The notes under the pieces: generated by a model
The model's database searches: none
The model's input: the letters and a program-made list of their open reading frames with translations, nothing else
What the model was told of the DNA's origin: nothing
Program-made: the position numbers and the translations under genes
In this document: positions 1 through 64,000 of the stretch, in pieces
Position numbering within the stretch: position 1 is the stretch's first letter
Layout: each line of letters begins with the position of its first letter
Source: an uncultured Marinoscillum sp.
GTDB taxonomy: Bacteria > Bacteroidota > Bacteroidia > Cytophagales > MED-G16
Assembly (NCBI GenBank): GCA_902633975.1
Contig: CACPHX010000001.1
Location: 46,572-110,571, forward strand
Reading direction: 5' to 3'
Length of the DNA stretch: 64,000 bases

Positions 1-124
1 CTAATGCAATTTTATATTCTTTCATATTTGATAGAATGAATTCCGAATTAACATATCCAAATTTTTGAGAAAAAACTATATGTGGAATTGATAATATAAT
101 AATAATTATGTTTCTTTTGATCAT
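1..124 (-). CDS. OmpH/Skp-family periplasmic chaperone, N-terminal fragment (gene runs off the window start)
   Basis: Hand translation of the minus strand from the ATG at 124-122 gives MIKRNIIIIILSIPHIVFSQKFGYVNSEFILSNMKEYKIAL. This is a signal peptide followed by an OmpH-like opening. The start overlaps the bamA stop (ATGA). bamA followed by ompH is the usual Bacteroidota order. It is absent from the ORF track because there is no stop in the window. Confidence 0.55.
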   Translation of the reverse strand, partial: MIKRNIIIIILSIPHIVFSQKFGYVNSEFILSNMKEYKIAL

Positions 125-2943
125 CTTAATTGAGTTCCAATTGAAAAATGAAATTGGGATCCTGATATATTAGGCTGTCCTTGTAGTTTATCAAACCCGT
201 ATCCCCAATCTATTCCTAATAATCCAAAAGCAGGCATAAATATTCTAACACCAATTCCAGCAGATCTTTTCAAATCAAACGGATTGAAATCTTTTTGTGA
301 GTTCCAGTTATTTCCAGCTTCAATAAACGATAAAGCATATATTGTTGCACTTGGATTTAATGATACTGGATGTCTGATTTCAAATACTAATTTATTATAT
401 ATGGTACCACCCCTAATGTTATTTATAATATCATATGGAACAAGAGAGTTATTTTCATAGCCCCTTAAGGCAATTCTTTCTGTACCAAGTAGAAAATTAC
501 TATAGGATCCTGAAAGTCCATCTCCACCAAGATAAAATCTTTCAAAAGGACCAATTTTATCTTCCCCTGAGAATGAACCAATGTATCCTAAGTGTGCTCT
601 AGATTCAAGTACAAGATCTCCTATAATTTTTGTATAGAATTTTGCATCAAACATCCATTTATGATATTCTGCCCATTTGTATTTTTCTTTTGGTGTAGCA
701 GTTTCATAATTTAAATTGTTCCATTTTGAATAGGGAGGTGTAACAGCAATATCAAGAGAAAACATAGAGCCACCTCTTGGAAACATTGGGTTATCAATGC
801 TATTTCTAGATATATTTGTTTTGAAAGCAAATGTATTTGTTATTCCAGTATCAAAACCTAAAGACTGTCCAAAATTAAATAAGTCATAATTATAGTATAC
901 TAAAGAATTTGATATTACAAAAAAATCATCTGGCCAATTTACTCTTCTTCCTAAACCTAGTGTTACTGCGTGTATTTTCATAGATCCAATAATTTTGCTG
1001 TCTCTGGTTGATTGATTTCCGTAACCATAACCTCCATAACCGTAACCTCCATAACCATAACCACCGTATCCTCCGTAGCCTCCATAACCACCGTATCCTC
1101 CATAACCACCGTATCCTCCATAACCACCGTATCCTCCGTAGCCACCGTATCCCCCAAATGGATTGTATCTTCCACTTCCATAAAAATCCAGCATCCTATT
1201 AATTGAATAACTATAGTTGATGCTAAAATTATTCGGTTTTCTACCACCAAGCCAGGGTTCAGAAAATGTAAAAGAGTAAGTTTGAAACTGGCGTCCATTT
1301 GCTTGTACTCTCAGCGAGAGTTTTTGGCCATCACCCACTGGGAGTGGTTTCCACTTTTTAAAGTCTGAAATATTCTTAACAGAGAAGTTGCTAAAACTTA
1401 GGCCAACAGTTCCAACAAATCCAAAATAACCACCCCATCCTCCTGAAAGTTCAACTTGATCACTTGGTTTTTCTTGAAGTTCCCAAGTTATATCTACGGT
1501 TTCATTTTGCGGGTTAGGAAGAGGGATTGGATTTATACTTTCAGGGTCAAAGTAACCTAATTGTGATAATTCTCTTTGAGTCCTAATTAATTCTGACCTA
1601 TTATACTTTTGTCCTGGTATTGTTCTTAGTTCTCTTCTAATTACATGATCGCTTGTTCTGTCATTACCTTTAATAAATACTTTATTTATAGTTGCTTGTG
1701 CACCTTCATATATTCTCATCTCTATATCAACCGAATCACCAATAACACCAACTTCAATTGGTTGTATATTTGAAAAAAGATAGCCATTATCTTGATACAA
1801 TGAAGAAACATCAGAGCCCTTGGGGTTATAAGTTATTTTTTTTTCGAGTGTTTCTGTATCGTATACATCTCCCTTTGAAATTGCAAGTACTTCATTTAAA
1901 ACCTCTTTATTATAGATGTAGTTTCCTGTCCAGTTAATATTTCTAAAATAATATTTTCTTCCTGGATCTATCCTTAACTCAATGTCAACATAATCACCAT
2001 TTCTTACAATGTCTTCATCAATGATTTTAATATCTCTATAGCCTTTAGATTCGTAGAATGATATTAAATTTTCTTTATCGTTTTTAAACTCCTTTTCAAT
2101 AAATTTACTTGATTTAAGGAAGTTTATTTTTGCATTATCAGTAATGAATTCAATAGATTTATTCTTATCTATTCCTTCTTTTTCTGCAAACAGATTCTTA
2201 GGTTTTAATAAGTTTATACTTCTTTTGAATATCTCTTTAAAAATTGTTAACCTAACTCTTTCCCCACTTTTTTTAAGTTTGCCCTTTAATTTTGCATCAG
2301 AAAACTCTTTATTTCCTTCAAATTTGACATTATCAATTTTTACTTTTTTATTCCTCTCAACTGTAATGTTTAATTTAATGCTATTGGCAACTATAGAGTC
2401 TTCTATTTGTTGAATCGTCACTTCTGTATTAAAAAAACCTTTCTTATTATAAAAGTTTTTTATAATGTTTTGTGTGTTTTTAATTGTCGCATCAGTAACT
2501 ATTCTTCCCCTTATCAAATTAAGTTTTTCAGTTAATTCAGATTTCTGGGTTTTTCCAATTCCTATTATTTCAAACGTACTTAATCTTGGCCTTTCAGTTA
2601 AGTTGATTAATAAATATACCTTGTCTCCATCAATTTTTTTTATTGATATTTTTATATCACCGATAATTCCTTGCTTCCACAATTTTTTAATTGCACCTGA
2701 AATTGCTTCTCCTGGAATTGATATTTCATCTCCGATTTTTATTCCAGCTAATGATTTTAGAGCAATTTCATCTAAATACTTTTCACCTTCTATGTCTATT
2801 TCAGCAACAACATATTTTTTTGGATTTGTATAGCTAATAGCAATCTGTTCATCATTAGCATTCATATTATATCGAATCTGAGCGTATGCATGATTTAATA
2901 ATATTGGTAGCAGAAGCAAAACAACTAAAAATATTTTTTTCAT
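121..2943 (-). CDS. bamA: Outer membrane protein assembly factor BamA (POTRA repeats plus Omp85 beta-barrel) with a Gly/Tyr low-complexity insertion
   Basis: ORF 121..2997. The likely true start is the internal MKKIFLVVLLLLPILL signal peptide at 2943, 4 nt after the uppS stop. The N-terminal half is POTRA-like and the C-terminal half is an Omp85-type barrel ending in ...FHFSIGTQLR. It sits in the conserved position downstream of uppS. Confidence 0.9.
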   Translation of the reverse strand: MKKIFLVVLLLLPILLNHAYAQIRYNMNANDEQIAISYTNPKKYVVAEIDIEGEKYLDEIALKSLAGIKIGDEISIPGEAISGAIKKLWKQGIIGDIKISIKKIDGDKVYLLINLTERPRLSTFEIIGIGKTQKSELTEKLNLIRGRIVTDATIKNTQNIIKNFYNKKGFFNTEVTIQQIEDSIVANSIKLNITVERNKKVKIDNVKFEGNKEFSDAKLKGKLKKSGERVRLTIFKEIFKRSINLLKPKNLFAEKEGIDKNKSIEFITDNAKINFLKSSKFIEKEFKNDKENLISFYESKGYRDIKIIDEDIVRNGDYVDIELRIDPGRKYYFRNINWTGNYIYNKEVLNEVLAISKGDVYDTETLEKKITYNPKGSDVSSLYQDNGYLFSNIQPIEVGVIGDSVDIEMRIYEGAQATINKVFIKGNDRTSDHVIRRELRTIPGQKYNRSELIRTQRELSQLGYFDPESINPIPLPNPQNETVDITWELQEKPSDQVELSGGWGGYFGFVGTVGLSFSNFSVKNISDFKKWKPLPVGDGQKLSLRVQANGRQFQTYSFTFSEPWLGGRKPNNFSINYSYSINRMLDFYGSGRYNPFGGYGGYGGYGGYGGYGGYGGYGGYGGYGGYGGYGYGGYGYGGYGYGNQSTRDSKIIGSMKIHAVTLGLGRRVNWPDDFFVISNSLVYYNYDLFNFGQSLGFDTGITNTFAFKTNISRNSIDNPMFPRGGSMFSLDIAVTPPYSKWNNLNYETATPKEKYKWAEYHKWMFDAKFYTKIIGDLVLESRAHLGYIGSFSGEDKIGPFERFYLGGDGLSGSYSNFLLGTERIALRGYENNSLVPYDIINNIRGGTIYNKLVFEIRHPVSLNPSATIYALSFIEAGNNWNSQKDFNPFDLKRSAGIGVRIFMPAFGLLGIDWGYGFDKLQGQPNISGSQFHFSIGTQLR
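1018..1155 (-). repeat. Coding tandem repeat inside bamA: 46 codons that are only Gly or Tyr (11 x GGY, then GY-GGY-GY-GGY-GY-G)
   Basis: Codon-by-codon reading of 1018-1155 gives 30 Gly and 16 Tyr. The 18-nt unit tccataaccaccgtatcc is repeated exactly three times at 1081-1134. Confidence 0.95.
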
Positions 2944-2947
2944 CAAT

Positions 2948-3655
2948 TTAGACTTTTCCAAATCTTCTATTCCTTTTATTAAACTCGAAAATAGCATTAT
3001 TTAATTCTTTTTTATTAAAATCTGGCCATAAAATATCTGTAAAATATAATTCTGTATATGCAGTTTGCCATAAATAAAAATTACTAATTCTTTGCTCTCC
3101 ACTAGTCCTTATTAATAGTTCTGGATCTGGGATATTAGATGTAGAAAGATATTTTTCAAAATCTTTTTCGTTAAAGTTCTTTAAAATGTTATTATTTTTT
3201 AATCTTATTATGCTTTTTACTGCGTTCTGTATGTCCCACCTACCTGAATAATTAATCGCCATAATTAGATTAAGACCTTTGTTTTCTTTTGTTAGTGTTT
3301 TTATTTTTTCAATACTTTCAATAGTTTTTTTAGGTAACTCATTTATTTCTCCAATACATCTAAACTTTATATTTTTATCCATTAAATTATTAGCTTCATC
3401 ATTAATTACAACGTCTAGCAGAGACATTAAAGCACTTACTTCAATTTTAGGTCGGGACCAATTTTCGGTAGAAAATGCAAAAAGGCTCAGATATTTTATT
3501 TTATTTTCTAAACAGAACTCAATACATTCTTTAACACTTTTTTTTGCATGGATATGGCCTTTTATTCTGGTCTTATTTCTTTTTTCAGCCCACCTGCCAT
3601 TACCATCCATTATTATGGCTATATGCTTTAGTTTATTTTTTTGTTTAGAATCCAT
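2948..3655 (-). CDS. uppS: Undecaprenyl-diphosphate synthase (cis-isoprenyl transferase)
   Basis: HIAIIMDGNGRWA motif, ...RTSGEQRISNFYLWQ..YTELYF motif, 235 aa. Confidence 0.93.
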   Translation of the reverse strand: MDSKQKNKLKHIAIIMDGNGRWAEKRNKTRIKGHIHAKKSVKECIEFCLENKIKYLSLFAFSTENWSRPKIEVSALMSLLDVVINDEANNLMDKNIKFRCIGEINELPKKTIESIEKIKTLTKENKGLNLIMAINYSGRWDIQNAVKSIIRLKNNNILKNFNEKDFEKYLSTSNIPDPELLIRTSGEQRISNFYLWQTAYTELYFTDILWPDFNKKELNNAIFEFNKRNRRFGKV

Positions 3656-3663
3656 ACGTAAAG

Positions 3664-4413
3664 TTAGTATATACTATTGATTGGTGCAGAATCTTTTGGA
3701 CAAGGAATTCTGTAAAAAATATAACTGATACTTATTCCTGTAAAGTAGTAAAAGTCTTTATCGTTACCGCTACCATATTGATAATTCTTACTAAAGTTCT
3801 GAATGTTACTATTAGGAAGGTTTAATCCAGTTATATTATCAATATCACTAGTGTTGGCACCATTGGTTAAATCAAAGTCATCGTTAAATGTTTTTTTTAT
3901 TTCAAACTCAAAAGCTACTGAAAATTGTTTATTAATTAAATATTTAAAACCCATACCAAATGGTATGTTAATTAATAATTTCTTGTTTTTGTCTAGTGAG
4001 TTATTTCTTTCGTAAGTGTTTTTTAATAATGTAGATCCTAGTCCCATAAATAGATATGGTGTAAAGTTTTTTTTATTGATCTCATCGAAGTAGTTTAGAA
4101 AATTATATTCAAATTTTAGTGAAATCTCAGAAAATTTTGCCTTAAACCACATATTTCTATTTGATGAGAGATTGTCGTTAATCCTTTCACTACCTTTTAA
4201 ATTTCCTCTTTTATATGAAAATTTAAAAGTTTGGTGTGAGCTTATATTGAATCTGTTAAAAATTTCAAGTCCCATTGATCCGTCTGACAGACTATATCCT
4301 CTTTTAAGGTCACCAGAGTAACTATTAATACCAATACTAATTCCTGGTTCTAAAAATTGAGAGAATCCATTAATTGCAAATAGATAAAAAATTATAATTA
4401 TTTTGAATTTCAT
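3664..4413 (-). CDS. Outer-membrane beta-barrel protein of unknown function (DUF6089-like by position between nadK and uppS)
   Basis: Signal peptide MKFKIIIIFYLFAINGFSQ, alternating beta-strand-like pattern and an aromatic C-terminus. The family name is recalled from conserved flavobacterial synteny and was not searched. Confidence 0.5.
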   Translation of the reverse strand: MKFKIIIIFYLFAINGFSQFLEPGISIGINSYSGDLKRGYSLSDGSMGLEIFNRFNISSHQTFKFSYKRGNLKGSERINDNLSSNRNMWFKAKFSEISLKFEYNFLNYFDEINKKNFTPYLFMGLGSTLLKNTYERNNSLDKNKKLLINIPFGMGFKYLINKQFSVAFEFEIKKTFNDDFDLTNGANTSDIDNITGLNLPNSNIQNFSKNYQYGSGNDKDFYYFTGISISYIFYRIPCPKDSAPINSIY

Positions 4414-4446
4414 GATATCAATAACGCAAAATGAACAATTATCTTA

Positions 4447-5310
4447 TTAATTTCTCAGATCATATCCCCAATTCAATTTTTTTCTTAAGGTTTCGAAAAA
4501 ATCAAAGCTTTTTGGGTGAATAAGATTTGCTCTAAATGTAGATTTTTTAATAATAATATTTTGATCACTTTTTAAGGTTATTGATCTTGAGTCGAGAGAT
4601 ACTAGATAGTTGACCCCTTCACTTTCTACCTTTAGGGTAATTTCTGATTCGTCAGAAATTATTAAGCTACGAAGACCTAGATTATGTGGACTTATTGGTG
4701 TAATAATTAAATTATTTGTGTTTGGTGTTAATATGGGCCCACCACATGATAGAGAATACCCTGTTGAACCAGTTGGAGTAGAAATAATTAATCCGTCTGA
4801 CCAATAAGTACAAAGAAATTTATTATTAATGTAACAATGAATTCTAATCATCGAGGAAGAGTCTTTCTTGACAACAGATATTTCATTCAGTGCGAAGTTT
4901 TTTTCTATTTTTTTTTCTTTATTAACCAGTGTTACTAGTGATCTTCTTTCTAGTGTGTATTTTTTGTTCTCAATATCATCTATCATTTTTTCAAAAACAT
5001 CATAGACATCGACTGAGAGAAACCCAAGCTTACCTATATTGACTCCTAAAATTTTTGTTTCATGTTTTCCTACCTGAGATACTGTATTTAATAATGTTCC
5101 ATCCCCACCTAGACTTATTATGAATGAAAATTTAGAAAGATTCTTACCGGAGAAAGATTTATATTTTTCTTTTTTAAAGGTTTTTATAAGATCACTTGAA
5201 AGATAAATTTTATATCCTTTATCTTTCAGACATTGCAACAAACTTTTAAGTTTTTTTCTATTCTTCCCCTTAATGTTAATTCCGTTTATTCCTATTCTTT
5301 TCCTACTCAT
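4447..5310 (-). CDS. nadK: NAD+ kinase
   Basis: GGDGTLL motif (ISLGGDGTLLNTV), STPTGSTGYSLSCGGPI motif, 287 aa. Confidence 0.88.
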   Translation of the reverse strand: MSRKRIGINGINIKGKNRKKLKSLLQCLKDKGYKIYLSSDLIKTFKKEKYKSFSGKNLSKFSFIISLGGDGTLLNTVSQVGKHETKILGVNIGKLGFLSVDVYDVFEKMIDDIENKKYTLERRSLVTLVNKEKKIEKNFALNEISVVKKDSSSMIRIHCYINNKFLCTYWSDGLIISTPTGSTGYSLSCGGPILTPNTNNLIITPISPHNLGLRSLIISDESEITLKVESEGVNYLVSLDSRSITLKSDQNIIIKKSTFRANLIHPKSFDFFETLRKKLNWGYDLRN

Positions 5311-6037
5311 CTAAAAAAGATTTTAAAATTTTGTTAAATTCTTCTGGCCTCTCCATCATAGGAGCATGACAACATTTATCAATAAATTTTAATTTTGATT
5401 TTGATATCAACTTATTGAATTGATGTGCTACTGATGGTGGAGTAATGGTGTCATTTAATCCCCATATCAAATATGTTGGACATTTTATTCTATATAGTTT
5501 CTTGGATAAATTATTTCTTTGTGCTGATCGCGCAATTGTAATAATATTTAAGCATTTGGCATTATCATTTAATGTATTAAAAATGTTATCTACATATTTT
5601 TTAGTTAAGATGTTTGGATTATAAAAAGTATGATTAACTCTTTCGTTTATATATCCATAGTCTCCTCTTTTTGGAAAAGACCCTCCAAATGAGTTTTCAT
5701 AAAGACCCGAGCTTCCAGTCAATACTAATTGTTTAACCTTATTTGGATTTTGGATAGTATACATCAGACCTATGTGTCCACCCAGTGAATTTCCTATTAG
5801 TGTAAAGTTTTTAAGTCTGTTGCTTGTTATAAATTTACCAACTAATTTAGTTAAGCTTTCAAGATTAGCATCTTTTACATCAATATCTGTCAATGGAATT
5901 TTAGGTATAATTACTCTGTAATTTTTTGAGAAAAAATCAACTACACTCTTCCAATTACTAAGCGCACCAAATAGACCGTGTAATAAAATAATAACTTCAC
6001 CTTTTCCTTTATCAATAAACGGTTTTGTTGTTTTCAT
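5303..6037 (-). CDS. Alpha/beta-fold hydrolase
   Basis: HGLFG oxyanion region, nucleophile elbow GNSLGG, C-terminal CCHAPMMERPEEF (His of the triad). Confidence 0.75.
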   Translation of the reverse strand: MKTTKPFIDKGKGEVIILLHGLFGALSNWKSVVDFFSKNYRVIIPKIPLTDIDVKDANLESLTKLVGKFITSNRLKNFTLIGNSLGGHIGLMYTIQNPNKVKQLVLTGSSGLYENSFGGSFPKRGDYGYINERVNHTFYNPNILTKKYVDNIFNTLNDNAKCLNIITIARSAQRNNLSKKLYRIKCPTYLIWGLNDTITPPSVAHQFNKLISKSKLKFIDKCCHAPMMERPEEFNKILKSFLDE

Positions 6038-6570
6038 TAGACATCAATTTTTTTTAACTTATCACTACTCTCCACTATCACTTCAAGTGATTGAAAGAAG
6101 TCAATAAAAATAGAAAGGGTTTTTGGTGCAAAATCCATCAAAAAATAACTTATGACTGAGCTCCTAATTTCTTCTTCCATGACAGTTACGTCAAAATATT
6201 GAAAAATATTAACAAAAAAGCTTATGATTAGTGATGTTTTAAGAAAGCCGAATAAAGCACCAGAAACATCATCAAAAAAACCAATAAAGGTTAAATCAAT
6301 TATATTTTTAATTGATTTTGTTAACCAACTTATAATAAAAAAACTCAATATAAAAGTAGAAAAAATTGACACGAAACCTATTATAAGGTTATTTGATTCG
6401 GGAAAAAATTGTACTAATATGTTAGAGAAAAAATTTGAAAAATTTAAGGAAATAATTATGCTCACAAAGAATGAAAATAAGGAGACAAAACTCACAATTA
6501 AACCTTTTTTATATCCCTTATAGGTATAAAATATCAAAAAGAAACTAAATATTATATCGATTAAGTTCAA
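6037..6570 (-). CDS. CvpA-family integral membrane protein
   Basis: 177 aa, four hydrophobic segments, N-terminal DIIFSFFLIFYTYKGYKKGLI typical of CvpA. Confidence 0.6.
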   Translation of the reverse strand: MNLIDIIFSFFLIFYTYKGYKKGLIVSFVSLFSFFVSIIISLNFSNFFSNILVQFFPESNNLIIGFVSIFSTFILSFFIISWLTKSIKNIIDLTFIGFFDDVSGALFGFLKTSLIISFFVNIFQYFDVTVMEEEIRSSVISYFLMDFAPKTLSIFIDFFQSLEVIVESSDKLKKIDV

Positions 6571-7004
6571 GCTAAAAGTTTTTTTACAAATACAGAAATC
6601 CTAGAATTATCAGCTTTACCATCTAGTTTTTTTACAGCAATTCCCATGATTCTTCCCATATCTTTCATGCTTGCCCCTCCTTGCTCATTTATAATCTCCC
6701 CAATTTTCTTTTCAAGATCACCATCACTCATTTGTTCAGGAAGAAATTCCTCAATAATCTTTATTTCATTAGACTCCTTTTCTGCTAAATCTATTCTATT
6801 TTCTTTCTTGTAAAGATCTCTTGAATCTTTTCTTTGTTTAATTAATTTCATTAATAGTTTAACAGGATTTTTTTCAATACCGTCTCCACTTTTTTCTTCT
6901 AAAAGAATTGCTGACTTAATTGCTCTTAAAGCGATCAATCTAGTCTTACTTTTATTTAACATAGATTCTTTTATTTGATTATCTATTATATTTTTGAAGT
7001 CCAT
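6567..7004 (-). CDS. GatB/YqeY domain-containing protein
   Basis: 145 aa with ...IKESMLNKSKTRLIALRAIKSAI... and ...GGASMKDMGRIMGIAVKKLDGKADNSRISVFVKKLL, a YqeY-type pattern. Confidence 0.8.
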   Translation of the reverse strand: MDFKNIIDNQIKESMLNKSKTRLIALRAIKSAILLEEKSGDGIEKNPVKLLMKLIKQRKDSRDLYKKENRIDLAEKESNEIKIIEEFLPEQMSDGDLEKKIGEIINEQGGASMKDMGRIMGIAVKKLDGKADNSRISVFVKKLLA

Positions 7005-7036
7005 AATTACAAATTTATTAAATACTTATATTAATT

Positions 7037-7750
7037 ATGACCAGATTAAGTGTAAATGTAAATAAGGTTGCAACATTAAGAAATGCTAGAGGCGCCAACA
7101 ATCCGAATTTGATTGAGGTTGTTAGAGACTGTGAAAAATATGGAGCTGAAGGCATAACAGTGCATCCAAGAAACGATGAGAGACATATAACATTAAGAGA
7201 TGTTTATGATATTGCTTCTGTTGTTAAAACAGATTTCAATATAGAAGGTTATCCAGATAAAAGATTCTTGAAAATAATAGATGATATTGCCCCTGAACAG
7301 GTAACACTTGTTCCAGATCCTCCTGAAGTTTTAACATCTAATAGGGGGTGGAAAAAGTCCGATATTAAAATTGACCTAAAAAAAATTATAAAACATATTC
7401 AGTCCTTAGGCTCCAAGGTTGTAATATTCATTGATCCAGAAAAAGAAATGCTAGAATATGTAAAAGAAATGGGTGCAGATAGAGTTGAACTTTACACAGG
7501 AACTTATGCATCAGAATATGTAAAAAATAGAGATGAATCAATTAGAGATTATGTTAAAGTATCAAATTATGCTAAGGAAATTGGAATTGGAGTTAATGCT
7601 GGACATGATCTTGATCTAAATAATCTAAAATATTTAAAGGAATCTATTCCATTTATTTACGAGGTTTCTATTGGCCACGCCCTTATCTGTGATGCTTTAT
7701 ACTATGGTTTAAAAAAAACAATTACATCCTATTTAAATTGTTTAAAGTGA
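7037..7750 (+). CDS. pdxJ: Pyridoxine 5'-phosphate synthase
   Basis: LSVNVNKVATLRNARG opening, GITVHPRNDERHI, VSIGHALI; 237 aa. Confidence 0.92.
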   Translation: MTRLSVNVNKVATLRNARGANNPNLIEVVRDCEKYGAEGITVHPRNDERHITLRDVYDIASVVKTDFNIEGYPDKRFLKIIDDIAPEQVTLVPDPPEVLTSNRGWKKSDIKIDLKKIIKHIQSLGSKVVIFIDPEKEMLEYVKEMGADRVELYTGTYASEYVKNRDESIRDYVKVSNYAKEIGIGVNAGHDLDLNNLKYLKESIPFIYEVSIGHALICDALYYGLKKTITSYLNCLK

Positions 7751-8508
7751 CTAGAAATTTAAATTTTAAAGAATTTGGCTCAGGTAAACAGATAATAATT
7801 TTACATGGATTGCTTGGCTCTTTGGATAATTGGGTTTCAATCGCATTGAAACTATCTCAGAATTACAAAGTAACGATATTAGACCTTCCAAATCATGGTA
7901 GATCTTATCACAGTAATACTTTTTCTTATTACGATATGGCAACATCACTTAATGAATTTATAAAAACTAAAAACATAAATAAGCCAACTATTATAGGTCA
8001 TTCAATGGGGGGTAAGCTAGCAATGCAATTTGTGGAGTTATTTCCTAAAATAGTTTCATCCCTTGTAATTGTTGACATATGCAATAGAGTATATGACACA
8101 ACTAGGTTTAAACATGTTTTTGAGGCAATTAAAAAAATTTCTTCAGAAAACATTCAATCTAGGAAACAGGCTAGTGAATTAGTTAAAGAAATTGTTGATA
8201 GTGAAGGCGAAAGAAATTTTATTTTAAAAAATTTAAAAAGAGATGAAAATGGTTTCTCTTGGACACCAAATGTAAATTTATTGATGAACTCAATTAGTGA
8301 GATATCTGCAGCAGTTGAAATTAAAAATATTGATATTAAGACTCTTTTTATTAAAGGGCAGAAGTCAAGTTATATACTTGAATCTGATATTGCTGAATTT
8401 AAAAAAACATTTTCAAATTTTGGTATAATTGAGATTCCAAATGCTGGTCACTGGGTACATGCTGAGAACCCATCTCATTTTGTAAAATCAGTTAAGAGTT
8501 GGATATAA
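7738..8508 (+). CDS. Alpha/beta-fold hydrolase
   Basis: ILHGLLGS, nucleophile elbow GHSMGG, C-terminal NAGHWVHAENP. Confidence 0.75.
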   Translation: MFKVTRNLNFKEFGSGKQIIILHGLLGSLDNWVSIALKLSQNYKVTILDLPNHGRSYHSNTFSYYDMATSLNEFIKTKNINKPTIIGHSMGGKLAMQFVELFPKIVSSLVIVDICNRVYDTTRFKHVFEAIKKISSENIQSRKQASELVKEIVDSEGERNFILKNLKRDENGFSWTPNVNLLMNSISEISAAVEIKNIDIKTLFIKGQKSSYILESDIAEFKKTFSNFGIIEIPNAGHWVHAENPSHFVKSVKSWI

Positions 8509-9387
8509 TTAATTTGCACGGGGATGTGATTTCTTGTGAGTTTCTTTAAGCTTCTCTATAGAATTATGAGTATACATTTGTGTTGCAGCTAAACTTTCAT
8601 GGCCTAGCAGGTCTTTTATAGCATTTAAGTCCCCCCCTTTATTCAGTATATGTGTGGCAAAAGAATGCCTTAGAAGATGTGGATTATATTTTTCACTGTT
8701 TATGAAAGATGATAAACATTTTTTTACTATTCTATACACCATCATTGGGTAAAGCTTATTTCCTTTATCTGTTAGAAAGACAAACTCACTTTTAGAAGAT
8801 TTTCTTTTTTTATGATTTAGGTAAAGTTTTGCTTTCGATACAATGTTTTGATTAATTGGTAATATTCTTTCTTTATTCCTTTTACCAAGAACTTTAATTT
8901 CATTTCTTATAAGATCTAAATTTTTATTTTTAAGATTAATTAATTCATTTATTCTAATTCCAGTTCCATATAATAACTCTAAAATTAAATCGCTTCTTGT
9001 CTCATCAATGGTGTTGGACATATTAATTGTTTTAAAAAGACTAACCAAATCTTTTTCCTTTAAAAAAAGTGGGAGTGTTTGTTTTGCTTTCAAACTTTTT
9101 ACAAGTGTGGAAGGATTTTTTTTTATTACTTGTCTTTTAATTAAAAATTTGAAAAAAGATTTGACAGAAGCAATTTTCCTGTTAATTGATTTATTTGATA
9201 GGTTTTTAGTTGATAGCTCTATGATCCAAGCTCTAATTGTTTTGTTATCAATAGAAGATATTTTTTTATTATTCTCGTAATTTTCACTAAATGTTAGGAA
9301 CTGACTTAGGTCGTTATCGTAACTTTTAATTGTATTTTCACTTACTCTTTTTTCAAATTTAAGATGACGGAGAAATTTATCTTTCAT
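8509..9387 (-). CDS. Tyrosine recombinase, XerC/XerD family (housekeeping type)
   Basis: N-terminal SAM-like core-binding domain. Catalytic region GTGIRINEL ... HLLRHSFATH ... LGHESLAATQMYTH. It lies adjacent to rpsU, as in many Flavobacteriia. Confidence 0.8.
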   Translation of the reverse strand: MKDKFLRHLKFEKRVSENTIKSYDNDLSQFLTFSENYENNKKISSIDNKTIRAWIIELSTKNLSNKSINRKIASVKSFFKFLIKRQVIKKNPSTLVKSLKAKQTLPLFLKEKDLVSLFKTINMSNTIDETRSDLILELLYGTGIRINELINLKNKNLDLIRNEIKVLGKRNKERILPINQNIVSKAKLYLNHKKRKSSKSEFVFLTDKGNKLYPMMVYRIVKKCLSSFINSEKYNPHLLRHSFATHILNKGGDLNAIKDLLGHESLAATQMYTHNSIEKLKETHKKSHPRAN

Positions 9388-9412
9388 AAATAACTATGAA
9401 AGTTATAGAAAA

Positions 9413-9604
9413 TTATAATTCTTTTGACCTTAATCTTTGTATGTATGCAGCTTTGAGCTTTTCTTCTCTGAGTGTTACAGACTTTTTAGTATAGTAAGTA
9501 TTATCTCTGTAAGTTCTTATTACTTGAGCTTTTTCAAATTTTTTTTTGAACCTCTTAAGAGCTCTGTTTATATCCTCGTTTTCTTTAATATTGACTTTAA
9601 CCAT
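9413..9604 (-). CDS. rpsU: 30S ribosomal protein S21
   Basis: 63 aa: MVKVNIKENEDINRALKRFKKKFEKAQVIRTYR... Confidence 0.93.
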   Translation of the reverse strand: MVKVNIKENEDINRALKRFKKKFEKAQVIRTYRDNTYYTKKSVTLREEKLKAAYIQRLRSKEL

Positions 9605-9622
9605 TTTTAAAATTTAGTGTCG

Positions 9623-9630
9623 CAAATATA
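9623..9630 (-). promoter_or_regulatory. Bacteroidota -7 promoter element (TATATTTG on the minus strand) upstream of rpsU
   Basis: The reverse complement of caaatata matches TAnnTTTG and lies 18 nt upstream of the rpsU ATG. The -33 element is imperfect. Confidence 0.4.
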
Positions 9631-9674
9631 AGAAATCAATTGAATTATTAAAATTTTTGATTCCAATCGATTGA

Positions 9675-11378
9675 TTACTCATTATATACTTTCTTCCAGT
9701 GTTTGAGCTTAGTCGTTTTACCTATTCCTGGATTAAACCTATTAGTTGGATCTAATTGCTTGTAAAAGTTTAATAGAGAAGGTTTCGCATGATACTCGTG
9801 ACCCACGTTATGTTCAGCTGGATACTCTGCTCCTCTTTTGTCATAGATTTTTAATAATTTTTTCTTTAGCTCTTCACCATCCACCCCTTTTTTTACAATA
9901 TAATTCTGGTGAAGAACATGACAAAAAAGATGTCCGTAGTAAAGTTTCATTTCTAGCAAATCATCAATTTTTTTAGGTAGTTTCTCAAACCAATTTTTTT
10001 CATTTCTTGGAAAAGCGATATCCAGTGACATCATGTCACCATGATTTTTAGAGTTAAGAATATGGTATCTACCAATTGCACTTGCAGAAACAAATCTGTG
10101 CAATGAAGCTTTTTTCGATTCAAATTCATTACAAATAAAATAATCACCATCTTGATTTTTAAAAATTTCACTGAAATACTTTTCTGCCTCTATTATACCT
10201 TCATCAGACATTTCAATAACCCAGTGATGTTCGTACAGATCTCTAAAACTCTCCATCCTTTTTGGTAAATGATTTGGCCAGAAATTACTTAAGAACTGCA
10301 TTAGCCTGTCAGAAAAATTGTCGGGAAAAAATTTGAGTTTCTTAGCTAAAATGTCAACCCTTCTTTTTAATTCGAATAATGTCGGAAGAAATTTGGTCCC
10401 TAATCTTTCTATGACAAGAAATGTATCTTTACTATATTTTTTTGCAGCATCATAACAATCTCTGTGTAAATAGTCACCAAGCGTTGGAAGTGTTTTAAAT
10501 TTTGAAAGAATATCCCTTCGAATATTCCAAAAAACATCAGGGTCGTTAGTTCCAACGTAAAATACTTTATTTTCTTTTGGCAAAGGATAAGTATCAAGCC
10601 TTACAGCAAAAACTGCAAGTTTCCCAGCACTACCTGAAGCACCGTATAATAATCTACTATCAGAATTAAATCTGGACGGGCTGTCCTCATCAATTTTTCT
10701 AATAATTTCTGTGTATTTATCATCAGAACCAAGTTTTCCTGTATTTTTTATATCTGACTTTTTGTAGTTTTTACTTTGGAGGTTGCTTAAAATTTCTTCG
10801 GGACTTGAGCCTAAGTTTATATCTAATTCGTTAATTAGTTCTAATTTTCCATATTTATTAATTTTGGCGTATAATGCCATCTGTGTATATGATGGCCCTC
10901 TTTGGACAAGTGATCCGCCGGCATTATTACAAATTCCACCAATAATCGAAGCACCAATAGATGTAGAGCCAATGATTGAGTGAGGTTCTCTTTTGTATGG
11001 TTTTAATTTTTTTTCAAGATTGTAGAGAGTGCTTCCAGTAAGGCCAATTATTTGTTTTCCATCATTTATAATATGGATATCATCTATTCGCATTGTGTTT
11101 AAGACAATTACCGGTCTCTCGTAATTGTCACCGTAAGGGGTAGATCCTCCGGTTAAGCCTGTATTTGCAGCTTGCATTATTATTATAATGTCTTCTTTCA
11201 CACATAATTCTAAAATCTTCCATATTTCAATCAATGTACCCGGCTTTACTACTGCAAATGCATTTCCCTTACCATATCTCCATCCCTTAGAGTATGGTTG
11301 TTTTTTCCAATCTTCTGTAATTATATATTTGTTTCCAGAAATTTTTTTTATTTCACTAATTATATTTTTAATAGACAT
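9675..11378 (-). CDS. dld: FAD-dependent (quinone-linked) D-lactate dehydrogenase
   Basis: 567 aa. The N-terminal region ...AVVKPGTLIEIWKILELCVKEDIIIIMQAANTGLTGGSTP closely parallels E. coli Dld, and the length matches. Confidence 0.85.
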   Translation of the reverse strand: MSIKNIISEIKKISGNKYIITEDWKKQPYSKGWRYGKGNAFAVVKPGTLIEIWKILELCVKEDIIIIMQAANTGLTGGSTPYGDNYERPVIVLNTMRIDDIHIINDGKQIIGLTGSTLYNLEKKLKPYKREPHSIIGSTSIGASIIGGICNNAGGSLVQRGPSYTQMALYAKINKYGKLELINELDINLGSSPEEILSNLQSKNYKKSDIKNTGKLGSDDKYTEIIRKIDEDSPSRFNSDSRLLYGASGSAGKLAVFAVRLDTYPLPKENKVFYVGTNDPDVFWNIRRDILSKFKTLPTLGDYLHRDCYDAAKKYSKDTFLVIERLGTKFLPTLFELKRRVDILAKKLKFFPDNFSDRLMQFLSNFWPNHLPKRMESFRDLYEHHWVIEMSDEGIIEAEKYFSEIFKNQDGDYFICNEFESKKASLHRFVSASAIGRYHILNSKNHGDMMSLDIAFPRNEKNWFEKLPKKIDDLLEMKLYYGHLFCHVLHQNYIVKKGVDGEELKKKLLKIYDKRGAEYPAEHNVGHEYHAKPSLLNFYKQLDPTNRFNPGIGKTTKLKHWKKVYNE

Positions 11379-11400
11379 ATTTGCTTATTCGGTTATATAA

Positions 11401-12561
11401 TTAATAGGATATTCTCTCTTTGTTATTCTCAATTATTAATTCTTTTTTATCAGAATTTTCTACTCTGCCGATAACTTTTGCATCAACATTATATTTTTTT
11501 GATATTTCTATAATTTCATCTGCATATTCTTTATCACAATATATTTCCATTCTGTGACCCATATTAAATACATTATACATCTCTTCATAACTACAACCTG
11601 ATTCACTTTTTATGATATTAAATACTTCAGGTATATCAAATAAGTTATCTTTTATAATTCTATTTTTGTTTGTAAAATGAAGGACTTTTGTCTGCCCACC
11701 ACCAGTACAATGTATAATTGCAGATATATTTTTTTTGTAATCCTTAAGTATTTCTTTTATTATAGGTGCGTATGTTCTTGTGGGGGATAGAAGAAGTTTT
11801 CCAATGTTTAATCCAGATTCAGTACTATCTGATAACAGTTTACCTCCACTATAAATAAACTCACTTTTTGTTTCTTGGCAATAAGTTTCTGGATATTTAT
11901 TTTTATAATAATTCGAGAGAACATCATGCCTTGCGGATGTTAGACCATTACTGCCTATCCCACTATTATATTCTTTCTCATAAGTTGCTTCTCCAGATGA
12001 TGATAGCCCCACGATAATATCCCCAGGTTTGATATTACACTCAATTATTTTACTTCTTTTTTCCCTGGCAGTTATAGTGCTGTCAACCAGAATAGTTTTT
12101 GTGATATCACCAACATCAGCTGTTTCTCCTCCTGATGAAGTAATATTTATATCGTTACTTCTTAATAATGAAATCACATCGTTATTGCCATTTATAATTT
12201 CAGATATTATTTCCCCTGGAATTAAGTGTTTGTTTCTACCAATTGTTGACGACATAATAATGTTGTCTGTAATACCTATAGAAATTAGATCATCAATATT
12301 CATTATTAATGCATCCTGGGCTATTCCCCTCCATACCTTTATATCATTTGTTTCCTTCCAGTATAAGTATGCCAGAATTGACTTTGTACCAGCCCCATCT
12401 GCGTGCATTACATTACAATAAGAATTGTCATTTGATAAAATATCAGGAACAACTTTACAAAAAGAGTTACTAAATAAGCCTTTATCAATGTTTTTAATTG
12501 CATTATGAACATCCTCTTTATTGGATGATACACCTCTTTCTAAATATCTATTCTTTGACAT
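11401..12561 (-). CDS. purM: AIR synthase-related protein (long Bacteroidota form of phosphoribosylformylglycinamidine cyclo-ligase)
   Basis: MHADGAGTKS motif (compare DGVGTK of PurM) and a PurM-like N/C two-domain layout; 386 aa. Confidence 0.7.
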   Translation of the reverse strand: MSKNRYLERGVSSNKEDVHNAIKNIDKGLFSNSFCKVVPDILSNDNSYCNVMHADGAGTKSILAYLYWKETNDIKVWRGIAQDALIMNIDDLISIGITDNIIMSSTIGRNKHLIPGEIISEIINGNNDVISLLRSNDINITSSGGETADVGDITKTILVDSTITAREKRSKIIECNIKPGDIIVGLSSSGEATYEKEYNSGIGSNGLTSARHDVLSNYYKNKYPETYCQETKSEFIYSGGKLLSDSTESGLNIGKLLLSPTRTYAPIIKEILKDYKKNISAIIHCTGGGQTKVLHFTNKNRIIKDNLFDIPEVFNIIKSESGCSYEEMYNVFNMGHRMEIYCDKEYADEIIEISKKYNVDAKVIGRVENSDKKELIIENNKERISY

Positions 12562-12563
12562 AA

Positions 12564-14528
12564 TTAATTATTATTAAAGAATCTTTCCTCATCACCAGCT
12601 TGATCTTCATCAATAAATTCATAGCTTGTAACTTTAAACTCAGTCCTTCTATTAATTTGATGTTCTTCTTCTGTTTGCGCATTTGTAATTAATAGTTGTG
12701 ATTCTCCGTACCCTTTAGCAATAATTCTATCCTTATTTATTCCTTTATCAATTATGTAAGACACTGCTGACTCAGCTCTTCTTTGAGATAAATCTTGATT
12801 ATAGTCAACAGATGCCCTATCATCCGTATGTGAACTTAATTCAATAGAAATAGATGGATTGTCTCTCATAATAACAACTAATTTATTTAATTCTACAGCA
12901 GCATCAGGTCGAATATCAGATTTGTCTAGATCGTAGTAAATATTATCAAGGAGAATAGCTTTATTCATAACTATTTTATCAAGCACTAAATTTTTTTCAA
13001 ATTCTACTTCAGTTATAAATTCCTTTAATTTGGATTTATCTAGAGATTTCCCAATAGTTGAAAAAATACCTCTCGTATTGAAATAATTTTCCTTCTCCCC
13101 AATCAAAATATAATCTTCTTCAGAATATACTTTGAACTCAAAATTACCATTATTATCTGTGAATGTTTCGTCAATTAAATTCTCGTCTTTATTTAAAAGC
13201 TTTACAACACTGTTCCCAAGAATTTCTAAATCTTCACTATCACCCTTAGGAGTTAGAGTTGATCCTTTTAGTGTATAATTAACAATTTTTAGATTAGGAT
13301 CATTATTAACAAAGGTGTATATATCATCGTCCCCCTTACCTCCAGATCTGTTTGATGTAAAAAATCCTCTTGTTGGATTAAATGGATTTACTCCAAAATC
13401 GTCCCCAGTTGAATTCAACGGCTTACCAGGATTTAAAATTTTAATTTCTCCACCAAACCTTGTAGCTACAAAAATATCCAAACCTCCAAAACCCTCATGA
13501 GTATCAGAAGAAAAGTATAATCTGCCGTCATCTGTTACTGATGGAAAAACTTCATTTCCTTCTGTATTAATTTCAGATCCAAGATTTTGAATATTTATCC
13601 ATCTGCCTCTTCTGTTAAGATTTGCTTTATATATATCCGTCCCACCAAACCCTTTATCTCTATTTGATGCGAAATAAAGAGTTTTGCCATCTTTTGTCAG
13701 AAAAGGAGTGGAGTCCCAGCTTCTGCTAGTATTTACATTAAGTAATCTAGGGTTTGTCCAAGTGCCTCTTCTGTATCTTGAAAAATAAAGATCAACATTA
13801 TTTCTTCCAGAACTTTTTCCATTATTTCCTTTTGCAAAAATCATGTATGTACCATCTTCAGAAAATGTTATAGATCCCTCATTAACATCTTCATTATTTA
13901 TGTTTTCGTTAAGTCTTTTCAAAGTACCTAATTCAACATTCGCTCCTTTTGTAACTACTTCGAATAAATCAGTAAATGGTGTACCAGTTCCTTTATAAAT
14001 TTTTTCCGTTAATCTGTTGGAGACAAAATATAATTTGCCATTAGAGTAAGATGGTGCATAATCAGCGTAACTTGTGTTAATAGCTTGAAGATTTTTTACT
14101 TTATAAAAACTAGTATCTGGATATTTTTTGAGATTGGAAATATAAACTGATTCATTTTGTACCAATTTAATTATTTCTTCGTTTTGTCCAGAAAGTATAT
14201 ATTTTTTTGCTATTGAATCTGCTACATTATATTTATTATTTGCTTTCAGTGATAGAATTAAGTAATAATAAGCCATTTCGTTGTTTAAACCTTGTTCAAT
14301 ACTTTTCAGATAATATTTTTCTGATTCATATATTTGATTAGATTTTCTATATGCTTCAGCTATTAAAAAATTAGTTTTTGGGTCATTCTCTTTTACAACC
14401 TTTTCAAACTTTTTTGCTGCATTATTATATTCAGCATTATTAAAACTTTTTAATGCAGATCTTTTATTAATACATGATTTTAAAAAAATTGATACTATAA
14501 CAAATAATAAAATATTTTTTGTTTTCAT
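12564..14528 (-). CDS. OmpA-family peptidoglycan-associated protein with N-terminal TPR-like region and TolB-like beta-propeller repeats
   Basis: Signal/lipobox-like N-terminus. Repeated ...YFSS/YFAS... WD40-like (TolB-type) units. C-terminal OmpA-like domain (HTDDRASVDYNQDLSQRRAESAVSYI ... NRRTEF). Confidence 0.8.
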   Translation of the reverse strand: MKTKNILLFVIVSIFLKSCINKRSALKSFNNAEYNNAAKKFEKVVKENDPKTNFLIAEAYRKSNQIYESEKYYLKSIEQGLNNEMAYYYLILSLKANNKYNVADSIAKKYILSGQNEEIIKLVQNESVYISNLKKYPDTSFYKVKNLQAINTSYADYAPSYSNGKLYFVSNRLTEKIYKGTGTPFTDLFEVVTKGANVELGTLKRLNENINNEDVNEGSITFSEDGTYMIFAKGNNGKSSGRNNVDLYFSRYRRGTWTNPRLLNVNTSRSWDSTPFLTKDGKTLYFASNRDKGFGGTDIYKANLNRRGRWINIQNLGSEINTEGNEVFPSVTDDGRLYFSSDTHEGFGGLDIFVATRFGGEIKILNPGKPLNSTGDDFGVNPFNPTRGFFTSNRSGGKGDDDIYTFVNNDPNLKIVNYTLKGSTLTPKGDSEDLEILGNSVVKLLNKDENLIDETFTDNNGNFEFKVYSEEDYILIGEKENYFNTRGIFSTIGKSLDKSKLKEFITEVEFEKNLVLDKIVMNKAILLDNIYYDLDKSDIRPDAAVELNKLVVIMRDNPSISIELSSHTDDRASVDYNQDLSQRRAESAVSYIIDKGINKDRIIAKGYGESQLLITNAQTEEEHQINRRTEFKVTSYEFIDEDQAGDEERFFNNN

Positions 14529-15004
14529 CTAATAAAGTTTTTTAACCAGGAATTTTTTAACATTAATTTCCATGCATTTAAATACTCTTTTTTGTTTCTT
14601 ATGGTTGTATTAATTATATGATTTGACAAAGAAAATTTATTTTTATTAATCAAATCAATAATTTCTTCTTTATTGTAAAAGAATATATGCTCATCTCTAA
14701 ATATACCTATTTTAGAGTTAGGAGCTAAACCAATATTAAGTGCATTTAGTAGTTTTAATAATTTTCTATTTGATGAGTCGACAGAGCAACCACTTATATC
14801 ATTTTCCTCAGCAAAAAGTAATATGAAATGCTTTTCTTCTATTCTATAACTTGACTTGATCATTTTTCCATGTGATGTCCAATTTTCACATATGTGATCT
14901 AATCCTTTTTTTAAATTTTTAAGAATAGAATTACTTATTTCATTTCTAGTTATAAATACCCAACATCTTGAATCGGGAGATAAATTTTTGAATTCAATAA
15001 GCAT
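14525..15004 (-). CDS. Conserved Bacteroidota hypothetical protein (family often mislabelled 'ABC transporter ATPase')
   Basis: 159 aa with SRCWVFITRNE... ENWTSHGK... GCSVDSS pattern recalled from flavobacterial homologs. Overlaps the stop of the downstream gene by 4 nt. Confidence 0.45.
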   Translation of the reverse strand: MLIEFKNLSPDSRCWVFITRNEISNSILKNLKKGLDHICENWTSHGKMIKSSYRIEEKHFILLFAEENDISGCSVDSSNRKLLKLLNALNIGLAPNSKIGIFRDEHIFFYNKEEIIDLINKNKFSLSNHIINTTIRNKKEYLNAWKLMLKNSWLKNFIR

Positions 15005-15077
15005 TTATTTTAATGTTTAGCCATTTAATACGAGATAATTTCAAAAATAATAATTTTGGTAGATATGTTTATTTATT

Positions 15078-15085
15078 TAGGTTTG
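15078..15085 (+). promoter_or_regulatory. Candidate -7 promoter element TAGGTTTG upstream of tRNA-Phe
   Basis: Matches TAnnTTTG and lies 14 nt upstream of the mature tRNA 5' end. Confidence 0.35.
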
Positions 15086-15099
15086 CAATTGATTTATTT

Positions 15100-15172
15100 G
15101 GTGCTGTAGCTCAGGTGGTAGAGCATCGGACTGAAAATCCGTGAGTCGGTGGTTCGAGTCCGCCCAGCACCA
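15100..15172 (+). tRNA. tRNA-Phe (anticodon GAA)
   Basis: Hand fold: acceptor GGTGCTG/CAGCACC, D stem GCTC/GAGC, anticodon loop CTGAAAA, T stem GGTGG/CCGCC, T loop TTCGAGT, discriminator A. CCA is not encoded. Confidence 0.93.
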
Positions 15173-15179
15173 CTTTCAT

Positions 15180-15509
15180 ATGAAATGGTTTTATCTTTTA
15201 ATCGCTATTGTAACTGAAGTAATTGCTACTAGTGCTTTGAAAGAAAGTGAAAATTTCTCTAAAATAATACCTTCAATTGTTGTAATTATTGGTTATTCAC
15301 TTGCATTTTTTTTTATGTCATTGACTCTTAGGGAGATGTCATTAGGGATAACTTATGCAATTTGGAGTGGTATGGGAATATTTCTTATTGCACTAGTTGG
15401 TTATCTTAGATATGGCCAAGCTCTTGATACACCTGCATTACTAGGTGTTTGTTTTATAATAATTGGTATAATTATATTAAGAATATTTTCTAAATCTCTT
15501 AATATATAA
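15180..15509 (+). CDS. Small multidrug resistance (SMR) family transporter, EmrE/SugE-like
   Basis: Start moved to the internal ATG (MKWFYLLIAIVTEVIATSALK) because the track ORF start at 15141 lies inside the tRNA. The membrane-embedded Glu is at position 13. 109 aa with four TM segments. Confidence 0.85.
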   Translation: MKWFYLLIAIVTEVIATSALKESENFSKIIPSIVVIIGYSLAFFFMSLTLREMSLGITYAIWSGMGIFLIALVGYLRYGQALDTPALLGVCFIIIGIIILRIFSKSLNI

Positions 15510-15568
15510 CCTTTTAGATCTTAATTTATAGCTATTTATTGAACTAAAGCCTTTTCCTTTTTATTACA

Positions 15569-16288
15569 CTATCTTATTTTTTGAAGCATTTGTATTTCAT
15601 TATCATTTAATTTTCTCCACCTGCCTCTAGGTAAATTTTTTTTAGTTAGTACACCAAATAAAACTCTATCTAACTTTTTGACTTTATATCCAAGAGTTTC
15701 AAAAATTTTTCTGACTATTCGATTTTTTCCAATATGAATTTCAATCCCTACCTCTTTTTTTTTTTCAAGTTTAAATATTTTATCTACAATTATTTTTTCA
15801 TTATCAATGTTTAGTCCTTCTCTTATTTTTTTAATATCTAATTCATTAACTTCTATATTAAGCGTAACCAAATATATTTTTTTGACTTTGTGAGAGGGGT
15901 GTGTTAACTTTTTTGATAATTCACCATCATTTGTAAATAGCAAAAGACCAGTTGTATTTCTGTCAAGTCTTCCTACATAAGATATTCTTTCTTTTATTCC
16001 TTTTAAAAGTTCATATACTGTTTTTCTATTATTTTCATCTTTACGTGTGGTAATAAAATCTTTAGGTTTGTTTAGAAGAATATATAATTTTTTTTCAGGT
16101 CTAATTTCTTTTCCTTTAACCTTAATTTTATCTTTCAAGCTGACTTTTTTTCCAAGTTTGTCACATTTCTTCCCATTTATATAAACTAAACCTTTTTCAA
16201 TAAGCTTATCTGCCTCTCTTCTTGAACAAATTCCTGAACTGGAAATAAATTTATTTAATCTAACCTCTTTAGAATTAGATTTCTTCAT
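15569..16288 (-). CDS. rluB: rRNA pseudouridine synthase, RsuA/RluB family
   Basis: S4 domain (RLNKFISSSGICSRREADKLI) and catalytic GRLDRNTTGLLL. The start is either the ATG at 16297 or the ATG at 16288. Confidence 0.85.
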   Translation of the reverse strand: MKKSNSKEVRLNKFISSSGICSRREADKLIEKGLVYINGKKCDKLGKKVSLKDKIKVKGKEIRPEKKLYILLNKPKDFITTRKDENNRKTVYELLKGIKERISYVGRLDRNTTGLLLFTNDGELSKKLTHPSHKVKKIYLVTLNIEVNELDIKKIREGLNIDNEKIIVDKIFKLEKKKEVGIEIHIGKNRIVRKIFETLGYKVKKLDRVLFGVLTKKNLPRGRWRKLNDNEIQMLQKIR

Positions 16289-16838
16289 TATAGCCAATTG
16301 AATTTTCTTCTTCTCTAAAATCAGTTATTGTTGGTAGTTGATCTAGGTTATTAATACCAAAATAATCCATAAACTTTTCACTTGTTATATATATTAAGGG
16401 TCTTCCTATTCCTTCTGATTTTCCATTAATAGAAATCAGCCCCTTATCAAGAAGTTTTTGTATAGTATAATCACAATTAACTCCCCTTATCTCTTCAATT
16501 TCTGATTTAGTAACAGGTTGTTTGTATGCTACTATTGATAATGTTTCTAGAGATGATAACGATAGTCTTCTTTTTGATCTTTGTTTTAGTAATATTTCAT
16601 TTAAATCTGAAAACTTTTTTTTTGTTAGAAACTGAAATCCTCCACCTGATTCCACCACTTCAAAAGGACTATCACCTTGCTTGTATTTTTCAATAATTTT
16701 AGAAAGAATTCTTTTAATTTTTAACTTATCATGTTTAGTATTTTTAACTTCATCAAAAACCTTAATTATCTCATCGATTTTTAGTGGTTTTGGTGAGCAA
16801 AAAATTAGAGATTCAATTCCTGATTCAAGGTAACTCAA
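16275..16838 (-). CDS. scpB: Segregation and condensation protein B
   Basis: 187 aa with ...LETLSIVAYKQPVTKSEIEEIRGVNCDYTIQKLLDKGLI..GRPLIYITSEKFMDYFG, an ScpB winged-helix pattern. Confidence 0.85.
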   Translation of the reverse strand: MSYLESGIESLIFCSPKPLKIDEIIKVFDEVKNTKHDKLKIKRILSKIIEKYKQGDSPFEVVESGGGFQFLTKKKFSDLNEILLKQRSKRRLSLSSLETLSIVAYKQPVTKSEIEEIRGVNCDYTIQKLLDKGLISINGKSEGIGRPLIYITSEKFMDYFGINNLDQLPTITDFREEENSIGYNEEI

Positions 16839-17221
16839 ACTTGTCTCTTTTTTAATTTAGCTTCAATGGATTGTGTTGCATGTGGAACAGCCATCAATCT
16901 TTTCTTATCAATCAACTTACCAGAATCTTTACAAATTCCATATGTTCCATTTTTAATTCTGATCAATGCTTTTTCAAGATTAATAATGAATTTTTGCTGT
17001 CTTCCAGCAAGTTGGCTCAAACTTTCTTTTTCCATTGTATCTGCCCCATCTTCTAATGTTTTGAGGGCTCCTTGAGTTGAATCAGTTCCTGACAAGTTTT
17101 TTCTTACTAGTGATTCTTTTATAAATTCTAATTCATTTTTTGCATCATCCATTTTTTCTTGAATGAGTTTTTCAAATTGTTTTAGCTCTTTTAAGGTATA
17201 TTTTGTTTTAATTTTTGCCAT
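16835..17221 (-). CDS. DksA/TraR-family protein
   Basis: Coiled-coil N-terminus and C-terminal GTYGICKDSGKLIDKKRLMAVPHATQSIEAK (Bacteroidota DksA/TraR-like, degenerate zinc finger). Confidence 0.7.
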   Translation of the reverse strand: MAKIKTKYTLKELKQFEKLIQEKMDDAKNELEFIKESLVRKNLSGTDSTQGALKTLEDGADTMEKESLSQLAGRQQKFIINLEKALIRIKNGTYGICKDSGKLIDKKRLMAVPHATQSIEAKLKKRQV

Positions 17222-17230
17222 GATACAAAT

Positions 17231-19591
17231 TTAAAGTTTTCTTTTAATTTCTCTTATTTCAAATGATTCTACGATATCACCTACTTTAATATCATTGAAG
17301 TCATCAATACTTAAACCACATTCATAACCATTTTTAACTTCATTAACGTCATCTTTGAATCTTTTAAGCTGCTTAATTTTTCCGGTGTAAACTACTATGC
17401 CGTCCCTTATTAATCTTATTTTATTTTTTCTCAAGATATTTCCATTAGTAACATAACAACCAGCAATTGTCCCTACTTTTGATATTTTATACGTCTCTCT
17501 GACCTCAATATTTCCAGCTATTATCTCTTCTTCTGTTGGCTCTAGCATCCCCTCCATAGCACTCTTTATCTCGTTAATAGCTTCATATATAATAGAATAC
17601 ATTCTAATATCAATTCCCTCTTTTTCTGCAAGTGATCTGGCATTTTGTGAGGGTCTAACTTGAAATCCAATAATTATTGCATCTGAGGCTGAAGCAAGAA
17701 GTACATCAGACTCAGTGATTTGACCAACTCCTCTATGAATTATATTTACCGATATTTCCTCTGAAGAAAGTTTTTCCATTGAATCAGATAATGCTTCAAT
17801 CGATCCATCAACATCACCCTTTAAAATAATATTAAGTTCTTTAAAGCCGCCAAGAGCAAGTCTTCTTCCAATTTCATCTAAAGTAACATGTTTTTTGGTC
17901 CTTAGTTTTTGCTCTCTTATCAATTGTTCTCTTTTTGTTGCAATATCACGGGCTTCCTTATCTGTATCAAAAATATTAAATTTATCACCTGCTTGTGGTG
18001 CTCCATTTAGTCCAAGCATAAGAATTGGTGTTGCAGGACCTACTGTTTTTTTCTCAATGCCTCTATGATCAAATAGTGCTTTTACTTTCCCATATTGAGA
18101 ACCTGCTAAAACAATGTCTCCAACATTTAAGGTTCCTCCTTGAACCATCATTGTTGTAAGGTATCCTCTTCCTTTATCTAACTCTGACTCAATTACAGTT
18201 CCAACTGCCTTTTTATTAGGATTCGCTTTCAATTCAAGCAATTCTGCTTCTAATAAGACTTTTTCCAGTAATTCGTCAACACCTTCACCCGTTTTTGCAG
18301 ATACTTCTTGACATTGATACTTCCCACCCCAATCTTCAACTAGTATATCAATTTTTGAAAGATCCTCTTTGACCTTATTTACATTAGCGTTTGGAGAATC
18401 AATCTTATTAATTGCAAAAACTATTGGCACTTCAGCAACTTTACTGTGGTTTATCGCCTCTTTTGTTTGAGGCATTACAGTTGAGTCGGCTGCAATTACA
18501 ATAATAACTAAGTCAGTTATTTTAGCTCCCCTAGCTCTCATTGCAGTAAAAGCTTCATGACCTGGTGTATCCAAGAATGCAATTTTCTGACCACTTTTGG
18601 TTTCGACATCATATGCTCCTATGTGTTGTGTTATACCTCCAGCTTCACCCTCAGTAACTCTTGATTCTCTAATATAATCTAGTAGAGATGTTTTTCCATG
18701 ATCAACATGACCCATAATTGTAACAATAGGGGCTCTATCTTTCAATTCTTCCTCATTATCTTTCTCCTCAACAACTACAATTTCTTCATCTTCTGAAGTT
18801 GTAAATTCAACTTTATATCCAAACTCTTCTGCAATAATTGTCATTGTCTCAGCATCTAATCTTTGGTTGATTGATACAAACATTCCAATTTCTAAATATT
18901 TTGATATAACATCATTAACACTTACATCCATTAGTTTTGCAAGATCATTAGCAGATATATACTCTGTTACTTTTAGTATTTTTGACTCTTCTTCTAGCTT
19001 TATTTTTTCTTCCTCTACTGCTTCTGCATGTTGTGATCTCTTTTCTTTCCTATATTTTGATCTTTTTGTTTCTGCATCTTTTGTTCCACTTAATTTTGCA
19101 AGTGTTGATTTAATCTGGTTTTGGATTTCTTTATTTTTCTTTTCTTGGTCTTCTTGTTTTACTTTTTTCTCCTCATTATTTTTTTTGGAAATTATTCTTT
19201 TTCTTGGTCTTCTTTTCTTTTTTGATTGATCCGAGGAAGCAACTCTATTTTTGTCTTGCCCTAAATCAATTTTTTTTATTATTTTGATTTTAATTTCTTC
19301 TTTTTTTTCCTCTTTTTTACTATCACCAGATGCATCTTTTTCTTTTTTATCTTCTAACTTCTCAGTAAATGCTTTTTTCTCCTCTAGACCAATTTTAATG
19401 TTTGAAGCAACTTTTTTCTCAACAGCTGAATCTTGAAATGCATTTTCAAGAATTGTAAAAATTTCTTCATCAATTTTTGTATTTGGATTGGAATCAATAT
19501 CATAACCCTTGTTATGAAGAAACTCAATAATTGTGTTTCTTCCAACATTTAATTTTCTCGCGACTTGACCTAATCTAATTTGTTTTGACAT
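17231..19591 (-). CDS. infB: Translation initiation factor IF-2
   Basis: [25 protein letters not shown]-domain motifs. Lys/Glu-rich N-terminal region. 786 aa. Lies downstream of nusA. Confidence 0.95.
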
Positions 19592-19600
19592 AATTTGTTC

Positions 19601-20842
19601 TTACTCAAACTCTTTTTTTAGTGTATTAACAACTTCCTCAACAGTATTTTCTTCTAAGTCTGATCTTTTAATTAAATCACTTTTTTCTATATTTAAAACT
19701 GCTTTAGCAGTATCTAAACCTATCCTTTTTAGTTCATCAATTATCCAACCTTCAATTTCATCAGAAAATTCATCTAAATCTACGTCCTCTTCTTGAGATT
19801 CATCTAATTCTCTAAATACATCAATTTCCATTTCAAGTAGTCTGCTTGCTAATTTAATATTTTGCCCACCTTTACCAATAGCTAAAGAAACTTGGTCTGG
19901 TTTAAGATATACTGACACTCTCTGTTCTTCATTATCAATATTCATACTAGAAATTTTTGCTGGACTTAATGCCCTAGAAATATATAATTCCTGATTATCT
20001 GTAAAATTTATTACATCAATATTTTCATTTTGCAATTCTCTTACTATTGAATGTATTCTGGATCCATTCATTCCGACGCAAGCTCCTACTGGGTCTATTC
20101 TGTCGTCATAAGATTCAACACAAATTTTTGCTCTTTCACCAGGTTCTCTAACAGCTTTTTTTATTGTTATTAAACCGTCAGAAATTTCCGGAACTTCGTT
20201 TTCAAAAAGTTTTGTAAGAAAATTTGGACTAGTTCTTGACAAAGTTATTTTTGGATTTCCTCTAAACATTTCTACACTTGTCACCACTCCTCTGAGAGTA
20301 TCACCTTTTCTGTATTTATCTTTATGGATTTGTTCAGATCTAGGTAAGGATATTTCATTACCTTCGTTGTCTACAAGTAAAACTTCTCTACTTAATATTT
20401 GATATATCTCACCTGTTATAATCTCTCCAACCAAATCCTCGTACTTATTAATTATTACTTCTTTTTCTAAGTCCTTTACTCTTTGTATAAGTGTTTGCTT
20501 CGCTAAAATAATTGCTCTTCTCCCAAAATCTTCAATTTTAATCTCTTCAGCCACTTCATCACCTACTTCAAAGTCCTCCTCAATTTTTTTTGCATCTGTT
20601 AGTTTAATTTTATCAAAGTCCCATATATCCTCCGAGTTATCATCTACTATTTCTCTGAACCTCATTATTTCCAAATCACCTTTATCAGCGTTTATAACAA
20701 TATCAAAATTATCATCATGCTCAAATTTCTTTTTTATCATAGCCCTGAAAACATCTTGTAATATCCTGATCATTGTAGGCCTGTCTACATTTTTTTGTTT
20801 TGCAAATTCTGTAAACGTTTGTATTAGTACTCTTGTATCCAT
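19601..20842 (-). CDS. nusA: Transcription termination/antitermination factor NusA
   Basis: S1 and KH domains (GACVGMNGSRIHSIVRELQNENIDV; IGKGGQNIKLASRL). The start is set at MDTRVLIQTFTEFAK (20842). The 9-codon upstream extension in the ORF track would run through a terminator-like hairpin. Confidence 0.93.
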   Translation of the reverse strand: MDTRVLIQTFTEFAKQKNVDRPTMIRILQDVFRAMIKKKFEHDDNFDIVINADKGDLEIMRFREIVDDNSEDIWDFDKIKLTDAKKIEEDFEVGDEVAEEIKIEDFGRRAIILAKQTLIQRVKDLEKEVIINKYEDLVGEIITGEIYQILSREVLLVDNEGNEISLPRSEQIHKDKYRKGDTLRGVVTSVEMFRGNPKITLSRTSPNFLTKLFENEVPEISDGLITIKKAVREPGERAKICVESYDDRIDPVGACVGMNGSRIHSIVRELQNENIDVINFTDNQELYISRALSPAKISSMNIDNEEQRVSVYLKPDQVSLAIGKGGQNIKLASRLLEMEIDVFRELDESQEEDVDLDEFSDEIEGWIIDELKRIGLDTAKAVLNIEKSDLIKRSDLEENTVEEVVNTLKKEFE

Positions 20843-20852
20843 AATATTTTTC

Positions 20853-20877
20853 AAAAAAAATGGGGACAAATGTCCCC
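20853..20877 (-). terminator. Intrinsic-terminator-like hairpin plus U-tract in the nusA 5' leader (candidate attenuator)
   Basis: The minus strand reads GGGGAC-AUUU-GUCCCC-A-UUUUUUUU, ending 10 nt before the nusA ATG. No minus-strand gene upstream could use it as a 3' terminator, because cysS is on the other strand. Confidence 0.55.
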
Positions 20878-20898
20878 GCTTCCATTTAAATTAGTATG

Positions 20899-20929
20899 CA
20901 AACTTAACTTTTTTTAGAAAGAAGTCAAA
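20899..20929 (-). promoter_or_regulatory. Candidate Bacteroidota sigma-A promoter for nusA-infB (TTTG-N19-TAAGTTTG)
   Basis: On the minus strand, TTTG is at 20929-20926, the spacer is exactly 19 nt, and TAAGTTTG is at 20906-20899. The predicted start site lies upstream of the leader hairpin. Confidence 0.5.
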
Positions 20930-20931
20930 TT

Positions 20932-22416
20932 TTGGTAAATAAATCTACATCCTTGGAAAAACAAACTCTAAAAATTTTTAATTCCTTAGGTAAAAAAAAA
21001 GAAACCTTTAAGACAATTAATAATAACAGGGTTTTAATGTATGTGTGTGGTCCAACCGTCTATGATTTACTACATGTGGGAAATTTTAGAGGTCCTATTT
21101 TTTTTAATTTTTTAAGAAATTGGCTAGAGTATCTCGGGTATAGTGTCGAATATGTATACAATTATACAGATATAGATGATAAAATCATCAATAGATCAAA
21201 TCAAGAAAATAAATCTACAAAAGAGATTTCAGAGCAATATATAGATGAATTTAAGAAAGACTATGAATCTTTAAAAATTAACTTTCCAACTCAAACACCA
21301 AAGTGTACTGAACATATAGATGATATAGTTAGGTTTATTGAAGATTTAATTAAAAAAAATTGTGCTTATGAATCAGAAGGTAGTGTTTTCTTTTCTATTG
21401 ATAAGTTTAGCGATTATGGAAAGCTTTCTGGAAAAAAGCCAGAGGATCTTCTAGCAGGTCACAGGGTTGAAGTCAATAAGAAAAAAAAGAATCCGATGGA
21501 TTTTGTATTATGGAAACCATCGAAGGAAAATGAGCCAGGATGGGTTTCACCTTGGGGTATTGGCAGGCCTGGTTGGCATATTGAGTGTTCGGCTATGTCT
21601 AGCAAAATATTAGGACCTAAAATTGACATTCATGGAGGTGGAGTTGACCTGTTATTTCCTCATCACGAAAATGAAATTGCCCAATCTGAATCAAATTTTT
21701 CTAACCGATTTGCAAATTTTTGGATTCATAATAACCTAATAAACTTTGACAATCAGAAAATGTCTAAATCTCTTGGAAATATTGTAAAAGCAAGAGATTT
21801 TATCAAGGAAAATAATGCTGAAATATTTAAGTTTTTAATTCTTAGTGTTCATTACAGATCAATATTGAACTTTAATGACAAAATTCTAAATCTGACAATA
21901 AATAATTTATTAAAAATTTATTCCTCATTAAAACTTAGCTCCGAAATTAATGAATCACAAATAGTTTCAAATCCTGTTAGTAGTTATGAGGATTATTTTC
22001 ACAATAAGAAAAAGGAGATCAACGCACATATTAATAATGATTTTAATACACCAGGGGCCCTTTCAATAATTTTTGAATTAGTTAAGAAATTTAATTTGTT
22101 GGCAGTAAACAAAAAGGTGACACCTGAAATAAAATTTTTTTCTGAGAAGTTTGATGATTTTTTTATTTTGTACGGAGGTATTTTTGGTTTATTTCAAGAG
22201 AAAAGATCAACTTTTCTTAAAAGTTTAAACAATTTATTACTCAAGTCAAGGGGTATCACAGAAGATTATATTAATACTAAAATTAATGATAGAAATTTAG
22301 CTAGAATCAAAAAAGATTTTATACTATCTGATAGTATAAGGGATGATTTAATAGATCTTGGAATTGAACTGAAAGACAATCCTGATGGATCAACTGGTTG
22401 GTATGTTAAAATTTAG
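20932..22416 (+). CDS. cysS: Cysteine--tRNA ligase
   Basis: MYVCGPTVYD..HVGN (HIGH variant) and KMSKSLGN motifs. There is no in-frame ATG upstream of the conserved LKIFNSL opening, so the start is TTG (20932 or 20953). Confidence 0.9.
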   Translation: MVNKSTSLEKQTLKIFNSLGKKKETFKTINNNRVLMYVCGPTVYDLLHVGNFRGPIFFNFLRNWLEYLGYSVEYVYNYTDIDDKIINRSNQENKSTKEISEQYIDEFKKDYESLKINFPTQTPKCTEHIDDIVRFIEDLIKKNCAYESEGSVFFSIDKFSDYGKLSGKKPEDLLAGHRVEVNKKKKNPMDFVLWKPSKENEPGWVSPWGIGRPGWHIECSAMSSKILGPKIDIHGGGVDLLFPHHENEIAQSESNFSNRFANFWIHNNLINFDNQKMSKSLGNIVKARDFIKENNAEIFKFLILSVHYRSILNFNDKILNLTINNLLKIYSSLKLSSEINESQIVSNPVSSYEDYFHNKKKEINAHINNDFNTPGALSIIFELVKKFNLLAVNKKVTPEIKFFSEKFDDFFILYGGIFGLFQEKRSTFLKSLNNLLLKSRGITEDYINTKINDRNLARIKKDFILSDSIRDDLIDLGIELKDNPDGSTGWYVKI

Positions 22417-22417
22417 T

Positions 22418-22981
22418 CTAAACTCCCTCTGCAACTACCTCTTCAACTTCTGGGACGAATCTCTTTAATAATTTTTCTATACCTGATTTTAACGTAATCA
22501 TAGATGATGGACATCCACTACAAGCTCCTTGAAGAGAAACCTTTACAGTTCCTTTTTCAAATGATTCAAATTGAATTGCTCCTCCATCCTGCTCAACAGC
22601 TGGTTTTATATACTCTTCAAGAATTTGAATTATTTTTTTGTCAATTTCCTTAAGTGACTTTTCTTCCTTTTTGTTACTTGATTGAGGATTAATAATTTTT
22701 CCATCTTCTTCAATGAATTTTTTAATAAAATTCCTTAGCTCAAGTTTTACTTCTTCCCAATCTACAAGATCATTTTTGGTTATTGTAATAAAGTTACTCA
22801 TTATGAATACTCTTTCAATATATTTGAATTCAAATAAGGCGAGAGCAATCGGAGACTCAATTGCACTTTTAGGGTCTGGATAATCTTTTATTTCATTGTT
22901 TTGTAAAAGCATTCTATCCGTCACAAACTTTAGAGAGTTTGGGTTTGGATTTGCTTCAATATATATATTCACACTATTCAT
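22418..22981 (-). CDS. NifU/Nfu-family Fe-S cluster assembly protein
   Basis: Nfu_N-like N-terminal domain and a C-terminal NifU domain with GACSGCPSS. Confidence 0.8.
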   Translation of the reverse strand: MNSVNIYIEANPNPNSLKFVTDRMLLQNNEIKDYPDPKSAIESPIALALFEFKYIERVFIMSNFITITKNDLVDWEEVKLELRNFIKKFIEEDGKIINPQSSNKKEEKSLKEIDKKIIQILEEYIKPAVEQDGGAIQFESFEKGTVKVSLQGACSGCPSSMITLKSGIEKLLKRFVPEVEEVVAEGV

Positions 22982-24263
22982 TATCTACATATTTAATTTT
23001 CTCACCTTCAGTAGACGCAACAACACTTGCAACAGTTGCATCTCCAGTTACATTTACTATTGTTCTACACATGTCTAGGGGTCTATCAATTGCAATTATA
23101 AGTGCAAGACCTTGAGGGTCTATGCCAATTGCCCCAAGTACAATAACCAACATAATAAGACCAGCTCCAGGTACTGCTGCGGCACCAATTGATGAAAGTG
23201 TAGCTGTTAAAACAATCACCATTTGATCTGCTAGAGTTAAGTCTTGTCCAAAAGCTTGAGCAATAAATACAGCAGATATCGCTTGGTGAATACTTGTCCC
23301 ATCCATATTAATTGTAGCTCCGAGAGGACAAACAAAACTTGTTACTTCATCTGATACATTTAAGTTTTTTTCAACTCTTTTCATGGTAACAGGTAATGTC
23401 GCGGCACTTGAACTAGTGGAAAAAGCTAACATTTGAGCAGGGAAAATTGCCTTAAAGAAACTTCTGAAATTGACTCCTGTAACAAAGTAGATGATTAGAG
23501 GATAAAAAACTAGAACCATAAATGAAAGTCCAATTAGAACAGTAACTGCATAGTAGAGAAGAGGTTTAAGGGTTGTAATAATATTATTTGGATCATCTCC
23601 AGCTAGATCTACAATTAAACCAGCAAGCAGCGCAAATACACCAATTGGTGCGTATTCCATAATAATTTCAACTATTTTAATTATTATTTCATTAAGTCCA
23701 TCAAATGCTTTCTTTATAGGATCTGATTTTTTCTTTGATGATAATACTAATGCGATACCAAATAACACAGAGAAAAATATTATTTGAAGCATATTTTTGT
23801 TGTTACTTGCTGAGTAGAAAAAGTTGTCAGGAACTACATCAATCATCATCTGCAGTGGACCTGAATCTTCAACGTTTTTTGCACTTGTTATTTTCATGTT
23901 TGCATCAGATGCATATTTTTCTTTGAGTTCGGCTGTTTTTTCTTCAGGAAAATACTCTCCAGGCTCAAGAGTATTAGCTAATATTAATGCAAGTACTATT
24001 GCAGATATTGTTGTAAGAACATAGATGCCAAATGTCTTTCCTCCTATTCTTGAAAGTTTTGATGTATCTCTCAAGTTTGAAATGCCAGATACCAAGGAAA
24101 CAAAAATTAAAGGGACAGCAACTAATTTTAGCATTTTGACAAATATTGTTCCAAAAGGCATTACCCAGTCTGTTATATAATTACCAATGCCAATAAATAC
24201 GGATGCAATGCCTAAAAGAAGACCAAATATTAAACCAGAAATTATTTTATTATGAAGCGGCAT
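22974..24263 (-). CDS. Dicarboxylate/amino acid:cation symporter (DAACS/GltP family)
   Basis: 429 aa, multi-TM, with ...SSSAATLPV..., NMDGTS and AAVPGAGLIML family motifs. Confidence 0.88.
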   Translation of the reverse strand: MPLHNKIISGLIFGLLLGIASVFIGIGNYITDWVMPFGTIFVKMLKLVAVPLIFVSLVSGISNLRDTSKLSRIGGKTFGIYVLTTISAIVLALILANTLEPGEYFPEEKTAELKEKYASDANMKITSAKNVEDSGPLQMMIDVVPDNFFYSASNNKNMLQIIFFSVLFGIALVLSSKKKSDPIKKAFDGLNEIIIKIVEIIMEYAPIGVFALLAGLIVDLAGDDPNNIITTLKPLLYYAVTVLIGLSFMVLVFYPLIIYFVTGVNFRSFFKAIFPAQMLAFSTSSSAATLPVTMKRVEKNLNVSDEVTSFVCPLGATINMDGTSIHQAISAVFIAQAFGQDLTLADQMVIVLTATLSSIGAAAVPGAGLIMLVIVLGAIGIDPQGLALIIAIDRPLDMCRTIVNVTGDATVASVVASTEGEKIKYVDNE

Positions 24264-24266
24264 ACC

Positions 24267-25337
24267 TTATTTCTTACTCTGTAAATAAAGATCAACAATC
24301 ACATTAGCAGCCATGCTTTCTACAATCGGTACTGCTCTAGGCACTACGCATGGATCATGTCTTCCTTTACCCTTCAAAGTTACAACCTTATTTTTTGAAT
24401 CAATACTGTTTTGATCCTTCATGATAGTAGATACAGGTTTAAATGCAACATTAAAATATATGTCTTCTCCATTACTTATACCTCCTTGTATTCCTCCAGA
24501 AAAATTAGATTTAGTTTTAACTTTTCCTTTTTTAGAAACATTGAACTCATCGTTATGATCAGAACCATTCATTGATGAACCATGAAAACCACTTCCATAT
24601 TCAAATCCCTTAACTGCATTAATTGAAAGCATAGCTCTACCAAGTTCTGCGTGAAGTTTATTAAAGATTGGCTCTCCAATTCCAACAGGGCAACCCTGAA
24701 CTACACATGTGATAACTCCACCAACAGTGTCAAGTTTTTTTCTTGTCTTGTCTATTAAGTCAATAAACATTTCTGCATATTCATTATCTGGACATCTGAC
24801 AATATTTTTCTCGGTATTTTTTAAATCAAGATCAGAATAGTGCTTTGTTAGTTTAATATTTCCTACTTGTGAAACATAAGCATTAATTTTTATATCTAAA
24901 TTCTTTAAAATTTGTTTTGCAATTGCACCAGCAGCTACCCAATTTGCTGTTTCTCTTGCTGAGCTCCTACCACCACCTCTGTGATCTCTATTCCCATATT
25001 TTTTGAAGTATGTATAATCAGCATGAGAAGGTCTAAAGGTATCTGATATATGCTTGTAGTCACTGCTCTTTTGATCTTTATTCTTGATTTGCAGGCTTAT
25101 AGGAGCACCAGTAGTTTTATCTTGAAATATTCCTGATAAAATTTCCACAGAATCGTCTTCTTTTCTTGGAGTTGTGATTTTTGATTGGCCAGGTTTTCTT
25201 CTTTCTAACTCATCTTGAATATTTTTTTTATCAATTTTTATGCCTGGAGGACATCCATCAATAACGACTCCTATTGATTTTCCATGTGATTCTCCATAGG
25301 TAGAAATTTTAAAAATCTTTCCGAATGTATTACCCAT
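24267..25337 (-). CDS. aroC: Chorismate synthase
   Basis: [14 protein letters not shown] and [14 protein letters not shown] motifs; 356 aa. Confidence 0.95.
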
Positions 25338-26784
25338 TTTTCCTAATTATTACAAGTATTGATGTTGTAACCACTAATGTAATTATAATAAAACTTAGAA
25401 ATTTACTATTAAAAAAGTGTTTTTTATTCTCTTTTAGTTCATTTGATTGATTTTTAATAAAATCAATAAATGTATCGGATTCAATATTCTTAATTATACT
25501 ATTTTTCATTTCTCCAAATGCGTTGATTATTATTTCTGATCTAAGGGTATCATAATTTTCAGATTGTCTATTAAAAAAAATCCAATTAACATGTTCAGAG
25601 AAGTCATAATCACCAGCCTCATAAGGTATGCCATAATAGCTATATTTTTTTGACCCAAATACTTTTCCTCTTTCTCTCTTGATTATTTGTTCAGAGTTGG
25701 GTGGGTAAAGTTCTATATTGTTTAGATTAATTTCTGGTTCATTGATTGCTGATATATTTCCCTCACCTATAATTTCAAATTCGTAATTAAAGCTATTACC
25801 GGTCTCTATATTTTTTGAGTCTATACTTTCTTTGAGTTTGAAGTTGCCTACAACCACGTTGTCTCTAAGAGGATGTTCAGGAAGATCACTGACATTTACT
25901 TTTATTGGCTTTGAAAAAAACTTCTCATAATCTTCTATCTTATTTCTACCAAAGAATGATGGTCTTTTTGATACTTTATATTTTATGAGTTCAAGTTCTA
26001 AACTAGGAAAATTTATATCTTCATTATTGAAAGGGTAGTATGTTGCTTGAAAAATCTTATACTGATTATATCTTTTATTATTTATCACTACTGGTATACT
26101 GTTGATATTTTCAATATTAAAGTTTTCCTCCCAACAATTACCTGGTTTGATTTTCTTTAGAATATCAGTTAATTGTCTTCCTAACTCATAGAATCTCATG
26201 TCCGCTACATTATTTTCTGATACGTAAAAGGCTAATGTTGTATTAAAACCTTCACCAACAAAAACATTTTTTTTATCTGTACTTAAACTTAGAAACGCAT
26301 CAGCTTCTACTTCATAAAATTCATCATTATCCCTGTCAAAAAAATTGTCAAAGGGGTCATCAAAAGGATCAAAAAAGTTCTTGAAAGGAGAGTTGTTTTT
26401 AGAACCAGACTCTTTTGTAACAGTGATTTTTTTTCCTCTAACATCTATTTTTTCGTTATTAACATTAATTTCAAAACTCGGAATTTCAAATTCACCTTCT
26501 TGCTTTGCAATATAGTTTTGTATGATGCTCTGGGATGAAGACATTTTGCCATTTATAAAATTTGTTGAGCTTGAAGAAGATATTCCTGCTTTTAAAAATC
26601 CATCGATTTCAGGAAATTGTGAATAATTCTTTATCTGGTCATTTTGTATTGAAACAGTTATTTGTAATGCTCCACCAACTCTAATTTTTTCAGGTTTTAT
26701 AGATACACTTATTTCCTGAGCAAAAGTAAAAATACTTGTACTTGAAATAAATAGAACAAGTGTTAATATTTTTTTTAATAACAT
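25330..26784 (-). CDS. BatD-like membrane-anchored protein (signal peptide, large extracytoplasmic region, C-terminal TM)
   Basis: 484 aa. N-terminal signal, C-terminal [23 protein letters not shown] anchor. The opening ...[25 protein letters not shown] resembles BatD. The family call is from memory only. Confidence 0.4.
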
Positions 26785-26843
26785 AAGTAAAATTAATAAT
26801 CAAATGATTTTTTAGTCCTAAAAAAAAATTAAAAAAAGTTAAA

Positions 26844-27761
26844 TTATTTTGCTGCTTTTATATTTCTGATGATGCCTTCATATTTGGCTCTTTTGACGGC
26901 TGAACCCTCAAAAATTTTATTAAATGTATCTTCAGTAAGTTCTACCCAGTCTCTTTTTCTTAGTGATGAAAGCTCCTTTTTTGGTTTAAAACTATCCTCT
27001 TTATGGGGTCTGGAAAACTTATTCCAGGGACACACATCCTGACAAATATCACACCCAAAAATTGCATCATTAAGATTACTTTTTAATTCATTAGGAATTT
27101 CTTTCTTATTTTCAATAGTGAGATATGAAATGCATTTATTAGCATCAATTACCTGGGCTGAAGTTATTGCATCAGTTGGGCATGCGTCTATACACTTTGT
27201 ACATTTACCACATCTGTCTTTTGTTATTGTATCATACTCGAGTTCTAGATCACAAATTATTTCTGCAAGAAAAAAATAGCTTCCTTTCCTCTCATTAATT
27301 AGGAGTGAATTTTTTCCAATCCAACCTATGCCTGATAACTTGGCCCATGCTCTCTCATGTACAGGAGCAGAGTCAACAAAAACTCTTCCATCTACATCAC
27401 CAATTTTTTCCTTCATGTAGTTAAAGAGTATTTTTAATTTCTTCCTTATCACTTTGTGATAATCCTTTCCATAAGCATATTTCGAAAGTATAAAATTATT
27501 TTTTTTATCAATTTTTTCCTTTGGGAAATAATTATAACTAAGTGAAATTACTGATTGAGCTCCAGGAACTAATTTTCTTGGGTCTAATCTTTTATCTAAA
27601 TTTTTTTCAAGATAATTCATTGATCCCTGATAACCCTGAGATAACCATTTCTCAAACTTTTCCTCCTCCTCATGAAGATGTCTAGCCTTAGAAATACCAC
27701 AACTTGAGAATCCTAATTCTATCGCTTTATTTTTAATTAGAGTTGTATTTTTTTCAACCAT
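26844..27761 (-). CDS. queG: tRNA epoxyqueuosine(34) reductase
   Basis: Two ferredoxin-type clusters: CGKCTKCIDACPTDA and CDICQDVCPWNKF. The start is moved to the third Met (MVEKNTTL), which avoids a 32-nt overlap with ruvB. Confidence 0.88.
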   Translation of the reverse strand: MVEKNTTLIKNKAIELGFSSCGISKARHLHEEEEKFEKWLSQGYQGSMNYLEKNLDKRLDPRKLVPGAQSVISLSYNYFPKEKIDKKNNFILSKYAYGKDYHKVIRKKLKILFNYMKEKIGDVDGRVFVDSAPVHERAWAKLSGIGWIGKNSLLINERKGSYFFLAEIICDLELEYDTITKDRCGKCTKCIDACPTDAITSAQVIDANKCISYLTIENKKEIPNELKSNLNDAIFGCDICQDVCPWNKFSRPHKEDSFKPKKELSSLRKRDWVELTEDTFNKIFEGSAVKRAKYEGIIRNIKAAK

Positions 27762-28785
27762 TGAAAATTTCATTTTGGAAACCACCTTGTGGGTTTATAC
27801 CAAGATGATCATATGAAAAGTTAGTAGCTACTCTGCCTTTTTGAGTCCTTTTTATGTATCCCTCCTGCACAAGAAAAGGTTCATATACTTCCTCAATTGT
27901 ATTGGCCTCTTCACCACATGCAGTAGCTATTGTCTTTATACCAACAGGACCTCCGTTAAATTTTGTAACTATTGCCTCAATTATTTTATTATCCATTTCG
28001 TCTAATCCTTTTTTGTCTATTTTTAGGGAACTAAGACTTTTCATTGTTATTTCTTTTGTTATTTTTCCATCTCCCTCAACTTCAGCAAAATCTCTTACTC
28101 TTCTTAATAAATTATTTAATATTCTGGGCGTTCCTCTACTTCTAGAAGCAATTTCTAAAGAAGCTTTTTCTTCTATAGGTATTTTAAGTATTTCTGCAGA
28201 CCGGTTAACAATTTTTGTTAGTATTTTTTTATCGTAATACTCTAACCTAAAATTTATTGAAAACCTTGAACGCAGTGGTGCAGAAAGTAGTCCAGATCTT
28301 GTAGTAGCTCCAATAAGTGTGAAAGGATTTAATTTAATTTGTACTGACCGCGCACTAGGTCCTGAGTCTATCATTAAATCAATTTTAAAATCTTCCATTG
28401 CTGAGTAGAGATATTCTTCTATTACTTTATTTAACCTGTGAATTTCATCAATAAATAGAACATCGCCTTCCTCTAAATTTGTCAAGAGGCCAGCTAAATC
28501 TCCTGCCTTTTCAAGAACTGGACCTGAAGTGACTTTTAAGTTTGAAGAAAGTTCAGTTGATATTATATGAGAAAGCGTAGTTTTTCCAAGTCCGGGGGGA
28601 CCGTGAAGTAATACGTGATCAAGAGGTTCAGATCTTTTTTTTGCTGCCTTTACAAAGACTTTGATATTTTTTAGAATTTGATCCTGACCAAAAAAATCAT
28701 TGAACGACTTTGGCCTAAGAATATTTTCAAATTCTTTATCTTTGGAGGTAGTATTTTTATCTGAATTTAAATAGTCTTCTCTCAT
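27754..28785 (-). CDS. ruvB: Holliday junction branch migration helicase RuvB
   Basis: Walker A GPPGLGKTTL, DEIHRL, TRSGLLSAPLRSRF, RGTPRI. Confidence 0.95.
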   Translation of the reverse strand: MREDYLNSDKNTTSKDKEFENILRPKSFNDFFGQDQILKNIKVFVKAAKKRSEPLDHVLLHGPPGLGKTTLSHIISTELSSNLKVTSGPVLEKAGDLAGLLTNLEEGDVLFIDEIHRLNKVIEEYLYSAMEDFKIDLMIDSGPSARSVQIKLNPFTLIGATTRSGLLSAPLRSRFSINFRLEYYDKKILTKIVNRSAEILKIPIEEKASLEIASRSRGTPRILNNLLRRVRDFAEVEGDGKITKEITMKSLSSLKIDKKGLDEMDNKIIEAIVTKFNGGPVGIKTIATACGEEANTIEEVYEPFLVQEGYIKRTQKGRVATNFSYDHLGINPQGGFQNEIFNG

Positions 28786-28812
28786 ACAACAATTGCTAAT
28801 TTAATTATTTTT

Positions 28813-29823
28813 ATGCGTCGTATATTAATCTCTCTAGTTTTTGTTTTGGTTGCAACCATTTTTTTTCTGACTAGAAAAAATCGAAATGAATTTGTAATTA
28901 CAGGGACAACAATGGGTTCAATCCAGTATACTGTCAAGTACATATCAGATGAAAAAAAAATATTAAAAAATGAGATAGATTCAATCCTAATTCAATTTAA
29001 CAGAATTTTTTCAACCTATATCCCAGACTCCGAAATATCAGTCATTAATAATTCAGAAGGTAGAATAAATGTTAGTAAAGAGTTTGGTAAACTTATTTAT
29101 GAGAGTAAATTAATTTATGACATAACAGATGGAATGTTTGATCCAACCGTTGGTCCAATTGTTAATAAATGGGGATTTGGGCCAGATAAAATAGATAAGG
29201 TCCCTAGTGAGGCAGAAATAAATCAGTTAATCAAATTTGTAGGATTTGATAAAATAACTTTTAATGAAGGCCATATTTACAAAAAATTTAAAGAATCATA
29301 TATTGACTTTAGTTCTATTGCAAAAGGGTACGCTGTTGATGTTATTCATAATCATTTAAAACTAAAAAACTTAACTGATACCTATGTTGAAATTGGGGGG
29401 GAGGTAAGAGTAAGTGGGAAAAATATAAAAAAAAATAATTGGGTTCTGGGTATTAGGGAACCTAGTTTTGACGGTAATATTAATTTGTCTGCAAAAGTAT
29501 CTTTACCTAACATGTCGCTTGCTACCTCTGGAAATTATCTTAATAAATATTATGTTGATGATAGTCTTTTTTTTCATACTATCAATCCAAAAAGTGGTTA
29601 TCCAGCTTATACAAACATGCTGAGCGCTTCAGTTTTTTCTGACAATTGCCTAACTGCAGATGCATACGCTACAGCGTTTATGGCTATGAACTTTAAAGAC
29701 TCAAAAAGAATTTTAAATTCATTAGATAACCTTTTCGGATATTTTATTTATATGGATAATGGTGAGGCTAGAATATATATATCCGATGGACTAAAGCCAT
29801 ATATATCTGTTAATGAAAAATAA
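28813..29823 (+). CDS. apbE: FAD:protein FMN transferase (ApbE family)
   Basis: MFDPTVGP, SIAKGYAVD, LATSGNY and TADAYATA motifs; N-terminal membrane anchor. Confidence 0.85.
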   Translation: MRRILISLVFVLVATIFFLTRKNRNEFVITGTTMGSIQYTVKYISDEKKILKNEIDSILIQFNRIFSTYIPDSEISVINNSEGRINVSKEFGKLIYESKLIYDITDGMFDPTVGPIVNKWGFGPDKIDKVPSEAEINQLIKFVGFDKITFNEGHIYKKFKESYIDFSSIAKGYAVDVIHNHLKLKNLTDTYVEIGGEVRVSGKNIKKNNWVLGIREPSFDGNINLSAKVSLPNMSLATSGNYLNKYYVDDSLFFHTINPKSGYPAYTNMLSASVFSDNCLTADAYATAFMAMNFKDSKRILNSLDNLFGYFIYMDNGEARIYISDGLKPYISVNEK

Positions 29824-29941
29824 ATTATTAATAATTTCTTTAGTATTATTCTTAGGTTCAATTTTATTTTCAGTCATAGTTGGATTTAAATATGGCTTAA
29901 TACTTTTTTTACCGTTGTTATTATTCTCCTTTAAAAAATAA
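29813..29941 (+). CDS. Possible 42-aa two-TM hydrophobic peptide overlapping the apbE stop (unannotated small ORF)
   Basis: Hand translation gives MKNKLLIISLVLFLGSILFSVIVGFKYGLILFLPLLLFSFKK. Its ATG (29813) overlaps the last apbE codons and stop (ATGAAAAATAA). It fills an otherwise empty spacer. Confidence 0.3.
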   Translation: MKNKLLIISLVLFLGSILFSVIVGFKYGLILFLPLLLFSFKK

Positions 29942-29968
29942 TTGTTTTAATAAAACTTATTTAAATAG

Positions 29969-30940
29969 TTAAAGGAGTTTAATCCTTGTAAGGAACATAT
30001 CTGATGTCATGTACAGATATTGAAAATTTTCGTCAAATGCACAATTTGCAGTTCTAACCTCAGTTCTAATTGTACCAATATGGTCACCATTCTCTTTGAT
30101 TACAAGAACACCACCTGGACCGGTAGCAAAAACATTTCCTGTCGGGTGAACCTTTAGACCATCAAACAATCCGATATCTTTTTTAGTTAATTCTCTCCCG
30201 TCAAAGAAAATACTTGGGTTTTTTGCTCCCTCTTCTGACAAATCATATTGCATAATTACAGGATTATTCTTATCAGAATTAGCCACATACAAAATTTTTT
30301 CGTCATTAGAAATACTTATTCCATTAGGTCTTGTTAGATTTTTTACTAGAACTTCAATATCTCCATTGGGGGATACCTTATAAACTCCATTGAATTCAAT
30401 TTCTTTTAATTTATCATTATCACCTTCAAGAAGTCCATATGGTGGATCCGTGAAGTAAAGATTTCCTTTAGAGTCGTAAACCAAGTCATTTGGACTATTC
30501 AATAAATTACCATCAAATGAATTTACAAGAGTTACTTTTCTATTAATATTTAATTTTTCAAGTCTTGTAATTTCTCTATCACCGTGCATACATATTATGA
30601 GATTTCCATCAGCATCAATTGTCAATCCGTTTGTTCCTGCTTTTTTAAGATTTGGAACTTTACCACTGTATCCTATTGGTCTTGTAAAAGTCCCTAACCC
30701 TTTATCCTCGTTCCAGCTATATATTATATTTTCAGGTACATCAGAAAATAGAATAGAATTTAGTTGGCTTGACCATACTGGGCCTTCAGACCATTCAAAA
30801 CCATCTGCAAGTATTTCAATTTTTGCACTTTTTTCAATCAGATTATCGATTTCAGGAGATAATCTTTCTACAGATCCAATAAATTTGTCTTGACTAATTA
30901 CGGGAAGATTAATTAAAATTAAAATAAGTTTTAGTATCAT
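29969..30940 (-). CDS. SMP-30/gluconolactonase/LRE-family protein
   Basis: Signal peptide, FEWSEGPVW, NSPNDLV, LYFTDPPYG, RPNGI motifs. Confidence 0.8.
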   Translation of the reverse strand: MILKLILILINLPVISQDKFIGSVERLSPEIDNLIEKSAKIEILADGFEWSEGPVWSSQLNSILFSDVPENIIYSWNEDKGLGTFTRPIGYSGKVPNLKKAGTNGLTIDADGNLIICMHGDREITRLEKLNINRKVTLVNSFDGNLLNSPNDLVYDSKGNLYFTDPPYGLLEGDNDKLKEIEFNGVYKVSPNGDIEVLVKNLTRPNGISISNDEKILYVANSDKNNPVIMQYDLSEEGAKNPSIFFDGRELTKKDIGLFDGLKVHPTGNVFATGPGGVLVIKENGDHIGTIRTEVRTANCAFDENFQYLYMTSDMFLTRIKLL

Positions 30941-30971
30941 TATTTAATAAGATAATGTATCGAATGCTGTA

Positions 30972-33326
30972 CTAACTTCCACACATCTCACAATCGTCCT
31001 GGTTGTCTATGGAACACTGCACTGCAGCTTGTTTATCTTCCATTGTCTGAGACTTTTCATCTTTTACGATTGTGAATTTAATTGCATCTGCAGCAGCTTT
31101 AGTCCTCAAGTAATAAAGACCAGTCTTTAGGCCCTTTTTCCATGCATGAAAATGCATCGAGGTTAGTTTTCCAAAATTTGCATCTTGCATATGAATATTC
31201 ATGCTTTGACTTTGACATATGTAAGCACCTCTGTCAGCAGCCATATCGATGATACTTTTTTGTGAAACTTCCCAAACAGTTCGATACAGAAGTTTGATGT
31301 CATCTGGAATTTCTTTAATTCCTTGAATGGAACCATTTGCCTCCATTAATCTATCTTTCATGGGCTCATTCCAAAGATTTAACTTAATCAAATCTTTAAG
31401 AAGATGTTTGTTGACAACAATAAACTCACCAGATAGAACTCTTCTTGTATAAATATTGGATGTATAGGGTTCGAAACACTCATTATTTCCAAGAATTTGT
31501 GATGTTGATGCAGTTGGCATAGGTGCCAGTAATAGTGAATTCCTTACTCCATGTTTTTTAACTTCTCTCTTCAGTTTTGTCCAATCCCATCTTTTTGAGC
31601 TTGGAGCAATTCCCCACATGTCAAATTGAAAAATTCCCTTAGAAACAGGTGACCCCTCGTAGGTCTTGTATGTTCCTTCTTCCTTTGCAATTTCCATAGA
31701 TGCTTCCATCGCACCAAAGTATATTGTCTCAAAAATTTCTTCGTTCAGTTTTTTAGCTTCTGGAGAATCAAATGCATGTCTCATTAATATAAATGTGTCC
31801 GCAAGGCCTTGCACACCAATACCGATTGGTCTATGTCTCATATTGGAGTTTCTTGCCTCTTCAACTGGATAGTAATTTACATCGATAACCTTATTTAGAT
31901 TTCTTGTAATAACTTTTGTTATCTCATATAACTTCTTGTGGTCATAAGTCAAATCATCTTTGACAAATTTGTTGAGTGCAATAGAAGCTAAATTACAAAC
32001 AGCAACTTCGTCTGGTGATGTATATTCGACAATTTCTGTACATAGGTTTGATGATTTGATTGTACCTAAATTCTTTTGGTTAGATTTTATATTACAAGCA
32101 TCTTTATAAAGTATGTATGGATTACCAGTTTCAATTTGTGCTTCTAATATTTCAAACCAAAGATCTTGAGCCTTAACTGTCTTTCTTGCTTTTCCTTCTT
32201 TTTCAAATTTTTCATATAACTTCTCAAACTCTTCACCATATGTCTCGTGTAAATCTTTTGCTTCATCAGGTGAGAATAAAGACCAATCACTGTTTGACTC
32301 AACTCTTTTCATAAATAGATCTGGGATCCACATTGCATAAAAAAGATCTCTTGCCCTAAGCTCCTCTTTACCATGATTTTTCTTTAATTGTAAAAATTCA
32401 AAAATATCAGAATGCCAAGGTTCTAAGTATATTGCAAAACTACCTTTTCTTTTACCTCCACCTTGATCGACATATCTGGCTGTCATGTCAAAGTTTCTTA
32501 GCATTGGTATAATACCATTTGATACTCCGTTTGTACCTTTAATGTATGATCCAGTTGCTCTAACATTGTGAATACTAAGACCAATTCCTCCAGCAGATTG
32601 TGATATTTTGGCACATTGTTTCAAGGTATCATAAATACCATCAATACTATCTTCTTTCATGGTCAACAGAAAACAAGATGATAATTGAGGTTTAGGAGTA
32701 CCAGCATTAAAAAGTGTTGGTGTTGCGTGTGTAAACCATTTCTCAGATAATAAGTTGTATGTTTCAAGTACGCTATCCATATCATCCATATGAATACCAA
32801 TAGCCACTCTCATTAACATATGTTGAGGTCTTTCAACGACTTTACCATCTAACCTTAAAAGATAAGATTTTTCTAGAGTCTTGAAACCGAAATAATCATA
32901 GCTAAAATCTCTATCATATATTATAGAAGAATCAAGAAGAGCTGCATTTTTATTAATAACACCATATACCTCCTTAGAAAGTAAAGATGCATTTTCACCC
33001 GTCTTAGGGTTAACATAAGTGTAAAGTCTTTTCATAGTTGATGAAAAAGATTTACTTGTAGTCTTATGAAGATTTGATACAGCAATTCTTGCTGCAAGCG
33101 TTGCAAAATCTGGATGTTTAGTAGTTAAAGTAGCAGCAGTTTCTGAAGCGAGTTCATCTAGTTCTTGAGTTGATACCCCATCATACAGACCATCTATTAC
33201 TTTTTTAGCAATTTCTATTGTCTTTACGAACTCGGTATTTAACCCATAGCTTAACTTTTCGATTCTTGCGGTTATCTTGTCAAACTTGACAGATTCCTTT
33301 CTACCGTCTCTTTTTATTACTAACAT
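30972..33326 (-). CDS. nrdA: Ribonucleoside-diphosphate reductase, alpha subunit (class Ia)
   Basis: N-terminal ATP-cone, active-site [18 protein letters not shown]-terminal Cys pair CEMCGS; 784 aa. Confidence 0.95.
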
Positions 33327-33336
33327 CTATTATAAA

Positions 33337-34329
33337 TTAAAAATCCTCTTCAAGTGAAAATTTTGGAGTATCAGCCTCTTCATCTTTTTTGAGAACTCCA
33401 GCTTTTTGGTATTCAGCAACTCTTTTCTCGAAGAAGTTAGTTTTTCCTTGTAATGAGATCATATCCATAAAGTCAAAAGGATTTGATGAGTTATAGACTC
33501 TAGGACAACCAAGCTCAACTAAAAGTCTATCAGCAACAAATTCAATGTATTGACACATTAAATCCGAGTTCATACCAATAAGCTTTACTGGTAAAGCATC
33601 GGTTACAAACTCCTTCTCTAAATCAACTGCATCTTTAATAATCTCAATAACAGTTTCTTCTGGGAGTCTGTTTACTAAGTGTTTAGTATATAAATGACAT
33701 GCAAAATCACAATGTAGACCTTCATCTCTTGAAATAAGTTCGTTAGAGAAGGTTAGTCCAGGCATTAAGCCTCTTTTCTTTAACCAAAATATTGAACAGA
33801 AACTACCTGAAAAGAATATTCCTTCAACTGCGGCAAATGCAATTAGCCTTTCTGCAAAAGTCCCGTTATCAATCCACCTTAAAGCCCAATCAGCTTTTTT
33901 CTTAACGCAATCAAGTGTTTCAATTGCATGTAAAAGTGTATCTTTTTCTTTTGTGTCGTCAACATAAGTATCAATTAGTAGAGAATATGTTTCAGAATGG
34001 ATGTTCTCAATTGCTATCTGGAATCCATAGAAGAACTTTGCTTCAGTGTATTGAACATCTGAGACAAAATGTTCAGCAAGGTTTTCATTTACAATTCCAT
34101 CGCTTGCGGCAAAAAATGCAAGTACATGCTTAATGAAGTGTTTTTCTCCATCATTTAAATTTCCCCAATCTTTTAAATCTTGACTTAAGTCAATTTCCTC
34201 AGCAGTCCAGAAGCTGGCTTCTGCTTTCTTATAAAATTGCCATATATCATCGTGTTCAATAGGAAATAAAACAAATCTGTCTGCGTTATCTTGTAGGATT
34301 GGTTCTGGTTTTAAATCTATCTTGGACAT
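33337..34329 (-). CDS. nrdB: Ribonucleoside-diphosphate reductase, beta subunit
   Basis: Di-iron/tyrosyl radical motifs ([25 protein letters not shown]) and an acidic C-terminal tail ...SLEEDF. Confidence 0.95.
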
Positions 34330-34599
34330 TATATTTTATAATTTAATTTTGTTTAACAATTAAAAAATGACAAAAAATCCCTGAGTCATTATATTAGAAA
34401 TAATAACATAATGACTAAAAATTTAGTCAATAAGTGGTTTATAATCTGTTGTGTTTGGAAGCTGTGACCGAGTGATTTCCTAAATAAAAATCATTTCGGT
34501 CTAGGCAGTACAAATATTATAAAAAGACTTTTAAATATCAAAACATATTTAAAACGTTTTTTAGTTTTTTTTAATTTTTTTCTAATTTGATTTTTTTGA

Positions 34600-34630
34600 T
34601 TTGAATAATTAATATAAAATCATAAATTTG
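34600..34630 (+). promoter_or_regulatory. Candidate Bacteroidota promoter for rplU-rpmA (TTTG-N19-TAAATTTG)
   Basis: TTTG at 34600-34603, a 19-nt spacer, and TAAATTTG at 34623-34630. The ATG is at 34651. Confidence 0.5.
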
Positions 34631-34650
34631 CAGACATTAAAAAAAAAGGT

Positions 34651-34959
34651 ATGTACGCAATAGTCGACATTTCTGGTAAACAATTTAAGGTTGAAAAGAA
34701 TAAATTTATTTACACAGATAAGATAGTACCTAAATCCGGGAAAAAGGTTGAATTTGATAATGTTCTTTTTATATCTGACAAAGGAAAAACTAAAATAGGA
34801 AAACCAGTTATTAAAGGATCAAAGGTTACTGGAGAGATATTGGATCAGGTCAAGGATGACAAGGTTCTTGTTTTTAAGAAGAAAAGAAGAAAGGGTTACA
34901 AAGTTAAAAATGGACATAGACAACAACTCACCAAGATTTTAATTAAAGAAATAAAATAA
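34651..34959 (+). CDS. rplU: 50S ribosomal protein L21
   Basis: [17 protein letters not shown]... ; 102 aa. Confidence 0.95.
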
Positions 34960-34963
34960 TAAC

Positions 34964-35221
34964 ATGGCACATAAAAAAGGAGCAGGAAGTTCAAAAAATG
35001 GAAGAGAATCACACAGTAAAAGGCTCGGTGTAAAAATTTTTGGTGGACAAAAGATTATTGCAGGTAACATAATAGTTAGGCAGAGGGGAACTAAGCATCA
35101 TCCTGGAGAAAATGTGGGTATTGGTAAAGATCATACATTATTCGCACTAAAGGATGGAGTAGTTGAATTTAAAAAAGGTAAAAATAATAGATCTTTCGTT
35201 TCTGTTGCTGAGGTCAACTAA
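34964..35221 (+). CDS. rpmA: 50S ribosomal protein L27
   Basis: [24 protein letters not shown]... ; 85 aa. Confidence 0.95.
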
Positions 35222-36182
35222 CTCTAACCATAATCTTTTCAAAATATTCTTTTAGCAAAGCCTTGTTATTCAAATTACATTCTATTTGGTCAAGTTGTTT
35301 TAGCGCTTTTTCGAAGTAACTGTTAATATTCTCTTTTGTAATTCTGTTAATCTTATATTTTAACATAAGTTCACTGATAACATTAACTTTCTTTTTCTCT
35401 TCATTACTTTTTTTGATTTCATTAATTTTTTCTAAATCATCTTTATCAGACTTTTCTAATAATTTAATCATCAAATAAGTTTTTTTATTGGATACAATAT
35501 CACCACCTATTTTCTTCCCAAAATCTGAGCTTCCAAAAACATCTAGATAATCATCCATTAATTGAAACCCTATACCCATCATCTCACCAATTTTGTATAA
35601 AATTTTTGTTGTTTTTTTATCACAATTTGCTACAAGTCCGCCCAGTTCCAGACTGAATCCTATAAGAACTGCAGTTTTAAGTCTAATCATTTCAAGATAA
35701 TTTTTTTCTCCTATTGAATCTTCCTCTTCATAATTCATGTCATATTGTTGACCTTCACAAACTTGAATTGAGATTTCATTAAATCGTTTTATTATTTTCC
35801 CACTAATTTTTGGACTTAATTCTTCAAGAAGTTTATACGCATATATCATAAGAATATCACCAGATAAAATACCAATGTTTTTATTCCATTTCTTATGAAC
35901 AGTAATTTTACCTCTTCTCAGGTCTGCATTATCCATAATGTCATCATGGATTAAGGTGAAATTATGAAACAGCTCTAAGGAAATTGAAGGGATAATTATA
36001 TTATCAATTTCATTTTGAAATAATTTGTATGATAATATAGATAGGGTAGGTCTTAACCTTTTACTCTTTAGTGATAAGATATATTTTAATGGTTCGTATA
36101 GATTTTTTGGTTTATCAGAAAAGTGAATTTTACTTATCTCATCATTTATTAACTTTTTATATGTAATTATTTTTTCATTCAT
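35214..36182 (-). CDS. Polyprenyl diphosphate synthase (trans-isoprenyl, FPP/GGPP/long-chain class)
   Basis: First and second Asp-rich motifs LIHDDIMD and LMDDYLD; 322 aa. Confidence 0.85.
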
Positions 36183-38101
36183 AATAGGTCTAGATCTATT
36201 GTTCTTTTCTCGATATTTGTTCCTGTAACGTTAACCTTTACTGCTTTACCTAAACTATATGATTTTTTATTTCTTCTCCCAATTATAATTACTTTTTCGT
36301 TATCAAAATCATATTTGTCATCAGTTAAAGAAGATATCTTAACTAACCCTTCGCATTTAGTTTTGGTTATCTCAACATAAATGCCCCACTCAGTTATTCC
36401 TGAGATTACCCCATCAAATTCTTCTCCAATAAAATTTGCCATAAATTCTGCCTGTTTATATTTAATGGATTCTCTCTCGGCCTTTGTTGCATTAACTTCC
36501 ATTTGTGAGCAATGCTTACAAAGCACTTCATAATAAAGCTTATCTTTTGGTTTACTTCCATTTATATAATATTGAAGAAGTCTATGAACCATCACATCAG
36601 GAAATCTTCTTATTGGTGAGGTAAAGTGTGAATAATTCTTAAAGGCCAATCCAAAATGTTTTTCTTTATCAGTAGAATACCTTGCTTTTGACATTGATCT
36701 TATAGCAAATTTTTCAATAGAATTTTCTTCTGGTTTTCCTTTTATTTTTTTCATTAGATCATTTATTGATGAGGAAAGGTTTTTTTCATCAACGTTAATG
36801 GAGTATCCAAATTGTTTAATATATTTTTTTAGCTCAACTAGCTTTGCTTTGTCTGGATCTTCGTGAATTCTATAAACAAATGTGTACCTTTTGTTATATT
36901 TTTTTTCATATTCATTTATTTCTTCAGCTACTATTTTATTCGCAAGAAGCATAAATTCTTCAACCATCTTGTGAGTATCTTTTCTCTCTTTTTTAATAAT
37001 TTGAATCGGTTTCTTTTTTTCATCAAGTTGAAATTTTACTTCGTTTGATTTAAAATTAAAAGATCCGTTTTCAAAACGTTTTTTTCTATGATGTTTAGCA
37101 ATTCTATTTAAGTTAACTAGCTCCTCTAAGAACTCACCTTTATTTTGGTCAATTGTATCTTGAGCATTTTCATATGTAAACCTTTTCTTTGAGTGTATGA
37201 CTGTTCTTCCAATCCATTTATCAATTATTTCATAGTCTTTATTCATCTTTATCAAAACTGAGAAAGTCAATCTATCTACATTTGGTCTCAAGGAACACAA
37301 ATTATTTGATAATTTTTCAGGTAGCATTGGTATCGTTCTGTCAACTAGGTAAACTGATGTAGCTCTCTTTTCTGCTTCTTTATTTATTAAACCTTTTGTA
37401 TTAAAAAAATGAGATACGTCAGCAATATGAATACCAATTTCATATAAATCATTATTTATCTTAATTGAAAGGGCATCATCAAAATCTTTTGCGTCATCAG
37501 GATCAATTGTAAAAGATATTTCTTTTCTCAAATCTTTCCTTTTACCAATTTCTTTTTCAGATATTATATCATTTAATTTTTCAGTTTCTTTTTCTACCTC
37601 TTCAGAAAATTTATATGGTAAATTAAAATCATGCATAATTGTATGTATTTCGGCTTCATTACTTCCAATATCACCAATTGATCTAATTACTTTGGCAAAT
37701 GGTTTTTTTCCACCAGTCCAACTTGTGATCTTTGCCAAGTATTTTTTTTTATTACTGAATTTTTCTGAATTTCTTTTTTTGATAAAAAAGTCAGAATAAA
37801 TTTTTTTATTGTTTGGAATAAAAAAAGCAAAATCTTTATTGTCTTCAATAGTTCCTGTGAACTCAGATAGTTTTCTCTCAATAACTTTAGTAATTCTACC
37901 CTCTATCTTTGAAGAGAAATTATTTATTAGATGTAATTCAACAGCATCTTCGTGAATAGCTCCATTCATATTCTGAGCTCTTACTTTAATATCCTCGGTC
38001 ATCCCATCAACTGTTACAAAACAGAATCTTTTTTTGACATGATCTACTACACCTGTTAATTGAACGGAACTTCTTTTCTTCTTTTTATATCTCTTTTTCA
38101 A
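36179..38101 (-). CDS. rnr: Ribonuclease R
   Basis: Cold-shock-like N-terminus, RNB domain (TIDPDDAKDFDDA; HFGLAF..YSHFTSPIRRFPD), C-terminal S1 domain. Confidence 0.9.
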   Translation of the reverse strand: MKKRYKKKKRSSVQLTGVVDHVKKRFCFVTVDGMTEDIKVRAQNMNGAIHEDAVELHLINNFSSKIEGRITKVIERKLSEFTGTIEDNKDFAFFIPNNKKIYSDFFIKKRNSEKFSNKKKYLAKITSWTGGKKPFAKVIRSIGDIGSNEAEIHTIMHDFNLPYKFSEEVEKETEKLNDIISEKEIGKRKDLRKEISFTIDPDDAKDFDDALSIKINNDLYEIGIHIADVSHFFNTKGLINKEAEKRATSVYLVDRTIPMLPEKLSNNLCSLRPNVDRLTFSVLIKMNKDYEIIDKWIGRTVIHSKKRFTYENAQDTIDQNKGEFLEELVNLNRIAKHHRKKRFENGSFNFKSNEVKFQLDEKKKPIQIIKKERKDTHKMVEEFMLLANKIVAEEINEYEKKYNKRYTFVYRIHEDPDKAKLVELKKYIKQFGYSINVDEKNLSSSINDLMKKIKGKPEENSIEKFAIRSMSKARYSTDKEKHFGLAFKNYSHFTSPIRRFPDVMVHRLLQYYINGSKPKDKLYYEVLCKHCSQMEVNATKAERESIKYKQAEFMANFIGEEFDGVISGITEWGIYVEITKTKCEGLVKISSLTDDKYDFDNEKVIIIGRRNKKSYSLGKAVKVNVTGTNIEKRTIDLDLL

Positions 38102-38102
38102 T

Positions 38103-38810
38103 TTATTTTATTTTGAAACCAAATACCTTAGATAGGTTTTTGATTACTTTCTTTTCCACTTCTCTAGTTGTTATTTTTTTTTTAATTTCTTTTTCAATAG
38201 AGGTGACATCTTTATTTTCAATTCCACAAGGAATAATATTTTTAAAATATTCAAGATCTGTACTCACGTTTAGAGCTAAACCGTGCATGCTTACCCACCT
38301 GCTTGTTTTAACTCCTAGAGCACATATTTTCTTTGGGTTATTTTTTTTATGGTTAACCCACACCCCAGTAAGACCCTCCACCCTACCAGAGTCTATATCA
38401 TAATCTTTTAGAGTTAATATTATTGACTCCTCTAATAACCTTAAATATTTATGGATATCCGTAAAGAAGTTTTCTAAATCAATTATTGGATAAACAACTA
38501 ATTGACCAGGTCCGTGGTAGGTAATATCACCACCTCTATTAATCTTATAATATTCTAATTTTCTTTTTTCAATTTCACTCCTACTAATTAACAAGTTTTC
38601 CTTATCACCACTCTTCCCAATTGTGTAAACATGTGGGTGAGAGCATGTCAGTAAATAGTTGTGAGTTTTTTTTGGAGTCTCGGACCTTCTATTCTCTATC
38701 TTCGTCTGTATTGTTTGTTTGAAAATTTTTTCTTGTTTTTCCCAAGCATCTTTAAACCTTATCTCACCTAGACTTAAAACTGTTACCTCTTTACTAATTA
38801 CCGAATTCAA
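38103..38810 (-). CDS. lipB: Lipoyl(octanoyl) transferase
   Basis: RGGDITYHGPGQLVVYPI and KICALGV motifs. Confidence 0.9.
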   Translation of the reverse strand: MNSVISKEVTVLSLGEIRFKDAWEKQEKIFKQTIQTKIENRRSETPKKTHNYLLTCSHPHVYTIGKSGDKENLLISRSEIEKRKLEYYKINRGGDITYHGPGQLVVYPIIDLENFFTDIHKYLRLLEESIILTLKDYDIDSGRVEGLTGVWVNHKKNNPKKICALGVKTSRWVSMHGLALNVSTDLEYFKNIIPCGIENKDVTSIEKEIKKKITTREVEKKVIKNLSKVFGFKIK

Positions 38811-38830
38811 ATTCTAAAATTGAGTTATAA

Positions 38831-39631
38831 CTATTCTCTAATGTATAAATTTCTATCGTATATCAATTTACCATTATTATTCCATTCCCTCGATATATAC
38901 GATGGATTTGTAGAGAATGGTTTATCACCATAATTAATTTCTCTCTTTTTCTTTCCTGTATTGAAGAACTCAGTCCAGACTCCAACTCTAGAATCACTCA
39001 CATACCTACCACGAGCTGCTACTTTTCCATCTTCAAAAAAAGCATAATAGTTACCATGTCTCTCTCCAAATTTAATAGGTATAATTTCTTTAAGTTTGCT
39101 TTTTTCTAAATCCCAAAAAAATCTCAAAGATTCATTCAGCCAACCTAACATATAGTTTTCCTTGTCTTGTAGTATATCAGATCTATTTAATCTAACCCAC
39201 CTTCCTTGTTTTAAACCATAATAAAAATATCCTTCCTCGACAACTTGATTATTAAGTCTTTTAACATAAGGGCCATGTAAAAGAAGTGAGTTATCGGATA
39301 TAGTTCTTGAACGATTGATCTTCCTTGATTTTTTATCAAAAAAATGAATTTCTTGTGCATATGGATTTTTCATCTCGGAGCTTATAATAAAATGAAAATT
39401 TTCATAAATATTATTTCTTCCCTGGGCAACTCTTATAAATCCTTTTTTTGTCTTGACACCAAAAAAAACATTTTTTTTTGTTTTCTTTTTTTTATTAAAA
39501 AGAAGTGTGTCTTCAGCAGTCCTAAATAACAGGTCATCTCCAGATATTGTGTCTGCATTTAATCTGAAAATATCTTGTGAATTGACACTAGAACTTGCCA
39601 GAAGAAAAAAAAGGATAAGTCTTATCTTCAT
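38831..39631 (-). CDS. Secreted protein with MORN-variant (YwqK-like) repeats
   Basis: Signal peptide, and repeats of the G.W..Y/F..G type (GRWVRLN, GNYYAFFEDGKVAARGRY, VGVWTEFFNTGKKK). Confidence 0.45.
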   Translation of the reverse strand: MKIRLILFFLLASSSVNSQDIFRLNADTISGDDLLFRTAEDTLLFNKKKKTKKNVFFGVKTKKGFIRVAQGRNNIYENFHFIISSEMKNPYAQEIHFFDKKSRKINRSRTISDNSLLLHGPYVKRLNNQVVEEGYFYYGLKQGRWVRLNRSDILQDKENYMLGWLNESLRFFWDLEKSKLKEIIPIKFGERHGNYYAFFEDGKVAARGRYVSDSRVGVWTEFFNTGKKKREINYGDKPFSTNPSYISREWNNNGKLIYDRNLYIRE

Positions 39632-39661
39632 ATATTATTTAAACAGCTTAATAACGAAAAA

Positions 39662-41554
39662 TTACTTAGATAGTATATCAATACTTCTCTGGACAAAACC
39701 AGTAAGCTTTGATCCCGTCAACATATTCTGAGATAAAAGAGCAAGATCATAAATTTGAGATGCTATTTTCTCTTTGGTTTTGTTAGTTTTTGCCTTTAGA
39801 ATTTTATCAATAAGCCTATGGTTCCCATTAATACTAACAGATATCATCTCACCCGGTCCGCCCATCATCATTGGATTATTACCACTAGATTTTGCCATGT
39901 CTTGCATTCTCCTAAAAAATTCAGGTAGTGTTATAATGACTGGACTTTCATCAGGATTTAATGACTCGACATTAACCACTGTAGACTGGTTATTAATAAT
40001 TTTTTCAAATAATTTTTTTAATGACTCTTTGTCTTCATCCTTTATCACTGTTTCTTTCTTCTCATCTTTATCGATCAGTTTATCAAGAATATCAGCATCA
40101 ACTCTTTTTATCTGTACTTTGTCAAGTTTTTGTTCAATATGGTTGATGTAGTGACTGTCGATTACATTGTCGAATAGAACAACATCATAATTTCTCTTCT
40201 TAGCGTCCTCAATATAGGAGTCTTGTTTTTCTGCATCATTTGAATATAAAATAACTGTATTCTTATCTTTATCTTTCTGAGTCTTTGAAACAAATTTCTT
40301 ATACTCTTCAAATGTCCTCATGTTATTATCTAGACTTTGTAATAGAGCTATTTTTTCAACTTTTTCGTAAAACTTTTCTTCTGATATCATACCATATTTT
40401 ACAAAAAGATTTATATCCTTCCATTTCTCTTCATATGATTTCCTGTCATCTTTGTATAGTTCAGTAAGTTTGTCAGCAACCTTCTTTGTAATGTAAGAGT
40501 TTATTTTTTTGACATTTCCGTCAGACTGTAAATAACTTCTTGAAACATTTAGTGGAATATCAGGAGAATCAATTACCCCGTGCAATAACATTAAAAATTC
40601 AGGAACGACATCTTTTACCTCATCTGTAATAAAGACTTGTCTTGAATATAACTGTATTTTATTTTTTTGAACTTCAAAGTCATTTTTAATTTTTGGAAAG
40701 AAAAGGATTCCAGTCAAATTAAATGGGTAGTCTACATTTAAGTGTATCCAAAAAAGTGGATCCTCTGAAAATGGGTGAAGTTCTTTATAGAAATTTATGT
40801 AATCTTCGTCCTTTAAATCTTTAGGACTTTTATTCCATATAGGATCTGGATTATTAATGATATTATCTTCTTTGACAGATTTATACTTCGGTTTACCATC
40901 TTTATCTTTTCCATCTTCAACAGATTTTTCTTTCTGACCAAATTTGATTTTTACAGGTAAAAACTTACAATATTTTTTAAGTATTTCCTCTACTTTTCCT
41001 TCTTCAAGAAATTCTTTTGAGTCATCATTTATATGTAAAATTATATCTGTGCCTCTCTCTTTTTTTTGTGATGGTTTAATTTCGAACTCAGTATTCCCGT
41101 CACACTTCCAGTACGCAGATTTATTTTTTTTGATGTAAGATTTAGAATTTATCTCAACATATTTGGAGACCATGAATGCAGAATAAAAGCCAAGTCCAAA
41201 ATGTCCAATTATCTGACTTGAGTCATCTTTCTCTTTATACTTTTCAATAAATTCAGTAGCCCCAGAAAAAGCAATTTGATTTATATATTTTTTAATCTCA
41301 TCAGCAGACATCCCTATGCCCTTGTCTGAAATTGTTATAGTTTTCTTCTTTGCATCTAGTTTTATTTCAATAGTTAAATCCCCGAGCTCATCTTTCATTT
41401 CCCCCATCTGAGATAGGCTCTTAATTTTTTGTGTTGCATCAACAGCATTGGAAATTAATTCCCTGAGGAATATGTCCTGATCAGAATATAAAAACTTCTT
41501 TATAATAGGAAATATGTTTTCCGTATTAATCGATATGTTACCTTTTTCTTTCAT
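39662..41554 (-). CDS. htpG: Molecular chaperone HtpG (Hsp90)
   Basis: RELISNAVDA, DKGIGM and GHFGLGFYSAF in the GHKL ATPase domain; 630 aa. Confidence 0.95.
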   Translation of the reverse strand: MKEKGNISINTENIFPIIKKFLYSDQDIFLRELISNAVDATQKIKSLSQMGEMKDELGDLTIEIKLDAKKKTITISDKGIGMSADEIKKYINQIAFSGATEFIEKYKEKDDSSQIIGHFGLGFYSAFMVSKYVEINSKSYIKKNKSAYWKCDGNTEFEIKPSQKKERGTDIILHINDDSKEFLEEGKVEEILKKYCKFLPVKIKFGQKEKSVEDGKDKDGKPKYKSVKEDNIINNPDPIWNKSPKDLKDEDYINFYKELHPFSEDPLFWIHLNVDYPFNLTGILFFPKIKNDFEVQKNKIQLYSRQVFITDEVKDVVPEFLMLLHGVIDSPDIPLNVSRSYLQSDGNVKKINSYITKKVADKLTELYKDDRKSYEEKWKDINLFVKYGMISEEKFYEKVEKIALLQSLDNNMRTFEEYKKFVSKTQKDKDKNTVILYSNDAEKQDSYIEDAKKRNYDVVLFDNVIDSHYINHIEQKLDKVQIKRVDADILDKLIDKDEKKETVIKDEDKESLKKLFEKIINNQSTVVNVESLNPDESPVIITLPEFFRRMQDMAKSSGNNPMMMGGPGEMISVSINGNHRLIDKILKAKTNKTKEKIASQIYDLALLSQNMLTGSKLTGFVQRSIDILSK

Positions 41555-41559
41555 AATTT

Positions 41560-42048
41560 TTATCTAATTCTTTCTGATTCCCTAACTAACAATTCATCTT
41601 TTCTAATAAATCTATTTGAAAGGAAATTGAAAAATATCGCCAAAAATATCAAATAAAATGAAATAAGAAAACTTATTTGGTCATCGATATTTAGGTATAT
41701 TTCTTGATAAAATGTCTGATATAAAAAGAAAAAGATTAATAAGGATGTAAGGAAAGAATTTAAAGTTCCAATTTTAATTTGAGTTAGTCTGTTTCTATAG
41801 CTGAAAACTGAATACACGGCAAGTCCACAACACAACATTATTATACCAGGTATGTAAAAATAGTCATGTACTTCTGCATTACCTTCAGATATATTTTCTA
41901 TGTAACTGCTTGATATGTAACCGGTAGCCATAATTTCAGGAGAATTTTCTTCTGAAAACTCTATTTTTTGCCATACTGGGAAAAAGTATGTAGCTATCAA
42001 ACTTGCAATAAATAAGATTAGGAATATTGTTTGGATTCTCTGTATCAT
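41560..42048 (-). CDS. DUF4293-like integral membrane protein
   Basis: MIQRIQTIFLILF opening and 4-5 TM segments. The family is assigned from memory. Confidence 0.4.
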   Translation of the reverse strand: MIQRIQTIFLILFIASLIATYFFPVWQKIEFSEENSPEIMATGYISSSYIENISEGNAEVHDYFYIPGIIMLCCGLAVYSVFSYRNRLTQIKIGTLNSFLTSLLIFFFLYQTFYQEIYLNIDDQISFLISFYLIFLAIFFNFLSNRFIRKDELLVRESERIR

Positions 42049-42095
42049 GAATGTATTTTGTACAAAGAAAAAAAAATTAGCTCATAAAATATTAA

Positions 42096-42842
42096 ATGAT
42101 GAGGTATTTTATTGATATATCTTATAATGGAAAAAATTATCATGGCTGGCAGATTCAAAAAAATGCTGTGACAGTTCAATCAACTATCCAAGATGTGATT
42201 TCAAAAATATTAGGCAAGCGCACTGATATTGTTGGAAGTGGAAGGACTGATACTGGTGTACACGCTAAATCACAAGTAGCCCATTTTGATGTAAATAAAG
42301 AAGTTGATAATGATTTTATTTATAGAGTGAATGCATTCTTGCCACAAGATATTTCAATAAATTCAGTTACCCAAGTTGTTGATAATTCCCACGCCCGATT
42401 TGATGCTATATCTAGAGAATATATTTATAAGATACACGATCTCAAGTCTCCATTTGTAGATGGGCTGTCTATATTTTATAATAAAAAAATAAATATGGAT
42501 TTAATTAATGAAGCCTGTTCAACAATAATGAAAAACTCAGATTTTCAAAGTTTTTCGAAAGTAAAGACTGAAGTCAAAAATTTTAATTGTATTATTTCCC
42601 ACGCATCAATACGAAGAAAAAATAATTTTTATTTGTTTAAGTTTTGTGCTAATAGATTTTTAAGGGGTATGGTAAGGGCACTTGTTGGAACTTTACTTCA
42701 ATTAAACGAGGGCAAAATAAATCTAAAAGAGTTCAAATTGATTTTTGAAAAAAAAAATAGAGAATATGCTGGTCCTTCAGCACCACCTTATGGTCTATAT
42801 TTGAATAAGGTTAATTATAATTCTGATATTTTTCATGGCTGA
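42096..42842 (+). CDS. truA: tRNA pseudouridine(38-40) synthase
   Basis: YDGKNYHGWQIQ and GSGRTDTGVHA motifs. Confidence 0.92.
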   Translation: MMRYFIDISYNGKNYHGWQIQKNAVTVQSTIQDVISKILGKRTDIVGSGRTDTGVHAKSQVAHFDVNKEVDNDFIYRVNAFLPQDISINSVTQVVDNSHARFDAISREYIYKIHDLKSPFVDGLSIFYNKKINMDLINEACSTIMKNSDFQSFSKVKTEVKNFNCIISHASIRRKNNFYLFKFCANRFLRGMVRALVGTLLQLNEGKINLKEFKLIFEKKNREYAGPSAPPYGLYLNKVNYNSDIFHG

Positions 42843-44604
42843 AAACAAGAATAAGGTAAGTGGAAATCTTTTTGATTTTAAAATAATTAAGAGGTTGATG
42901 ATTTTTTGTAAACCATACATGAAATTTTTTTATTTTCTTGTCTTCCTTACATTGAGCCTTTCATTACTTCAACCCTTAAGGCCTTTTATTACTCAAATAA
43001 TTATTGATGATTATGTAAGTATTGGAGATTCAGATGGCTTATTAAAGATGATTATGCTTCTTCTTGTTCTTCTAGTAATTAATGCAGTGGTGATGTATTA
43101 TCATACATATTTTTCGGGTTGGCTTGGTCAAAACATTATAAAGGACATTAGAATTAAGTTATTTAAGCATCTCCAAAGCTTTAAACTTCAATTTTTTGAT
43201 AAAACACCTATTGGTAGAGTTGTAACAAGAAATATTTCAGATATTGAGACGATTGCTGATATATTTGGTCAAGGTATTGCATCTATAATTGGTGACATTT
43301 TACAACTAGTGGGAATTGTTGTTCTCATGTTTTATCTAAACTGGAAATTGACTCTAATAAGTTTAGCCACTTTACCTTTTCTATTTTTAACTACATATAT
43401 ATTTAAAGAAAAAGTTAAAATATCTTTTAACAATGTGAGGACGGCTGTAGCGAACCTAAACTCCTATGTTCAAGAGCATATTGTAGGTATGAATATTGTT
43501 CAGATCTTTGGTAATGAAGATAAAGAGTACAATAAGTTTGTAAGCATAAATAAAGATCATCTTAATGCTAATTTAAAAGCGGTTTTATATTATTCAATTT
43601 ATTTTCCAGTAATGGAATTACTTACCTCTGTAGGTTTAGGACTTTTGATTTGGTATGGTTCTGGTCAAGTTTTTGCAGAGGAGGTAACACTTGGTGTGCT
43701 CATTGCATTTATAATGTATTTACAACTCTTTTTTAGACCAATCAGAGCTATTGCTGATCGTTTTAATACCCTTCAAATGGGCGTAGTGAGTTCTAAAAGA
43801 ATTTTTGATTTATTAGATCGTGATGAAACAATTATTTCTAATCAATCAAATTCAGTTGAATCTATAAATGGAAGTGTTGAATTTAAAGAAGTTTGGTTTG
43901 CATATAATTCAGATAACTATGTCTTGAAAGATATCAGTTTTAAAATTGGTGTGGGGGAGTCAATAGCATTTGTTGGGAGTACTGGTTCAGGAAAAACATC
44001 AATAATAAATTTACTGAACAGGTTTTATGAGTTTCAAAAAGGAAAAATTTTAATTGATGGAAATGATATAAAAAAATTAAACTCATCAGACCTCAGAGAT
44101 AATTTAGGTCTTGTTTCACAAGATGTATTTCTTTTTTCCGATACGATATTTAACAATATTACATTGTTTAACCATAACATAAGTGAGTCGCAGGTATGGG
44201 ACTCAATAGATCAGGTTGGAGCTAGAAGATTTATCGAAGCACTTCCTAATAAATTAAATTTTAATGTAAAAGAAAGAGGCGCTTCCTTATCAGTTGGACA
44301 AAGACAACTGATATCATGTATAAGAATTATGTTGTATGATCCTAAGATAATTCTTTTAGATGAGGCAACTTCTTCTGTTGACTCTGAGACGGAGTCCATG
44401 ATTCAGTTAGCTATATCTAAAATTTTAAAGAATAGAACCTCTATAGTTGTTGCTCACAGGTTATCTACTATTAAAGAGGTAGATAATATTATTGTATTAG
44501 AAAATGGTGAAATAAAAGAAATTGGAGATCACAACTCTTTAAATAAATCTGGAGGGTATTACAGAAGACTTTATGAGATGCAAAATAAAAATATTTTGAC
44601 TTAA
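42835..44604 (+). CDS. ABC transporter, fused permease/ATP-binding protein (MsbA/exporter type)
   Basis: Six-TM exporter domain, Walker A GSTGSGKTS, signature LSVGQRQL, Walker B ILLDEATS. Confidence 0.9.
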   Translation: MAENKNKVSGNLFDFKIIKRLMIFCKPYMKFFYFLVFLTLSLSLLQPLRPFITQIIIDDYVSIGDSDGLLKMIMLLLVLLVINAVVMYYHTYFSGWLGQNIIKDIRIKLFKHLQSFKLQFFDKTPIGRVVTRNISDIETIADIFGQGIASIIGDILQLVGIVVLMFYLNWKLTLISLATLPFLFLTTYIFKEKVKISFNNVRTAVANLNSYVQEHIVGMNIVQIFGNEDKEYNKFVSINKDHLNANLKAVLYYSIYFPVMELLTSVGLGLLIWYGSGQVFAEEVTLGVLIAFIMYLQLFFRPIRAIADRFNTLQMGVVSSKRIFDLLDRDETIISNQSNSVESINGSVEFKEVWFAYNSDNYVLKDISFKIGVGESIAFVGSTGSGKTSIINLLNRFYEFQKGKILIDGNDIKKLNSSDLRDNLGLVSQDVFLFSDTIFNNITLFNHNISESQVWDSIDQVGARRFIEALPNKLNFNVKERGASLSVGQRQLISCIRIMLYDPKIILLDEATSSVDSETESMIQLAISKILKNRTSIVVAHRLSTIKEVDNIIVLENGEIKEIGDHNSLNKSGGYYRRLYEMQNKNILT

Positions 44605-46370
44605 TTAATTTTTTCTACCTCTATTTGATTTTTATATATTTTATAATACTCGCCTCTATTTTTTAAGAGATCCTGATGATTTCCTTCTTCAATAACTTTT
44701 CCCTCATCCATAACTAGTATTTTCTTTGCTAGTTTAACAGATGATATCCTGTGGGATATAATGATAGTGGTTTTATCGAGCATAATTGTTTTTAAGTTTT
44801 CTAAGATTTTATTTTCTGTCTTTGTATCAACTGCAGATAAACAGTCATCTAAAATTAAAATTTTAGGTTTTTTAATTATTGCCCTTGCTATTGATATTCT
44901 TTGTTTTTGACCCCCCGATAATGTGATTCCTCTCTCGCCTACCATAGTCTTATATTCATCTGGAAATGTTTGAATATTTCTGGTAAGATCAGCATTTTCA
45001 GCTGCCTCTACCACATGGTCAAAGGTTTTATTTTTAGCTCCAAAAAGTATATTGTTTTCAATTGTATCAGAAAATAGGAAAACATCTTGAGGCACATAAC
45101 CAATTTGACGCCTTAAATTAACTACATCAAAATCTTCAATCTTATTATCGTCTATCAGAATATTACCTTCACTGATATCAAATAATCTTAATATGCTATT
45201 TGCTAGTGTGCTTTTGCCAGATCCAGTTGTCCCTATCACACCAAGTGATTCTCCGGACTCTATTTTAAATGAAATATTTTTTAAGCCAGTAATATTAGTA
45301 TCTGGATATGTGAAAGAAACATTTTTAAATTCAATTTTACCTATTAAATCAATAGTTATATTTTCACTAGATGTAATATTATTTTCTTCTTTGAGAAATT
45401 GATTTATCCTTTTTTGAGAGGCTGAAGCTCTTTGAACGATACTGGTTATCCAACCTAGTGAGGTGACTGGCCAAGTTAGTAAATAAACATAAATAAGAAA
45501 CTCAGCAATATTACCAATTGTGATATTATTGCTGAACACCTCAATTGCCCCAATATAAACTGTTATTATAATACTCAGCCCAATTAATGTCATAATAATT
45601 GGAAAGAATAAGGATAAGACAAATTGGAGACGTAATGACTTGTCTTTATATTCAACACTTTTCTTTGAAAAAACTGAAGAAAAATTTTCTTCTCTTACAA
45701 ACGATTTAATTAACCTTATTCCTGAAAAAGTTTCTTGTACGTATGTTGAAAGGTCGGATAATGACTCTTGTATTTCTTCAGACCTTTTATTTATGATATT
45801 TTGAACATAGTATATTGATAAGACCAATAATGGAAGAGGAAGAATGCTGTAGAAGGCAAGTTTGGAGTTGATGTAAAACATAAATGGTATAATCGTCAGC
45901 ATTAAAATAGTAACATTCATTCCATACATTAAAGCCGGGCCAATGTACATTCTTACTCTGCTGACATCTTCTGAAATTCTATTCATTAGGTCCCCAGTGT
46001 TATTCTCTTTATAGAATTGAGAAGGTAAAGTCTGATAATGAAAAAAGATCTCATTTTTTAAATCATATTCTATATTTCTCGAGGCAACTATTATTGTCTG
46101 ACGCATCATATACATAAATAACCCTCTAATAACTGCTGCTAAAATTATGCCGCCAGCATAAATTAAAACATACTCTAGTGTTTCATCTCTAGAAATTAAA
46201 TTACCATCCGAGTAAGAGGCAACACCCTCTTCAATTAAATCAAAGGTTTCTCTTATAAGAGTTGCCGGCACAAGAGCAAAAAAAGTAGAGATTAATATGA
46301 ATCCAGTTCCTAAAAGATAATATTTTTTGTATTTGAATAGGTATTTATTTAAATAGGATAGCTCTCTCAA
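44601..46370 (-). CDS. ABC transporter, fused permease/ATP-binding protein (MsbA/exporter type)
   Basis: Six-TM exporter domain, Walker A GTTGSGKST, signature LSGGQKQR, Walker B LILDDCLS. Confidence 0.9.
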   Translation of the reverse strand: MRELSYLNKYLFKYKKYYLLGTGFILISTFFALVPATLIRETFDLIEEGVASYSDGNLISRDETLEYVLIYAGGIILAAVIRGLFMYMMRQTIIVASRNIEYDLKNEIFFHYQTLPSQFYKENNTGDLMNRISEDVSRVRMYIGPALMYGMNVTILMLTIIPFMFYINSKLAFYSILPLPLLVLSIYYVQNIINKRSEEIQESLSDLSTYVQETFSGIRLIKSFVREENFSSVFSKKSVEYKDKSLRLQFVLSLFFPIIMTLIGLSIIITVYIGAIEVFSNNITIGNIAEFLIYVYLLTWPVTSLGWITSIVQRASASQKRINQFLKEENNITSSENITIDLIGKIEFKNVSFTYPDTNITGLKNISFKIESGESLGVIGTTGSGKSTLANSILRLFDISEGNILIDDNKIEDFDVVNLRRQIGYVPQDVFLFSDTIENNILFGAKNKTFDHVVEAAENADLTRNIQTFPDEYKTMVGERGITLSGGQKQRISIARAIIKKPKILILDDCLSAVDTKTENKILENLKTIMLDKTTIIISHRISSVKLAKKILVMDEGKVIEEGNHQDLLKNRGEYYKIYKNQIEVEKIN

Positions 46371-46425
46371 TTTTTATAGATTTACAAAACAACTAACCGT
46401 AAATCTATTACTTAAAATCATAATT

Positions 46426-47493
46426 ATGAGTAAAGATCTAACTAAATCAATTTTTGAATTGTTAAATAAGAATGATCACGAGCAACTTGTTTATTGTTGT
46501 GACAAAGAAATAGGTTTAAAGGCTATAATTGGGATCCACAATACGGCACTTGGACCCACTATGGGAGGTACTAGAATGTGGAATTATAACTCTGAGGAGG
46601 AGGCATTAAATGATGTAATTAACCTGTCCATGGCTATGTCATATAAGTCATCTTTAGCAGGCCTCAACGCAGGAGGTGGTAAGGCTGTTATTATTGGTGA
46701 TCCAAAAATTAAAAATGAAAAATTTATCAAAAGGTATGCTGAATTTATAAACGATTTAAATGGGAAATATTGGACTGCTCAGGATGTAAATATGACCTCA
46801 GACGACATTATTAATATTAAAAAAACAACAAATTATGTTGTAGGACTACCAAAAGAGCATGGTGGGCTTGGTGATTCATCAGCTCCAACGGCATTTGGTG
46901 TATATCTTGGTATGAAATCGGCGATGATGAATATGACAGGTAGTGAGTCTTTGGAAGGAAAAAAAATATTGGTTTTGGGTGTAGGTAAGGTTGGCAGTAA
47001 ATTAATTAACTACCTTCTTAAAGAAAGATCTTTAGTCTATGCTTATGATATAGATCCCAAAAACTTAAATGTATTTTCTGGTAGAAATATTAAGATTTTA
47101 CAAGAAGACATGATTTATAGTTATGATTATGATATTTTTTCTCCTTGTGCGTTGGGTGGTGCAATAAATAAAGATTCAATAGATAAGATTCGGTGTAAAG
47201 TAATTGCTGGTGCTGCTAATAACCAGATTGCTGATGAAGAAATAGTTTTGAATAAGCTTAAAGAGAAAAAAATAATATTCATCCCTGACTTCTTGATAAA
47301 TGCTGGAGGTATAATTAGTGTTTACCATGAACAAATTGGTGATCTTAATTCTCAAAAAGTTATGGATATGACAAGTAATATCTATGATAAGGTGACTGAT
47401 GTTTTAAAATTCTCTCAAAAGAATGACACCTCAACATATAACGCTGCTATTCAGTTGGCAAAAAATAGAATTCACAATATTTCTGAAAAATAA
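46426..47493 (+). CDS. Leu/Phe/Val dehydrogenase (Glu/Leu/Phe/Val dehydrogenase family)
   Basis: GPTMGGTRMW, catalytic-Lys region AGGGKAVI, Rossmann motif GVGKVG; 355 aa. Confidence 0.85.
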   Translation: MSKDLTKSIFELLNKNDHEQLVYCCDKEIGLKAIIGIHNTALGPTMGGTRMWNYNSEEEALNDVINLSMAMSYKSSLAGLNAGGGKAVIIGDPKIKNEKFIKRYAEFINDLNGKYWTAQDVNMTSDDIINIKKTTNYVVGLPKEHGGLGDSSAPTAFGVYLGMKSAMMNMTGSESLEGKKILVLGVGKVGSKLINYLLKERSLVYAYDIDPKNLNVFSGRNIKILQEDMIYSYDYDIFSPCALGGAINKDSIDKIRCKVIAGAANNQIADEEIVLNKLKEKKIIFIPDFLINAGGIISVYHEQIGDLNSQKVMDMTSNIYDKVTDVLKFSQKNDTSTYNAAIQLAKNRIHNISEK

Positions 47494-47527
47494 CTAATAT
47501 TGCACCTCGTTCTTTAAATGAATTGCT

Positions 47528-48490
47528 ATGCTAAATAGGAGAAGTATAAGAATTAAAGTTTTGCAACATATATATTCTTATGAACATAATGTTGAATTAT
47601 CAGATGATGTTGATTCACTTAAATCTCATATCTTAGAAGATTTAAAAAAGTCCATTTCTAATATAGATAGCTTTCTTTATCAGTTATTATCATTATCATT
47701 TAGTTTTCAGGAGATAGATCTAAGAAAAAGAGAAATAAACGAGAAATCTTTAACCAAGAAAAATAAATTAAAATTTAACTTTTCTAATAATAAGATTTTA
47801 GAGTTTTTAGTAGAAAACGATAAAATTAAATCTGAAATTATAGACTTTAAATCCTCATTAGGTAGTGAAGAGGAATTAATAAAGGATTGGTATAAGTTAT
47901 TAATCAAGGAAAGTTTTTTTAATGAATACAATAACTTAGAAAATCCTACATTTAATGATGATCTTGAGTTCGTAAGAAAATTGATCTTGAGTTTTTTTCT
48001 TAAAAATGAGGATATAAATTCATTTTTCGATTCAAGGAATATTTATTGGGACATAGACAAACAAATAATCAGGTCAATGTTAAAAAAAACTTTTGAATCC
48101 TTAAATTCAAGAGATTTTAATACATTTGCAGTCGCAAGTTTATCTGAAAACATTGAGGAAGATATAGAATTTGCTTGTTCTTTGTACGAATGTGTTGTTT
48201 CAAATTCAAAAGAATTTGATTCCTACATCAATGATTATGTAAAGAACTGGGAGCTAGATAGAATTTCTAGAATGGATCTTTCAATTATTAGATTAGGAAT
48301 AGCTGAGATGATATCTTTTAGTTACATTCCAGTGAAAGTTACAATAAATGAGTGCATTGACTTAGCTAAAAACTTCAGCTCCCCAAAGAGTGGGAAGTTT
48401 GTAAATGGTCTTTTAGATGTAATTTCATTAAATTTGTTAGAGAAAGGTCAAATTAGAAAAACAGGAAAAGGTTTGATCGATAATAAATAA
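47528..48490 (+). CDS. nusB: Transcription antitermination factor NusB (long flavobacterial form)
   Basis: N-terminal RRSIRIKVLQHIYS and C-terminal ELDRISRMDLSIIRLGIAEM...INECIDLAKNFSSPKSGKFVNGLLD. Confidence 0.8.
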   Translation: MLNRRSIRIKVLQHIYSYEHNVELSDDVDSLKSHILEDLKKSISNIDSFLYQLLSLSFSFQEIDLRKREINEKSLTKKNKLKFNFSNNKILEFLVENDKIKSEIIDFKSSLGSEEELIKDWYKLLIKESFFNEYNNLENPTFNDDLEFVRKLILSFFLKNEDINSFFDSRNIYWDIDKQIIRSMLKKTFESLNSRDFNTFAVASLSENIEEDIEFACSLYECVVSNSKEFDSYINDYVKNWELDRISRMDLSIIRLGIAEMISFSYIPVKVTINECIDLAKNFSSPKSGKFVNGLLDVISLNLLEKGQIRKTGKGLIDNK

Positions 48491-48497
48491 TAAAATT

Positions 48498-48797
48498 ATG
48501 AGTAAAAATTCTACAAATTCATTGATAAGCTTACTAATAGGATTAATAGTGGGTGGTGTACTTGGTATATTATTTGCCCCAGATAAGGGGAATAATACCA
48601 GAGATAGACTTAACTTTAGACTTAATCAGTATAGAAAGAAATTAGAAAATCTTATAGCTGAAATAACTGAGGATAAAGAATTAGTAAAATCCGAGGCTAA
48701 AACTAAAGGAAGAAAAGTTGTCAATGAAGCTAAAACAAAAGCAGAAAGATTACTTAAAGATGTAGATGGAATTCTATCAAAAATTAAAGAAAATTAA
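48498..48797 (+). CDS. YtxH domain-containing protein
   Basis: TM helix followed by LFAPDKGNNTRDRL and a coiled-coil tail. Confidence 0.75.
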   Translation: MSKNSTNSLISLLIGLIVGGVLGILFAPDKGNNTRDRLNFRLNQYRKKLENLIAEITEDKELVKSEAKTKGRKVVNEAKTKAERLLKDVDGILSKIKEN

Positions 48798-48808
48798 TAT
48801 TACTTAAT

Positions 48809-49276
48809 ATGAATAAATTTATAACAATACTAGCAATTATAATTTTAACATCTTGCGGATCTCAAGTTAGTGACCTTGAGTTAAGAGTTGCAAAATTAGA
48901 AACAGAAATAGCTTCGATGAGAAAGGGTGGAGTGTCTTCTATCGTTCCAGCAGGAGCTTTCCCAAAATTCTCTTTTGATCAAGAAGAACACAATTTTGGT
49001 CAAATTAAGGATGGTGATATTGTCAGCCATACATTTAGATTTACAAACACAGGTCAGGCACCACTCATTATATCAAAAGCAACTGCCGCTTGTGGATGTA
49101 CAGTGCCTCAGTGGCCTAAGCAACCTATTCCTGTAGGAGGATCGGGTGAAATACAAGTTCAGTTCGATTCAAGTAATAAACCAGGTATGCAAAATAAGGT
49201 TGTGACAATAACTGCTAATACAGAATCAAAAGTAAAGAAGTTATTAATTAGAGCGCAAGTTAATCCAAGATCGTAA
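48809..49276 (+). CDS. DUF1573 domain-containing lipoprotein
   Basis: Lipobox LTSCGS and HNFGQIKDGDIVSHTFRFTNTGQAPLIISKATAACGCTVPQWPKQPI. Confidence 0.8.
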   Translation: MNKFITILAIIILTSCGSQVSDLELRVAKLETEIASMRKGGVSSIVPAGAFPKFSFDQEEHNFGQIKDGDIVSHTFRFTNTGQAPLIISKATAACGCTVPQWPKQPIPVGGSGEIQVQFDSSNKPGMQNKVVTITANTESKVKKLLIRAQVNPRS

Positions 49277-49279
49277 TAT

Positions 49280-49573
49280 ATGATTTTATTACAGTCCTTT
49301 GGATCAGGATTAGCACAGCTTTTTTTTCCATTAGCTATACTGCTTGTATTTTATTTTTTCATTTATAGGCCAGACCAAAAACGTAAACAAAAGCAATCTG
49401 ATTTTATTTCTTCTCTTAAAAAAGGAAAAAAGGTTGTGACTATGGGAGGCATTCACGGTAAGATTGTTGGTATAGATGGTGATAAGGTTACACTCGATGT
49501 AGATAGAGGTACTAAAATAAAGTTTGATAAAAACTCTATCTCTTTTGAGATGTCTTCTCAAGAGAATAATTAA
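49280..49573 (+). CDS. yajC: Preprotein translocase subunit YajC
   Basis: Single TM, then RPDQKRKQKQ...LKKGKKVVTMGGIHGKIV. Confidence 0.85.
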   Translation: MILLQSFGSGLAQLFFPLAILLVFYFFIYRPDQKRKQKQSDFISSLKKGKKVVTMGGIHGKIVGIDGDKVTLDVDRGTKIKFDKNSISFEMSSQENN

Positions 49574-49607
49574 CTTTCATTAAATAAAAGTATTCATCTT
49601 ATATTAA

Positions 49608-50198
49608 ATGTCTTTTCTAGTTGGTATTACAGGAGGTATTGGATCTGGAAAAACAACCGTATCTAATATATTTTCTCATTTAGGTTATAAAGTCTACAAT
49701 TCAGATGAAAGAGCTAAATACCTCATGCAAACAAATGATAAAATTATAAAAAAAATTACTGGACTTCTTGGTGACTCAGCATACAGTAAAGGGGCACTCG
49801 AAAAGACAATAATTACAGAAGCTATTTTCAACAATAAAAGCTTAATTGAGAAAATAAATTCCATTGTACACCCAGAAACAATAAAGGATTTTAATTCTTG
49901 GGTATCAGAAAATAAAGATTCCATTCTAGTTAAAGAATCAGCATTAATTTATCAGTCAGGTTCCTATAAAGATTTGGACGAGATTATTCTTGTTGAGGCA
50001 AAGGATGAAATTAGAATTGAAAGAGTATTGAAAAGAGATAAGCACAGAGATAAAGATGATATTCTTAAAATTATAAGGAGCCAAAAATTAAAAAATAAAG
50101 AAGACTTAAATCCAGATTATATCTTAGAAAATAATGGAGAAGACATGCTTCTCCCAAAAGTCATTAAAATAATTCAAGAACTAAAATTAAAAGTTTAA
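49608..50198 (+). CDS. coaE: Dephospho-CoA kinase
   Basis: P-loop GITGGIGSGKTT; 196 aa. Confidence 0.9.
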   Translation: MSFLVGITGGIGSGKTTVSNIFSHLGYKVYNSDERAKYLMQTNDKIIKKITGLLGDSAYSKGALEKTIITEAIFNNKSLIEKINSIVHPETIKDFNSWVSENKDSILVKESALIYQSGSYKDLDEIILVEAKDEIRIERVLKRDKHRDKDDILKIIRSQKLKNKEDLNPDYILENNGEDMLLPKVIKIIQELKLKV

Positions 50199-50250
50199 TT
50201 ATCAATTAATAGTTAGGATATAAATATTTAGATACTTATTTTTAAATATT

Positions 50251-50793
50251 ATGAAAAAAATATTGTTAACATATTTTTCGATTTTTATTCTTTTTGCCTG
50301 TGGAGGTCCAACTCAACAACAACAAGAGGTAATAAATGCTCAAGCTCAGCTTGAAAAAGACCTTGAAATGTATAGATATGTTTGGGGAGAATTTTTTAAA
50401 GGAGATACATCAATTGTAAATGACAAATATTTTACTGAAGATGTTGTAATTGTAACCCCTGAAGGAAATCTTGTTGGTATAGAAGCTGTAAAGAATTTTT
50501 ATTTAAATTATTTCATTGGATTTTCTGACATAGAATTTACAATTGTTGATGCTTTTGGCCAGGGTGATAAAATCGTTAAATATTTTAATTTTAAAGGCAC
50601 ACATACTGGTGATTTTTTTGGTTTACCAGCTTCAGGTAATAAATTAAATCTCTCTGGAACCACATTAGTTAAAATTGAAAACGGAAGAGTATCAAGGGAG
50701 CAAGATTTTTTTGATTATGCATCTTTGATGAGCCAACTTCAACAAAATACAGGAGAAGTAACTATTGATTCACAGAGTCAAGGAGTATTATAA
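50251..50793 (+). CDS. SnoaL/ester-cyclase-like (NTF2-fold) lipoprotein
   Basis: Lipobox LFACGG and the ...FKGTHTGDFFGLPASGNKLNLSGTTLVKIENGRV.. pattern of SnoaL-like cyclases. Confidence 0.6.
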   Translation: MKKILLTYFSIFILFACGGPTQQQQEVINAQAQLEKDLEMYRYVWGEFFKGDTSIVNDKYFTEDVVIVTPEGNLVGIEAVKNFYLNYFIGFSDIEFTIVDAFGQGDKIVKYFNFKGTHTGDFFGLPASGNKLNLSGTTLVKIENGRVSREQDFFDYASLMSQLQQNTGEVTIDSQSQGVL

Positions 50794-51513
50794 TTAATTT
50801 AATACTAAATTAATTTCTCTTTCTAAATCCTCTAGACTTAATATATAAAGTCTTAAGAAGCTTAACTTATAATCAAGATATCTCTTTACCATTATAAAGT
50901 TAGCTTTTAGCTTTTTGTCACTTTTTATAGATTTAGATAATATATCTATATATTTTTTCATTGATACCGAGCTATCATCTCTAGCCAAAATTATCTCTGG
51001 ATGATTTTGAGAAATGAAAGGAAGAAAACTTTGTTTTAGCTGTTTCTCATACTCAACCGTTGTTTCAACATATGAAAATGAGGTGTTATGTAACCTGCTT
51101 AATATCTCTTTAATTTTATTAGATTTTACATATTTTAAATCTCCAGAATTAATAATAGAGTAGTATCTGTTCATTGGTGGATCAAAAACTCTATAAATAA
51201 CTAAAAAAGTTTCTATTCTGGATTTTGCTGTTGTAATTTTTAGAATTGAATCAGTGTCAACGATCCCCCCTCTTGGTAAAATCAATTCATTAAGAAGTCT
51301 GAGATCTGTCATCCAGGTTTTTTCACGTTCATAGGTATAATCCCTAATCTCATTTATCTCCATTTTTAAACTAGTTAAAACTTTAAATCTTTCAACTTCA
51401 TTCTGATTATCTATTGATAATTCATTAAGCCAGAACGATACACTTATACCTAAAACGATAACAACAAACTCGAAAGAATATTTAATGATATATTTTTTAT
51501 TAATTTTGATCAT
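50794..51513 (-). CDS. Hypothetical membrane-anchored protein (DUF6090-like)
   Basis: N-terminal KYIIKYSFEFVVIVLGISVSFWLNE anchor. No catalytic motif was recognised. Confidence 0.35.
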   Translation of the reverse strand: MIKINKKYIIKYSFEFVVIVLGISVSFWLNELSIDNQNEVERFKVLTSLKMEINEIRDYTYEREKTWMTDLRLLNELILPRGGIVDTDSILKITTAKSRIETFLVIYRVFDPPMNRYYSIINSGDLKYVKSNKIKEILSRLHNTSFSYVETTVEYEKQLKQSFLPFISQNHPEIILARDDSSVSMKKYIDILSKSIKSDKKLKANFIMVKRYLDYKLSFLRLYILSLEDLEREINLVLN

Positions 51514-51534
51514 TATTTAAAATCACTGTTAATC

Positions 51535-52713
51535 ATGATAAGATACTTAAATATTTTGATTTTTTTCTTATTTCTTTCCTCGTGCTCTGAGGAAGAAATT
51601 GTACTTGATACAGTTAATGAGGAAGAAGATACTGTTGAGGATATTGATGAGCAAACTGAGGATATTGATGAGGAGGAGGATAGTGATTTTATTAAAGATA
51701 TATTGAAAGCAAAAGGATATGATTTAGATAAATTTTATGTAGGAGCTACCCTTAATACTCAACAGTTAAATACTAATGTAGAAAATGCCTTCCTTAAAGA
51801 GTTTTCATATTCAACTGTTGAGAATAGTGCAAAGCAAAGTATAGTACATCCTGAGCCTGATGTTTGGAAGTGGGAAAGATTAGATAGTTATTTACTCTTT
51901 GCTCAAAGAAATAATATTTCAATAAGAATTCATGGTCCGGTTGGTCCTCAAAGTTCTAAATGGGCTAAAAATGATTCAAGAACTCCAAATGAACTTTTAG
52001 AGAACATGACAGAATATATGACGAATCTTTCACAAAGAATAAATCCAGTTAATTCTGTAAAGTGGATGGATGTTGTCAATGAAACAATTACAACTGATGG
52101 GAAATGGTTTGGTGAAAGACCAGGAGATGATTTGTGGGAGAACCCATGGAAACAGATCGGGATGAACGATGATAATGTTCCAATTTACATATTGAAATCT
52201 TTTGAAATTGCCAACCTGTACGCTAAAAATGTAAAGCTAATTTTTAATCAGCATGGAGGTATGGAAGAAATAATGTGGGAAAAAGTTAAGGAAACTATAA
52301 TTTACTTGAGGAATAAAGGTTATAGAATTGATGGATTGGGCTGGCAAGGTCATCTAAAAGACAACAAAAAATTATCATTGAGTGAAGATCATCTTAACTA
52401 TTTATCGGAATTGATTGACTGGGCACATGAAAATAATTTAGAGTTTCATGTAACTGAAATCGATTATGCTTTATATGATGATCCTCCTTCAACTACCTCT
52501 CTTGACAGACAAGCTAACGGATATTCGAATATACTTAAGCTTTTGATTAATAAAATGAATAATGGTGTTGTTACGTTTAACACGTGGGGTATGGTTGATA
52601 AGACAAATCAGTACAAGTTTATTTTTGATAAGAATTTAAATCCAAAACCGGCTCTTATAAAGCTTAGAGAAACATTAAAAAATAAAAGTACGGATCTTGT
52701 AATCCTTGACTAA
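51535..52713 (+). CDS. Glycoside hydrolase family 10-like lipoprotein with an acidic linker
   Basis: Lipobox LSSCSE and acidic linker EEDTVEDIDEQTEDIDEEEDSD. WMDVVNETI is the GH10 acid/base NE, and FHVTEIDY is the nucleophile (TE.D). Confidence 0.7.
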   Translation: MIRYLNILIFFLFLSSCSEEEIVLDTVNEEEDTVEDIDEQTEDIDEEEDSDFIKDILKAKGYDLDKFYVGATLNTQQLNTNVENAFLKEFSYSTVENSAKQSIVHPEPDVWKWERLDSYLLFAQRNNISIRIHGPVGPQSSKWAKNDSRTPNELLENMTEYMTNLSQRINPVNSVKWMDVVNETITTDGKWFGERPGDDLWENPWKQIGMNDDNVPIYILKSFEIANLYAKNVKLIFNQHGGMEEIMWEKVKETIIYLRNKGYRIDGLGWQGHLKDNKKLSLSEDHLNYLSELIDWAHENNLEFHVTEIDYALYDDPPSTTSLDRQANGYSNILKLLINKMNNGVVTFNTWGMVDKTNQYKFIFDKNLNPKPALIKLRETLKNKSTDLVILD

Positions 52714-53141
52714 TGAAGAAAATATGTTATTTAATTATTATATGTTTTTTTTCAATTTCTGATTCTGTATCACAAAACTTATCAAAAAGAGATAGCATTA
52801 AGCTAAAAAAAATAAATATAGATTTAAATAATATTAGTGTGAAAGATCAATTTCAACTTGAGAATATTTTGTATTTTGACAGGAGAATAAAAGTAAATAA
52901 AGCGTTTAATATTATTCTCCAAGTATTTGCAGCTCCATATATATCGTTGGGAGTTATTTCCCTTGCAACCGTAGGAAGAACTGATCCGACTTGGAGGGGT
53001 CTAAATGTTGTTGCTGGAGTAATTGGTTTTCTAGTGGGAGGATCAATTTATGGTATTTCAAGACCATTTAAGAAAGGGATTATGAGAAATAAAATTTTGA
53101 GAGATAGGCTTATTCATAAATTATCTAGAGGAGGTGATTAA
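52713..53141 (+). CDS. Hypothetical protein with signal peptide and two C-terminal TM segments
   Basis: 142 aa. No recognised motif. ATGA-type overlap with the preceding gene. Confidence 0.4.
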   Translation: MKKICYLIIICFFSISDSVSQNLSKRDSIKLKKINIDLNNISVKDQFQLENILYFDRRIKVNKAFNIILQVFAAPYISLGVISLATVGRTDPTWRGLNVVAGVIGFLVGGSIYGISRPFKKGIMRNKILRDRLIHKLSRGGD

Positions 53142-53247
53142 TTAAAGTTTCGATTAATTAAAACATATTTAATTTTAATTTCTTAGATTTTATTCATAAC
53201 CATTTTAATAATTTTTAAAATCTACATCTTTTTTTTATTTTAGTAAA

Positions 53248-53313
53248 ATGAATTGTGATTGTAAAGTATGTGATTGTAAAGAATCTTGCAGTTGTTCTTG
53301 CTGTGATTACTAG
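53248..53313 (+). CDS. Unannotated 21-aa cysteine-rich peptide (metallothionein-like mini-ORF)
   Basis: Hand translation: ATG AAT TGT GAT TGT AAA GTA TGT GAT TGT AAA GAA TCT TGC AGT TGT TCT TGC TGT GAT TAC TAG = MNCDCKVCDCKESCSCSCCDY. It lies 28 nt upstream of the MerC-like gene on the same strand. The near-consensus -7 box TATTTTAG is at 53237-53244. Confidence 0.35.
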   Translation: MNCDCKVCDCKESCSCSCCDY

Positions 53314-53341
53314 TTCTTAAAATAAATATTGTTTATGTGTT

Positions 53342-53713
53342 ATGAGAATATCGATTGAAAAGCCAGATAATTATGGTGTAGCCTTTAGTTCTCTCTGTAT
53401 GCTTCACTGCTATTTAACTCCTTTTTTATTCCTTACGCAAGGCCATTTATCATTTGTGCCTGGATGGTGGCAAAGTCTCAATTTTTTATTCCTTGCTTTA
53501 TCCTTCCTTGCAATCTGTTTCTCAGTAAAAAATTCAACTAGTTTGGTCGTTAAATTTTTATTATTCACTTTTTGGTTTGCATTGGCATTTCTTCTAATTA
53601 GTGAGGAGTTCGAATTTTTTCATTTGCCAGAGGCAATGACATATGCTGCAGGATTTTCCCTTGCTTTCTTACACATATATAACAAGAAATATTGTAATTG
53701 TAATGAAGGTTAG
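53342..53713 (+). CDS. MerC-domain membrane protein (putative metal-ion transporter, not in a mer operon)
   Basis: 123 aa, four TM segments, N-terminal SSLCMLHC motif in TM1 and a C-terminal cytoplasmic CNCNEG tail. Confidence 0.65.
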   Translation: MRISIEKPDNYGVAFSSLCMLHCYLTPFLFLTQGHLSFVPGWWQSLNFLFLALSFLAICFSVKNSTSLVVKFLLFTFWFALAFLLISEEFEFFHLPEAMTYAAGFSLAFLHIYNKKYCNCNEG

Positions 53714-53750
53714 TGCTGCGTAGACTAATAAATATTCTAGCAAATATTCA

Positions 53751-54194
53751 CTAAATCCATCTCCTAGTTTTCTTCTTGTATGATAAATATTCATTACCAA
53801 ATTTTTCTGTAAGAAATTCCTCTTCTCTTTTGATTTGAAATTTATTTATCCATAGCACAAATAAGATAGGGGTTAGTATAGAGTAAATATTTAAATAAAA
53901 TATTGACGTGGATAAAATAATCATCAACATACCCAGGTACATAGGATTTCTTGAATATTTAAATATCCCTGAGGTTACTAGTTTATTGACTTCCTCGAAC
54001 TGGATTGGATTAACAGTTGTTTTTGATTTTATGAATTGCAGCACTGGATTTAGAAAAATGAGTATTCCAACAGAAAGTATAAAAATTGATATTTCCAGTT
54101 GCAATGGTATATTGATTAGATCAATTTTTTTTGATGAAAAATAAATGGAAATAATTAAGACTAAAACTATAAGTGGGGGAGGTATTTTTATCAT
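53751..54194 (-). CDS. Isoprenylcysteine carboxyl methyltransferase (ICMT)/phospholipid methyltransferase-family membrane protein
   Basis: Multi-TM with GIFKYSRNPMYLG and a C-terminal EEEFLTEKFGNEY motif. Confidence 0.75.
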   Translation of the reverse strand: MIKIPPPLIVLVLIISIYFSSKKIDLINIPLQLEISIFILSVGILIFLNPVLQFIKSKTTVNPIQFEEVNKLVTSGIFKYSRNPMYLGMLMIILSTSIFYLNIYSILTPILFVLWINKFQIKREEEFLTEKFGNEYLSYKKKTRRWI

Positions 54195-54256
54195 TATTTA
54201 TATATTTTAATTATTAGATATGGGTAATATTAACCGCAGGTTTCATACGTATTTTT

Positions 54257-54643
54257 TCAATTTTTTTTAAGATCTTTAAATACTTTAAACTCTTTTTCAC
54301 CAAAATACATCTTGCTTACTAGTAGTATTACTTCATCAGTTAAATCTTGTGCATTTTTAGATGATAGATTAAATTTAGTACCATCCATGCTAATTAACTG
54401 ATTTTTTTCTGAATTTAAATCAATTGAGGTATAAAAATGATACCTAATAACGTAATCAAGGGTTAAATTGGTATTATTATAATATTGTTGAAACAAAGAT
54501 TTATCAGAAATTGTTGTTTTTAAAACTCTATATGGTTTTGAAAAGTTATTACTAAGTCTGAGTGCAGGTAACTCTTCTTCATGATCTATTGACTGGCTAA
54601 ATGATGTTAAAGGAATAAATATTAGTAATATTAGATGTTTCAT
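54257..54643 (-). CDS. Hypothetical secreted protein
   Basis: Signal peptide MKHLILLIFIPLTSFSQ. No recognised domain. Confidence 0.4.
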   Translation of the reverse strand: MKHLILLIFIPLTSFSQSIDHEEELPALRLSNNFSKPYRVLKTTISDKSLFQQYYNNTNLTLDYVIRYHFYTSIDLNSEKNQLISMDGTKFNLSSKNAQDLTDEVILLVSKMYFGEKEFKVFKDLKKN

Positions 54644-54745
54644 AAAAACAAAAATAATAAATCACCTCACTTTAAAAATCTTTAAATAATTGAAAAAGAT
54701 CGATTAATCAAAGAAATCTGATATGTGTTAAGGTTTTAACTTTAT

Positions 54746-55987
54746 TTAATCAATAAATTTATATGTTGCTGTTTGAAAATCTTTTAAAATACCAAAATCA
54801 GGTTCTATTGAATTTGACATAAATAAACCATATAATTTATTTGTAGGATCAATCCAAAACCATGTATTGTGATATCCTGACCATCCGTATATTCCATTGG
54901 GAGCTCCTGAGCCCCAGGCATCACTATCCTCTAGTACACTAAAGGTAAACCCATAAGCCTGTCCCTCTAATGGAAAAACATTAGGTTCATTAGGGTCTGG
55001 ATATCCATTCGAATATTTTGAAGTCATTATTTTTATGCTTTCCTCAGATATAATTCTATTATTATTATATATACCACCGTTAACAAGCATTTCGCAAAAT
55101 TTAGAGAAATCTGACATCGTAGAAACTAAACCTTCACCACCAAAATGTGCTTTATTATTTTCATCATATGTATATCCATCTAAGGCTCCTGTATATCCTT
55201 CTAAATGAAAATCAGAATTATTGAAAGCAGTATTAGGTTTTATATTAACTCTCAATGGCTGAAACCTTTCTCTGTCATCAGCTGATAAATGAAATTTAGT
55301 GTCATTCATTTCCAGTTTGTCAAAAATGTTTTCCTTTAAATAAGAATAAAAACTCTTATTTGTAACAACCTCTATGAACCTTCCTAGGATTGCTTGATTT
55401 ATACCATAAGTATACATTGTACCTGGCTCAAAATCTAAAGGTATTTTAGAAACGAATTTCGAGTAATCATCAAGATTATTAAATCTAACTGGATTTGTAA
55501 ATGCAGGGTGTAAATCAGTGTGCAGAGATGTTACCCAATTTGCGTAATTGTTTGCATAGTATGAGTAACCGGACCTATGTGTTAACAAATGAATTACTTT
55601 TAATTTTTCCTCACAAGGATAAACTCCGTCAGATCCTTTACATTTAATATCACCATACTCAGGCAAGTAATCAGATAAATTATCATTAAGGTTGTATTTA
55701 CCCTCTTCTAACAAAATCATCATAGCAACAGTGGTTACAGTTTTGGTCATAGACCATATAGGAAATATAGTATTTTCATCAATATCTTTATCTCCCAAAG
55801 CACCAGAGTTAGCAATATTATTGTATACTATTTCTCCGTCTTTAAATACCTGTGTCACATTTGAGCCCGTGATACCTTTATCCACTAAATTTTTTTGAAA
55901 CTCTTCAATTGGATTTGTGTTTTGATTGGGACTTTTACAACTAAATGCAATTAGTATTATTGAGTAAAATAGAATAATTTTTTTCAT
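54746..55987 (-). CDS. Serine hydrolase of the beta-lactamase/transpeptidase-like (class C/esterase) family, lipoprotein
   Basis: Lipobox IAFSCKS, active-site SMTK (IWSMTKTV), and a later YSY/YAN region; 413 aa. Confidence 0.8.
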   Translation of the reverse strand: MKKIILFYSIILIAFSCKSPNQNTNPIEEFQKNLVDKGITGSNVTQVFKDGEIVYNNIANSGALGDKDIDENTIFPIWSMTKTVTTVAMMILLEEGKYNLNDNLSDYLPEYGDIKCKGSDGVYPCEEKLKVIHLLTHRSGYSYYANNYANWVTSLHTDLHPAFTNPVRFNNLDDYSKFVSKIPLDFEPGTMYTYGINQAILGRFIEVVTNKSFYSYLKENIFDKLEMNDTKFHLSADDRERFQPLRVNIKPNTAFNNSDFHLEGYTGALDGYTYDENNKAHFGGEGLVSTMSDFSKFCEMLVNGGIYNNNRIISEESIKIMTSKYSNGYPDPNEPNVFPLEGQAYGFTFSVLEDSDAWGSGAPNGIYGWSGYHNTWFWIDPTNKLYGLFMSNSIEPDFGILKDFQTATYKFID

Positions 55988-56127
55988 GCTTAAATATCTT
56001 AATGTTTATGTAAACCTAAAATAATTAAAAATATAATCAATCCGAAATGTTTAGTTTAAACTACTTATAGGGTTCATTATTCTTATATTAGATGGAGTAC
56101 AGAGGTGTATATATTAAAAGAAAAAAA

Positions 56128-56176
56128 TGGTGGAAGACCGGACTTGAACTGGCGACCTCCAGAACCAAAATCAGAA
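56128..56176 (-). repeat. Diverged copy (A) of a tRNA 3' half, anticodon-loop equivalent to 3' end
   Basis: The reverse complement tctgattttggttctggaggtcgccagttcaagtccggtcttccacca aligns with the 3' half of the tRNA-His gene at 58111-58157. It has several substitutions, including TTG in place of GTG. Confidence 0.7.
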
Positions 56177-56220
56177 CTGTTAAAGAAGTTTTCATATTCT
56201 TTGATTAATCAAGTTTAGAC

Positions 56221-56740
56221 TTATCTTCTTTTATATGGATATTGCCCAATCCAATTTCCTGCTGGATAATATCTAGCTACTACATATACAACCCCATTGT
56301 TTTTTACTGATGCAATTCCAACTTCTTTAGTATCATCCCAAACCATCTGAGTATAATGTCCAACCATTTTAGTGCTGAATCTAAACTTACGTATTTTCGA
56401 ATATTTATAATCTTTTTTTTTCTTCATACCAAGCTATCGAAGCATCATATAACGGGTAATCTGAATATGTATATGTAATGTTTTTTCTAGAACTCCATTC
56501 CCAGGATGATTCCTTATATAAATTTTCTCCACTTTTGGTTTTGCTATGTTTAAATTTATTATTCTTAGCAAGAAATCTGGCATAATTCAGGGCTTGTTTT
56601 TCTAGTTTTTTAGACCAAACTAATGGCGCAACTCCAACTAGTTTTCTCGCTTTATTATGAATTTCTAGTGCCTTTTTTTTATCATTTTCTTGTGAAAACG
56701 TGATAAAAGGAAGAAGAAATGATAATAATATAATTTTCAA
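56221..56740 (-). pseudogene. CAP/SCP/PR-1-domain secreted protein, split by a +1 frameshift in an A9 run
   Basis: ORFs 56405..56740 (signal peptide + ALEIHNKARK...WYEEKK) and 56221..56427 (...GHYTQMVWDDTKEVG...YVVARYYPAGN) are the two halves of one CAP domain. Removing one A from the run at 56413-56421 fuses them. Confidence 0.8.
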
Positions 56741-56876
56741 AATGTAATATTTAAATCTCTAACGTAAATAAGTTTAAAACATTGTTCATTGAACCAACCT
56801 TAAAGGCCTCAAAAGATTGATTAATCAATAACTGTAAAATAACTGTCAGAATTATTTATATTGTAGAAGAAAAAAC

Positions 56877-56944
56877 TGCAAGCATTGTAAGAAAAAAGGG
56901 TGGAAGATCGGACTAGAACCGGCGACCTCCTGAACCACAATCAG
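56877..56944 (-). repeat. Copy (B) of the tRNA-His 3' half plus 21 nt of its downstream flank
   Basis: 66/68 identical to 58090-58157 by direct comparison. The two substitutions fall in the T loop and T stem. A weaker similarity extends to 56811 (versus 58024). Confidence 0.85.
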
Positions 56945-56953
56945 AAAAACAAT

Positions 56954-57009
56954 ATGTTAAGTTTGCTTAACATAATTAATTTCCTATATTTGTAAAGTTA
57001 ACTTAACAT
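56954..57009 (+). promoter_or_regulatory. Candidate promoter (TTTG-N19-TATATTTG) with an overlapping palindromic operator for the 57019-58033 cassette
   Basis: The inverted repeat ATGTTAAG (56954-61) / CTTAACAT (56966-73) brackets the -33 TTTG (56962-65). The -7 box TATATTTG is at 56985-92. A third half-site, CTTAACAT, lies at 57002-09, just before the ATG at 57019. Confidence 0.45.
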
Positions 57010-57018
57010 TTAATATTT

Positions 57019-57378
57019 ATGAAAACTAAAATTTTAAGAATTATGGGTTTACTTGTAGGAATTATTGCATCGTTAATTATTGAGCTTTTTTATCAAGGAG
57101 GTGTACTTTTTATGTCTATCATAACAATTCTATTAATAGGCACTATTGTTAGTTATTTTAAGTATCCAGAGAAAATTAAACTGTTTGGTAATATGTCATT
57201 AGCTGTTGGTATTCTCGGGTCATTTATAGGTCTTTATACAGCTTTTGAATTTATTCAACAAGCTGGAAATGTATCACCAGCTATCTTAGCAGGTGGGCTT
57301 AAGGTGGCTTTTACAACAACTATGTATGGTCTTATTGTTTATATTTTTTCATTAGGCTTGAACTTAGTTAAAGGATAA
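57019..57378 (+). CDS. Small MotA/TolQ/ExbB-like proton-channel-family membrane protein (119 aa, three TM)
   Basis: The C-terminal SPAILAGGLKVAFTTTMYGLIVYIFSL resembles the conserved MotA/ExbB channel helix pair. There is no ExbD/TonB/MotB partner nearby. Confidence 0.55.
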   Translation: MKTKILRIMGLLVGIIASLIIELFYQGGVLFMSIITILLIGTIVSYFKYPEKIKLFGNMSLAVGILGSFIGLYTAFEFIQQAGNVSPAILAGGLKVAFTTTMYGLIVYIFSLGLNLVKG

Positions 57379-57387
57379 AATTTTAAT

Positions 57388-57828
57388 ATGAATTTTTCGA
57401 AAAAAGAATTATCAATTTTAATTGAAATTGTATTTAGTATTTTATTTGCAATTTTTTTCTTACCATATTTTTATGATAACAGATTTGAAACATATGATTT
57501 AAATAAATCTGTAAATAAGCTAATTCAAATAACTATTTTTTCAATAATATATTTTTCATTAGCGTATACATTACTTGAAATTTTTATTAAGAAAAAATTA
57601 ATTAATGATGAAAGGGACATTCTCATCGATTTAAAATCATATAAACTCGGATATATTTTATATGAAATCAGTTTATGTTTATTTATTGGAGTTATTTTGT
57701 CAGTTGCGATATTTGACAGCCAAATGTATCAAAACAGCGGGGGATTAGTTTTTATGATTGTGCTATGGTTAGTATTAGTATCATTTATTAAATCTGCATA
57801 TCAACTCTATTTGTATAGAACATCATAG
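57388..57828 (+). CDS. Four-TM membrane protein of unknown function (DUF2975/DUF2178-like partner of small XRE regulators)
   Basis: 146 aa, four hydrophobic helices and a central NDERDILI motif. The family name is from memory of the recurrent membrane-protein + 67-aa HTH gene pair. Confidence 0.4.
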   Translation: MNFSKKELSILIEIVFSILFAIFFLPYFYDNRFETYDLNKSVNKLIQITIFSIIYFSLAYTLLEIFIKKKLINDERDILIDLKSYKLGYILYEISLCLFIGVILSVAIFDSQMYQNSGGLVFMIVLWLVLVSFIKSAYQLYLYRTS

Positions 57829-57829
57829 T

Positions 57830-58033
57830 ATGGTATTAAAAAATATTTTGAAAGAAGTTCGTCAGAAAAAAAAACTAACTCAGGAAGAACTTGGAGATTC
57901 AGTCGGTGTAAGTAGGCAGACAATAATATCTATTGAAACTTATAGGTATAAACCAACTTTAGAATTAGCAATGAAACTTTCAATGAAATTAAATTGTAAA
58001 ATTGATAAGTTATTTTATTTTGAAAAAGATTGA
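57830..58033 (+). CDS. XRE/Cro-C1-family helix-turn-helix transcriptional regulator (67 aa)
   Basis: LTQEELGDSVGVSRQTIISIETYRYKPTLELAMKLS is a canonical HTH_3-type motif. It starts 2 nt after the preceding gene. Confidence 0.85.
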   Translation: MVLKNILKEVRQKKKLTQEELGDSVGVSRQTIISIETYRYKPTLELAMKLSMKLNCKIDKLFYFEKD

Positions 58034-58110
58034 TTAATCAAAGGTGCCAAATAAGTGCCAAGATTTTATATCTTTATACGTAAGTAAAGTGCAAGCATTG
58101 TAAGAAAAAA

Positions 58111-58186
58111 GGGTGGAAGACCGGACTCGAACCGGCGACCTCCTGAACCACAATCAGGCGTTCTAACCAACTGAACTACAACCACC
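58111..58186 (-). tRNA. tRNA-His (anticodon GTG) with encoded G-1; acceptor stem carries two adjacent U-U mismatches
   Basis: Hand fold of the reverse complement: G-1, GTGGTTG, TA, D stem GTTC/GAAC, anticodon stem CCTGA/TCAGG, loop TTGTGGT, T stem GCCGG/CCGGT, loop TTCGAGT, 3' acceptor CTTCCAC, discriminator C. Confidence 0.8.
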
Positions 58187-58239
58187 ATTTTGATTCAGCA
58201 AATCTAGAATAATGTTCTAACTAAGACAAATTAAATTAT

Positions 58240-59577
58240 TTAATCTCTATCGAACTCAAGTCTCATAGAGTCTGGGTCACCATTTAACTTCCCGTCTTTA
58301 AGTATATGATTTCCTGAAACAAAAGTGTGGATTACTTTCGAATTAAAAGTTTCATTTTTTAGCGGACTCCAACCACACTTTGAATATATGCTTTCACCTG
58401 ATACATCTGTTTTTGAATTTAGATCAAAAAGTACCAGGTCTGCAAAGTATCCTTCTTTTATGTAACCTCTATCCTTAATCTGGAATAGCTCAGCTAAATT
58501 GTGAGATGTCTTTTGCACTATCTCTTCAATCTTAATTTTTCCTTTTAAACTCATTTCAAGAAGAAGAGGTAATGAAAATTGTATCAGCGGCCCGCCCGAA
58601 GGTGCATTTAAATAATTATTGGATTTTTCTTCAATGGTATGTGGTGCATGATCTGTTGCAATTACGTCAATAAAATTATTTTTAACAGCATCTATTATTG
58701 CATCCCTATCCTCATTACTCTTGATCGCTGGATTCCATTTAATTAGACTCCCAAGGTCTTGATAGTCCTCATCTGTGAACCATAGGTGGTGAAGACATGC
58801 CTCACTAGTTATTCTTTTTTCAGATAATGGAATATTTTCAAATAGCTCAATTTCTTCTTTAGTTGATATGTGAAGGACGTGAAGTCTAGATCCATGTTCT
58901 TTGGCAAGCTCAATTGCTCTTGAGGAAGATTTGTAGCAAGCCTCTCTTGATCTAATTCTTGGATGCTCTTCTATTGGTATATTTTCTCCATATCTTTCTA
59001 CGGCTTTTCTAAGGTTTTCTTGAACTGTTATCTCATCTTCACAGTGAGTGGTTATAATAACTTCAGAGTTTTTAAATATTTCATTTAAAGCTTTCTCATT
59101 ATCTACCAGCATATTTCCAGTTGAGGATCCCATAAATATTTTTAAACCGCAAACTTTTTTCTTATCTAATTTATTTAGCTCGTGCATATTATTATTTGTT
59201 GCGCCTAGATAAAAAGAATAATTGGCAAATGATTTTCTTTTTGCTATGTCGTATTTTTTTTCAAGTTCGTGGATGGTTGTTGCTTTTGGGATAGTATTGG
59301 GCATCTCCATGTATGTAGTAACACCTCCAGCAACAGCTGCCATGGATTCAGTAAATATTTCAGCTTTGTGAGTAAGACCAGGTTCTCTGAAGTGTACCTG
59401 ATCATCAATCAGTCCGGGGATTAAAAATAAACCTTCAGCTTCAATGGTATCGTGATATTCATCGGTACTAATATTTCTATCAATTTTTTCTATCTTTTTA
59501 CCTCTAATTAAGACATCTGAAATTGTTCTAGAATTTTCGTTAATGATCGTAGCATTTTTAATAAGAATAGTGGACAT
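58240..59577 (-). CDS. pyrC: Dihydroorotase (cyclic amidohydrolase family)
   Basis: DDQVHFREPG metal-binding motif and ATDHAPHT; 445 aa. Confidence 0.8.
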   Translation of the reverse strand: MSTILIKNATIINENSRTISDVLIRGKKIEKIDRNISTDEYHDTIEAEGLFLIPGLIDDQVHFREPGLTHKAEIFTESMAAVAGGVTTYMEMPNTIPKATTIHELEKKYDIAKRKSFANYSFYLGATNNNMHELNKLDKKKVCGLKIFMGSSTGNMLVDNEKALNEIFKNSEVIITTHCEDEITVQENLRKAVERYGENIPIEEHPRIRSREACYKSSSRAIELAKEHGSRLHVLHISTKEEIELFENIPLSEKRITSEACLHHLWFTDEDYQDLGSLIKWNPAIKSNEDRDAIIDAVKNNFIDVIATDHAPHTIEEKSNNYLNAPSGGPLIQFSLPLLLEMSLKGKIKIEEIVQKTSHNLAELFQIKDRGYIKEGYFADLVLFDLNSKTDVSGESIYSKCGWSPLKNETFNSKVIHTFVSGNHILKDGKLNGDPDSMRLEFDRD

Positions 59578-59697
59578 TTTTAATATCTCTTTGATGCAAA
59601 TTTAATTTTTTAGAATTAATCTATTTTCTTTAATTCAATCTATTTTCTTTTTAAACTTCTTGTATACATTTGCGTATATTTTTTCATCAATAATATT

Positions 59698-62574
59698 ATG
59701 AATATTTCATTATTTAATTCTGACCAATTCTCTAAAAGACACAACTCTATCACACCTAAAGAAGAACAGGAAATCCTTGAGCAGATTGGATTTAATTCTG
59801 TTGATAGCTTGATAGATAAAACCATTCCGGACTCAATTAAATTAAATGAACAGATGTCTCTTGATGAGCCTAAGACAGAGACAGAGTTTCTAAAGTCCTT
59901 CAAGAGCTTAGTTGGCAGAAATAAAAATTTCAGGAGCTTCATCGGAATGGGATATTATGATACCATCACTCCCTCAGTAATAAAAAGAAATATTTTGGAG
60001 AATCCTGGTTGGTATACTGCATATACTCCTTATCAGGCTGAGATAGCTCAAGGAAGATTAGAAGCACTGATTAATTATCAGACTATGGTAACTGATCTTA
60101 CAGGCATGGATTTGGCAAATGCATCTCTTCTTGATGAGGGAACAGCCGCTTCTGAGGCGATGACTATGTTCTATAGGGTAAGGAAAGGTTCCAAAAAATC
60201 ATCAAGTAAATTTTTTGTCTCTAATAAGACATATCCACAGACCGTAGAGTTATTAAAAACAAGATCCGTTCCTCTGGGTATTGAGCTTGTTATAGATGAC
60301 GTAAGTAATTTCGATTATTCCGATGACTTTTTTGGTGCATTAATTCAGTACCCTGATTCTGATGGAAATATTGAGAGTCCTTCCTCACTTATTGAAAAAT
60401 GTAATGAGAAAAATATTTTTACATGTGTGTGTTCTGATTTGATGAGCTTAGTCCTATTTAAACCGCCTGGTGAGTTTGGAGCCTCAGCTGTAGTAGGTAA
60501 TTCACAAAGATTTGGTGTACCGATGGGATTCGGTGGCCCTCATGCTGCTTTCTTTGCAACTAAAGAAGAATTCAAGAGACATATTCCTGGGAGAATTATT
60601 GGAGTTAGTATTGATAAGTCCGGAAATCCAGCATATAGGATGGCTCTTCAGACGAGAGAACAACATATTAAGAGAGATAGAGCAACCTCAAATATTTGTA
60701 CTGCACAAGTCCTCCTTGCAGTCATGGCTGGTATGTACACAGTTTTTCATGGAAGGCAGGGTCTGTTAAATATTGCTAAAAAAATTAACCACCTCACAAA
60801 AACTCTAGAGACTGGATTGCAAAAGCTAGGCTTTAATCAGGTGAATGCAACTTTTTTTGATACACTAAAAGTTGAAATTGACGATAAGGATAAAAAGATT
60901 CTAAAGAAATTATCAGAGCATGCTAAAATTAATTTTAGATATTTCGAATCAAATCACATTGGTATCTCCCTTGATGAAACGAAGAGTCATAAAGATGTTT
61001 TTGATGTATTAGAAATATTCTCTGAACTGTCAAACAAAAACTTAGAGATTGATCTAGATTCTCTAGAAAATTATAATCATGAAGAAAATCAAAACTTAAT
61101 CAGAAAATCAACCTTTCTAGAGCATGAGGTATTTAATAAATACCAGACAGAACATGAGATATTAAGGTACATGAAAAGACTTGAGAATAAGGATTTATCT
61201 TTAGTTCACTCCATGATCTCATTAGGTTCTTGTACAATGAAGCTTAACTCTACCACTGAAATGATTCCAGTAACTTGGGAAGAGATGAACCTTCATCCTT
61301 TTGTCCCAATAGACCAGTCTGAGGGCTACGAAAAAATGATTAAAGATTTAAATATATGGTTGTCAGAAATCACAGGTTTCTCATCTCTATCTTTCCAACC
61401 AAACTCTGGTGCTCAAGGTGAGTACACTGGTCTTATGGTAATAAGAGCTTATCATTTAGATAATGGAAATGATCAGAGAGATATTGCCCTAATTCCATCT
61501 TCAGCACACGGAACCAATCCCGCCTCTGCAATAATGGCAGGTATGAAAGTTGTAGTAATTCAATGCGATAAGCATGGAAATATTGATATAGATGATTTAA
61601 CAGAAAAGTGTGAACAATATTCTGAAAACTTAAGTTGTCTAATGATAACCTATCCATCCACTCACGGAGTTTTTGAGGATCATATTGTTGAGGTCTGTAA
61701 ACTGATTCACGATAATGGTGGTCTTGTCTACATGGATGGTGCTAATATGAATGCCCAAGTTGGTTTAACTAATCCTCAGAAAATTGGTGCTGATGTCTGC
61801 CACCTTAACCTTCATAAGACATTTTGTATTCCACACGGAGGAGGTGGTCCAGGAATGGGACCAATAGGAGTTGTTGAGAAGTTAGTTAAGTATTTACCAA
61901 GAAATATTTTTGCCGACTACGATGAAAAGACTATAACACCAGTTTCAAGTGCACCCTACGGCAGCGCCAGTATTCTTGCAATTTCCTATGCTTATATATC
62001 TATGATGGGAGCCAAAGGTTTAACAGATGCAACAAAAACAGCAATATTAAATGCAAACTATATAAGGTCAAGACTTGAAAATCATTACTCAATATTATAT
62101 AAAGGTGTTAATGGAACTAGTGCTCATGAGTTCATTATTGATTGTAGGGAATTCAAAGTAGAGTTAGATATTGAGGTAGAAGACATTGCAAAAAGACTAA
62201 TGGATTATGGATACCACGCACCAACTGTGTCCTTTCCAGTCCCTGGTACCATGATGATTGAACCTACTGAGAGTGAAAATAAAGCTGAGCTTGATAGATT
62301 TTGTGATGCCATGATTGAAATTAGGAAAGAAATTGAGGAAGTAAGAAATGGAACATATGAAAGAGATAATAATGTGCTTAAAAACGCACCTCATACTTTA
62401 GCATCAGTAACCTCATCATCTTGGTTGTATACATATACTAGAGAAAAGGCTGCCTTTCCTTTAAGTTTTGTTGCTCAAAATAAATTCTGGCCTTCAGTCA
62501 GTAGAGTTGATAATGCTCATGGCGACAGAAATCTATTTTGTAGCTGTATACCTGTTGAGGAATATTCTGAGTAG
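59698..62574 (+). CDS. gcvP: Glycine dehydrogenase (decarboxylating), glycine cleavage system P protein
   Basis: 958 aa single-chain P protein. The PLP-lysine region is CHLNLHKTFCIPHGGGGPG. Confidence 0.95.
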   Translation: MNISLFNSDQFSKRHNSITPKEEQEILEQIGFNSVDSLIDKTIPDSIKLNEQMSLDEPKTETEFLKSFKSLVGRNKNFRSFIGMGYYDTITPSVIKRNILENPGWYTAYTPYQAEIAQGRLEALINYQTMVTDLTGMDLANASLLDEGTAASEAMTMFYRVRKGSKKSSSKFFVSNKTYPQTVELLKTRSVPLGIELVIDDVSNFDYSDDFFGALIQYPDSDGNIESPSSLIEKCNEKNIFTCVCSDLMSLVLFKPPGEFGASAVVGNSQRFGVPMGFGGPHAAFFATKEEFKRHIPGRIIGVSIDKSGNPAYRMALQTREQHIKRDRATSNICTAQVLLAVMAGMYTVFHGRQGLLNIAKKINHLTKTLETGLQKLGFNQVNATFFDTLKVEIDDKDKKILKKLSEHAKINFRYFESNHIGISLDETKSHKDVFDVLEIFSELSNKNLEIDLDSLENYNHEENQNLIRKSTFLEHEVFNKYQTEHEILRYMKRLENKDLSLVHSMISLGSCTMKLNSTTEMIPVTWEEMNLHPFVPIDQSEGYEKMIKDLNIWLSEITGFSSLSFQPNSGAQGEYTGLMVIRAYHLDNGNDQRDIALIPSSAHGTNPASAIMAGMKVVVIQCDKHGNIDIDDLTEKCEQYSENLSCLMITYPSTHGVFEDHIVEVCKLIHDNGGLVYMDGANMNAQVGLTNPQKIGADVCHLNLHKTFCIPHGGGGPGMGPIGVVEKLVKYLPRNIFADYDEKTITPVSSAPYGSASILAISYAYISMMGAKGLTDATKTAILNANYIRSRLENHYSILYKGVNGTSAHEFIIDCREFKVELDIEVEDIAKRLMDYGYHAPTVSFPVPGTMMIEPTESENKAELDRFCDAMIEIRKEIEEVRNGTYERDNNVLKNAPHTLASVTSSSWLYTYTREKAAFPLSFVAQNKFWPSVSRVDNAHGDRNLFCSCIPVEEYSE

Positions 62575-62598
62575 GTCCTTTTAAATATTTTCTTATTT

Positions 62599-63738
62599 TT
62601 GGGTATGGAATATCTTCTTCTTTTAATTGGTCTCCTCCTTCTTGCCGGGTTATCATTCATTATATATAAAATGAATACTGATGATTCTGATAAGACTATT
62701 GACTCAACAGAGGAGTTAGATAAAATTAAAGAGATCTTAGGTTTAGAATTCAAGAATCTAGCAAATGAGATTTTTGATGAAAAGACAAAAAAAATTACAG
62801 ATCTAAACAAAGAAAACATCTCAAGTATCTTGAATCCACTGAGAGAAAATATTGAAAGGTTTGAAAGGAAAGTAGAGACGTCAAATAAAGATGCCTTGGA
62901 ATTTAATGCAATATTAAAGTCTGAAATTAATCATCTCAAGAGCGAGACGCTCAAGATGAGAGATGATGCTAATAATCTAGCAAATGCTCTTAGGGGTGAG
63001 AGTAAAACCCAAGGTAACTGGGGGGAACAGCAAATGGAAACAATATTAAATGCTGCAGGTTTAGAGAGAAATATTCACTATGAAAAAGAGAAAAATATTA
63101 AAACAGAAAATTTAGACAACCAAAGGCTAGATTATATTGTAAAGCTTCCTGGAGATAAGTGTATTGTAATTGACTCTAAGGTTTCATTGGTAGCATATGT
63201 AAATTACTATAATGCAGAGAATGATGAGGAGAAAAAAATTCATCTGAAAGAACACTTAAAAAGTATTAATAATCATATCACTACCTTATCAAATAAAAAT
63301 TATCAGGATTTGGACATTAATCAACCTGACTATGTTTTAATGTTTATGGCAAATGAACCTGCATTTAAGCTTGCTGTTTTGGAAGACGTAAGTATATACA
63401 ATAAGGCAATTGATAAAAATATTGTTATGGTTACAAATTCTACCTTGTTTGCTACATTAAAAACAGTTGCATATATGTGGAAACAAGATAAGGCAAATAA
63501 AAATGCAATTGAAATAGCCCGACAAGCCGGATCCCTATATGATAAATTCCAGTCTTTTTCTGAGGATTTAATAAAGGTTGGTAATAATTTAAATACAACA
63601 AAGAATACTTATGAAGATGCAATGAAAAAATTAACTGATGGTAAAGATAATTTAGTTAGAAAGACAGAGAGGTTGAGAGAGTTAGGGGCAAAGACAAGTA
63701 AAAAGATTAATCCAAAATTAGTTGATAGATCAAAATAG
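62599..63738 (+). CDS. rmuC: DNA recombination protein RmuC
   Basis: N-terminal TM, long coiled coil, C-terminal RmuC nuclease-like domain (...VIDSKVSL.AY... MFMANEPAF...). Confidence 0.88.
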   Translation: MGMEYLLLLIGLLLLAGLSFIIYKMNTDDSDKTIDSTEELDKIKEILGLEFKNLANEIFDEKTKKITDLNKENISSILNPLRENIERFERKVETSNKDALEFNAILKSEINHLKSETLKMRDDANNLANALRGESKTQGNWGEQQMETILNAAGLERNIHYEKEKNIKTENLDNQRLDYIVKLPGDKCIVIDSKVSLVAYVNYYNAENDEEKKIHLKEHLKSINNHITTLSNKNYQDLDINQPDYVLMFMANEPAFKLAVLEDVSIYNKAIDKNIVMVTNSTLFATLKTVAYMWKQDKANKNAIEIARQAGSLYDKFQSFSEDLIKVGNNLNTTKNTYEDAMKKLTDGKDNLVRKTERLRELGAKTSKKINPKLVDRSK

Positions 63739-63743
63739 TTATT

Positions 63744-64000
63744 ATGGAAAAAAATGTGAATTCACTCGATAAAATAAATGTTGTTGGTGACAGGGTTCTT
63801 GTTAAACCTAGAAAAGAATCAGAGAGATCCGAGAGCGGATTATATTTACCACCAGGAGTAAAGGAGAAAGAAAAAATTCAGTATGGATATATTGTTAAAT
63901 CTGGTCCCGGCTATCCAATACCTCTTCCTATGGATAATGATGAACCATGGAAATCTGAGGATGAAAAAGTTAAGTACGTACCCCTTCAAGTAAAGGAGGG
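63744..64000 (+). CDS. GroES/Cpn10-family protein, partial (runs off the window end)
   Basis: Hand translation from the ATG at 63744 gives MEKNVNSLDKINVVGDRVLVKPRKESERSESGLYLPPGVKEKEKIQYGYIVKSGPGYP... It shows the GDRVLVKP and mobile-loop-like SGLYLP pattern of Cpn10. It is not in the ORF track because there is no stop in the window. Confidence 0.5.
   Translation, partial: MEKNVNSLDKINVVGDRVLVKPRKESERSESGLYLPPGVKEKEKIQYGYIVKSGPGYPIPLPMDNDEPWKSEDEKVKYVPLQVKE

Follow-up and report, generated by a model that had tools for sequence, protein, structure and literature searches.

A pure Gly/Tyr tract encoded by a tandem repeat in extracellular loop 3 of BamA from an uncultured marine Cytophagales bacterium

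The bamA gene of a 64-kb stretch of DNA (the window) encodes, at positions 1018-1155 of the minus strand, 46 consecutive residues made of glycine and tyrosine only (30 Gly and 16 Tyr). Encoded by a repeat, it is an extreme form of the tyrosine-rich extracellular loop 3 (EL3) known from BamA of the Bacteroidota; specific to this case are its strict GGY periodicity, its coding by 9- and 18-nt tandem repeats and its presence throughout a clade. Taken as a whole, the explanation we consider probable is a lineage-specific extreme of the tyrosine-rich EL3, shaped by slippage and selection, with proposed contacts to clients of the BAM complex. Homologue and genome matches indicate that the source organism is an uncultured marine Marinoscillum/Flammeovirgaceae-type member of the Cytophagales, and they overturn the assignment to Flavobacteriia made in an initial annotation of this DNA.

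Host gene and position of the tract

The gene occupies positions 121-2943 of the minus strand (ATG at 2943, stop codon at 121-123; 940 aa), and its reading frame is intact through the tract. The longest open reading frame (958 aa) reaches back to 2997 and thereby into uppS; 2943 is the likely start, judging from a first methionine nearly invariant in homologues and an N-terminus resembling a signal peptide. The longest run of Gly and Tyr comprises residues 597-642 with this start, or 615-660 of the 958-aa frame. That the host protein is BamA, as initially annotated, was confirmed by domains and structures alike. Pfam recovered five POTRA stretches (E = 8e-43) and an Omp85 domain (E = 1.6e-25, residues 537-938), which together with the AF2 secondary structure outline a periplasmic POTRA region (about residues 42-488, positions 1480-2820, minus strand) and a 16-stranded Omp85 beta-barrel (residues 495-936, positions 136-1461, minus strand; AF2/DSSP). 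BamA homologues align with the protein over its full length, and its best PDB matches in both sequence and fold are BamA of F. johnsoniae, B. thetaiotaomicron and P. gingivalis (Foldseek best 9n2f, 9n2d and 9hiv, E = 1e-49 to 4e-59, with BamA of E. coli and Neisseria ranking next). The L6 motif, defined as (V/L)RG(F/Y) (PMC12611786), is present as L826 R827 G828 Y829, with R827, G828 and Y829 invariant and L826 nearly so in a 68-sequence alignment.

The surroundings of the gene are those of a canonical bamA locus, which separates BamA from TamA-type paralogues. The start of a downstream gene that leaves the window (1-124, minus strand; read by eye from MIKRNIIIIILSIPHIVFSQKFGYVNSEFILSNMKEYKIAL) overlaps the bamA stop codon by its ATG (ATGA) and is probably of the skp/ompH type, as we presume from its position and from general knowledge of such loci. 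Directly upstream lies uppS for undecaprenyl diphosphate synthase (2948-3655, minus strand; Pfam Prenyltransf, E = 3e-83), preceded by a DUF6089 gene (3664-4413, minus strand; Pfam DUF6089, E = 1.7e-22) at the place held by porG in the F. johnsoniae bamA locus (PMC12611786), a likeness of locus position alone. A Pfam search of 40 open reading frames found neither BamG-like FadL proteins nor BamH or BamD in the window, where the neighbours of bamA are all housekeeping genes without the look of BAM accessories.

The AF2 model has 16 strands, and the tract falls between strands 5 and 6. Strand beta5 (residues 572-586, NFSINYSYSINRMLD; positions 1186-1230, minus strand) aligns to the pre-EL3 strand of B. 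thetaiotaomicron BamA (9hj3/9hiv), and strand beta6 (residues 650-670, KIIGSMKIHAVTLGLGRRVNW; positions 934-996, minus strand) holds L664, G665 and W670, which are invariant among homologues. Between them lies EL3, 63 residues long (587-649; positions 997-1185, minus strand). Residues 591-647 are modelled with pLDDT below 50 and devoid of secondary structure, so that the loop is predicted to be intrinsically disordered. In the PDB alignment the tract stands opposite the B. thetaiotaomicron loop SSRYYNSSYFNNYYNSMYSGYGGYGMYNYGNYNNYENYYDPDK, which Silale et al. assign to EL3, between beta5 and beta6 (Silale 2025, PMC12578637). The placement in extracellular loop 3 that had been proposed from strand patterns is thus upheld by the AF2 strand count and by alignment to solved Bacteroidota BamA, the structure prediction being a check that the initial annotation had itself named.

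Repeat coding and length variation

The tract reads as 11 copies of GGY followed by GY-GGY-GY-GGY-GY-G, is flanked by LDFYGSGRYNPF on one side and NQSTRDSKIIGSMKIH on the other, and uses GGN or TAY codons without exception. An 18-nt unit, tccataaccaccgtatcc (GGA GGA TAC GGT GGT TAT in the coding sense), is present in exactly three copies starting at 1081, 1099 and 1117 and spanning 1081-1134 of the minus strand; the perfectly 18-nt-periodic core extends over 59 nt (1079-1137, minus strand), and TRF reports tandem periods of 9, 18 and 27. The GC content of the tract is 52%, compared with 30% in the rest of the gene and likewise 30% in the window. Since Gly and Tyr make up only 13% of the protein outside the tract, the probability of a run of 46 such residues at a given site is about 1e-41, and the tract is not a product of chance. 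A scan of all six frames found no other tract rich in glycine and aromatic residues in the 64-kb window; judged within these 64 kb, such tracts are not a genome-wide compositional habit. An RNA-level explanation was dropped, as an Rfam scan of the window returned two tRNAs and no match at the tract. An alternative open reading frame at 978-1298 (106 aa, with repeated MEDTVVM) was set aside as an out-of-frame by-product of the repeat. The same wrong frame recurs in truncated database proteins, e.g., P0082.

Across 29 distinct tracts from more than 20 species of the clade, 1094 of 1141 codons (96%) specify Gly or Tyr, and the few replacements are mostly Leu, Ser, Asn and Met. The synonymous units are species-specific: GGA GGA TAC GGT GGT TAT, GGT GGA TAY, GGT GGT TAC, GGC GGC TAT and others. 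Conspecific pairs are separated by clean indels of 36, 9, 6, 3 and 9 nt, all in frame, and loop regions of 30, 35, 39 and 48 aa occur in proteins that are 99.3-100% identical elsewhere; one pair (P0011 and L007) is 100% identical outside the loop, with 30 and 57 aa inside it. These in-frame variants among near-identical relatives bear out the view that the DNA repeat is prone to slippage, although assembly collapse may explain some of them. Indeed, about 13 of the 34 metagenome contigs terminate inside the tract, as do several contigs from MAGs; one MAG (L003) is frameshifted there, which we read as an assembly error, and another is N-masked at the same place. Given the frequent breaks of short-read assemblies at this place and the discrepancy between P0011 and L007, some of the length variation is probably due to assembly collapse.

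For the window's own species, the metagenome scan gave one conspecific contig, L113 (MDTC01102608.1), apparently from an independent sample. It matches window positions 1-3041 gap-free at 99.57% identity, and its tract equals that of the window in length, with five differences inside, all synonymous. The in-frame variants that the initial annotation expected from read recruitment were therefore found in sister species only, the sole conspecific contig having the same length as the window. On/off phase variation was rejected: the units are 9 or 18 nt, and the conspecific indels of 3, 6, 9 and 36 nt are all multiples of 3. As in simple-sequence-repeat contingency loci, known from phase-variable surface genes of pathogens, tandem repeats lie inside the gene of a surface-exposed protein and differ in copy number among close relatives, but here the units are multiples of 3 nt and the intact contigs are all in frame. 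Since bamA is expected to be essential, at most a modulation of loop length, rather than on/off switching, is to be considered.

Distribution and relation to known tyrosine-rich loops

The spacing of two conserved anchors across EL3 is 43-44 aa in most of about 117 anchored best homologues, but rises to 69-95 aa within the close clade and to 103 aa in the window. Among 106 full-length representatives of 50%-identity clusters, in which the EL3 of distant members was extracted via alignment, the beta5-beta6 segment has a median of 19 aa vs. 77 in the window. A Gly/Tyr tract was found in all species-representative genomes of the clade that are readable across or into the site and in 34 of 34 metagenome contigs, whereas most other Cytophagales BamA and that of F. 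johnsoniae have a minimal hairpin there. The tract is thus specific to a marine Cytophagales clade as far as sampled, one of the two questions that the initial annotation left to an ortholog alignment; as to the other, a lineage-specific length, length varies within the clade. A minimal EL3 suffices for most relatives within the Cytophagales and for F. johnsoniae, so that the loop cannot belong to the core BAM mechanism.

The initial annotation knew of no such tract in the core outer-membrane insertase. This was wrong, since low-complexity, tyrosine-rich EL3 has been described: the eL3 of B. vulgatus BamA is a Tyr/Asn-rich, low-complexity stretch of 44 residues (Matano 2021, mBio, PMC8546649), and Silale et al. 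report a "striking" Tyr-rich EL3 in BamA of B. thetaiotaomicron and P. gingivalis and an enrichment of Tyr, Gly and Asn in EL3 across 861 Bacteroidota homologues (Silale 2025, Nat Microbiol, PMC12578637). Their preprint describes the Tyr-rich EL3 as the feature in which BamA of Bacteroidota departs most strongly from that of proteobacteria. Among our representative homologues, several deep lineages of the Bacteroidota show Tyr-rich expansions of EL3. The initial annotation had raised the prospect of a tract both common and invariant across BamA families, and only the first half has some substance: tyrosine-rich loops do occur in several deep lineages, but they are not invariant.

The loops of B. 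thetaiotaomicron (9hiv/9hj3), P. gingivalis (9hjm) and B. vulgatus belong to the same protein, loop and phylum as that of the window. Both kinds are low in complexity, Tyr/Gly-rich and far longer than the 12 residues of E. coli EL3, with 38-44 residues reported for the Bacteroidales (PMC12578637, PMC8546649). In the published structures the Bacteroidales loop gave no cryo-EM density (PMC12578637); for the window loop, disorder is predicted from pLDDT below 50. In comparison, the Bacteroidales loops are Tyr/Asn/Ser-rich and irregular, whereas the window EL3 has 63 residues and a periodic, Asn-free GGY core. Only two Asn occur in the whole loop (N594 and N643); as Asn enrichment is absent, it matches the described enrichment on Tyr and Gly only. 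Moreover, the window loop is encoded by 9/18-nt tandem repeats, of which the available part of the published description makes no mention for the Bacteroidales; also unlike the Bacteroidales loops, its length differs among close relatives and its nearest Cytophagales relatives have no expansion. The closest counterpart in a cultured species is the EL3 of Porphyromonas cangingivalis (e.g., WP_025837492.1, PMYGGYGYGGYPGYGYGGYPGAYGYGGYGGYNYGGYGYGYD), nearly pure Gly/Tyr over about 40 residues and identical in 7 of the 8 cluster members examined. It differs from the window loop by Pro, Ala and Asn interruptions and irregular spacing, its flanks are Bacteroidales-type (YDPDR), and it has about 47% identity to the window's barrel.

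Possible function and alternative explanations

In the explanation we prefer, the array would expand and contract via replication slippage or unequal exchange between units, and purifying selection would hold the peptide as a Gly/Tyr polymer of roughly 25-50 residues. The product would be a flexible chain anchored to the barrel in its N-terminal half, above the outer leaflet and beneath the extracellular canopy of BamG and BamH, which has been reported as universal among Bacteroidota. In this position it may make transient aromatic contacts of low specificity with nascent clients at the BAM complex, possibly emerging OMP loops or surface lipoproteins under export. The contacts might work like those of FG/YG "cohesive" domains, as speculated by Silale et al. 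for the B. thetaiotaomicron loop; their preprint discussion likens EL3 to FG/YG hydrogel domains and speculates on lipoprotein export. This functional part, drawn by analogy, is a tentative possibility. The FG-nucleoporin, PEX13 YG and FUS-type [G/S]Y[G/S] domains of eukaryotes resemble the tract in having Gly-spaced aromatics in a disordered chain, a likeness of composition without homology. Unlike the FG/YG domains, the tract is a single 46-residue chain with both ends tethered to a surface barrel, and with one loop per complex, any meshwork or phase behavior would be uncertain. A still more specific version, in which the pure (GGY)n would form a cohesive "brush" of the YG type at the point of exit from the BAM folding site, tuned in length by slippage, selected for composition and chaperoning or gating the passage of surface lipoproteins and OMP loops, appears speculative and unlikely.

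Rather unlikely, though the strongest of the competing accounts, is that the tract is a neutral filler, a GGY-coding microsatellite at a permissive site whose length drifts without function. Most related BamA, and that of F. johnsoniae too, have no more than a minimal hairpin at EL3, which makes the loop dispensable for general BAM function; the tract varies widely in length between and within species, and other lineages fill EL3 with G/F, G/N, Y/N/S or even K/E-rich low complexity. Homogenisation of the array by slippage alone could, moreover, keep some of its compositional purity. Against drift stands the retention of 96% Gly/Tyr in more than 20 species despite differing synonymous sites and repeat units, with so few replacements and no tract loss in any sampled clade member, even though Gly codons are compositionally costly at 30% GC. 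That distant lineages repeatedly show Tyr-rich expansions of this particular loop also speaks for a shared advantage.

It seems improbable that the tract is a variable shield or decoy at the cell surface, masking BamA or altering its accessibility to phages, grazers or peptide toxins that target it, with conflict maintaining the length variation. Its appeal comes from the bacteroidetocins, which kill Bacteroidales via BamA, with resistance mapping to the Asp with which eL3 begins and to neighboring loops (PMC8546649); EL3 is implicated in this killing in the Silale preprint as well. The Asp is conserved in the clade at the boundary of strand 5 and EL3 (MLDF or QLDF), and tract length differs between conspecific contigs. 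However, the B. thetaiotaomicron loop is described as probably lying inside a lipoprotein dome rather than freely exposed (PMC12578637), and only length varies here, the sequence being monotonous and conserved, unlike typical targets of diversifying selection. Assembly errors confound the apparent polymorphism, and this clade has no known toxin or phage acting through BamA.

Misassembly of a simple repeat is a very improbable source of the tract or of its length: many public assemblies do break, frameshift or carry N-masking exactly at this place, and identical flanks can enclose very different lengths (30 and 57 aa in P0011 and L007), but the perfectly periodic stretch of just 59 nt is estimated to be below the usual read or k-mer size, L113 repeats the window's length with different synonymous codons, comparably long tracts occur in the GOS contig L097, presumably of Sanger-read origin as for GOS assemblies, and in the MAG L006 "LRMED-062", apparently built from long reads, and the open reading frame keeps its frame with flanks that align perfectly to homologues.

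One practical consequence concerns public data: in many MAG, SAG and metagenome assemblies of the group, bamA is interrupted or corrupted by the repeat, and truncated or frameshifted "BamA" proteins have entered the databases for this reason. For the biology of the loop, the clade offers the simplest natural version of EL3, a homopolymer-like (GGY)n of variable length beside loop-less relatives. The pattern points to selection on Gly/Tyr composition and not on a specific sequence, and to repeated gain, or loss, of such loops; it supplies design rules for loop swaps, namely composition, a length of about 25-50 residues and tolerance of Leu or Met for Tyr. If the cohesive brush were real, the tract would be a minimal bacterial analogue of the nucleoporin FG or PEX13 YG domains, and its natural length alleles could be used to dissect the role of EL3 in the Bacteroidota.

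The bamA gene and its Gly/Tyr tract

The longest ORF encoding BamA spans 121–2997 on the minus strand, and Pfam recognizes POTRA in five stretches of its product together with an Omp85 domain. Translation is likely to start at the ATG at 2943 (940 aa), since M1 hardly varies among the aligned homologues and the N-terminus, MKKIFLVVLLLLPILLNHAYA (MKKIF...), is signal-peptide-like; an ORF from 2997 would overlap the uppS end by 50 nt. The DUF6089 gene (3664–4413), uppS (2948–3655) and bamA (121–2943) follow one another on the minus strand, and next comes a probable skp/ompH-like gene, the ATG of which shares bases with the stop codon of bamA (ATGA, 121–124). This order (window 1–4413) is similar to the F. 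johnsoniae bamA locus, where the T9SS-linked porG and skpA flank bamA. A few kb from bamA, the minus-strand gene at 12564–14528 encodes a 654-aa envelope protein with PD40 (TolB-like beta-propeller) repeats and a C-terminal OmpA domain.

The longest G/Y run in BamA comprises 46 residues (30 G, 16 Y) and occupies exactly window 1018–1155 on the minus strand, with the pattern 11 x GGY followed by GY-GGY-GY-GGY-GY-G. Its size, composition, pattern and flanks, as described in the initial annotation, were all reproduced from the ORF, and the threefold exact 18-nt repeat claimed there was found, with copies starting at 1081, 1099 and 1117. Repeat periods of 9, 18 and 27 were detected in the tract DNA (TRF), whereby the perfectly periodic stretch covers 59 nt (1079–1137). 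Chance is excluded as the origin of the tract, because the rest of the protein contains only 13% G+Y (P about 1e-41 at a given site). The GC content was 52% in the tract vs 30% in the gene, and all other reading frames of the window (64 kb) were free of comparable tracts. The 106-aa ORF at 978–1298 (minus strand; …EDTVVMEDTVVMEDTVVM…), which crosses the repeat out of frame with bamA, was rejected as a by-product of the periodic DNA rather than a gene.

A sequence search of the PDB matched only Bacteroidota BamA: F. johnsoniae 9n2d, 9hj3/9hiv and 9hjm, the latter two sets attributed, from the Silale paper, to B. thetaiotaomicron and P. gingivalis, respectively. The tract aligned opposite SSRYYNSSYFNNYYNSMYSGYGGYGMYNYGNYNNYENYYDPDK of the B. 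thetaiotaomicron chain, and the F. johnsoniae protein has almost no residues at this position. An AlphaFold2 model built from a 68-sequence alignment (mean pLDDT 70), whose BamA fold was confirmed by Foldseek, predicted 16 barrel strands. Strand 5 covers residues 572–586 (NFSINYSYSINRMLD) and strand 6 residues 650–670 (KIIGSMKIHAVTLGLGRRVNW), counted from the ATG at 2943, and the 63 residues between them (window 997–1185, minus strand) form extracellular loop 3 (EL3). The 5–6 connection is extracellular because strand 1 comes after the periplasmic POTRA5. The earlier placement of the tract in extracellular loop L3, between strands 5 and 6, was thus right according to both the PDB alignment and the predicted strand count. 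Residues 591–647 had pLDDT below 50 and were modeled without secondary structure. Overall, the tract is a disordered-looking extracellular G/Y loop, anchored at both ends by strands 5 and 6 within the barrel's N-terminal half.

Tyr-rich EL3 among relatives and in the literature

The best protein matches belonged to Cytophagales (Cyclobacteriaceae, Reichenbachiella, Ekhidna, Marinoscillum; 49–56% identity), together with a tight group of marine metagenome proteins with 73–82% identity to the window BamA. Among species-representative genomes, the nearest were MAGs and SAGs named 'uncultured Marinoscillum sp.', 'Flammeovirgaceae bacterium' and 'Marinoscillaceae', the closest being SAG AG-895-E03 (about 93% amino acid identity). 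Judging by the homologues and the nearest genomes, the organism is a marine Cytophagales and not, as suggested at first, a member of the Flavobacteriia.

The distance between the conserved EPWxGG and PDD[FY]F anchors was 43–44 aa, with a 4-residue hairpin, in most of the approximately 117 anchored best homologues, 69–95 aa in the close clade of uncultured marine Marinoscillum-like Cytophagales, and 103 aa in the window. Every clade genome readable across or into the site had a G/Y tract there, as did all 34 contigs that a degenerate pattern matching the downstream flank retrieved from the metagenome collection. The tract after the NP[FY] motif ranged from 25 to 52 residues; the window, with 47, is near the top without being the longest. 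When 106 full-length cluster representatives (50% identity) were compared, the beta5–beta6 segment had a median of 19 residues vs 77 in the window, and about eight of the representatives carried Tyr-rich expansions. Protein P0122 from an uncultured lineage has a GGGY-type tract, with cluster members reaching segments of 99 and 102 residues. In cultured Porphyromonas cangingivalis, EL3 reads PMYGGYGYGGYPGYGYGGYPGAYGYGGYGGYNYGGYGYGYD and is identical in 7 of the 8 cluster members examined. Y/N/S-rich loops occurred in rumen/gut Bacteroidales and Paludibacteraceae, and Gly/Phe- or Gly/Asn-rich inserts in a few Cytophagales (proteins P0032, P0035, P0036 and P0048; contigs L014, L035 and L074), for example GGSGFGGGGFGGGGFGGRGGF, with Phe replacing Tyr. 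Judged from these sequences, aromatic/Gly low complexity at EL3 is recurrent yet patchy in the phylum.

A 'YNP[YF]' motif directly N-terminal of the tract (RYNPF, window 1156–1173) recurs within Tyr-rich EL3 loops of BamA proteins from very distant Bacteroidota (contig L021, SGGYNPYGSSNYGGYNPY; proteins P0130, P0151 and P0187), which hints at an old common core rather than purely independent gains. At the strand 5/EL3 boundary, Asp586 ('MLDF', window 1186–1188) is conserved clade-wide (MLDF, QLDF). The sensitivity of Bacteroidales to bacteroidetocin A is set by an Asp where eL3 begins, to which resistance also maps (Matano 2021, PMC8546649); the equivalence of the two positions is only approximate in the PDB alignment.

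The initial annotation knew of no description of such a tract in the core insertase, which is contradicted by two papers. According to Matano 2021 (PMC8546649), eL3 of B. vulgatus BamA has 44 residues vs 12 in E. coli, and 22 of the 44 are Tyr or Asn, which was called an unusual prokaryotic low-complexity region. Silale 2025 (PMC12578637) describes a 'striking' EL3 of 38 residues with 13 Tyr in B. thetaiotaomicron and 39 residues with 12 Tyr in P. gingivalis, lacking cryo-EM density in its structures and probably projecting into the surface-lipoprotein dome, and reports enrichment of Tyr, Gly and Asn over 861 Bacteroidota homologues; the function is termed 'unclear' there. The Silale preprint finds the YG-rich composition reminiscent of the FG/YG hydrogel domains in nuclear pores and in peroxisomal importers, and speculates that the loop may take part in exporting surface lipoproteins. 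A full-text literature search returned nothing on this loop beyond these two papers and the preprint. The tract belongs to a kind of loop on record since 2021 and 2025.

Repeat units and tract length

The repeat unit differed between species: GGA GGA TAC GGT GGT TAT in the window, GGA GGT TAT GGT GGC TAY in L001, GGT GGA TAY in L005, GGT GGT TAC in L006, GGC GGC TAT in L022 and GGA GGA TAY in L072 (all related genomes), with an ATG-containing unit (GGM) in L002. Such homogenized, species-own units bear the signature of ongoing slippage or unit exchange. Contig L113 aligned to window 1–3041 at 99.57% identity without gaps and with equal tract length; 5 of the 13 mismatches, where about 0.6 were expected, fell within the 138-nt tract (L113 3510–3647), all synonymous (TAC/TAT, GGA/GGC). 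This excess suggests repeat-unit exchange, or strain mixing in the assembly consensus. Contigs L005 and L102 were 99.9% identical over 840 nt downstream, with pure GGY vs GGL-containing tracts and GSGRYNPY vs GTGGYNPYGYGGL directly upstream, reflecting either recombination at the repeat or chimeric assembly.

The predicted length polymorphism held in part. Tract length differed among contigs at least 97% identical across 840 nt downstream of the tract, pairwise alignments showed single clean indels of 36, 9, 6, 3 and 9 nt, and proteins 99.3–100% identical outside the loop had loop regions of 30, 35, 39 and 48 residues. These in-frame differences are, however, seriously confounded by assembly breaks and collapse. 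About 13 of the 34 metagenome contigs (L081–L114) terminate within the tract, as do several contigs from MAGs, and one MAG is frameshifted and one N-masked at it. Outside the loop, protein P0011 and contig L007 match at 100% identity, with 30 vs 57 residues within, which looks like repeat collapse. Public MAG, SAG and metagenome assemblies broken, frameshifted or N-masked at the GGY repeat include L002, L003, L004, L010, L071, L072, L076, L077 and L079; such disruption yields split or truncated bamA as well as truncated proteins in the database, and P0082, P0086 and P0088 enter a wrong frame (…VDMEDTVDM). Long tracts in the clade are nevertheless real, since they are present in GOS contig L097, presumably of Sanger-read origin, and in MAG 'LRMED-062' (L006), which, from its name, would derive from long reads. 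Phase variation is excluded because every repeat unit and every indel has a length divisible by three.

Selection on the loop and its possible function

In 29 distinct tracts taken together, G or Y accounted for 95.9% of the codons (1094 of 1141), with Leu (19), Ser (12), Asn (9) and Met (3) as the main exceptions. Between species, synonymous positions vary freely and so do the repeat units, the tract is GC-rich within an AT-rich genome, and tract loss was not seen among clade members readable at the site. From these sequence patterns we conclude that purifying selection probably acts on the peptide composition, and not on a DNA or RNA feature, while array homogenization may contribute to tract purity.

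A BamG/BamH canopy has been reported as a universal feature of Bacteroidota. Neither bamG nor bamH was found among the 40 window ORFs examined with Pfam; the G/Y loop would sit beneath such a canopy and, following the published preprint speculation, could touch client segments as they emerge, or surface lipoproteins, through short-lived aromatic contacts. We offer this reading tentatively. Somewhat less probable is that the loop is a neutral filler, consistent with its dispensability in relatives but at odds with its conserved composition. That the loop acts as a shield or decoy towards toxins or phages that target BamA is improbable: this reading has a precedent in bacteroidetocin (PMC8546649) and agrees with the Asp conserved at the base of EL3, but the tract sequence is monotonous. 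An assembly artefact is scarcely credible; the tract is real and was correctly located.

What is new is the strict GGY periodicity of the EL3 tract, its coding by tandem repeats with species-specific units, its apparent length polymorphism, and the occurrence of such a loop in a clade of marine Cytophagales with relatives that are without it.

What the first reader, a model, noticed from the sequence alone, without database searches (positions are those of the whole stretch)
53248..53713. Hidden 21-aa, 8-cysteine mini-ORF coupled to a MerC-family membrane protein: candidate minimal metallothionein-like metal-handling module
- **The mini-ORF (seen):** it runs from ATG 53248 to TAG 53311-53313 and is below the ORF-track size cut-off. 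It encodes MNCDCKVCDCKESCSCSCCDY, with 8 Cys in 21 residues.
- **Cys spacing:** the CxC, CxxC and CC spacing matches that of metallothionein thiolate clusters. The rest is acidic or basic, with one terminal Tyr. A 13-nt direct repeat TGTGATTGTAAAG (53254-66 and 53269-81) encodes CDCK twice.
- **Unlikely to be a chance ORF:** in this AT-rich genome, eight in-frame TGY codons without a TGA stop are unlikely to arise by chance.
- **The partner gene:** 28 nt downstream on the same strand starts a 123-aa 4-TM protein with LCMLHC in TM1 and a CNCNEG tail, a MerC-domain type. No merR/merA/merP/merT is present, so this is not a mercury operon.
- **Size comparison (established knowledge):** characterised bacterial metallothioneins (SmtA/BmtA, MymT) are more than 50 aa. 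The smallest fungal Cu-metallothioneins are about 25 aa.
- **Why it matters:** a 21-aa thiolate peptide genetically paired with a thiol-lined membrane protein is, to my knowledge, undescribed. It would be a minimal buffer-plus-channel system for soft metals (Cu(I), Zn, Cd, Hg).
- **Alternatives:** a Cys-rich RiPP precursor (no maturase is nearby), or a regulatory uORF sensing Cys-tRNA supply (no attenuator hairpin is seen).
Basis: partly seen in the sequence, partly recalled or inferred. Interest (0 to 1): 0.85.

Follow-up and report, generated by a model that had tools for sequence, protein, structure and literature searches.

The report
Tiny nine-cysteine peptide gene family
The 21-codon cysteine-packed reading frame is a real gene from a large, apparently undescribed family of 20-24-residue metallothionein-like peptides, found mostly on marine phage contigs and linked to a MerC-type membrane protein in only two bacterial lineages.

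Summary
- ATG 53248 to TAG 53313 encodes MNCDCKVCDCKESCSCSCCDY.
- A Pfam MerC gene starts 28 nt downstream.

**The mini-ORF is not a chance frame.**
- A relative whose MerC is only 70% identical keeps a 21-codon version in frame, with all eight Cys codons intact.
- The flanks of that relative are unalignable.

**It belongs to a family.** Scans of IMG/VR viral contigs found at least 129 copies (101 distinct peptides, 20-24 aa).
- Consensus: M-[KN]-C-[ND]-C-x2-C-x-C-G-[TK]-S-C-x-C-x-C-C-[ND]-C-stop.
- Cys codons vary synonymously, and dN/dS is about 0.43 at non-Cys codons.
- The contigs tested resemble a Flavobacterium myovirus.
- The family has no hit in Pfam, NCBIfam, PHROGs, a 5.8-billion-protein collection or the paper library.

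**The MerC link is narrow.**
- It is absent upstream of MerC in the other MerC loci examined, including all 80 genome loci.
- None of the viral copies has MerC nearby.
- The window's copy is atypical: the otherwise invariant last Cys is Tyr, and its merC has a premature TAG.

**Best reading:** a cytoplasmic metal-thiolate (metallothionein-like) peptide, co-transcribed with a MerC-type transporter here. Metal binding is inferred, not shown.

The parts
53248..53313 (+). Mini-ORF of 21 codons plus TAG, encoding MNCDCKVCDCKESCSCSCCDY. It is a divergent member of the nine-Cys peptide family: codon 21 is TAC (Tyr), where every other family member recovered has Cys.
   Evidence: ORF and translation. 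Conserved in L081 and L205-L208. Viral family. Last Cys invariant: 34 of 34 in the scan that did not require it, 101 of 101 distinct viral peptides overall.
53209..53216 (+). TAATTTTT, a one-mismatch match to the Bacteroidetes -7 promoter element TAnnTTTG, 39 nt before the mini-ORF ATG. This is only a candidate promoter for a shared mini-ORF/merC transcript.
   Evidence: L205 has TGATTTTG at the same offset. There is no usable match between the mini-ORF and merC. Weak evidence.
53314..53341 (+). AT-rich 28-nt spacer between the mini-ORF stop and the merC start. It holds no terminator. A weak AU hairpin spans the spacer and the merC ATG.
   Evidence: No terminator-like site. Fold not different from shuffles (z -0.6 to -1.3). 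The spacer is 21 nt in L205.
53342..53713 (+). MerC-family (PF03203) membrane protein gene of 123 codons. It carries LCMLHC in TM1 and a CNCNEG tail, and ends at an in-frame TAG (53711-53713).
   Evidence: Pfam. 88 homologues. Alignment. Hydropathy and charge distribution place both ends in the cytoplasm: (inference).
53714..53728 (+). TGC TGC GTA GAC TAA, the CCVD-stop ending that full-length relatives translate. Here the TAG cuts it off from the merC ORF.
   Evidence: The 98.5%-identical contig L081 has GAG at 53711-53713.

Best explanation
**What it is**
- The mini-ORF is a translated small gene of a previously unannotated family of 20-24-residue peptides.
- The family has a fixed Cys pattern, C-x-C-x2-C-x-C-x3-C-x-C-x-C-C-x-C, and ends right after the last Cys.
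- It is common on marine viral contigs. Three tested contigs are most similar to a Flavobacterium myovirus.
- In one clade of marine Bacteroidota it was placed 21-28 nt upstream of a MerC-family gene and kept there.

**How it most likely works (inferred)**
- The peptide has no signal sequence and no hydrophobic core, so it should stay in the cytoplasm.
- It should fold only around soft metal ions as a metal-thiolate cluster, like a single metallothionein domain. Nine thiolates match an M(II)3Cys9 cluster or a Cu(I) cluster.
- In the window it is co-transcribed, and probably translationally coupled, with the MerC-type protein.
- That protein has a TM1 Cys pair and a Cys-rich tail predicted to face the cytoplasm. 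The peptide could therefore accept or buffer the metal the transporter brings in.
- Zn(II) or a similar divalent ion is more likely than Hg. In other Flavobacteriaceae this MerC subfamily sits behind a Fur-family-type operator, next to FolE and COG0523 genes.

**Shown versus inferred**
- Shown: the gene is real, the family exists, selection acts on it, and the synteny holds.
- Inferred: translation, metal binding, hand-off with MerC, and which metal.
For: **Coding and selected**
- Window versus L205: mini-ORF 81.8% nt identity, merC 70.6%, flanks about 57%. Length, frame, ATG and stop are the same and all 8 Cys codons are kept, while codons 7, 9, 11, 12 and 21 change.
- Codons at conserved residues are identical in 14 of 15 cases, against 40 of 82 in merC.
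- A scan pattern that specified no start, no stop and no last Cys gave 39 hits. Of these, 34 have an ATG 1-4 codons before the first Cys, a stop 2-3 codons after the CC pair, and the ninth Cys.
- In all there are 129 copies and 101 distinct peptides; 81 copies are 21 aa.
- In 66 distinct 21-codon genes, non-Cys codons give pN 0.33 against pS 0.56 (dN/dS about 0.43). Cys codons are TGT 434 to TGC 160.

**Product rather than leader**
- 29 of 108 distinct viral contexts have a strong intrinsic terminator within 90 nt after the mini-ORF.

**Metallothionein-like features**
- 38-45% Cys.
- CxC, CxxC and CC motifs.
- No aromatic residue among the commonest residues at any position.

**Link to MerC**
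- The same order and strand, with 21-28 nt spacing, is found in two lineages with different neighbours.
- The two bacterial peptides are each other's closest relatives.
- No terminator lies between the genes.
- The MerC charge distribution fits an N-in, C-in topology.

**Metal context of the MerC subfamily**
- The palindrome TGCAAC-N3-GTTGCA lies upstream in 31 of the 80 genome loci.
- A Fur-family gene is divergent in 7 loci. GTP cyclohydrolase I lies downstream in 17 of 77. CobW, TonB-receptor and CDF genes are also nearby.
Against: **No direct data**
- There is no evidence of transcription, translation or metal binding.

**The MerC link is narrow**
- The pairing is seen in only two lineages.
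- It is missing from the P0002 group, which clusters with them in the NJ tree.
- None of the viral copies has MerC in the fetched flanks.
- No metal-handling gene recurs next to them. The recurrent neighbours are an FAD-dependent dehydrogenase, a holin, a primase and a homing endonuclease.

**The window's own pair looks damaged**
- Cys21 is Tyr and merC has a premature TAG.
- The 98.5%-identical L081 has a GTG start.

**Other points**
- The Fur-type operator is absent from the window and from L205, so the zinc argument rests on distant orthologues.
- No sequence match to any metallothionein family in Pfam, and only an insignificant match to a non-metallothionein chain in the PDB.
- Synonymous sites of the bacterial pair are unusually conserved. 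This could point to an additional nucleotide-level role.
Confidence: 0.5

Rival explanations
1. The peptide is a phage-type small protein whose job is not metal buffering, for example control of lysis timing, host take-over, anti-defence, or a redox-active thiol peptide. Its position in front of merC in one bacterial clade would then be an incidental insertion that persisted, like a moron gene.
For: - Most copies found are viral and lack MerC.
- In many contigs it directly follows a holin (cluster 12, 15 loci) or precedes an M15 endolysin.
- A GIY-YIG homing endonuclease lies within about 1.5 kb in 18 loci, which suggests mobility.
- Most MerC orthologues do without it.
- The window's pair carries lesions.
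Against: - Nine invariant Cys at fixed spacing in about 21 residues, with no other structural element, will form metal-thiolate clusters in a reducing cytoplasm (established metallothionein chemistry). Any function would probably still work through bound metal.
- The merC pairing survived about 30% protein divergence while both flanks were replaced.
Confidence: 0.25
2. The mini-ORF is a regulatory upstream ORF or leader peptide. Ribosome progress through its 8-9 Cys codons, sensing Cys-tRNA supply or metal binding by the nascent chain, would set translation or transcription of the gene downstream. The peptide itself would be a by-product.
For: - Only 21-28 nt separate the mini-ORF from merC, with no promoter-like element between them.
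- A weak AU hairpin covers the merC start in both the window and L205.
- In 28 distinct viral sequences the mini-ORF is followed by a conserved hairpin, a terminator and then an FAD-dependent dehydrogenase. This resembles an attenuator layout.
- Synonymous sites are unusually conserved between the two bacterial copies.
Against: - The spacing of the Cys residues is invariant, as are Gly11 and Ser13, and dN/dS is below 1 at non-Cys codons. This points to selection on the product, not merely on Cys codon count.
- Downstream genes are unrelated to one another and to cysteine metabolism.
- No alternative pairing between the coding part and the downstream hairpins was predicted.
- Folds in the window are no better than shuffles and no Rfam family matches.
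- There is no terminator between the mini-ORF and merC.
Confidence: 0.12
3. The peptide is a precursor of a ribosomally made, post-translationally modified natural product (a Cys-rich RiPP core).
For: It is a short, Cys-rich peptide, and some RiPP classes modify Cys. One bacterial locus (L205) has an FGE-sulfatase-domain gene next to merC on the opposite strand.
Against: - It has no leader region: 1-4 residues precede the first Cys.
- No maturase is shared between the window, L205 and the viral contexts.
- The FGE-type gene is absent from the window neighbourhood.
Confidence: 0.04
4. The window copy is a decaying, non-functional remnant. The family may be real elsewhere, but this locus does nothing.
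For: - The window has Tyr at the otherwise invariant ninth Cys, and a nonsense codon removes the conserved CC of MerC.
- The near-identical L081 has GTG in place of ATG.
Against: - Only 9 differences in 620 nt separate the two strains, and each strain has a different blemish. The ancestor was therefore intact very recently.
- The frame is open in both. GTG can initiate.
- Eight Cys and a MerC lacking five residues may still work.
Confidence: 0.09

Closest known systems
Fungal copper metallothioneins of the Neurospora crassa / Agaricus bisporus type (about 25 aa, 7 Cys; recalled from established knowledge, not tested here)
   Same: - A single-domain peptide of 20-25 residues.
- 30-45% Cys in CxC and CxxC motifs.
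- The other residues are mostly Gly, Ser, Asn, Asp and Lys, with no hydrophobic core. Compare the segment C-N-C-G-[ST]-S-C-S-C with fungal C-N-C-G-S-G-C-S-C.
   Different: - No detectable homology: no Pfam metallothionein family matches.
- 9 Cys rather than 7, including a CC pair and a C-terminal Cys.
- Encoded by phages and Bacteroidota, not eukaryotes.
- Metal binding has not been shown.
Bacterial metallothioneins SmtA/BmtA (about 55 aa, Zn4Cys9His2) and MymT (about 53 aa, Cu(I))
   Same: Cytoplasmic, Cys-rich bacterial metal buffers. SmtA also uses nine Cys.
   Different: - Less than half the size.
- No His ligands and no zinc-finger-like fold element.
- No sequence match.
- Not next to an SmtB-type regulator.
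Beta-domain of vertebrate metallothionein (M(II)3Cys9 cluster)
   Same: Nine Cys in a short segment rich in CxC motifs, the number needed for a three-metal thiolate cluster.
   Different: - About 21 instead of about 30 residues, with different spacing.
- A free-standing gene product rather than one of two domains.
- This is an analogy only.
Mer-type mercury uptake with thiol hand-off (MerT or MerC membrane protein passing Hg(II) from a TM Cys pair and a cytoplasmic Cys pair to the N-terminal domain of MerA)
   Same: - The partner gene is a Pfam MerC member.
- It has a Cys pair in TM1 and a Cys-rich tail predicted to face the cytoplasm.
- A soluble thiol-rich acceptor is encoded alongside.
   Different: - No merR, merA, merP or merT next to it.
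- The acceptor is a 21-aa peptide, not an HMA-fold domain.
- The genomic context of the orthologues points to a Fur-family (Zur-like) regulon rather than mercury resistance.
Amino-acid-rich leader peptides of attenuators (his, trp, thr, leu leaders)
   Same: A very short ORF, dense in one codon type, directly upstream of another gene. Some viral copies are followed by a hairpin plus terminator.
   Different: - The Cys positions are fixed rather than clustered, and the product is under purifying selection.
- No antiterminator alternative was predicted.
- The downstream genes are unrelated to cysteine supply.

Membership tests
Metallothionein (operational definition) | Low molecular mass and very high Cys content in CxC, CxxC and CC motifs. 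| tested here: met
   21 aa with 8 Cys (38%) in the window. Family members have 9 Cys in 20-24 aa.
Metallothionein (operational definition) | Few or no aromatic residues or His. | tested here: met
   No aromatic residue among the six commonest residues at any position of the 101 viral peptides. His occurs once, at position 20, and the window copy has one terminal Tyr.
Metallothionein (operational definition) | Forms metal-thiolate clusters with defined stoichiometry. | not testable with these tools
   Needs a synthetic peptide with UV, ESI-MS or ICP-MS measurements.
Any curated metallothionein sequence family (Pfam, NCBIfam) | Significant profile match. | tested here: not met
   No Pfam family at E up to 1 and no NCBIfam family at E up to 10. 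The best PDB hit is an unrelated CART peptide at E 0.22.
MerC (Pfam PF03203) | Profile match above the gathering score over the whole domain. | tested here: met
   55.2 bits against a cut-off of 27.6, covering profile positions 1-107 of 108. All 88 homologues carry PF03203.
MerC mercury transporter of mer operons | Located in a mer operon with merR, merT or merP, and merA. | tested here: not met
   The ORFs scanned around it (50251-54643) are a SnoaL-like protein, a GH10 enzyme, an ICMT/PEMT-like methyltransferase and three proteins with no Pfam match. The related loci do not have mer genes as recurrent neighbours either.
MerC mercury transporter of mer operons | Transports Hg(II) through the TM1 Cys pair. 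| not testable with these tools
   The invariant C19, H22 and C23 in TM1 are present. Function is untested.
Transcription-attenuation leader peptide | Mutually exclusive terminator and antiterminator structures between the leader ORF and the regulated gene. | tested here: not met
   No terminator-like site between 53313 and 53342. Folds are indistinguishable from shuffles. The consensus fold of the viral group shows an independent hairpin only.
RiPP precursor | A leader or follower region and a co-located modifying enzyme. | tested here: not met
   1-4 residues precede the first Cys. No maturase is shared across contexts.
Nine-Cys mini-peptide family defined here | M, then 0-3 residues, then C-x-C-x2-C-x-C-x3-C-x-C-x-C-C-x-C followed at once (or after one residue) by a stop codon. 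| tested here: inconclusive
   The window copy matches the start, length, spacing and eight Cys, but has Tyr at the ninth Cys position. L081 and L205 match fully.

The most novel reading that the evidence does not exclude
**A smallest-known metallothionein-type gene family.** Marine phages of Flavobacteriia, and a few of their host lineages, would carry a 20-24-residue nine-Cys peptide that is invisible to gene callers.

**Proposed role in phages.** They would use it to capture or deliver scarce soft metals during infection in metal-poor seawater. Zinc is the likely metal, serving their Zn-dependent enzymes.

**Proposed role in hosts.** One host clade would have wired the same peptide to a MerC-type importer as a two-gene uptake-and-buffer unit.
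Probability: 0.3. Interest if true: 0.85.

Novelty: new variant of a known kind. Interest (0 to 1): 0.74.

Why it matters
**For genome annotation**
- The family shows how an abundant gene family can be missed entirely because it lies below gene-calling length limits.
None appears in a collection of 5.8 billion predicted proteins.

**For metal biology, if the peptides bind metal**
- They would be the shortest genetically encoded metallothionein-type molecules known.
- They would be the first I am aware of that are carried by phages.
- They would open a testable link between viral infection and trace-metal economy (Zn, Cu, Cd) in the surface ocean.

**Side result**
- This MerC subfamily sits in a Fur-family (Zur-like) regulon in many Flavobacteriaceae. 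Proteins annotated as 'mercury resistance MerC' may therefore act in uptake of an essential metal.

Tried and rejected
**Searches that gave nothing useful**
- **Cys-only DNA pattern on metagenome contigs:** swamped by TGC/TGT microsatellites.
- **Peptide searches of the big protein collection:** A 42-aa tandem query found no protein sharing three 5-residue words.
- **PHROGs, Pfam and NCBIfam with family peptides:** no hit.
- **GenBank phages:** tblastn and blastn, including 40 concatenated variants, found no real match. The low-complexity filter may hide true hits.
- **Cultured relative:** the whole 160-kb genome of Flavobacterium phage immuto was fetched and scanned. It has no family member.
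- **Literature:** no paper prints the peptide strings, and nothing relevant was found on phage metallothioneins or on MerC with Zur.

**Ideas rejected**
- **Recurrent 15-residue frame G[KE]CRCCSCSCCDCL[LF] in 16 viral loci:** it is antisense to the start of a real phage gene.
- **Structured RNA or a known RNA family at the locus:** z-scores are -0.6 to -1.3 and no Rfam hit is below E 3.
- **Fur-type operator in front of the mini-ORF:** absent from the window and from L205.
- **TAG reassignment as an explanation for the in-frame TAG:** long ORFs in the window end in TAA 26, TAG 8 and TGA 6, so the code is standard.
- **The downstream FAD enzyme as a disulfide reductase partner:** it has no CxxxxC redox motif and no PDB relative by sequence.
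- **Origin of the mini-ORF by duplication of the Cys-rich MerC tail:** considered, but the similarity is compositional only. Not testable here.
Full report
**1. The observation**

The window contains an ORF at 53248-53313 (+) that translates to MNCDCKVCDCKESCSCSCCDY. The 13-nt direct repeat is at 53254-66 and 53269-81. After a 28-nt spacer, a 123-codon ORF (53342-53713) matches Pfam MerC at E 1.3e-14, well above the gathering score.

The other six ORFs scanned between 50251 and 54643 are not mer genes. They are a SnoaL-like protein, a GH10 enzyme, an ICMT/PEMT-like methyltransferase and three proteins with no Pfam match.

The window has 30% G+C. In 300 first-order Markov simulations of it, none produced 8 Cys in a stop-free 21-residue frame, and 7 Cys appeared in 3 of 300. 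Chance alone is therefore unlikely.

**2. Conservation next to merC**

The MerC protein has 88 homologues in the large protein collection, all from marine samples. Contig L081 is 98.5% identical to the window over 620 nt. It carries the same mini-ORF with two changes: the ATG is GTG, and codon 21 is TGC (Cys) instead of TAC (Tyr).

The contigs carrying P0005 are more informative. MerC there is 70% identical. A mini-ORF lies 21 nt before merC: ATGAATTGTGATTGTAAAAATTGTGAATGTACTAACTCTTGCAGTTGCTCTTGCTGTGATTGTTAA, encoding MNCDCKNCECTNSCSCSCCDC. The copy is identical in four of the six contigs; the other two hold too little upstream sequence.

| Region, window versus L205 | Nucleotide identity |
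|---|---|
| Mini-ORF | 81.8% |
| merC | 70.6% |
| Flanks | about 57% |

- Frame, length, start and stop are kept.
- All Cys codons are kept, while codons 7, 9, 11, 12 and 21 change, some at two or three bases.
- The genes around the pair differ between the two genomes.
- Codons at conserved residues are identical in 14 of 15 cases, against 40 of 82 in merC (Fisher p about 0.001). Part of this reflects AT-biased two-fold codons.

**3. The pairing is not general**

- 80 species-representative genome loci encoding this MerC subfamily show no Cys-rich mini-ORF upstream or anywhere within 4 kb.
- Close metagenomic relatives P0002, P0004, P0007, P0010 and P0039 have 10-90-nt upstream gaps, too short for a mini-ORF or read directly and found to lack one.
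- P0008 and P0041 have about 60 nt upstream or contigs cut there, so they are uninformative.
- In a neighbour-joining tree, the window with P0001, P0005 and the P0002 group form one clade. The mini-ORF was therefore gained once and lost in the P0002 group, or the topology is not reliable.
- The two bacterial peptides are each other's closest relatives: 7 non-Cys identities, against at most 6 to any viral peptide.

**4. A large family on viral contigs**

Degenerate DNA patterns were scanned against IMG/VR.

- A pattern for CSCSCCD found eight contigs with mini-ORFs such as MNINCNCKSCNCGSSCSCSCCDC and MENCNCQVCKCGTSCSCSCCDC.
- A second pattern specified only N, C, [ND] and seven further Cys positions. 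It gave 39 hits. Of these, 34 also had an ATG 1-4 codons before the first Cys, a ninth Cys two codons after the CC pair, and a stop directly or one codon after it. None of these features was in the pattern.

Together the scans gave 129 copies and 101 distinct peptides of 20-24 aa, 81 of them 21 aa. The contigs have 27-42% G+C.

The consensus is M-[KN]-C-[ND]-C-[KQ]-x-C-[NKG]-C-G-[TK]-S-C-x-C-x-C-C-[ND]-C.

- In 66 distinct 21-codon genes, the non-Cys codons, which no pattern constrained, give pN 0.33 against pS 0.56. That is dN/dS of about 0.43.
- The Cys codons split TGT 434 to TGC 160.

This is the signature of a translated, selected peptide.

**5. What the carriers are**

- Contig L300 has a holin, a large terminase and other phage genes.
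- Its terminase is 57% identical to that of Flavobacterium phage vB_FspM_immuto. That phage is also the nearest cultured relative for a glycosyltransferase of L312 (53% identity). A protein of L257 matches it only weakly (39% over 23% of its length).
- The cultured immuto genome itself has no family member.
- No MerC is encoded in any fetched viral locus.

The neighbours vary:

| Neighbour | Position relative to the mini-ORF | Viral loci |
|---|---|---|
| FAD-dependent dehydrogenase | downstream | 39 of 129 |
| Holin | directly upstream | about 15 |
| Peptidase M15 endolysin | downstream | 5 |
| dCMP deaminase | downstream | 1 |
| DNA primase | nearby | 18 |
| GIY-YIG homing endonuclease | nearby | 18 |

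In 29 of 108 distinct contexts, a strong intrinsic terminator follows within 90 nt. In those cases the mini-ORF ends a transcription unit.

**6. Is the family known?**

- No Pfam, NCBIfam or PHROGs model matches.
- No protein in the 5.8-billion collection shares three 5-residue words with a window-plus-consensus query.
- No GenBank phage matched, although the low-complexity filter may hide hits.
- No paper in the library prints the peptide strings.
- Literature searches on phage metallothioneins returned nothing relevant.

Within these limits, the family is undescribed.

**7. The MerC partner**

- Homologues end in C-x-C-x-D-x-x-C-C-x-D. They have invariant C19, H22 and C23 in TM1.
- Lys and Arg lie at the N-terminus, in the TM2-TM3 loop and in the C-terminal tail. 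The other two loops have none, and the TM3-TM4 loop is acidic.
- By the positive-inside rule, both ends and the Cys tail face the cytoplasm. This is an inference.

In other Flavobacteriaceae the subfamily has a metal-homeostasis context.

- 31 of the 80 genome loci have the palindrome TGCAAC-N3-GTTGCA about 30 nt before the start, often with a second copy at -70.
- A Fur-family gene is divergent in 7 loci.
- GTP cyclohydrolase I follows in 17 of 77.
- CobW/COG0523, TonB-receptor and CDF genes also occur.

FolE-type cyclohydrolases and COG0523 proteins are known members of Zur regulons (abstracts of PMC2770081 and PMC10882993, listed). The operator is absent from the window and from L205.

**8. 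How it probably works**

*Shown:* a conserved, selected mini-gene in the same orientation as merC, 21-28 nt upstream of it, with no terminator between them. No promoter-like element lies between them either. A one-mismatch Bacteroidetes -7 box lies 39 nt before the mini-ORF in both lineages, which is weak evidence.

*Inferred:*
- The two genes share one transcript.
- The peptide is cytoplasmic because it has no signal sequence.
- It folds around soft metal ions as a thiolate cluster.
- It takes metal from, or buffers metal for, the MerC-type transporter.
- Zinc-like ions are favoured by the orthologue context.

Bacteroidia ribosomes do not use Shine-Dalgarno pairing (abstract of PMC9976891, listed). 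The lack of such a site is therefore not evidence against translation.

**9. Rival explanations**

- **Leader peptide or uORF.** The tight spacing and the hairpin-terminator layout in one viral group favour it. Against it are the fixed Cys spacing, selection at non-Cys codons, unrelated downstream genes, and the absence of alternative structures.
- **A phage function unrelated to metal buffering.** The viral contexts make this plausible, and it remains the main rival.
- **A RiPP precursor.** It lacks a leader region and a shared maturase.
- **A decaying window copy.** The Y21 change and the TAG in merC suggest it, but the near-identical L081 shows both sites were intact very recently.

**10. 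Verdict**

The finding is best described as a divergent bacterial member of a new, mostly phage-borne family of nine-Cys mini-peptides, linked in one clade to a MerC-type gene. Function remains to be shown.

Noticed in passing
window 53711-53728: The merC ORF stops at an in-frame TAG where the 98.5%-identical contig L081 has GAG. The codons for CCVD and the normal TAA follow. This cuts off the nearly invariant C-terminal CC pair. All three stop codons are in normal use in the window, so this is a nonsense change or a sequencing error, not recoding.
   Followed up: yes
L018, L019, L028, L029, L031, L035, L036, L038 and 23 other genome loci, about 25-35 nt and about 70 nt before the MerC start: - The palindrome TGCAAC-N3-GTTGCA, often in two copies, overlaps a TAnnTTTG promoter box upstream of MerC in 31 of 80 Flavobacteriaceae loci.
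- A Fur-family gene lies divergent to it, GTP cyclohydrolase I lies downstream, and CobW, TonB-receptor and CDF genes are nearby.
- This looks like a Zur-type regulon that includes a 'MerC' protein. I found no description of it in the paper library.
   Followed up: partly
L300 8566-8660 and the equivalent stretch in 27 other viral loci (for example L276, L279, L283, L292): - A conserved structured element follows the viral mini-ORF stop.
- It has a 5-bp hairpin with compensatory changes at 4 of 5 pairs and an invariant loop ATTCATAGC, then an A-rich linker.
- A long GC-rich hairpin with a T8 tract follows, then CGTATATTAAC, then an FAD-dependent dehydrogenase gene.
- No Rfam family matches.
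   Followed up: partly
L220 129-155, L222 12535-12561, L224 666-692 (viral contigs): Other Cys-rich ORFs unrelated in pattern to the family. Examples are MIEYKCENCDCKNCDCENCNCENCDCK and an 86-aa protein starting MENEKHECCNECGENCDCKDCDCCDKP. Phage contigs may hold further hidden Cys-rich small genes.
   Followed up: no
L413 20246-20331 (Flavobacterium phage immuto, record 20246-20331): The nearest cultured relative of three tested carrier contigs encodes a tRNA-Cys and a full 7-deazaguanine pathway with several Zn-dependent enzymes (FolE, QueC, QueD). It has no nine-Cys mini-ORF.
   Followed up: partly
L286 3248-3748 and 17 other viral loci, about 1.5 kb upstream of the mini-ORF: A SegE-like GIY-YIG homing endonuclease gene recurs near the mini-ORF. 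This hints that the region is a mobile cassette.
   Followed up: no
window 53314-53352 and L205 372-405: In both lineages a weak AU-rich hairpin is predicted that starts just after the mini-ORF stop and includes the merC ATG. This would fit translational coupling, but the energies are no better than those of shuffled sequence.
   Followed up: partly
L035 (P0035, 54-kb contig) C-terminal region of MerC: One MerC homologue (P0035) diverges from its close relatives P0002, P0003 and P0006 in a frameshift-like manner. It loses the Cys tail and ends ...NKSIVNVMTKVVVLIK.
   Followed up: no

Follow-up and report, generated by a model that had tools for sequence, protein, structure and literature searches.

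The 3′ side of the tRNA-His gene in the window (the whole 64,000-nt stretch analysed, from an uncultured Marinoscillum sp. of the Cytophagales, MED-G16; contig CACPHX010000001.1, GCA_902633975.1) is best read, with moderate confidence, as a tRNA-His-anchored additive genomic island of CIME-like micro-cassettes, most likely inserted in trans by a tyrosine integrase of the anticodon-loop type. Discrete and 0.8–1.4 kb long, the cassettes are separated by copies of the last 47 tRNA bases (the core), in which their ends lie. They vary in presence among near-identical genomes and are essentially unchanged in genomes 30% divergent; an arm adjoining the core travels with them, and old junctions decay and fuse. 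A first-pass annotation of this DNA had taken the repeats for attachment scars of successive insertions into tRNA-His, which empty sites and presence/absence variation support.

For delineation of the repeats, ARAGORN, Rfam, a repeat finder and a fuzzy search were used, the last with a 47-nt query extending from the anticodon stem to the 3′ end of tRNA-His. Substitution counts below are those of the fuzzy search.

58111–58185, minus strand: intact tRNA-His (GTG), called by ARAGORN and matched by the Rfam tRNA model at 61 bits, with G-1 at 58186
58111–58157, minus strand: core C, the 3′ 47 nt of the intact tRNA-His (0 substitutions); repeat unit and attL-like array junction
56898–56944, minus strand: core B, a second copy of those 47 nt (2 substitutions); junction of islet 2 and islet 1
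56128–56174, minus strand: core A, the copy of the tRNA 3′ half in which decay is furthest advanced (5 substitutions)

Three copies of the 3′ half, with A the most diverged, had already been described in the first-pass annotation, as had the two substitutions in core B, which change the T loop from TTCGAGT to TTCTAGT and the T stem from CCGGT to CCGAT. The repeat finder returned a single three-copy family (56103–56174, 71%; 56873–56944, reference; 58086–58157, 96%) with spacings of 770 and 1213 nt. The similarity of copies B and C over 134 nt noted earlier was recovered at 83.8% identity to 56811–56944, an indirect figure in that copy C of locus L001, near-identical to that of the window, stood in for the window copy. 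Every 3′-half copy found sits at the tRNA-His locus, so that a generic dispersed repeat, raised in the annotation as a possible objection, does not describe it; no partial copies of tRNA-Phe were found in the window.

The tRNA-His sequence was 100% identical across all related loci compared (given L numbers here), and the order gcvP–DHO–tRNA-His was kept in 30 of 30, marking the same chromosomal site across strains and species. In four unrelated cassettes the shared block reaches from the anticodon stem (5′ strand) to the tRNA 3′ end; the core of every cassette begins at CTGA of the anticodon stem, and an intact tRNA is retained. A block from the anticodon stem to the 3′ end is reportedly the geometry of anticodon-loop-type integrase attachment sites. 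At the end of islet 2 in L089 only CTGATTGTGG is retained, which places the break inside the anticodon loop.

Two cassettes lie between the three cores: islet 2, a 1.2-kb MotA-like/TM/XRE cassette between cores C and B, and islet 1, a 0.77-kb frameshifted CAP cassette between cores B and A.

57830–58033, plus strand: islet 2 gene 3, a 67-aa XRE-type HTH regulator (PF01381, HTH_3, E=3.7e-15)
57388–57828, plus strand: islet 2 gene 2, a 146-aa membrane protein with four or five hydrophobic segments
57019–57378, plus strand: islet 2 gene 1, a 119-aa mini MotA/ExbB-family membrane protein (PF01618, E=2.6e-10)
56945–57018, no strand assigned: P-arm 2, the cassette-specific end of islet 2, with a palindrome and an extra half-site
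56221–56740, minus strand: islet 1 cargo, a CAP/SCP-domain secreted-protein gene in two overlapping ORFs, both PF00188
56177–56220, no strand assigned: cassette-specific end of islet 1, with a perfect TTGATTAATCAA at 56201–56212

This gene content (a frameshifted CAP gene; MotA/ExbB-like, four-TM and XRE genes) had been proposed from the translations and was borne out by the PF00188, MotA_ExbB and HTH_3 matches. A run of nine identical nucleotides (T9 on the plus strand, 56413–56421) holds the +1 frameshift that divides the CAP gene, with PF00188 matches in both ORFs (56405–56740 and 56221–56427); no second copy of the CAP islet was found. In P-arm 2, a 20-bp palindrome, ATGTTAAG-TTTG-CTTAACAT, was detected as an inverted repeat at 56954–56973, and a third CTTAACAT half-site lies at 57002–57009, immediately upstream of the islet 2 operon. 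P-arm 2 is 100% conserved together with islet 2 in L001, L092, L162 and L169, and its palindrome and half-site form a candidate operator.

Backbones that are about 96–98% identical (L081, L083, L001, L082, L169 and the window) carry zero, one or more cassettes. The site is empty in L081, where the o128 flank directly follows tRNA-His, and in L083, where the tRNA is followed by the serine-hydrolase flank that succeeds copy A in the window. Because this outer flank of core A equals the flank directly after the intact tRNA in L083 (window 56174–54701 against L083 11421–12891, 95.8% identity), core A can be taken as the original tRNA 3′ end, which two insertions would have displaced outward. Islet 2 with a single distal core was found in L001, L082, L161, L162, L164, L167 and L168. 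Assemblies with the array include AG-895-E03, GCA_902621915.1, GCA_902615185.1 and GCA_028405985.1. Cassettes beyond islet 2 comprise one of 239 aa in L092/L165, a Kelch cassette (429 aa) in L169 and a DUF4920 cassette in L170; the 47-nt core succeeds the islet 2, CAP, 239-aa and Kelch cassettes. Genes lie on both strands, the XRE operon and Kelch pointing one way and CAP and DUF4920 the other. The empty sites (L081, L083 and Logan contigs) and alternative cargo between the repeats that the first-pass annotation had suggested looking for are thus both present, and the strict conservation that would have spoken against it gives way to clear presence/absence variation.

Exchange between lineages was most evident in L092. 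Its backbone is 73% (gcvP) and 70% (DHO) identical to that of the window, and its islet 2 (arm, XRE, TM, MotA and P-arm) is 99.8–100% identical, with 1 mismatch in ~1150 nt; the identity stops within the tRNA and within the distal repeat. L082 has a 97% identical backbone, yet carries a divergent islet 2 allele (TM gene 84%).

Each repeat is usually succeeded by a conserved ~68-nt arm that carries two short repeats 11 nt apart.

58024–58110, minus strand: arm C, 87 nt directly 3′ of the tRNA, defined by an alignment of 17 distinct arms
56798–56897, minus strand: arm B, the other arm allele, defined by motif positions and the arm alignment
54746–56127, minus strand: serine-hydrolase unit, a 413-aa beta-lactamase-family gene (PF00144, E=2e-50) with its upstream flank
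54690–54738, minus strand: site X, a decayed arm that runs into the native o128 flank, 78% identical to 58020–58068

In arm C, block 1 is CTTACAATGCTTGCA (58090–58104), block 2 is TTGGCAC-N4-TTGGCAC (58044–58061), and a palindrome, TTGATTAATCAA, at 58030–58041 overlaps the XRE stop codon. The corresponding parts of arm B are block 1 at 56877–56891, block 2 as TGACAGTTATT-TtACAGTTATT at 56832–56848 and the palindrome at 56817–56828, with a block 4, GCCTTTAAGG, at 56798–56807. In the 64-kb window the motifs of blocks 1 and 2 are confined to this locus. Arm C is missing at empty sites, and arm B is 95.6% and 97.4% identical to the tRNA-proximal arms of L002 and L089, whose backbones are both only 70% identical. 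Three arm alleles (C1, C2 and B) are near-identical across at least five backbone lineages differing by 20–30%, and all three occur inside one backbone lineage; the arm accompanies at least 10 different cargos, discordantly with the backbone phylogeny. Judged from these alignments, the 87 nt past the tRNA end are a recurrent, element-borne arm, which the first-pass annotation had overlooked. The Kelch cassette of L169 is without an arm. Homologous recombination clearly acts here too: L089 has a hybrid arm at 13023, and arms and cargo reassort, the XRE cassette being paired with arm B in L002 but with arm C in the window.

Other readings of the arm were considered and rejected. A hairpin in arm C was examined as a terminator; it depends on G-U pairs and is missing from arm B, and block 2 is therefore read as direct repeats. 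A sigma-54-like reading of TTGGCAC-N4-TTGGCA failed on arm B, which lacks the GG and GC. Searches of the locus with Rfam gave the tRNA as the sole finding, two sub-threshold HPnc0260 matches being judged noise.

The serine-hydrolase unit is a third variable unit, overlooked before: it is present in L083, missing from L081, L001 and L082, and located after a PEMT gene in L085/L086. At site X, junction sequences were compared in the window, L083, L081 and L086. The site keeps block 2 and the palindrome (XRE 3′ end) and is joined to the o128 flank via a shared TTTTTCAA; it is probably the scar of a lost XRE-type cassette and would be a fourth array boundary, likewise passed over earlier.

Metagenome runs were all followed as k=31 assembled contigs (Logan), in which the 47-nt repeat interrupts assembly. 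Depth in the metagenomes examined was 60–100x for the backbone, 5–16x for islet 2 and 0–2x for the CAP islet, and the serine-hydrolase unit stood at 16–21x against a backbone of 60–75x in run X2 and at 0 in X1. A contig in X2 joins 56126 to 58118, a loose end in X1 links the tRNA to the o128 flank, and X3 contains islet 2 without this backbone.

To look for a recombinase, ORFs were searched with Pfam, NCBIfam and PHROGs. No integrase domain was found in any cassette, in keeping with the earlier description of the islets as integrase-less, nor in the neighbouring ORFs checked in L086, L089, L090 and L092. By Pfam, no integrase was found within 8–10 kb in the eight contexts of L161–L170 that reach that far (two contigs are shorter than 6 kb), and there was no trace of integrase pseudogenes among the cassette and neighbour ORFs searched; across ~30 related contexts neither integrase remnants nor a helper element were found. 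The 64-kb window, whose other ORFs were annotated by eye from translations, has a single tyrosine recombinase, a XerC/D-like gene at 8509–9387, 47 kb from the array; its protein scored 297 bits against XerC and 113 bits against the integron-integrase model (cut-off 265). When the ORFs of 150 aa or more in 170 loci were all searched with this protein by phmmer, the single match was an Arm-DNA-bind_5/Phage_integrase protein in L072, which was rejected as a candidate because it adjoins tRNA-Lys and not tRNA-His. Core plus arm and core alone both had 0 exact matches in IMG/VR, giving no viral attP candidate, and the only blastn matches of the locus among 50,697 phage records were phage tRNA genes.

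According to the reading we favour, cassettes would have entered as circles with an attP-like site and recombined in the tRNA-His anticodon loop under a lambda-type tyrosine integrase, supplied in trans from another locus or by a helper element present for a time. Arm-type binding sites may be provided by the paired repeats of the arm. Entry as circles with the integrase in trans would make the islets miniature CIME-like elements. On the tRNA strand a cassette consists, in this order, of the 47-nt core, usually a ~68–87-nt arm, a gene or tiny operon and a cassette-specific end, the intact tRNA being the proximal junction and copies B and A the distal ones.

The main rival, to which we give clearly less credence, is RecA-driven exchange through the repeats: an ancient integrase event would have made the first repeat, and homologous recombination alone would since have looped out, re-inserted and swapped cassettes (Campbell-type re-insertion via the 47-nt core or ~115–135 nt of core plus arm, after DNA uptake), with a site-specific recombinase playing no present part. 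That no integrase was found in the cassettes or contexts examined agrees with it, as do the reassorting arms and the hybrid arm, the movement of the serine-hydrolase unit without any core, and the loss of internal cores with fusion of cassettes (DUF4920 to XRE in L089; site X in the window). Transferred tracts also end in the only sequences common to the divergent genomes, as homologous recombination predicts, and instead of binding a protein, the arm could simply lengthen the homology. However, the efficiency of RecA depends on homology length: for a cassette to enter an empty site in another lineage, only 28 nt and 47 nt of homology would be available for the crossovers, which would make the process very inefficient. 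The left identity edge is moreover constant at the anticodon stem in unrelated cassettes, which together with the L089 break inside the anticodon loop points to a site-specific crossover, and the paired arm repeats, 11 nt apart, vary in concert between alleles.

Tentatively, the locus might be an integron-like cassette-capture platform at tRNA-His in streamlined marine Cytophagales, with a dedicated recombinase elsewhere or on a rare helper and a reach of at least five lineages. Each ~1-kb single-gene cassette would bear a ~115–135-nt module (tRNA-His 3′ half plus paired-repeat arm), and the recombinase would excise, exchange and insert cassettes between these lineages, which are at species to genus level, the arm alleles TTGGCAC x2 and TGACAG x2 perhaps marking two recombinase specificities.

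It is very improbable that the islets are static, vertically inherited end products of deletion in large integrase-bearing islands, one of two options offered by the first-pass annotation. The inactivating substitutions in copies A and B, the frameshifted CAP gene and the decayed arms or cores at site X and at 11217 and 13023 of L089 would suit such remnants, but the 1.2-kb unit is, along with its ends, 99.8–100% identical between genomes whose flanking genes share 70–73% identity, different islet alleles occur within 97%-identical backbones, empty sites occur in 98%-identical genomes, and integrase pseudogenes left no trace. The account is contradicted for islet 2 and could apply to the CAP islet alone; the other option, small mobilised cassettes, fits all data here. 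Least probable of all is movement by the housekeeping XerC/D-like recombinase, as in IMEX elements or Acinetobacter pdif modules, for which speak its being the only recombinase in the window and the cassettes having none of their own, but not its housekeeping context 47 kb away or a repeat that is a tRNA 3′ half with no dif-like 11-6-11 architecture by inspection.

Among the closest known systems are additive flexible genomic islands (fGIs) beside tRNA genes, such as those of Alteromonas (PMC4898812) and a tRNA-Lys fGI of a Candidatus bacterium. The array shares the four traits compared: a fixed tRNA hotspot, cassettes varying in number and kind between strains, a partial tRNA repeat after each cassette, and near-identical cassettes in divergent genomes. 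It differs in that its cassettes are single genes or a three-gene operon of 0.8–1.4 kb, its repeat is the full 47-nt anticodon-to-3′-end block with a conserved ~68-nt paired-repeat arm, and its host is a marine Cytophagales lineage of ~30% GC. CIMEs, which keep attL and attR, lack integrase and transfer genes and take part in site-specific accretion related to ICESt1 (PMC5704250), resemble the islets in these retained junctions and missing integration and transfer genes, in their tandem position at a tRNA gene 3′ end and in their proposed movement by the recombinase of another element. CIMEs, however, can be recognised as decay products of ICEs or IMEs, are several kb long and lie next to a related element that bears an integrase. 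The islets are about ten times smaller; no integrase remnant or helper was found in any of the ~30 contexts, and the islets spread between lineages by themselves. Tycheposons and the Prochlorococcus islands studded with partial tRNAs (bioRxiv 10.1101/2020.12.28.424599) likewise belong to a streamlined marine host and integrate at tRNA genes, with newer arrivals displacing older ones outward and older partial tRNAs scattered in the island; the array shows the same tRNA-proximal tandem integration with partial tRNA between elements. Tycheposons of 4–200 kb carry their own tyrosine or serine recombinase and replication or packaging modules, in contrast to the array, which has no recombinase, replication or packaging genes.

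The likeness to integrons suggested in the first-pass annotation holds for architecture, with ordered single-gene cassettes at one platform, a recombination module of ~50–135 nt each, and the same cassette in different arrays and positions. It does not extend to membership: no intI or attI adjoins the array, a tRNA 3′ half with its arm takes the place of an attC hairpin as the module, and because cassettes lie in both orientations they are not driven from a common Pc promoter. Classical tRNA islands and prophages share the identity block from anticodon stem/loop to 3′ end and the regenerated intact tRNA, but no integrase lies inside an element beside the att junction here.

Classical mobile elements are scarce in streamlined pelagic bacteria, whose pangenomes are nevertheless large, and the locus touches on how single genes enter and leave such genomes. 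To our knowledge, no such island has been described in a marine Cytophagales lineage of ~30% GC. Sites that are empty, filled once or filled several times form an unusually clean natural series at this locus, with the same 1.2-kb unit recurring in 30%-divergent hosts, and the series shows one-gene units without their own recombinase circulating between lineages at a tRNA hotspot. Should a trans-acting integrase be found, the locus would stand as a minimal cassette system in parallel with integrons, with a defined substrate of ~130 nt for experiments; if no integrase exists, short tRNA-derived repeats alone would suffice for cassette flow by homologous recombination.

As for the cargo of islet 2, PADLOC, PHROGs and NCBIfam gave no function beyond the HTH regulator, for which all matches were regulator-type, and a weak ZorA-like match of the MotA-like protein (E about 7e-4), on which a defence-system reading was rejected. 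The 146-aa membrane protein had no family match in Pfam or NCBIfam. Distant MotA-like homologues are solitary chromosomal genes, and a 70%-identical three-gene cassette sits in a non-tRNA context without core or arm, so that the cargo is regarded as an ordinary module and not a mobility module. MotA-like proteins of 99–119 aa are present in marine Bacteroidota, and the exact 119-aa protein is indexed in 86 blocks of the sequence collection. Metatranscriptome contigs from three runs matched the 119-aa gene, and one covered 57560–57798, within the 146-aa gene.

Within the window (~30% GC), a tRNA-His(gtg) gene was called by ARAGORN, with which Rfam concurred. A repeat finder returned one direct repeat family of three copies (56103–56174, 56873–56944, and 58086–58157; spacings 770 and 1213 nt). 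For the copy search, the 47-nt segment from the 5′ strand of the anticodon stem to the 3′ end of the tRNA (the core) was used as query, and copies A, B, and C were located:

58111–58185, minus strand, tRNA-His(gtg)
58111–58157, copy C, within the intact tRNA, exact match to the query
56898–56944, copy B, two substitutions
56128–56174, copy A, outermost, five substitutions

The tandem tRNA-His 3′-half repeats reported in the first-pass annotation are borne out by these three copies, as is its extended similarity between B and C, which could be aligned for 87 nt past the tRNA end. Its account of the cargo, with no integrase in either interval, also agrees with the gene content. Islet 1, between A and B, carries a CAP-domain gene whose frame is broken by a single added base within a 9-nt homopolymer (56413–56421). 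The frameshift may mark a true pseudogene, a tract prone to slippage, or an error in sequencing; no second copy of the CAP cassette, which could settle the origin of the frameshift, was found. Islet 2, between B and C, encodes a 119-aa MotA/ExbB-like protein, a 146-aa membrane (TM) protein, and a 67-aa XRE regulator. No gene of either islet has a recombinase domain, and PADLOC made no defence-system call for the islet 2 cargo, which is an ordinary three-gene module; a similar one was seen at 70% identity in a non-tRNA context. Low-depth metatranscriptome contigs span two of its genes. Just upstream of the operon lies a candidate autoregulatory operator, 100% conserved along with the cassette:

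56954–56973, perfect 8+4+8 palindrome, ATGTTAAG-TTTG-CTTAACAT
57002–57009, third half-site of that palindrome

For comparison, 160 loci (numbered with the prefix L) were fetched using the dihydroorotase gene (DHO) adjoining the tRNA as anchor. Of these, 20 come from one and the same group of marine Cytophagales as the window, and the nearest genome record bears the label uncultured Marinoscillum sp. SAG AG-895-E03. Ten further contexts were obtained via the exact MotA-like protein. The order gcvP–DHO–tRNA-His is kept in all related loci (20 + 10), and the sequence after the tRNA varies. Both empty sites and alternative cargo, for which the first-pass annotation had proposed aligning relatives, were found. 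Among backbones 96–98% identical to the window, L081 has the o128 gene (native flank) directly after the tRNA, an empty site, and L083 is empty for both islets, because its tRNA adjoins the serine-hydrolase flank found after copy A in the window. In seven others (L001, L082, L161, L162, L164, L167, and L168), islet 2 is followed by one 47-nt copy and then o128, and in L169 by a Kelch-repeat gene lying between two copies, with a further arm (sequence 3′ of the core) after the second of these. Islet 2 also occurs in L002 and L092, whose backbones are only ~70% identical to the window; in L092, the second and third copies come next, enclosing an arm and then a 239-aa gene. Against the window, L092 is 73% identical in gcvP and 70% in DHO, but 99.8–100% across islet 2 (arm, XRE, TM, MotA, and the cassette-specific end, or P-arm), whereas L082, with a 97% backbone, carries a different islet 2 allele (TM gene 84%). 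The 57-nt DHO–tRNA spacer (58186–58239) is 92.5% identical between the window and L092, against 70% for coding genes of those backbones, and is probably a conserved tRNA promoter region.

The same polymorphism was observed inside single samples in Logan contigs from marine metagenomes. One contig links 56126 to 58118, and one loose contig end links the tRNA to the o128 flank; depth was 60–100x for the backbone, 5–16x for islet 2, and 0–2x for the CAP islet. Islet 2 was present in one run without this backbone, and in 14 or more metagenomes (2014–2025) sampled words covered 82–95% of it. Many metagenome and MAG contigs (L003, L084, L087, L093, L094, L096, and L097) end inside, or no more than ~100 nt past, tRNA-His or its arm, a pattern expected where an assembler has several possible ways to continue.

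Read on the tRNA strand, the core opens every unit, followed in most by a conserved arm, then by cargo on either strand, and then by a cassette-specific end, whose junction with the following core falls on the identical base in four unrelated cassettes. The Kelch cassette is without an arm. The elements of the arm are:

Block 1, TTTTTT plus CTTACAATGCTTGCA
Block 2, a pair of short direct repeats with 11-nt spacing (both TTGGCAC in alleles C1 and C2; both TGACAG(TTATT) in allele B)
12-bp palindrome TTGATTAATCAA, often present
Further block GCCTTTAAGG, sometimes present

All perfect copies of the palindrome in the 64-kb window (56201–56212, 56817–56828, and 58030–58041) are confined to the tRNA-His locus, and a copy with one mismatch is at 54700–54711. 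The XRE stop codon is overlapped by one copy, and the rest are found at cassette ends. The palindrome may serve as an operator for XRE or as an accessory site in recombination, or may simply be left over from XRE gene ends. The arm is absent from empty sites. Because each of its three alleles is nearly unchanged between backbone lineages (five or more) whose DHO genes are 20–30% different, and all three occur within one single lineage, the arm is not native flank.

Each cassette is a discrete mobile unit that lacks an integrase and is delimited by the tRNA-derived core, and the cassettes are exchanged among lineages, which supports the earlier reading of small cassettes lacking their own integrase. 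An identity block running from the anticodon stem to the 3′ end, with the tRNA regenerated, is the att arrangement typical of tyrosine integrases that act at the anticodon loop, as reportedly described by Williams in 2002. The agent moving the cassettes would be an integrase supplied in trans, an explanation that we somewhat favor. The paired arm repeats lie one helical turn apart, about 45–65 nt from the core, and from sequence appear to be positioned where arm-type sites are expected. No integrase was found in the cassettes, among genes called within 8–10 kb (eight L161–L170 contexts reaching that far), or in ORFs checked downstream in L086, L089, and L090. Exact-match scans of IMG/VR and a blastn comparison with 50,697 phage records yielded no viral attP candidate. 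By eye, the other ORFs of the window contained none apart from one gene, the only recombinase seen there, 47 kb from the locus in a housekeeping context:

8509–9387, minus strand, XerC/XerD-like tyrosine recombinase, 292 aa (TIGR02224, 297 bits, below the equivalog cut-off of 335)

The main rival, exchange by RecA acting on the repeats, is considered less likely, though it clearly contributes to arm and cargo reassortment and to junction loss. In L089, a hybrid arm at 13023–13076 has one C-type and one B-type repeat (TTGGCAC...TTGACAG); therefore, C and B arm alleles recombine with each other. Older junctions are eroded, as in copy A with its five changes. At 11217 of L089 the tRNA is reduced to its final 13 nt, followed by arm B; a DUF4920 gene is fused to the XRE cassette without a core; and the distal end of islet 2 retains only CTGATTGTGG before unrelated DNA, placing the break inside the anticodon loop. 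For islet 2, near-identity on the divergent L092 backbone contradicts an origin as a static, vertically inherited remnant.

In all its defining features the locus is an additive flexible genomic island (PMC4898812; PMC10872708). The islets fit the operational definition of a CIME (PMC5704250), but no integrase remnant and no helper turned up in any of the ~30 contexts. The array resembles the partial-tRNA-studded tycheposon islands, but tycheposons carry their own recombinase and replication genes, both lacking here (10.1101/2020.12.28.424599). It is like an integron in architecture only, being negative in intI, attC, and orientation tests.

Two further features lie beyond copy A:

54746–56127, beta-lactamase-family serine-hydrolase unit
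54690–54738, site X, decayed block 2 plus palindrome (XRE 3′ end), joined to native flank through shared TTTTTCAA

We read site X, from its sequence, as a putative fourth boundary, a scar left behind when an XRE-type cassette was lost; the serine-hydrolase unit would then be a third, older cassette whose distal core has disappeared. The unit is variable among 98% relatives, being absent in L081, L001, and L082, and in L085/L086 it has moved to a position behind the PEMT gene. Past the PEMT gene, the window (51535–53750) and 98% relatives (L001, 10154–17784; L161) diverge again, and therefore the flexible region reaches well past the tRNA repeats. The relatives have ~5 kb there (176-aa protein, NHL, CobW, SGL, TPR, and 144-aa protein), and the window only a MerC-like gene; the adjoining GH10-like and 142-aa genes share just 68 and 49% protein identity, respectively.
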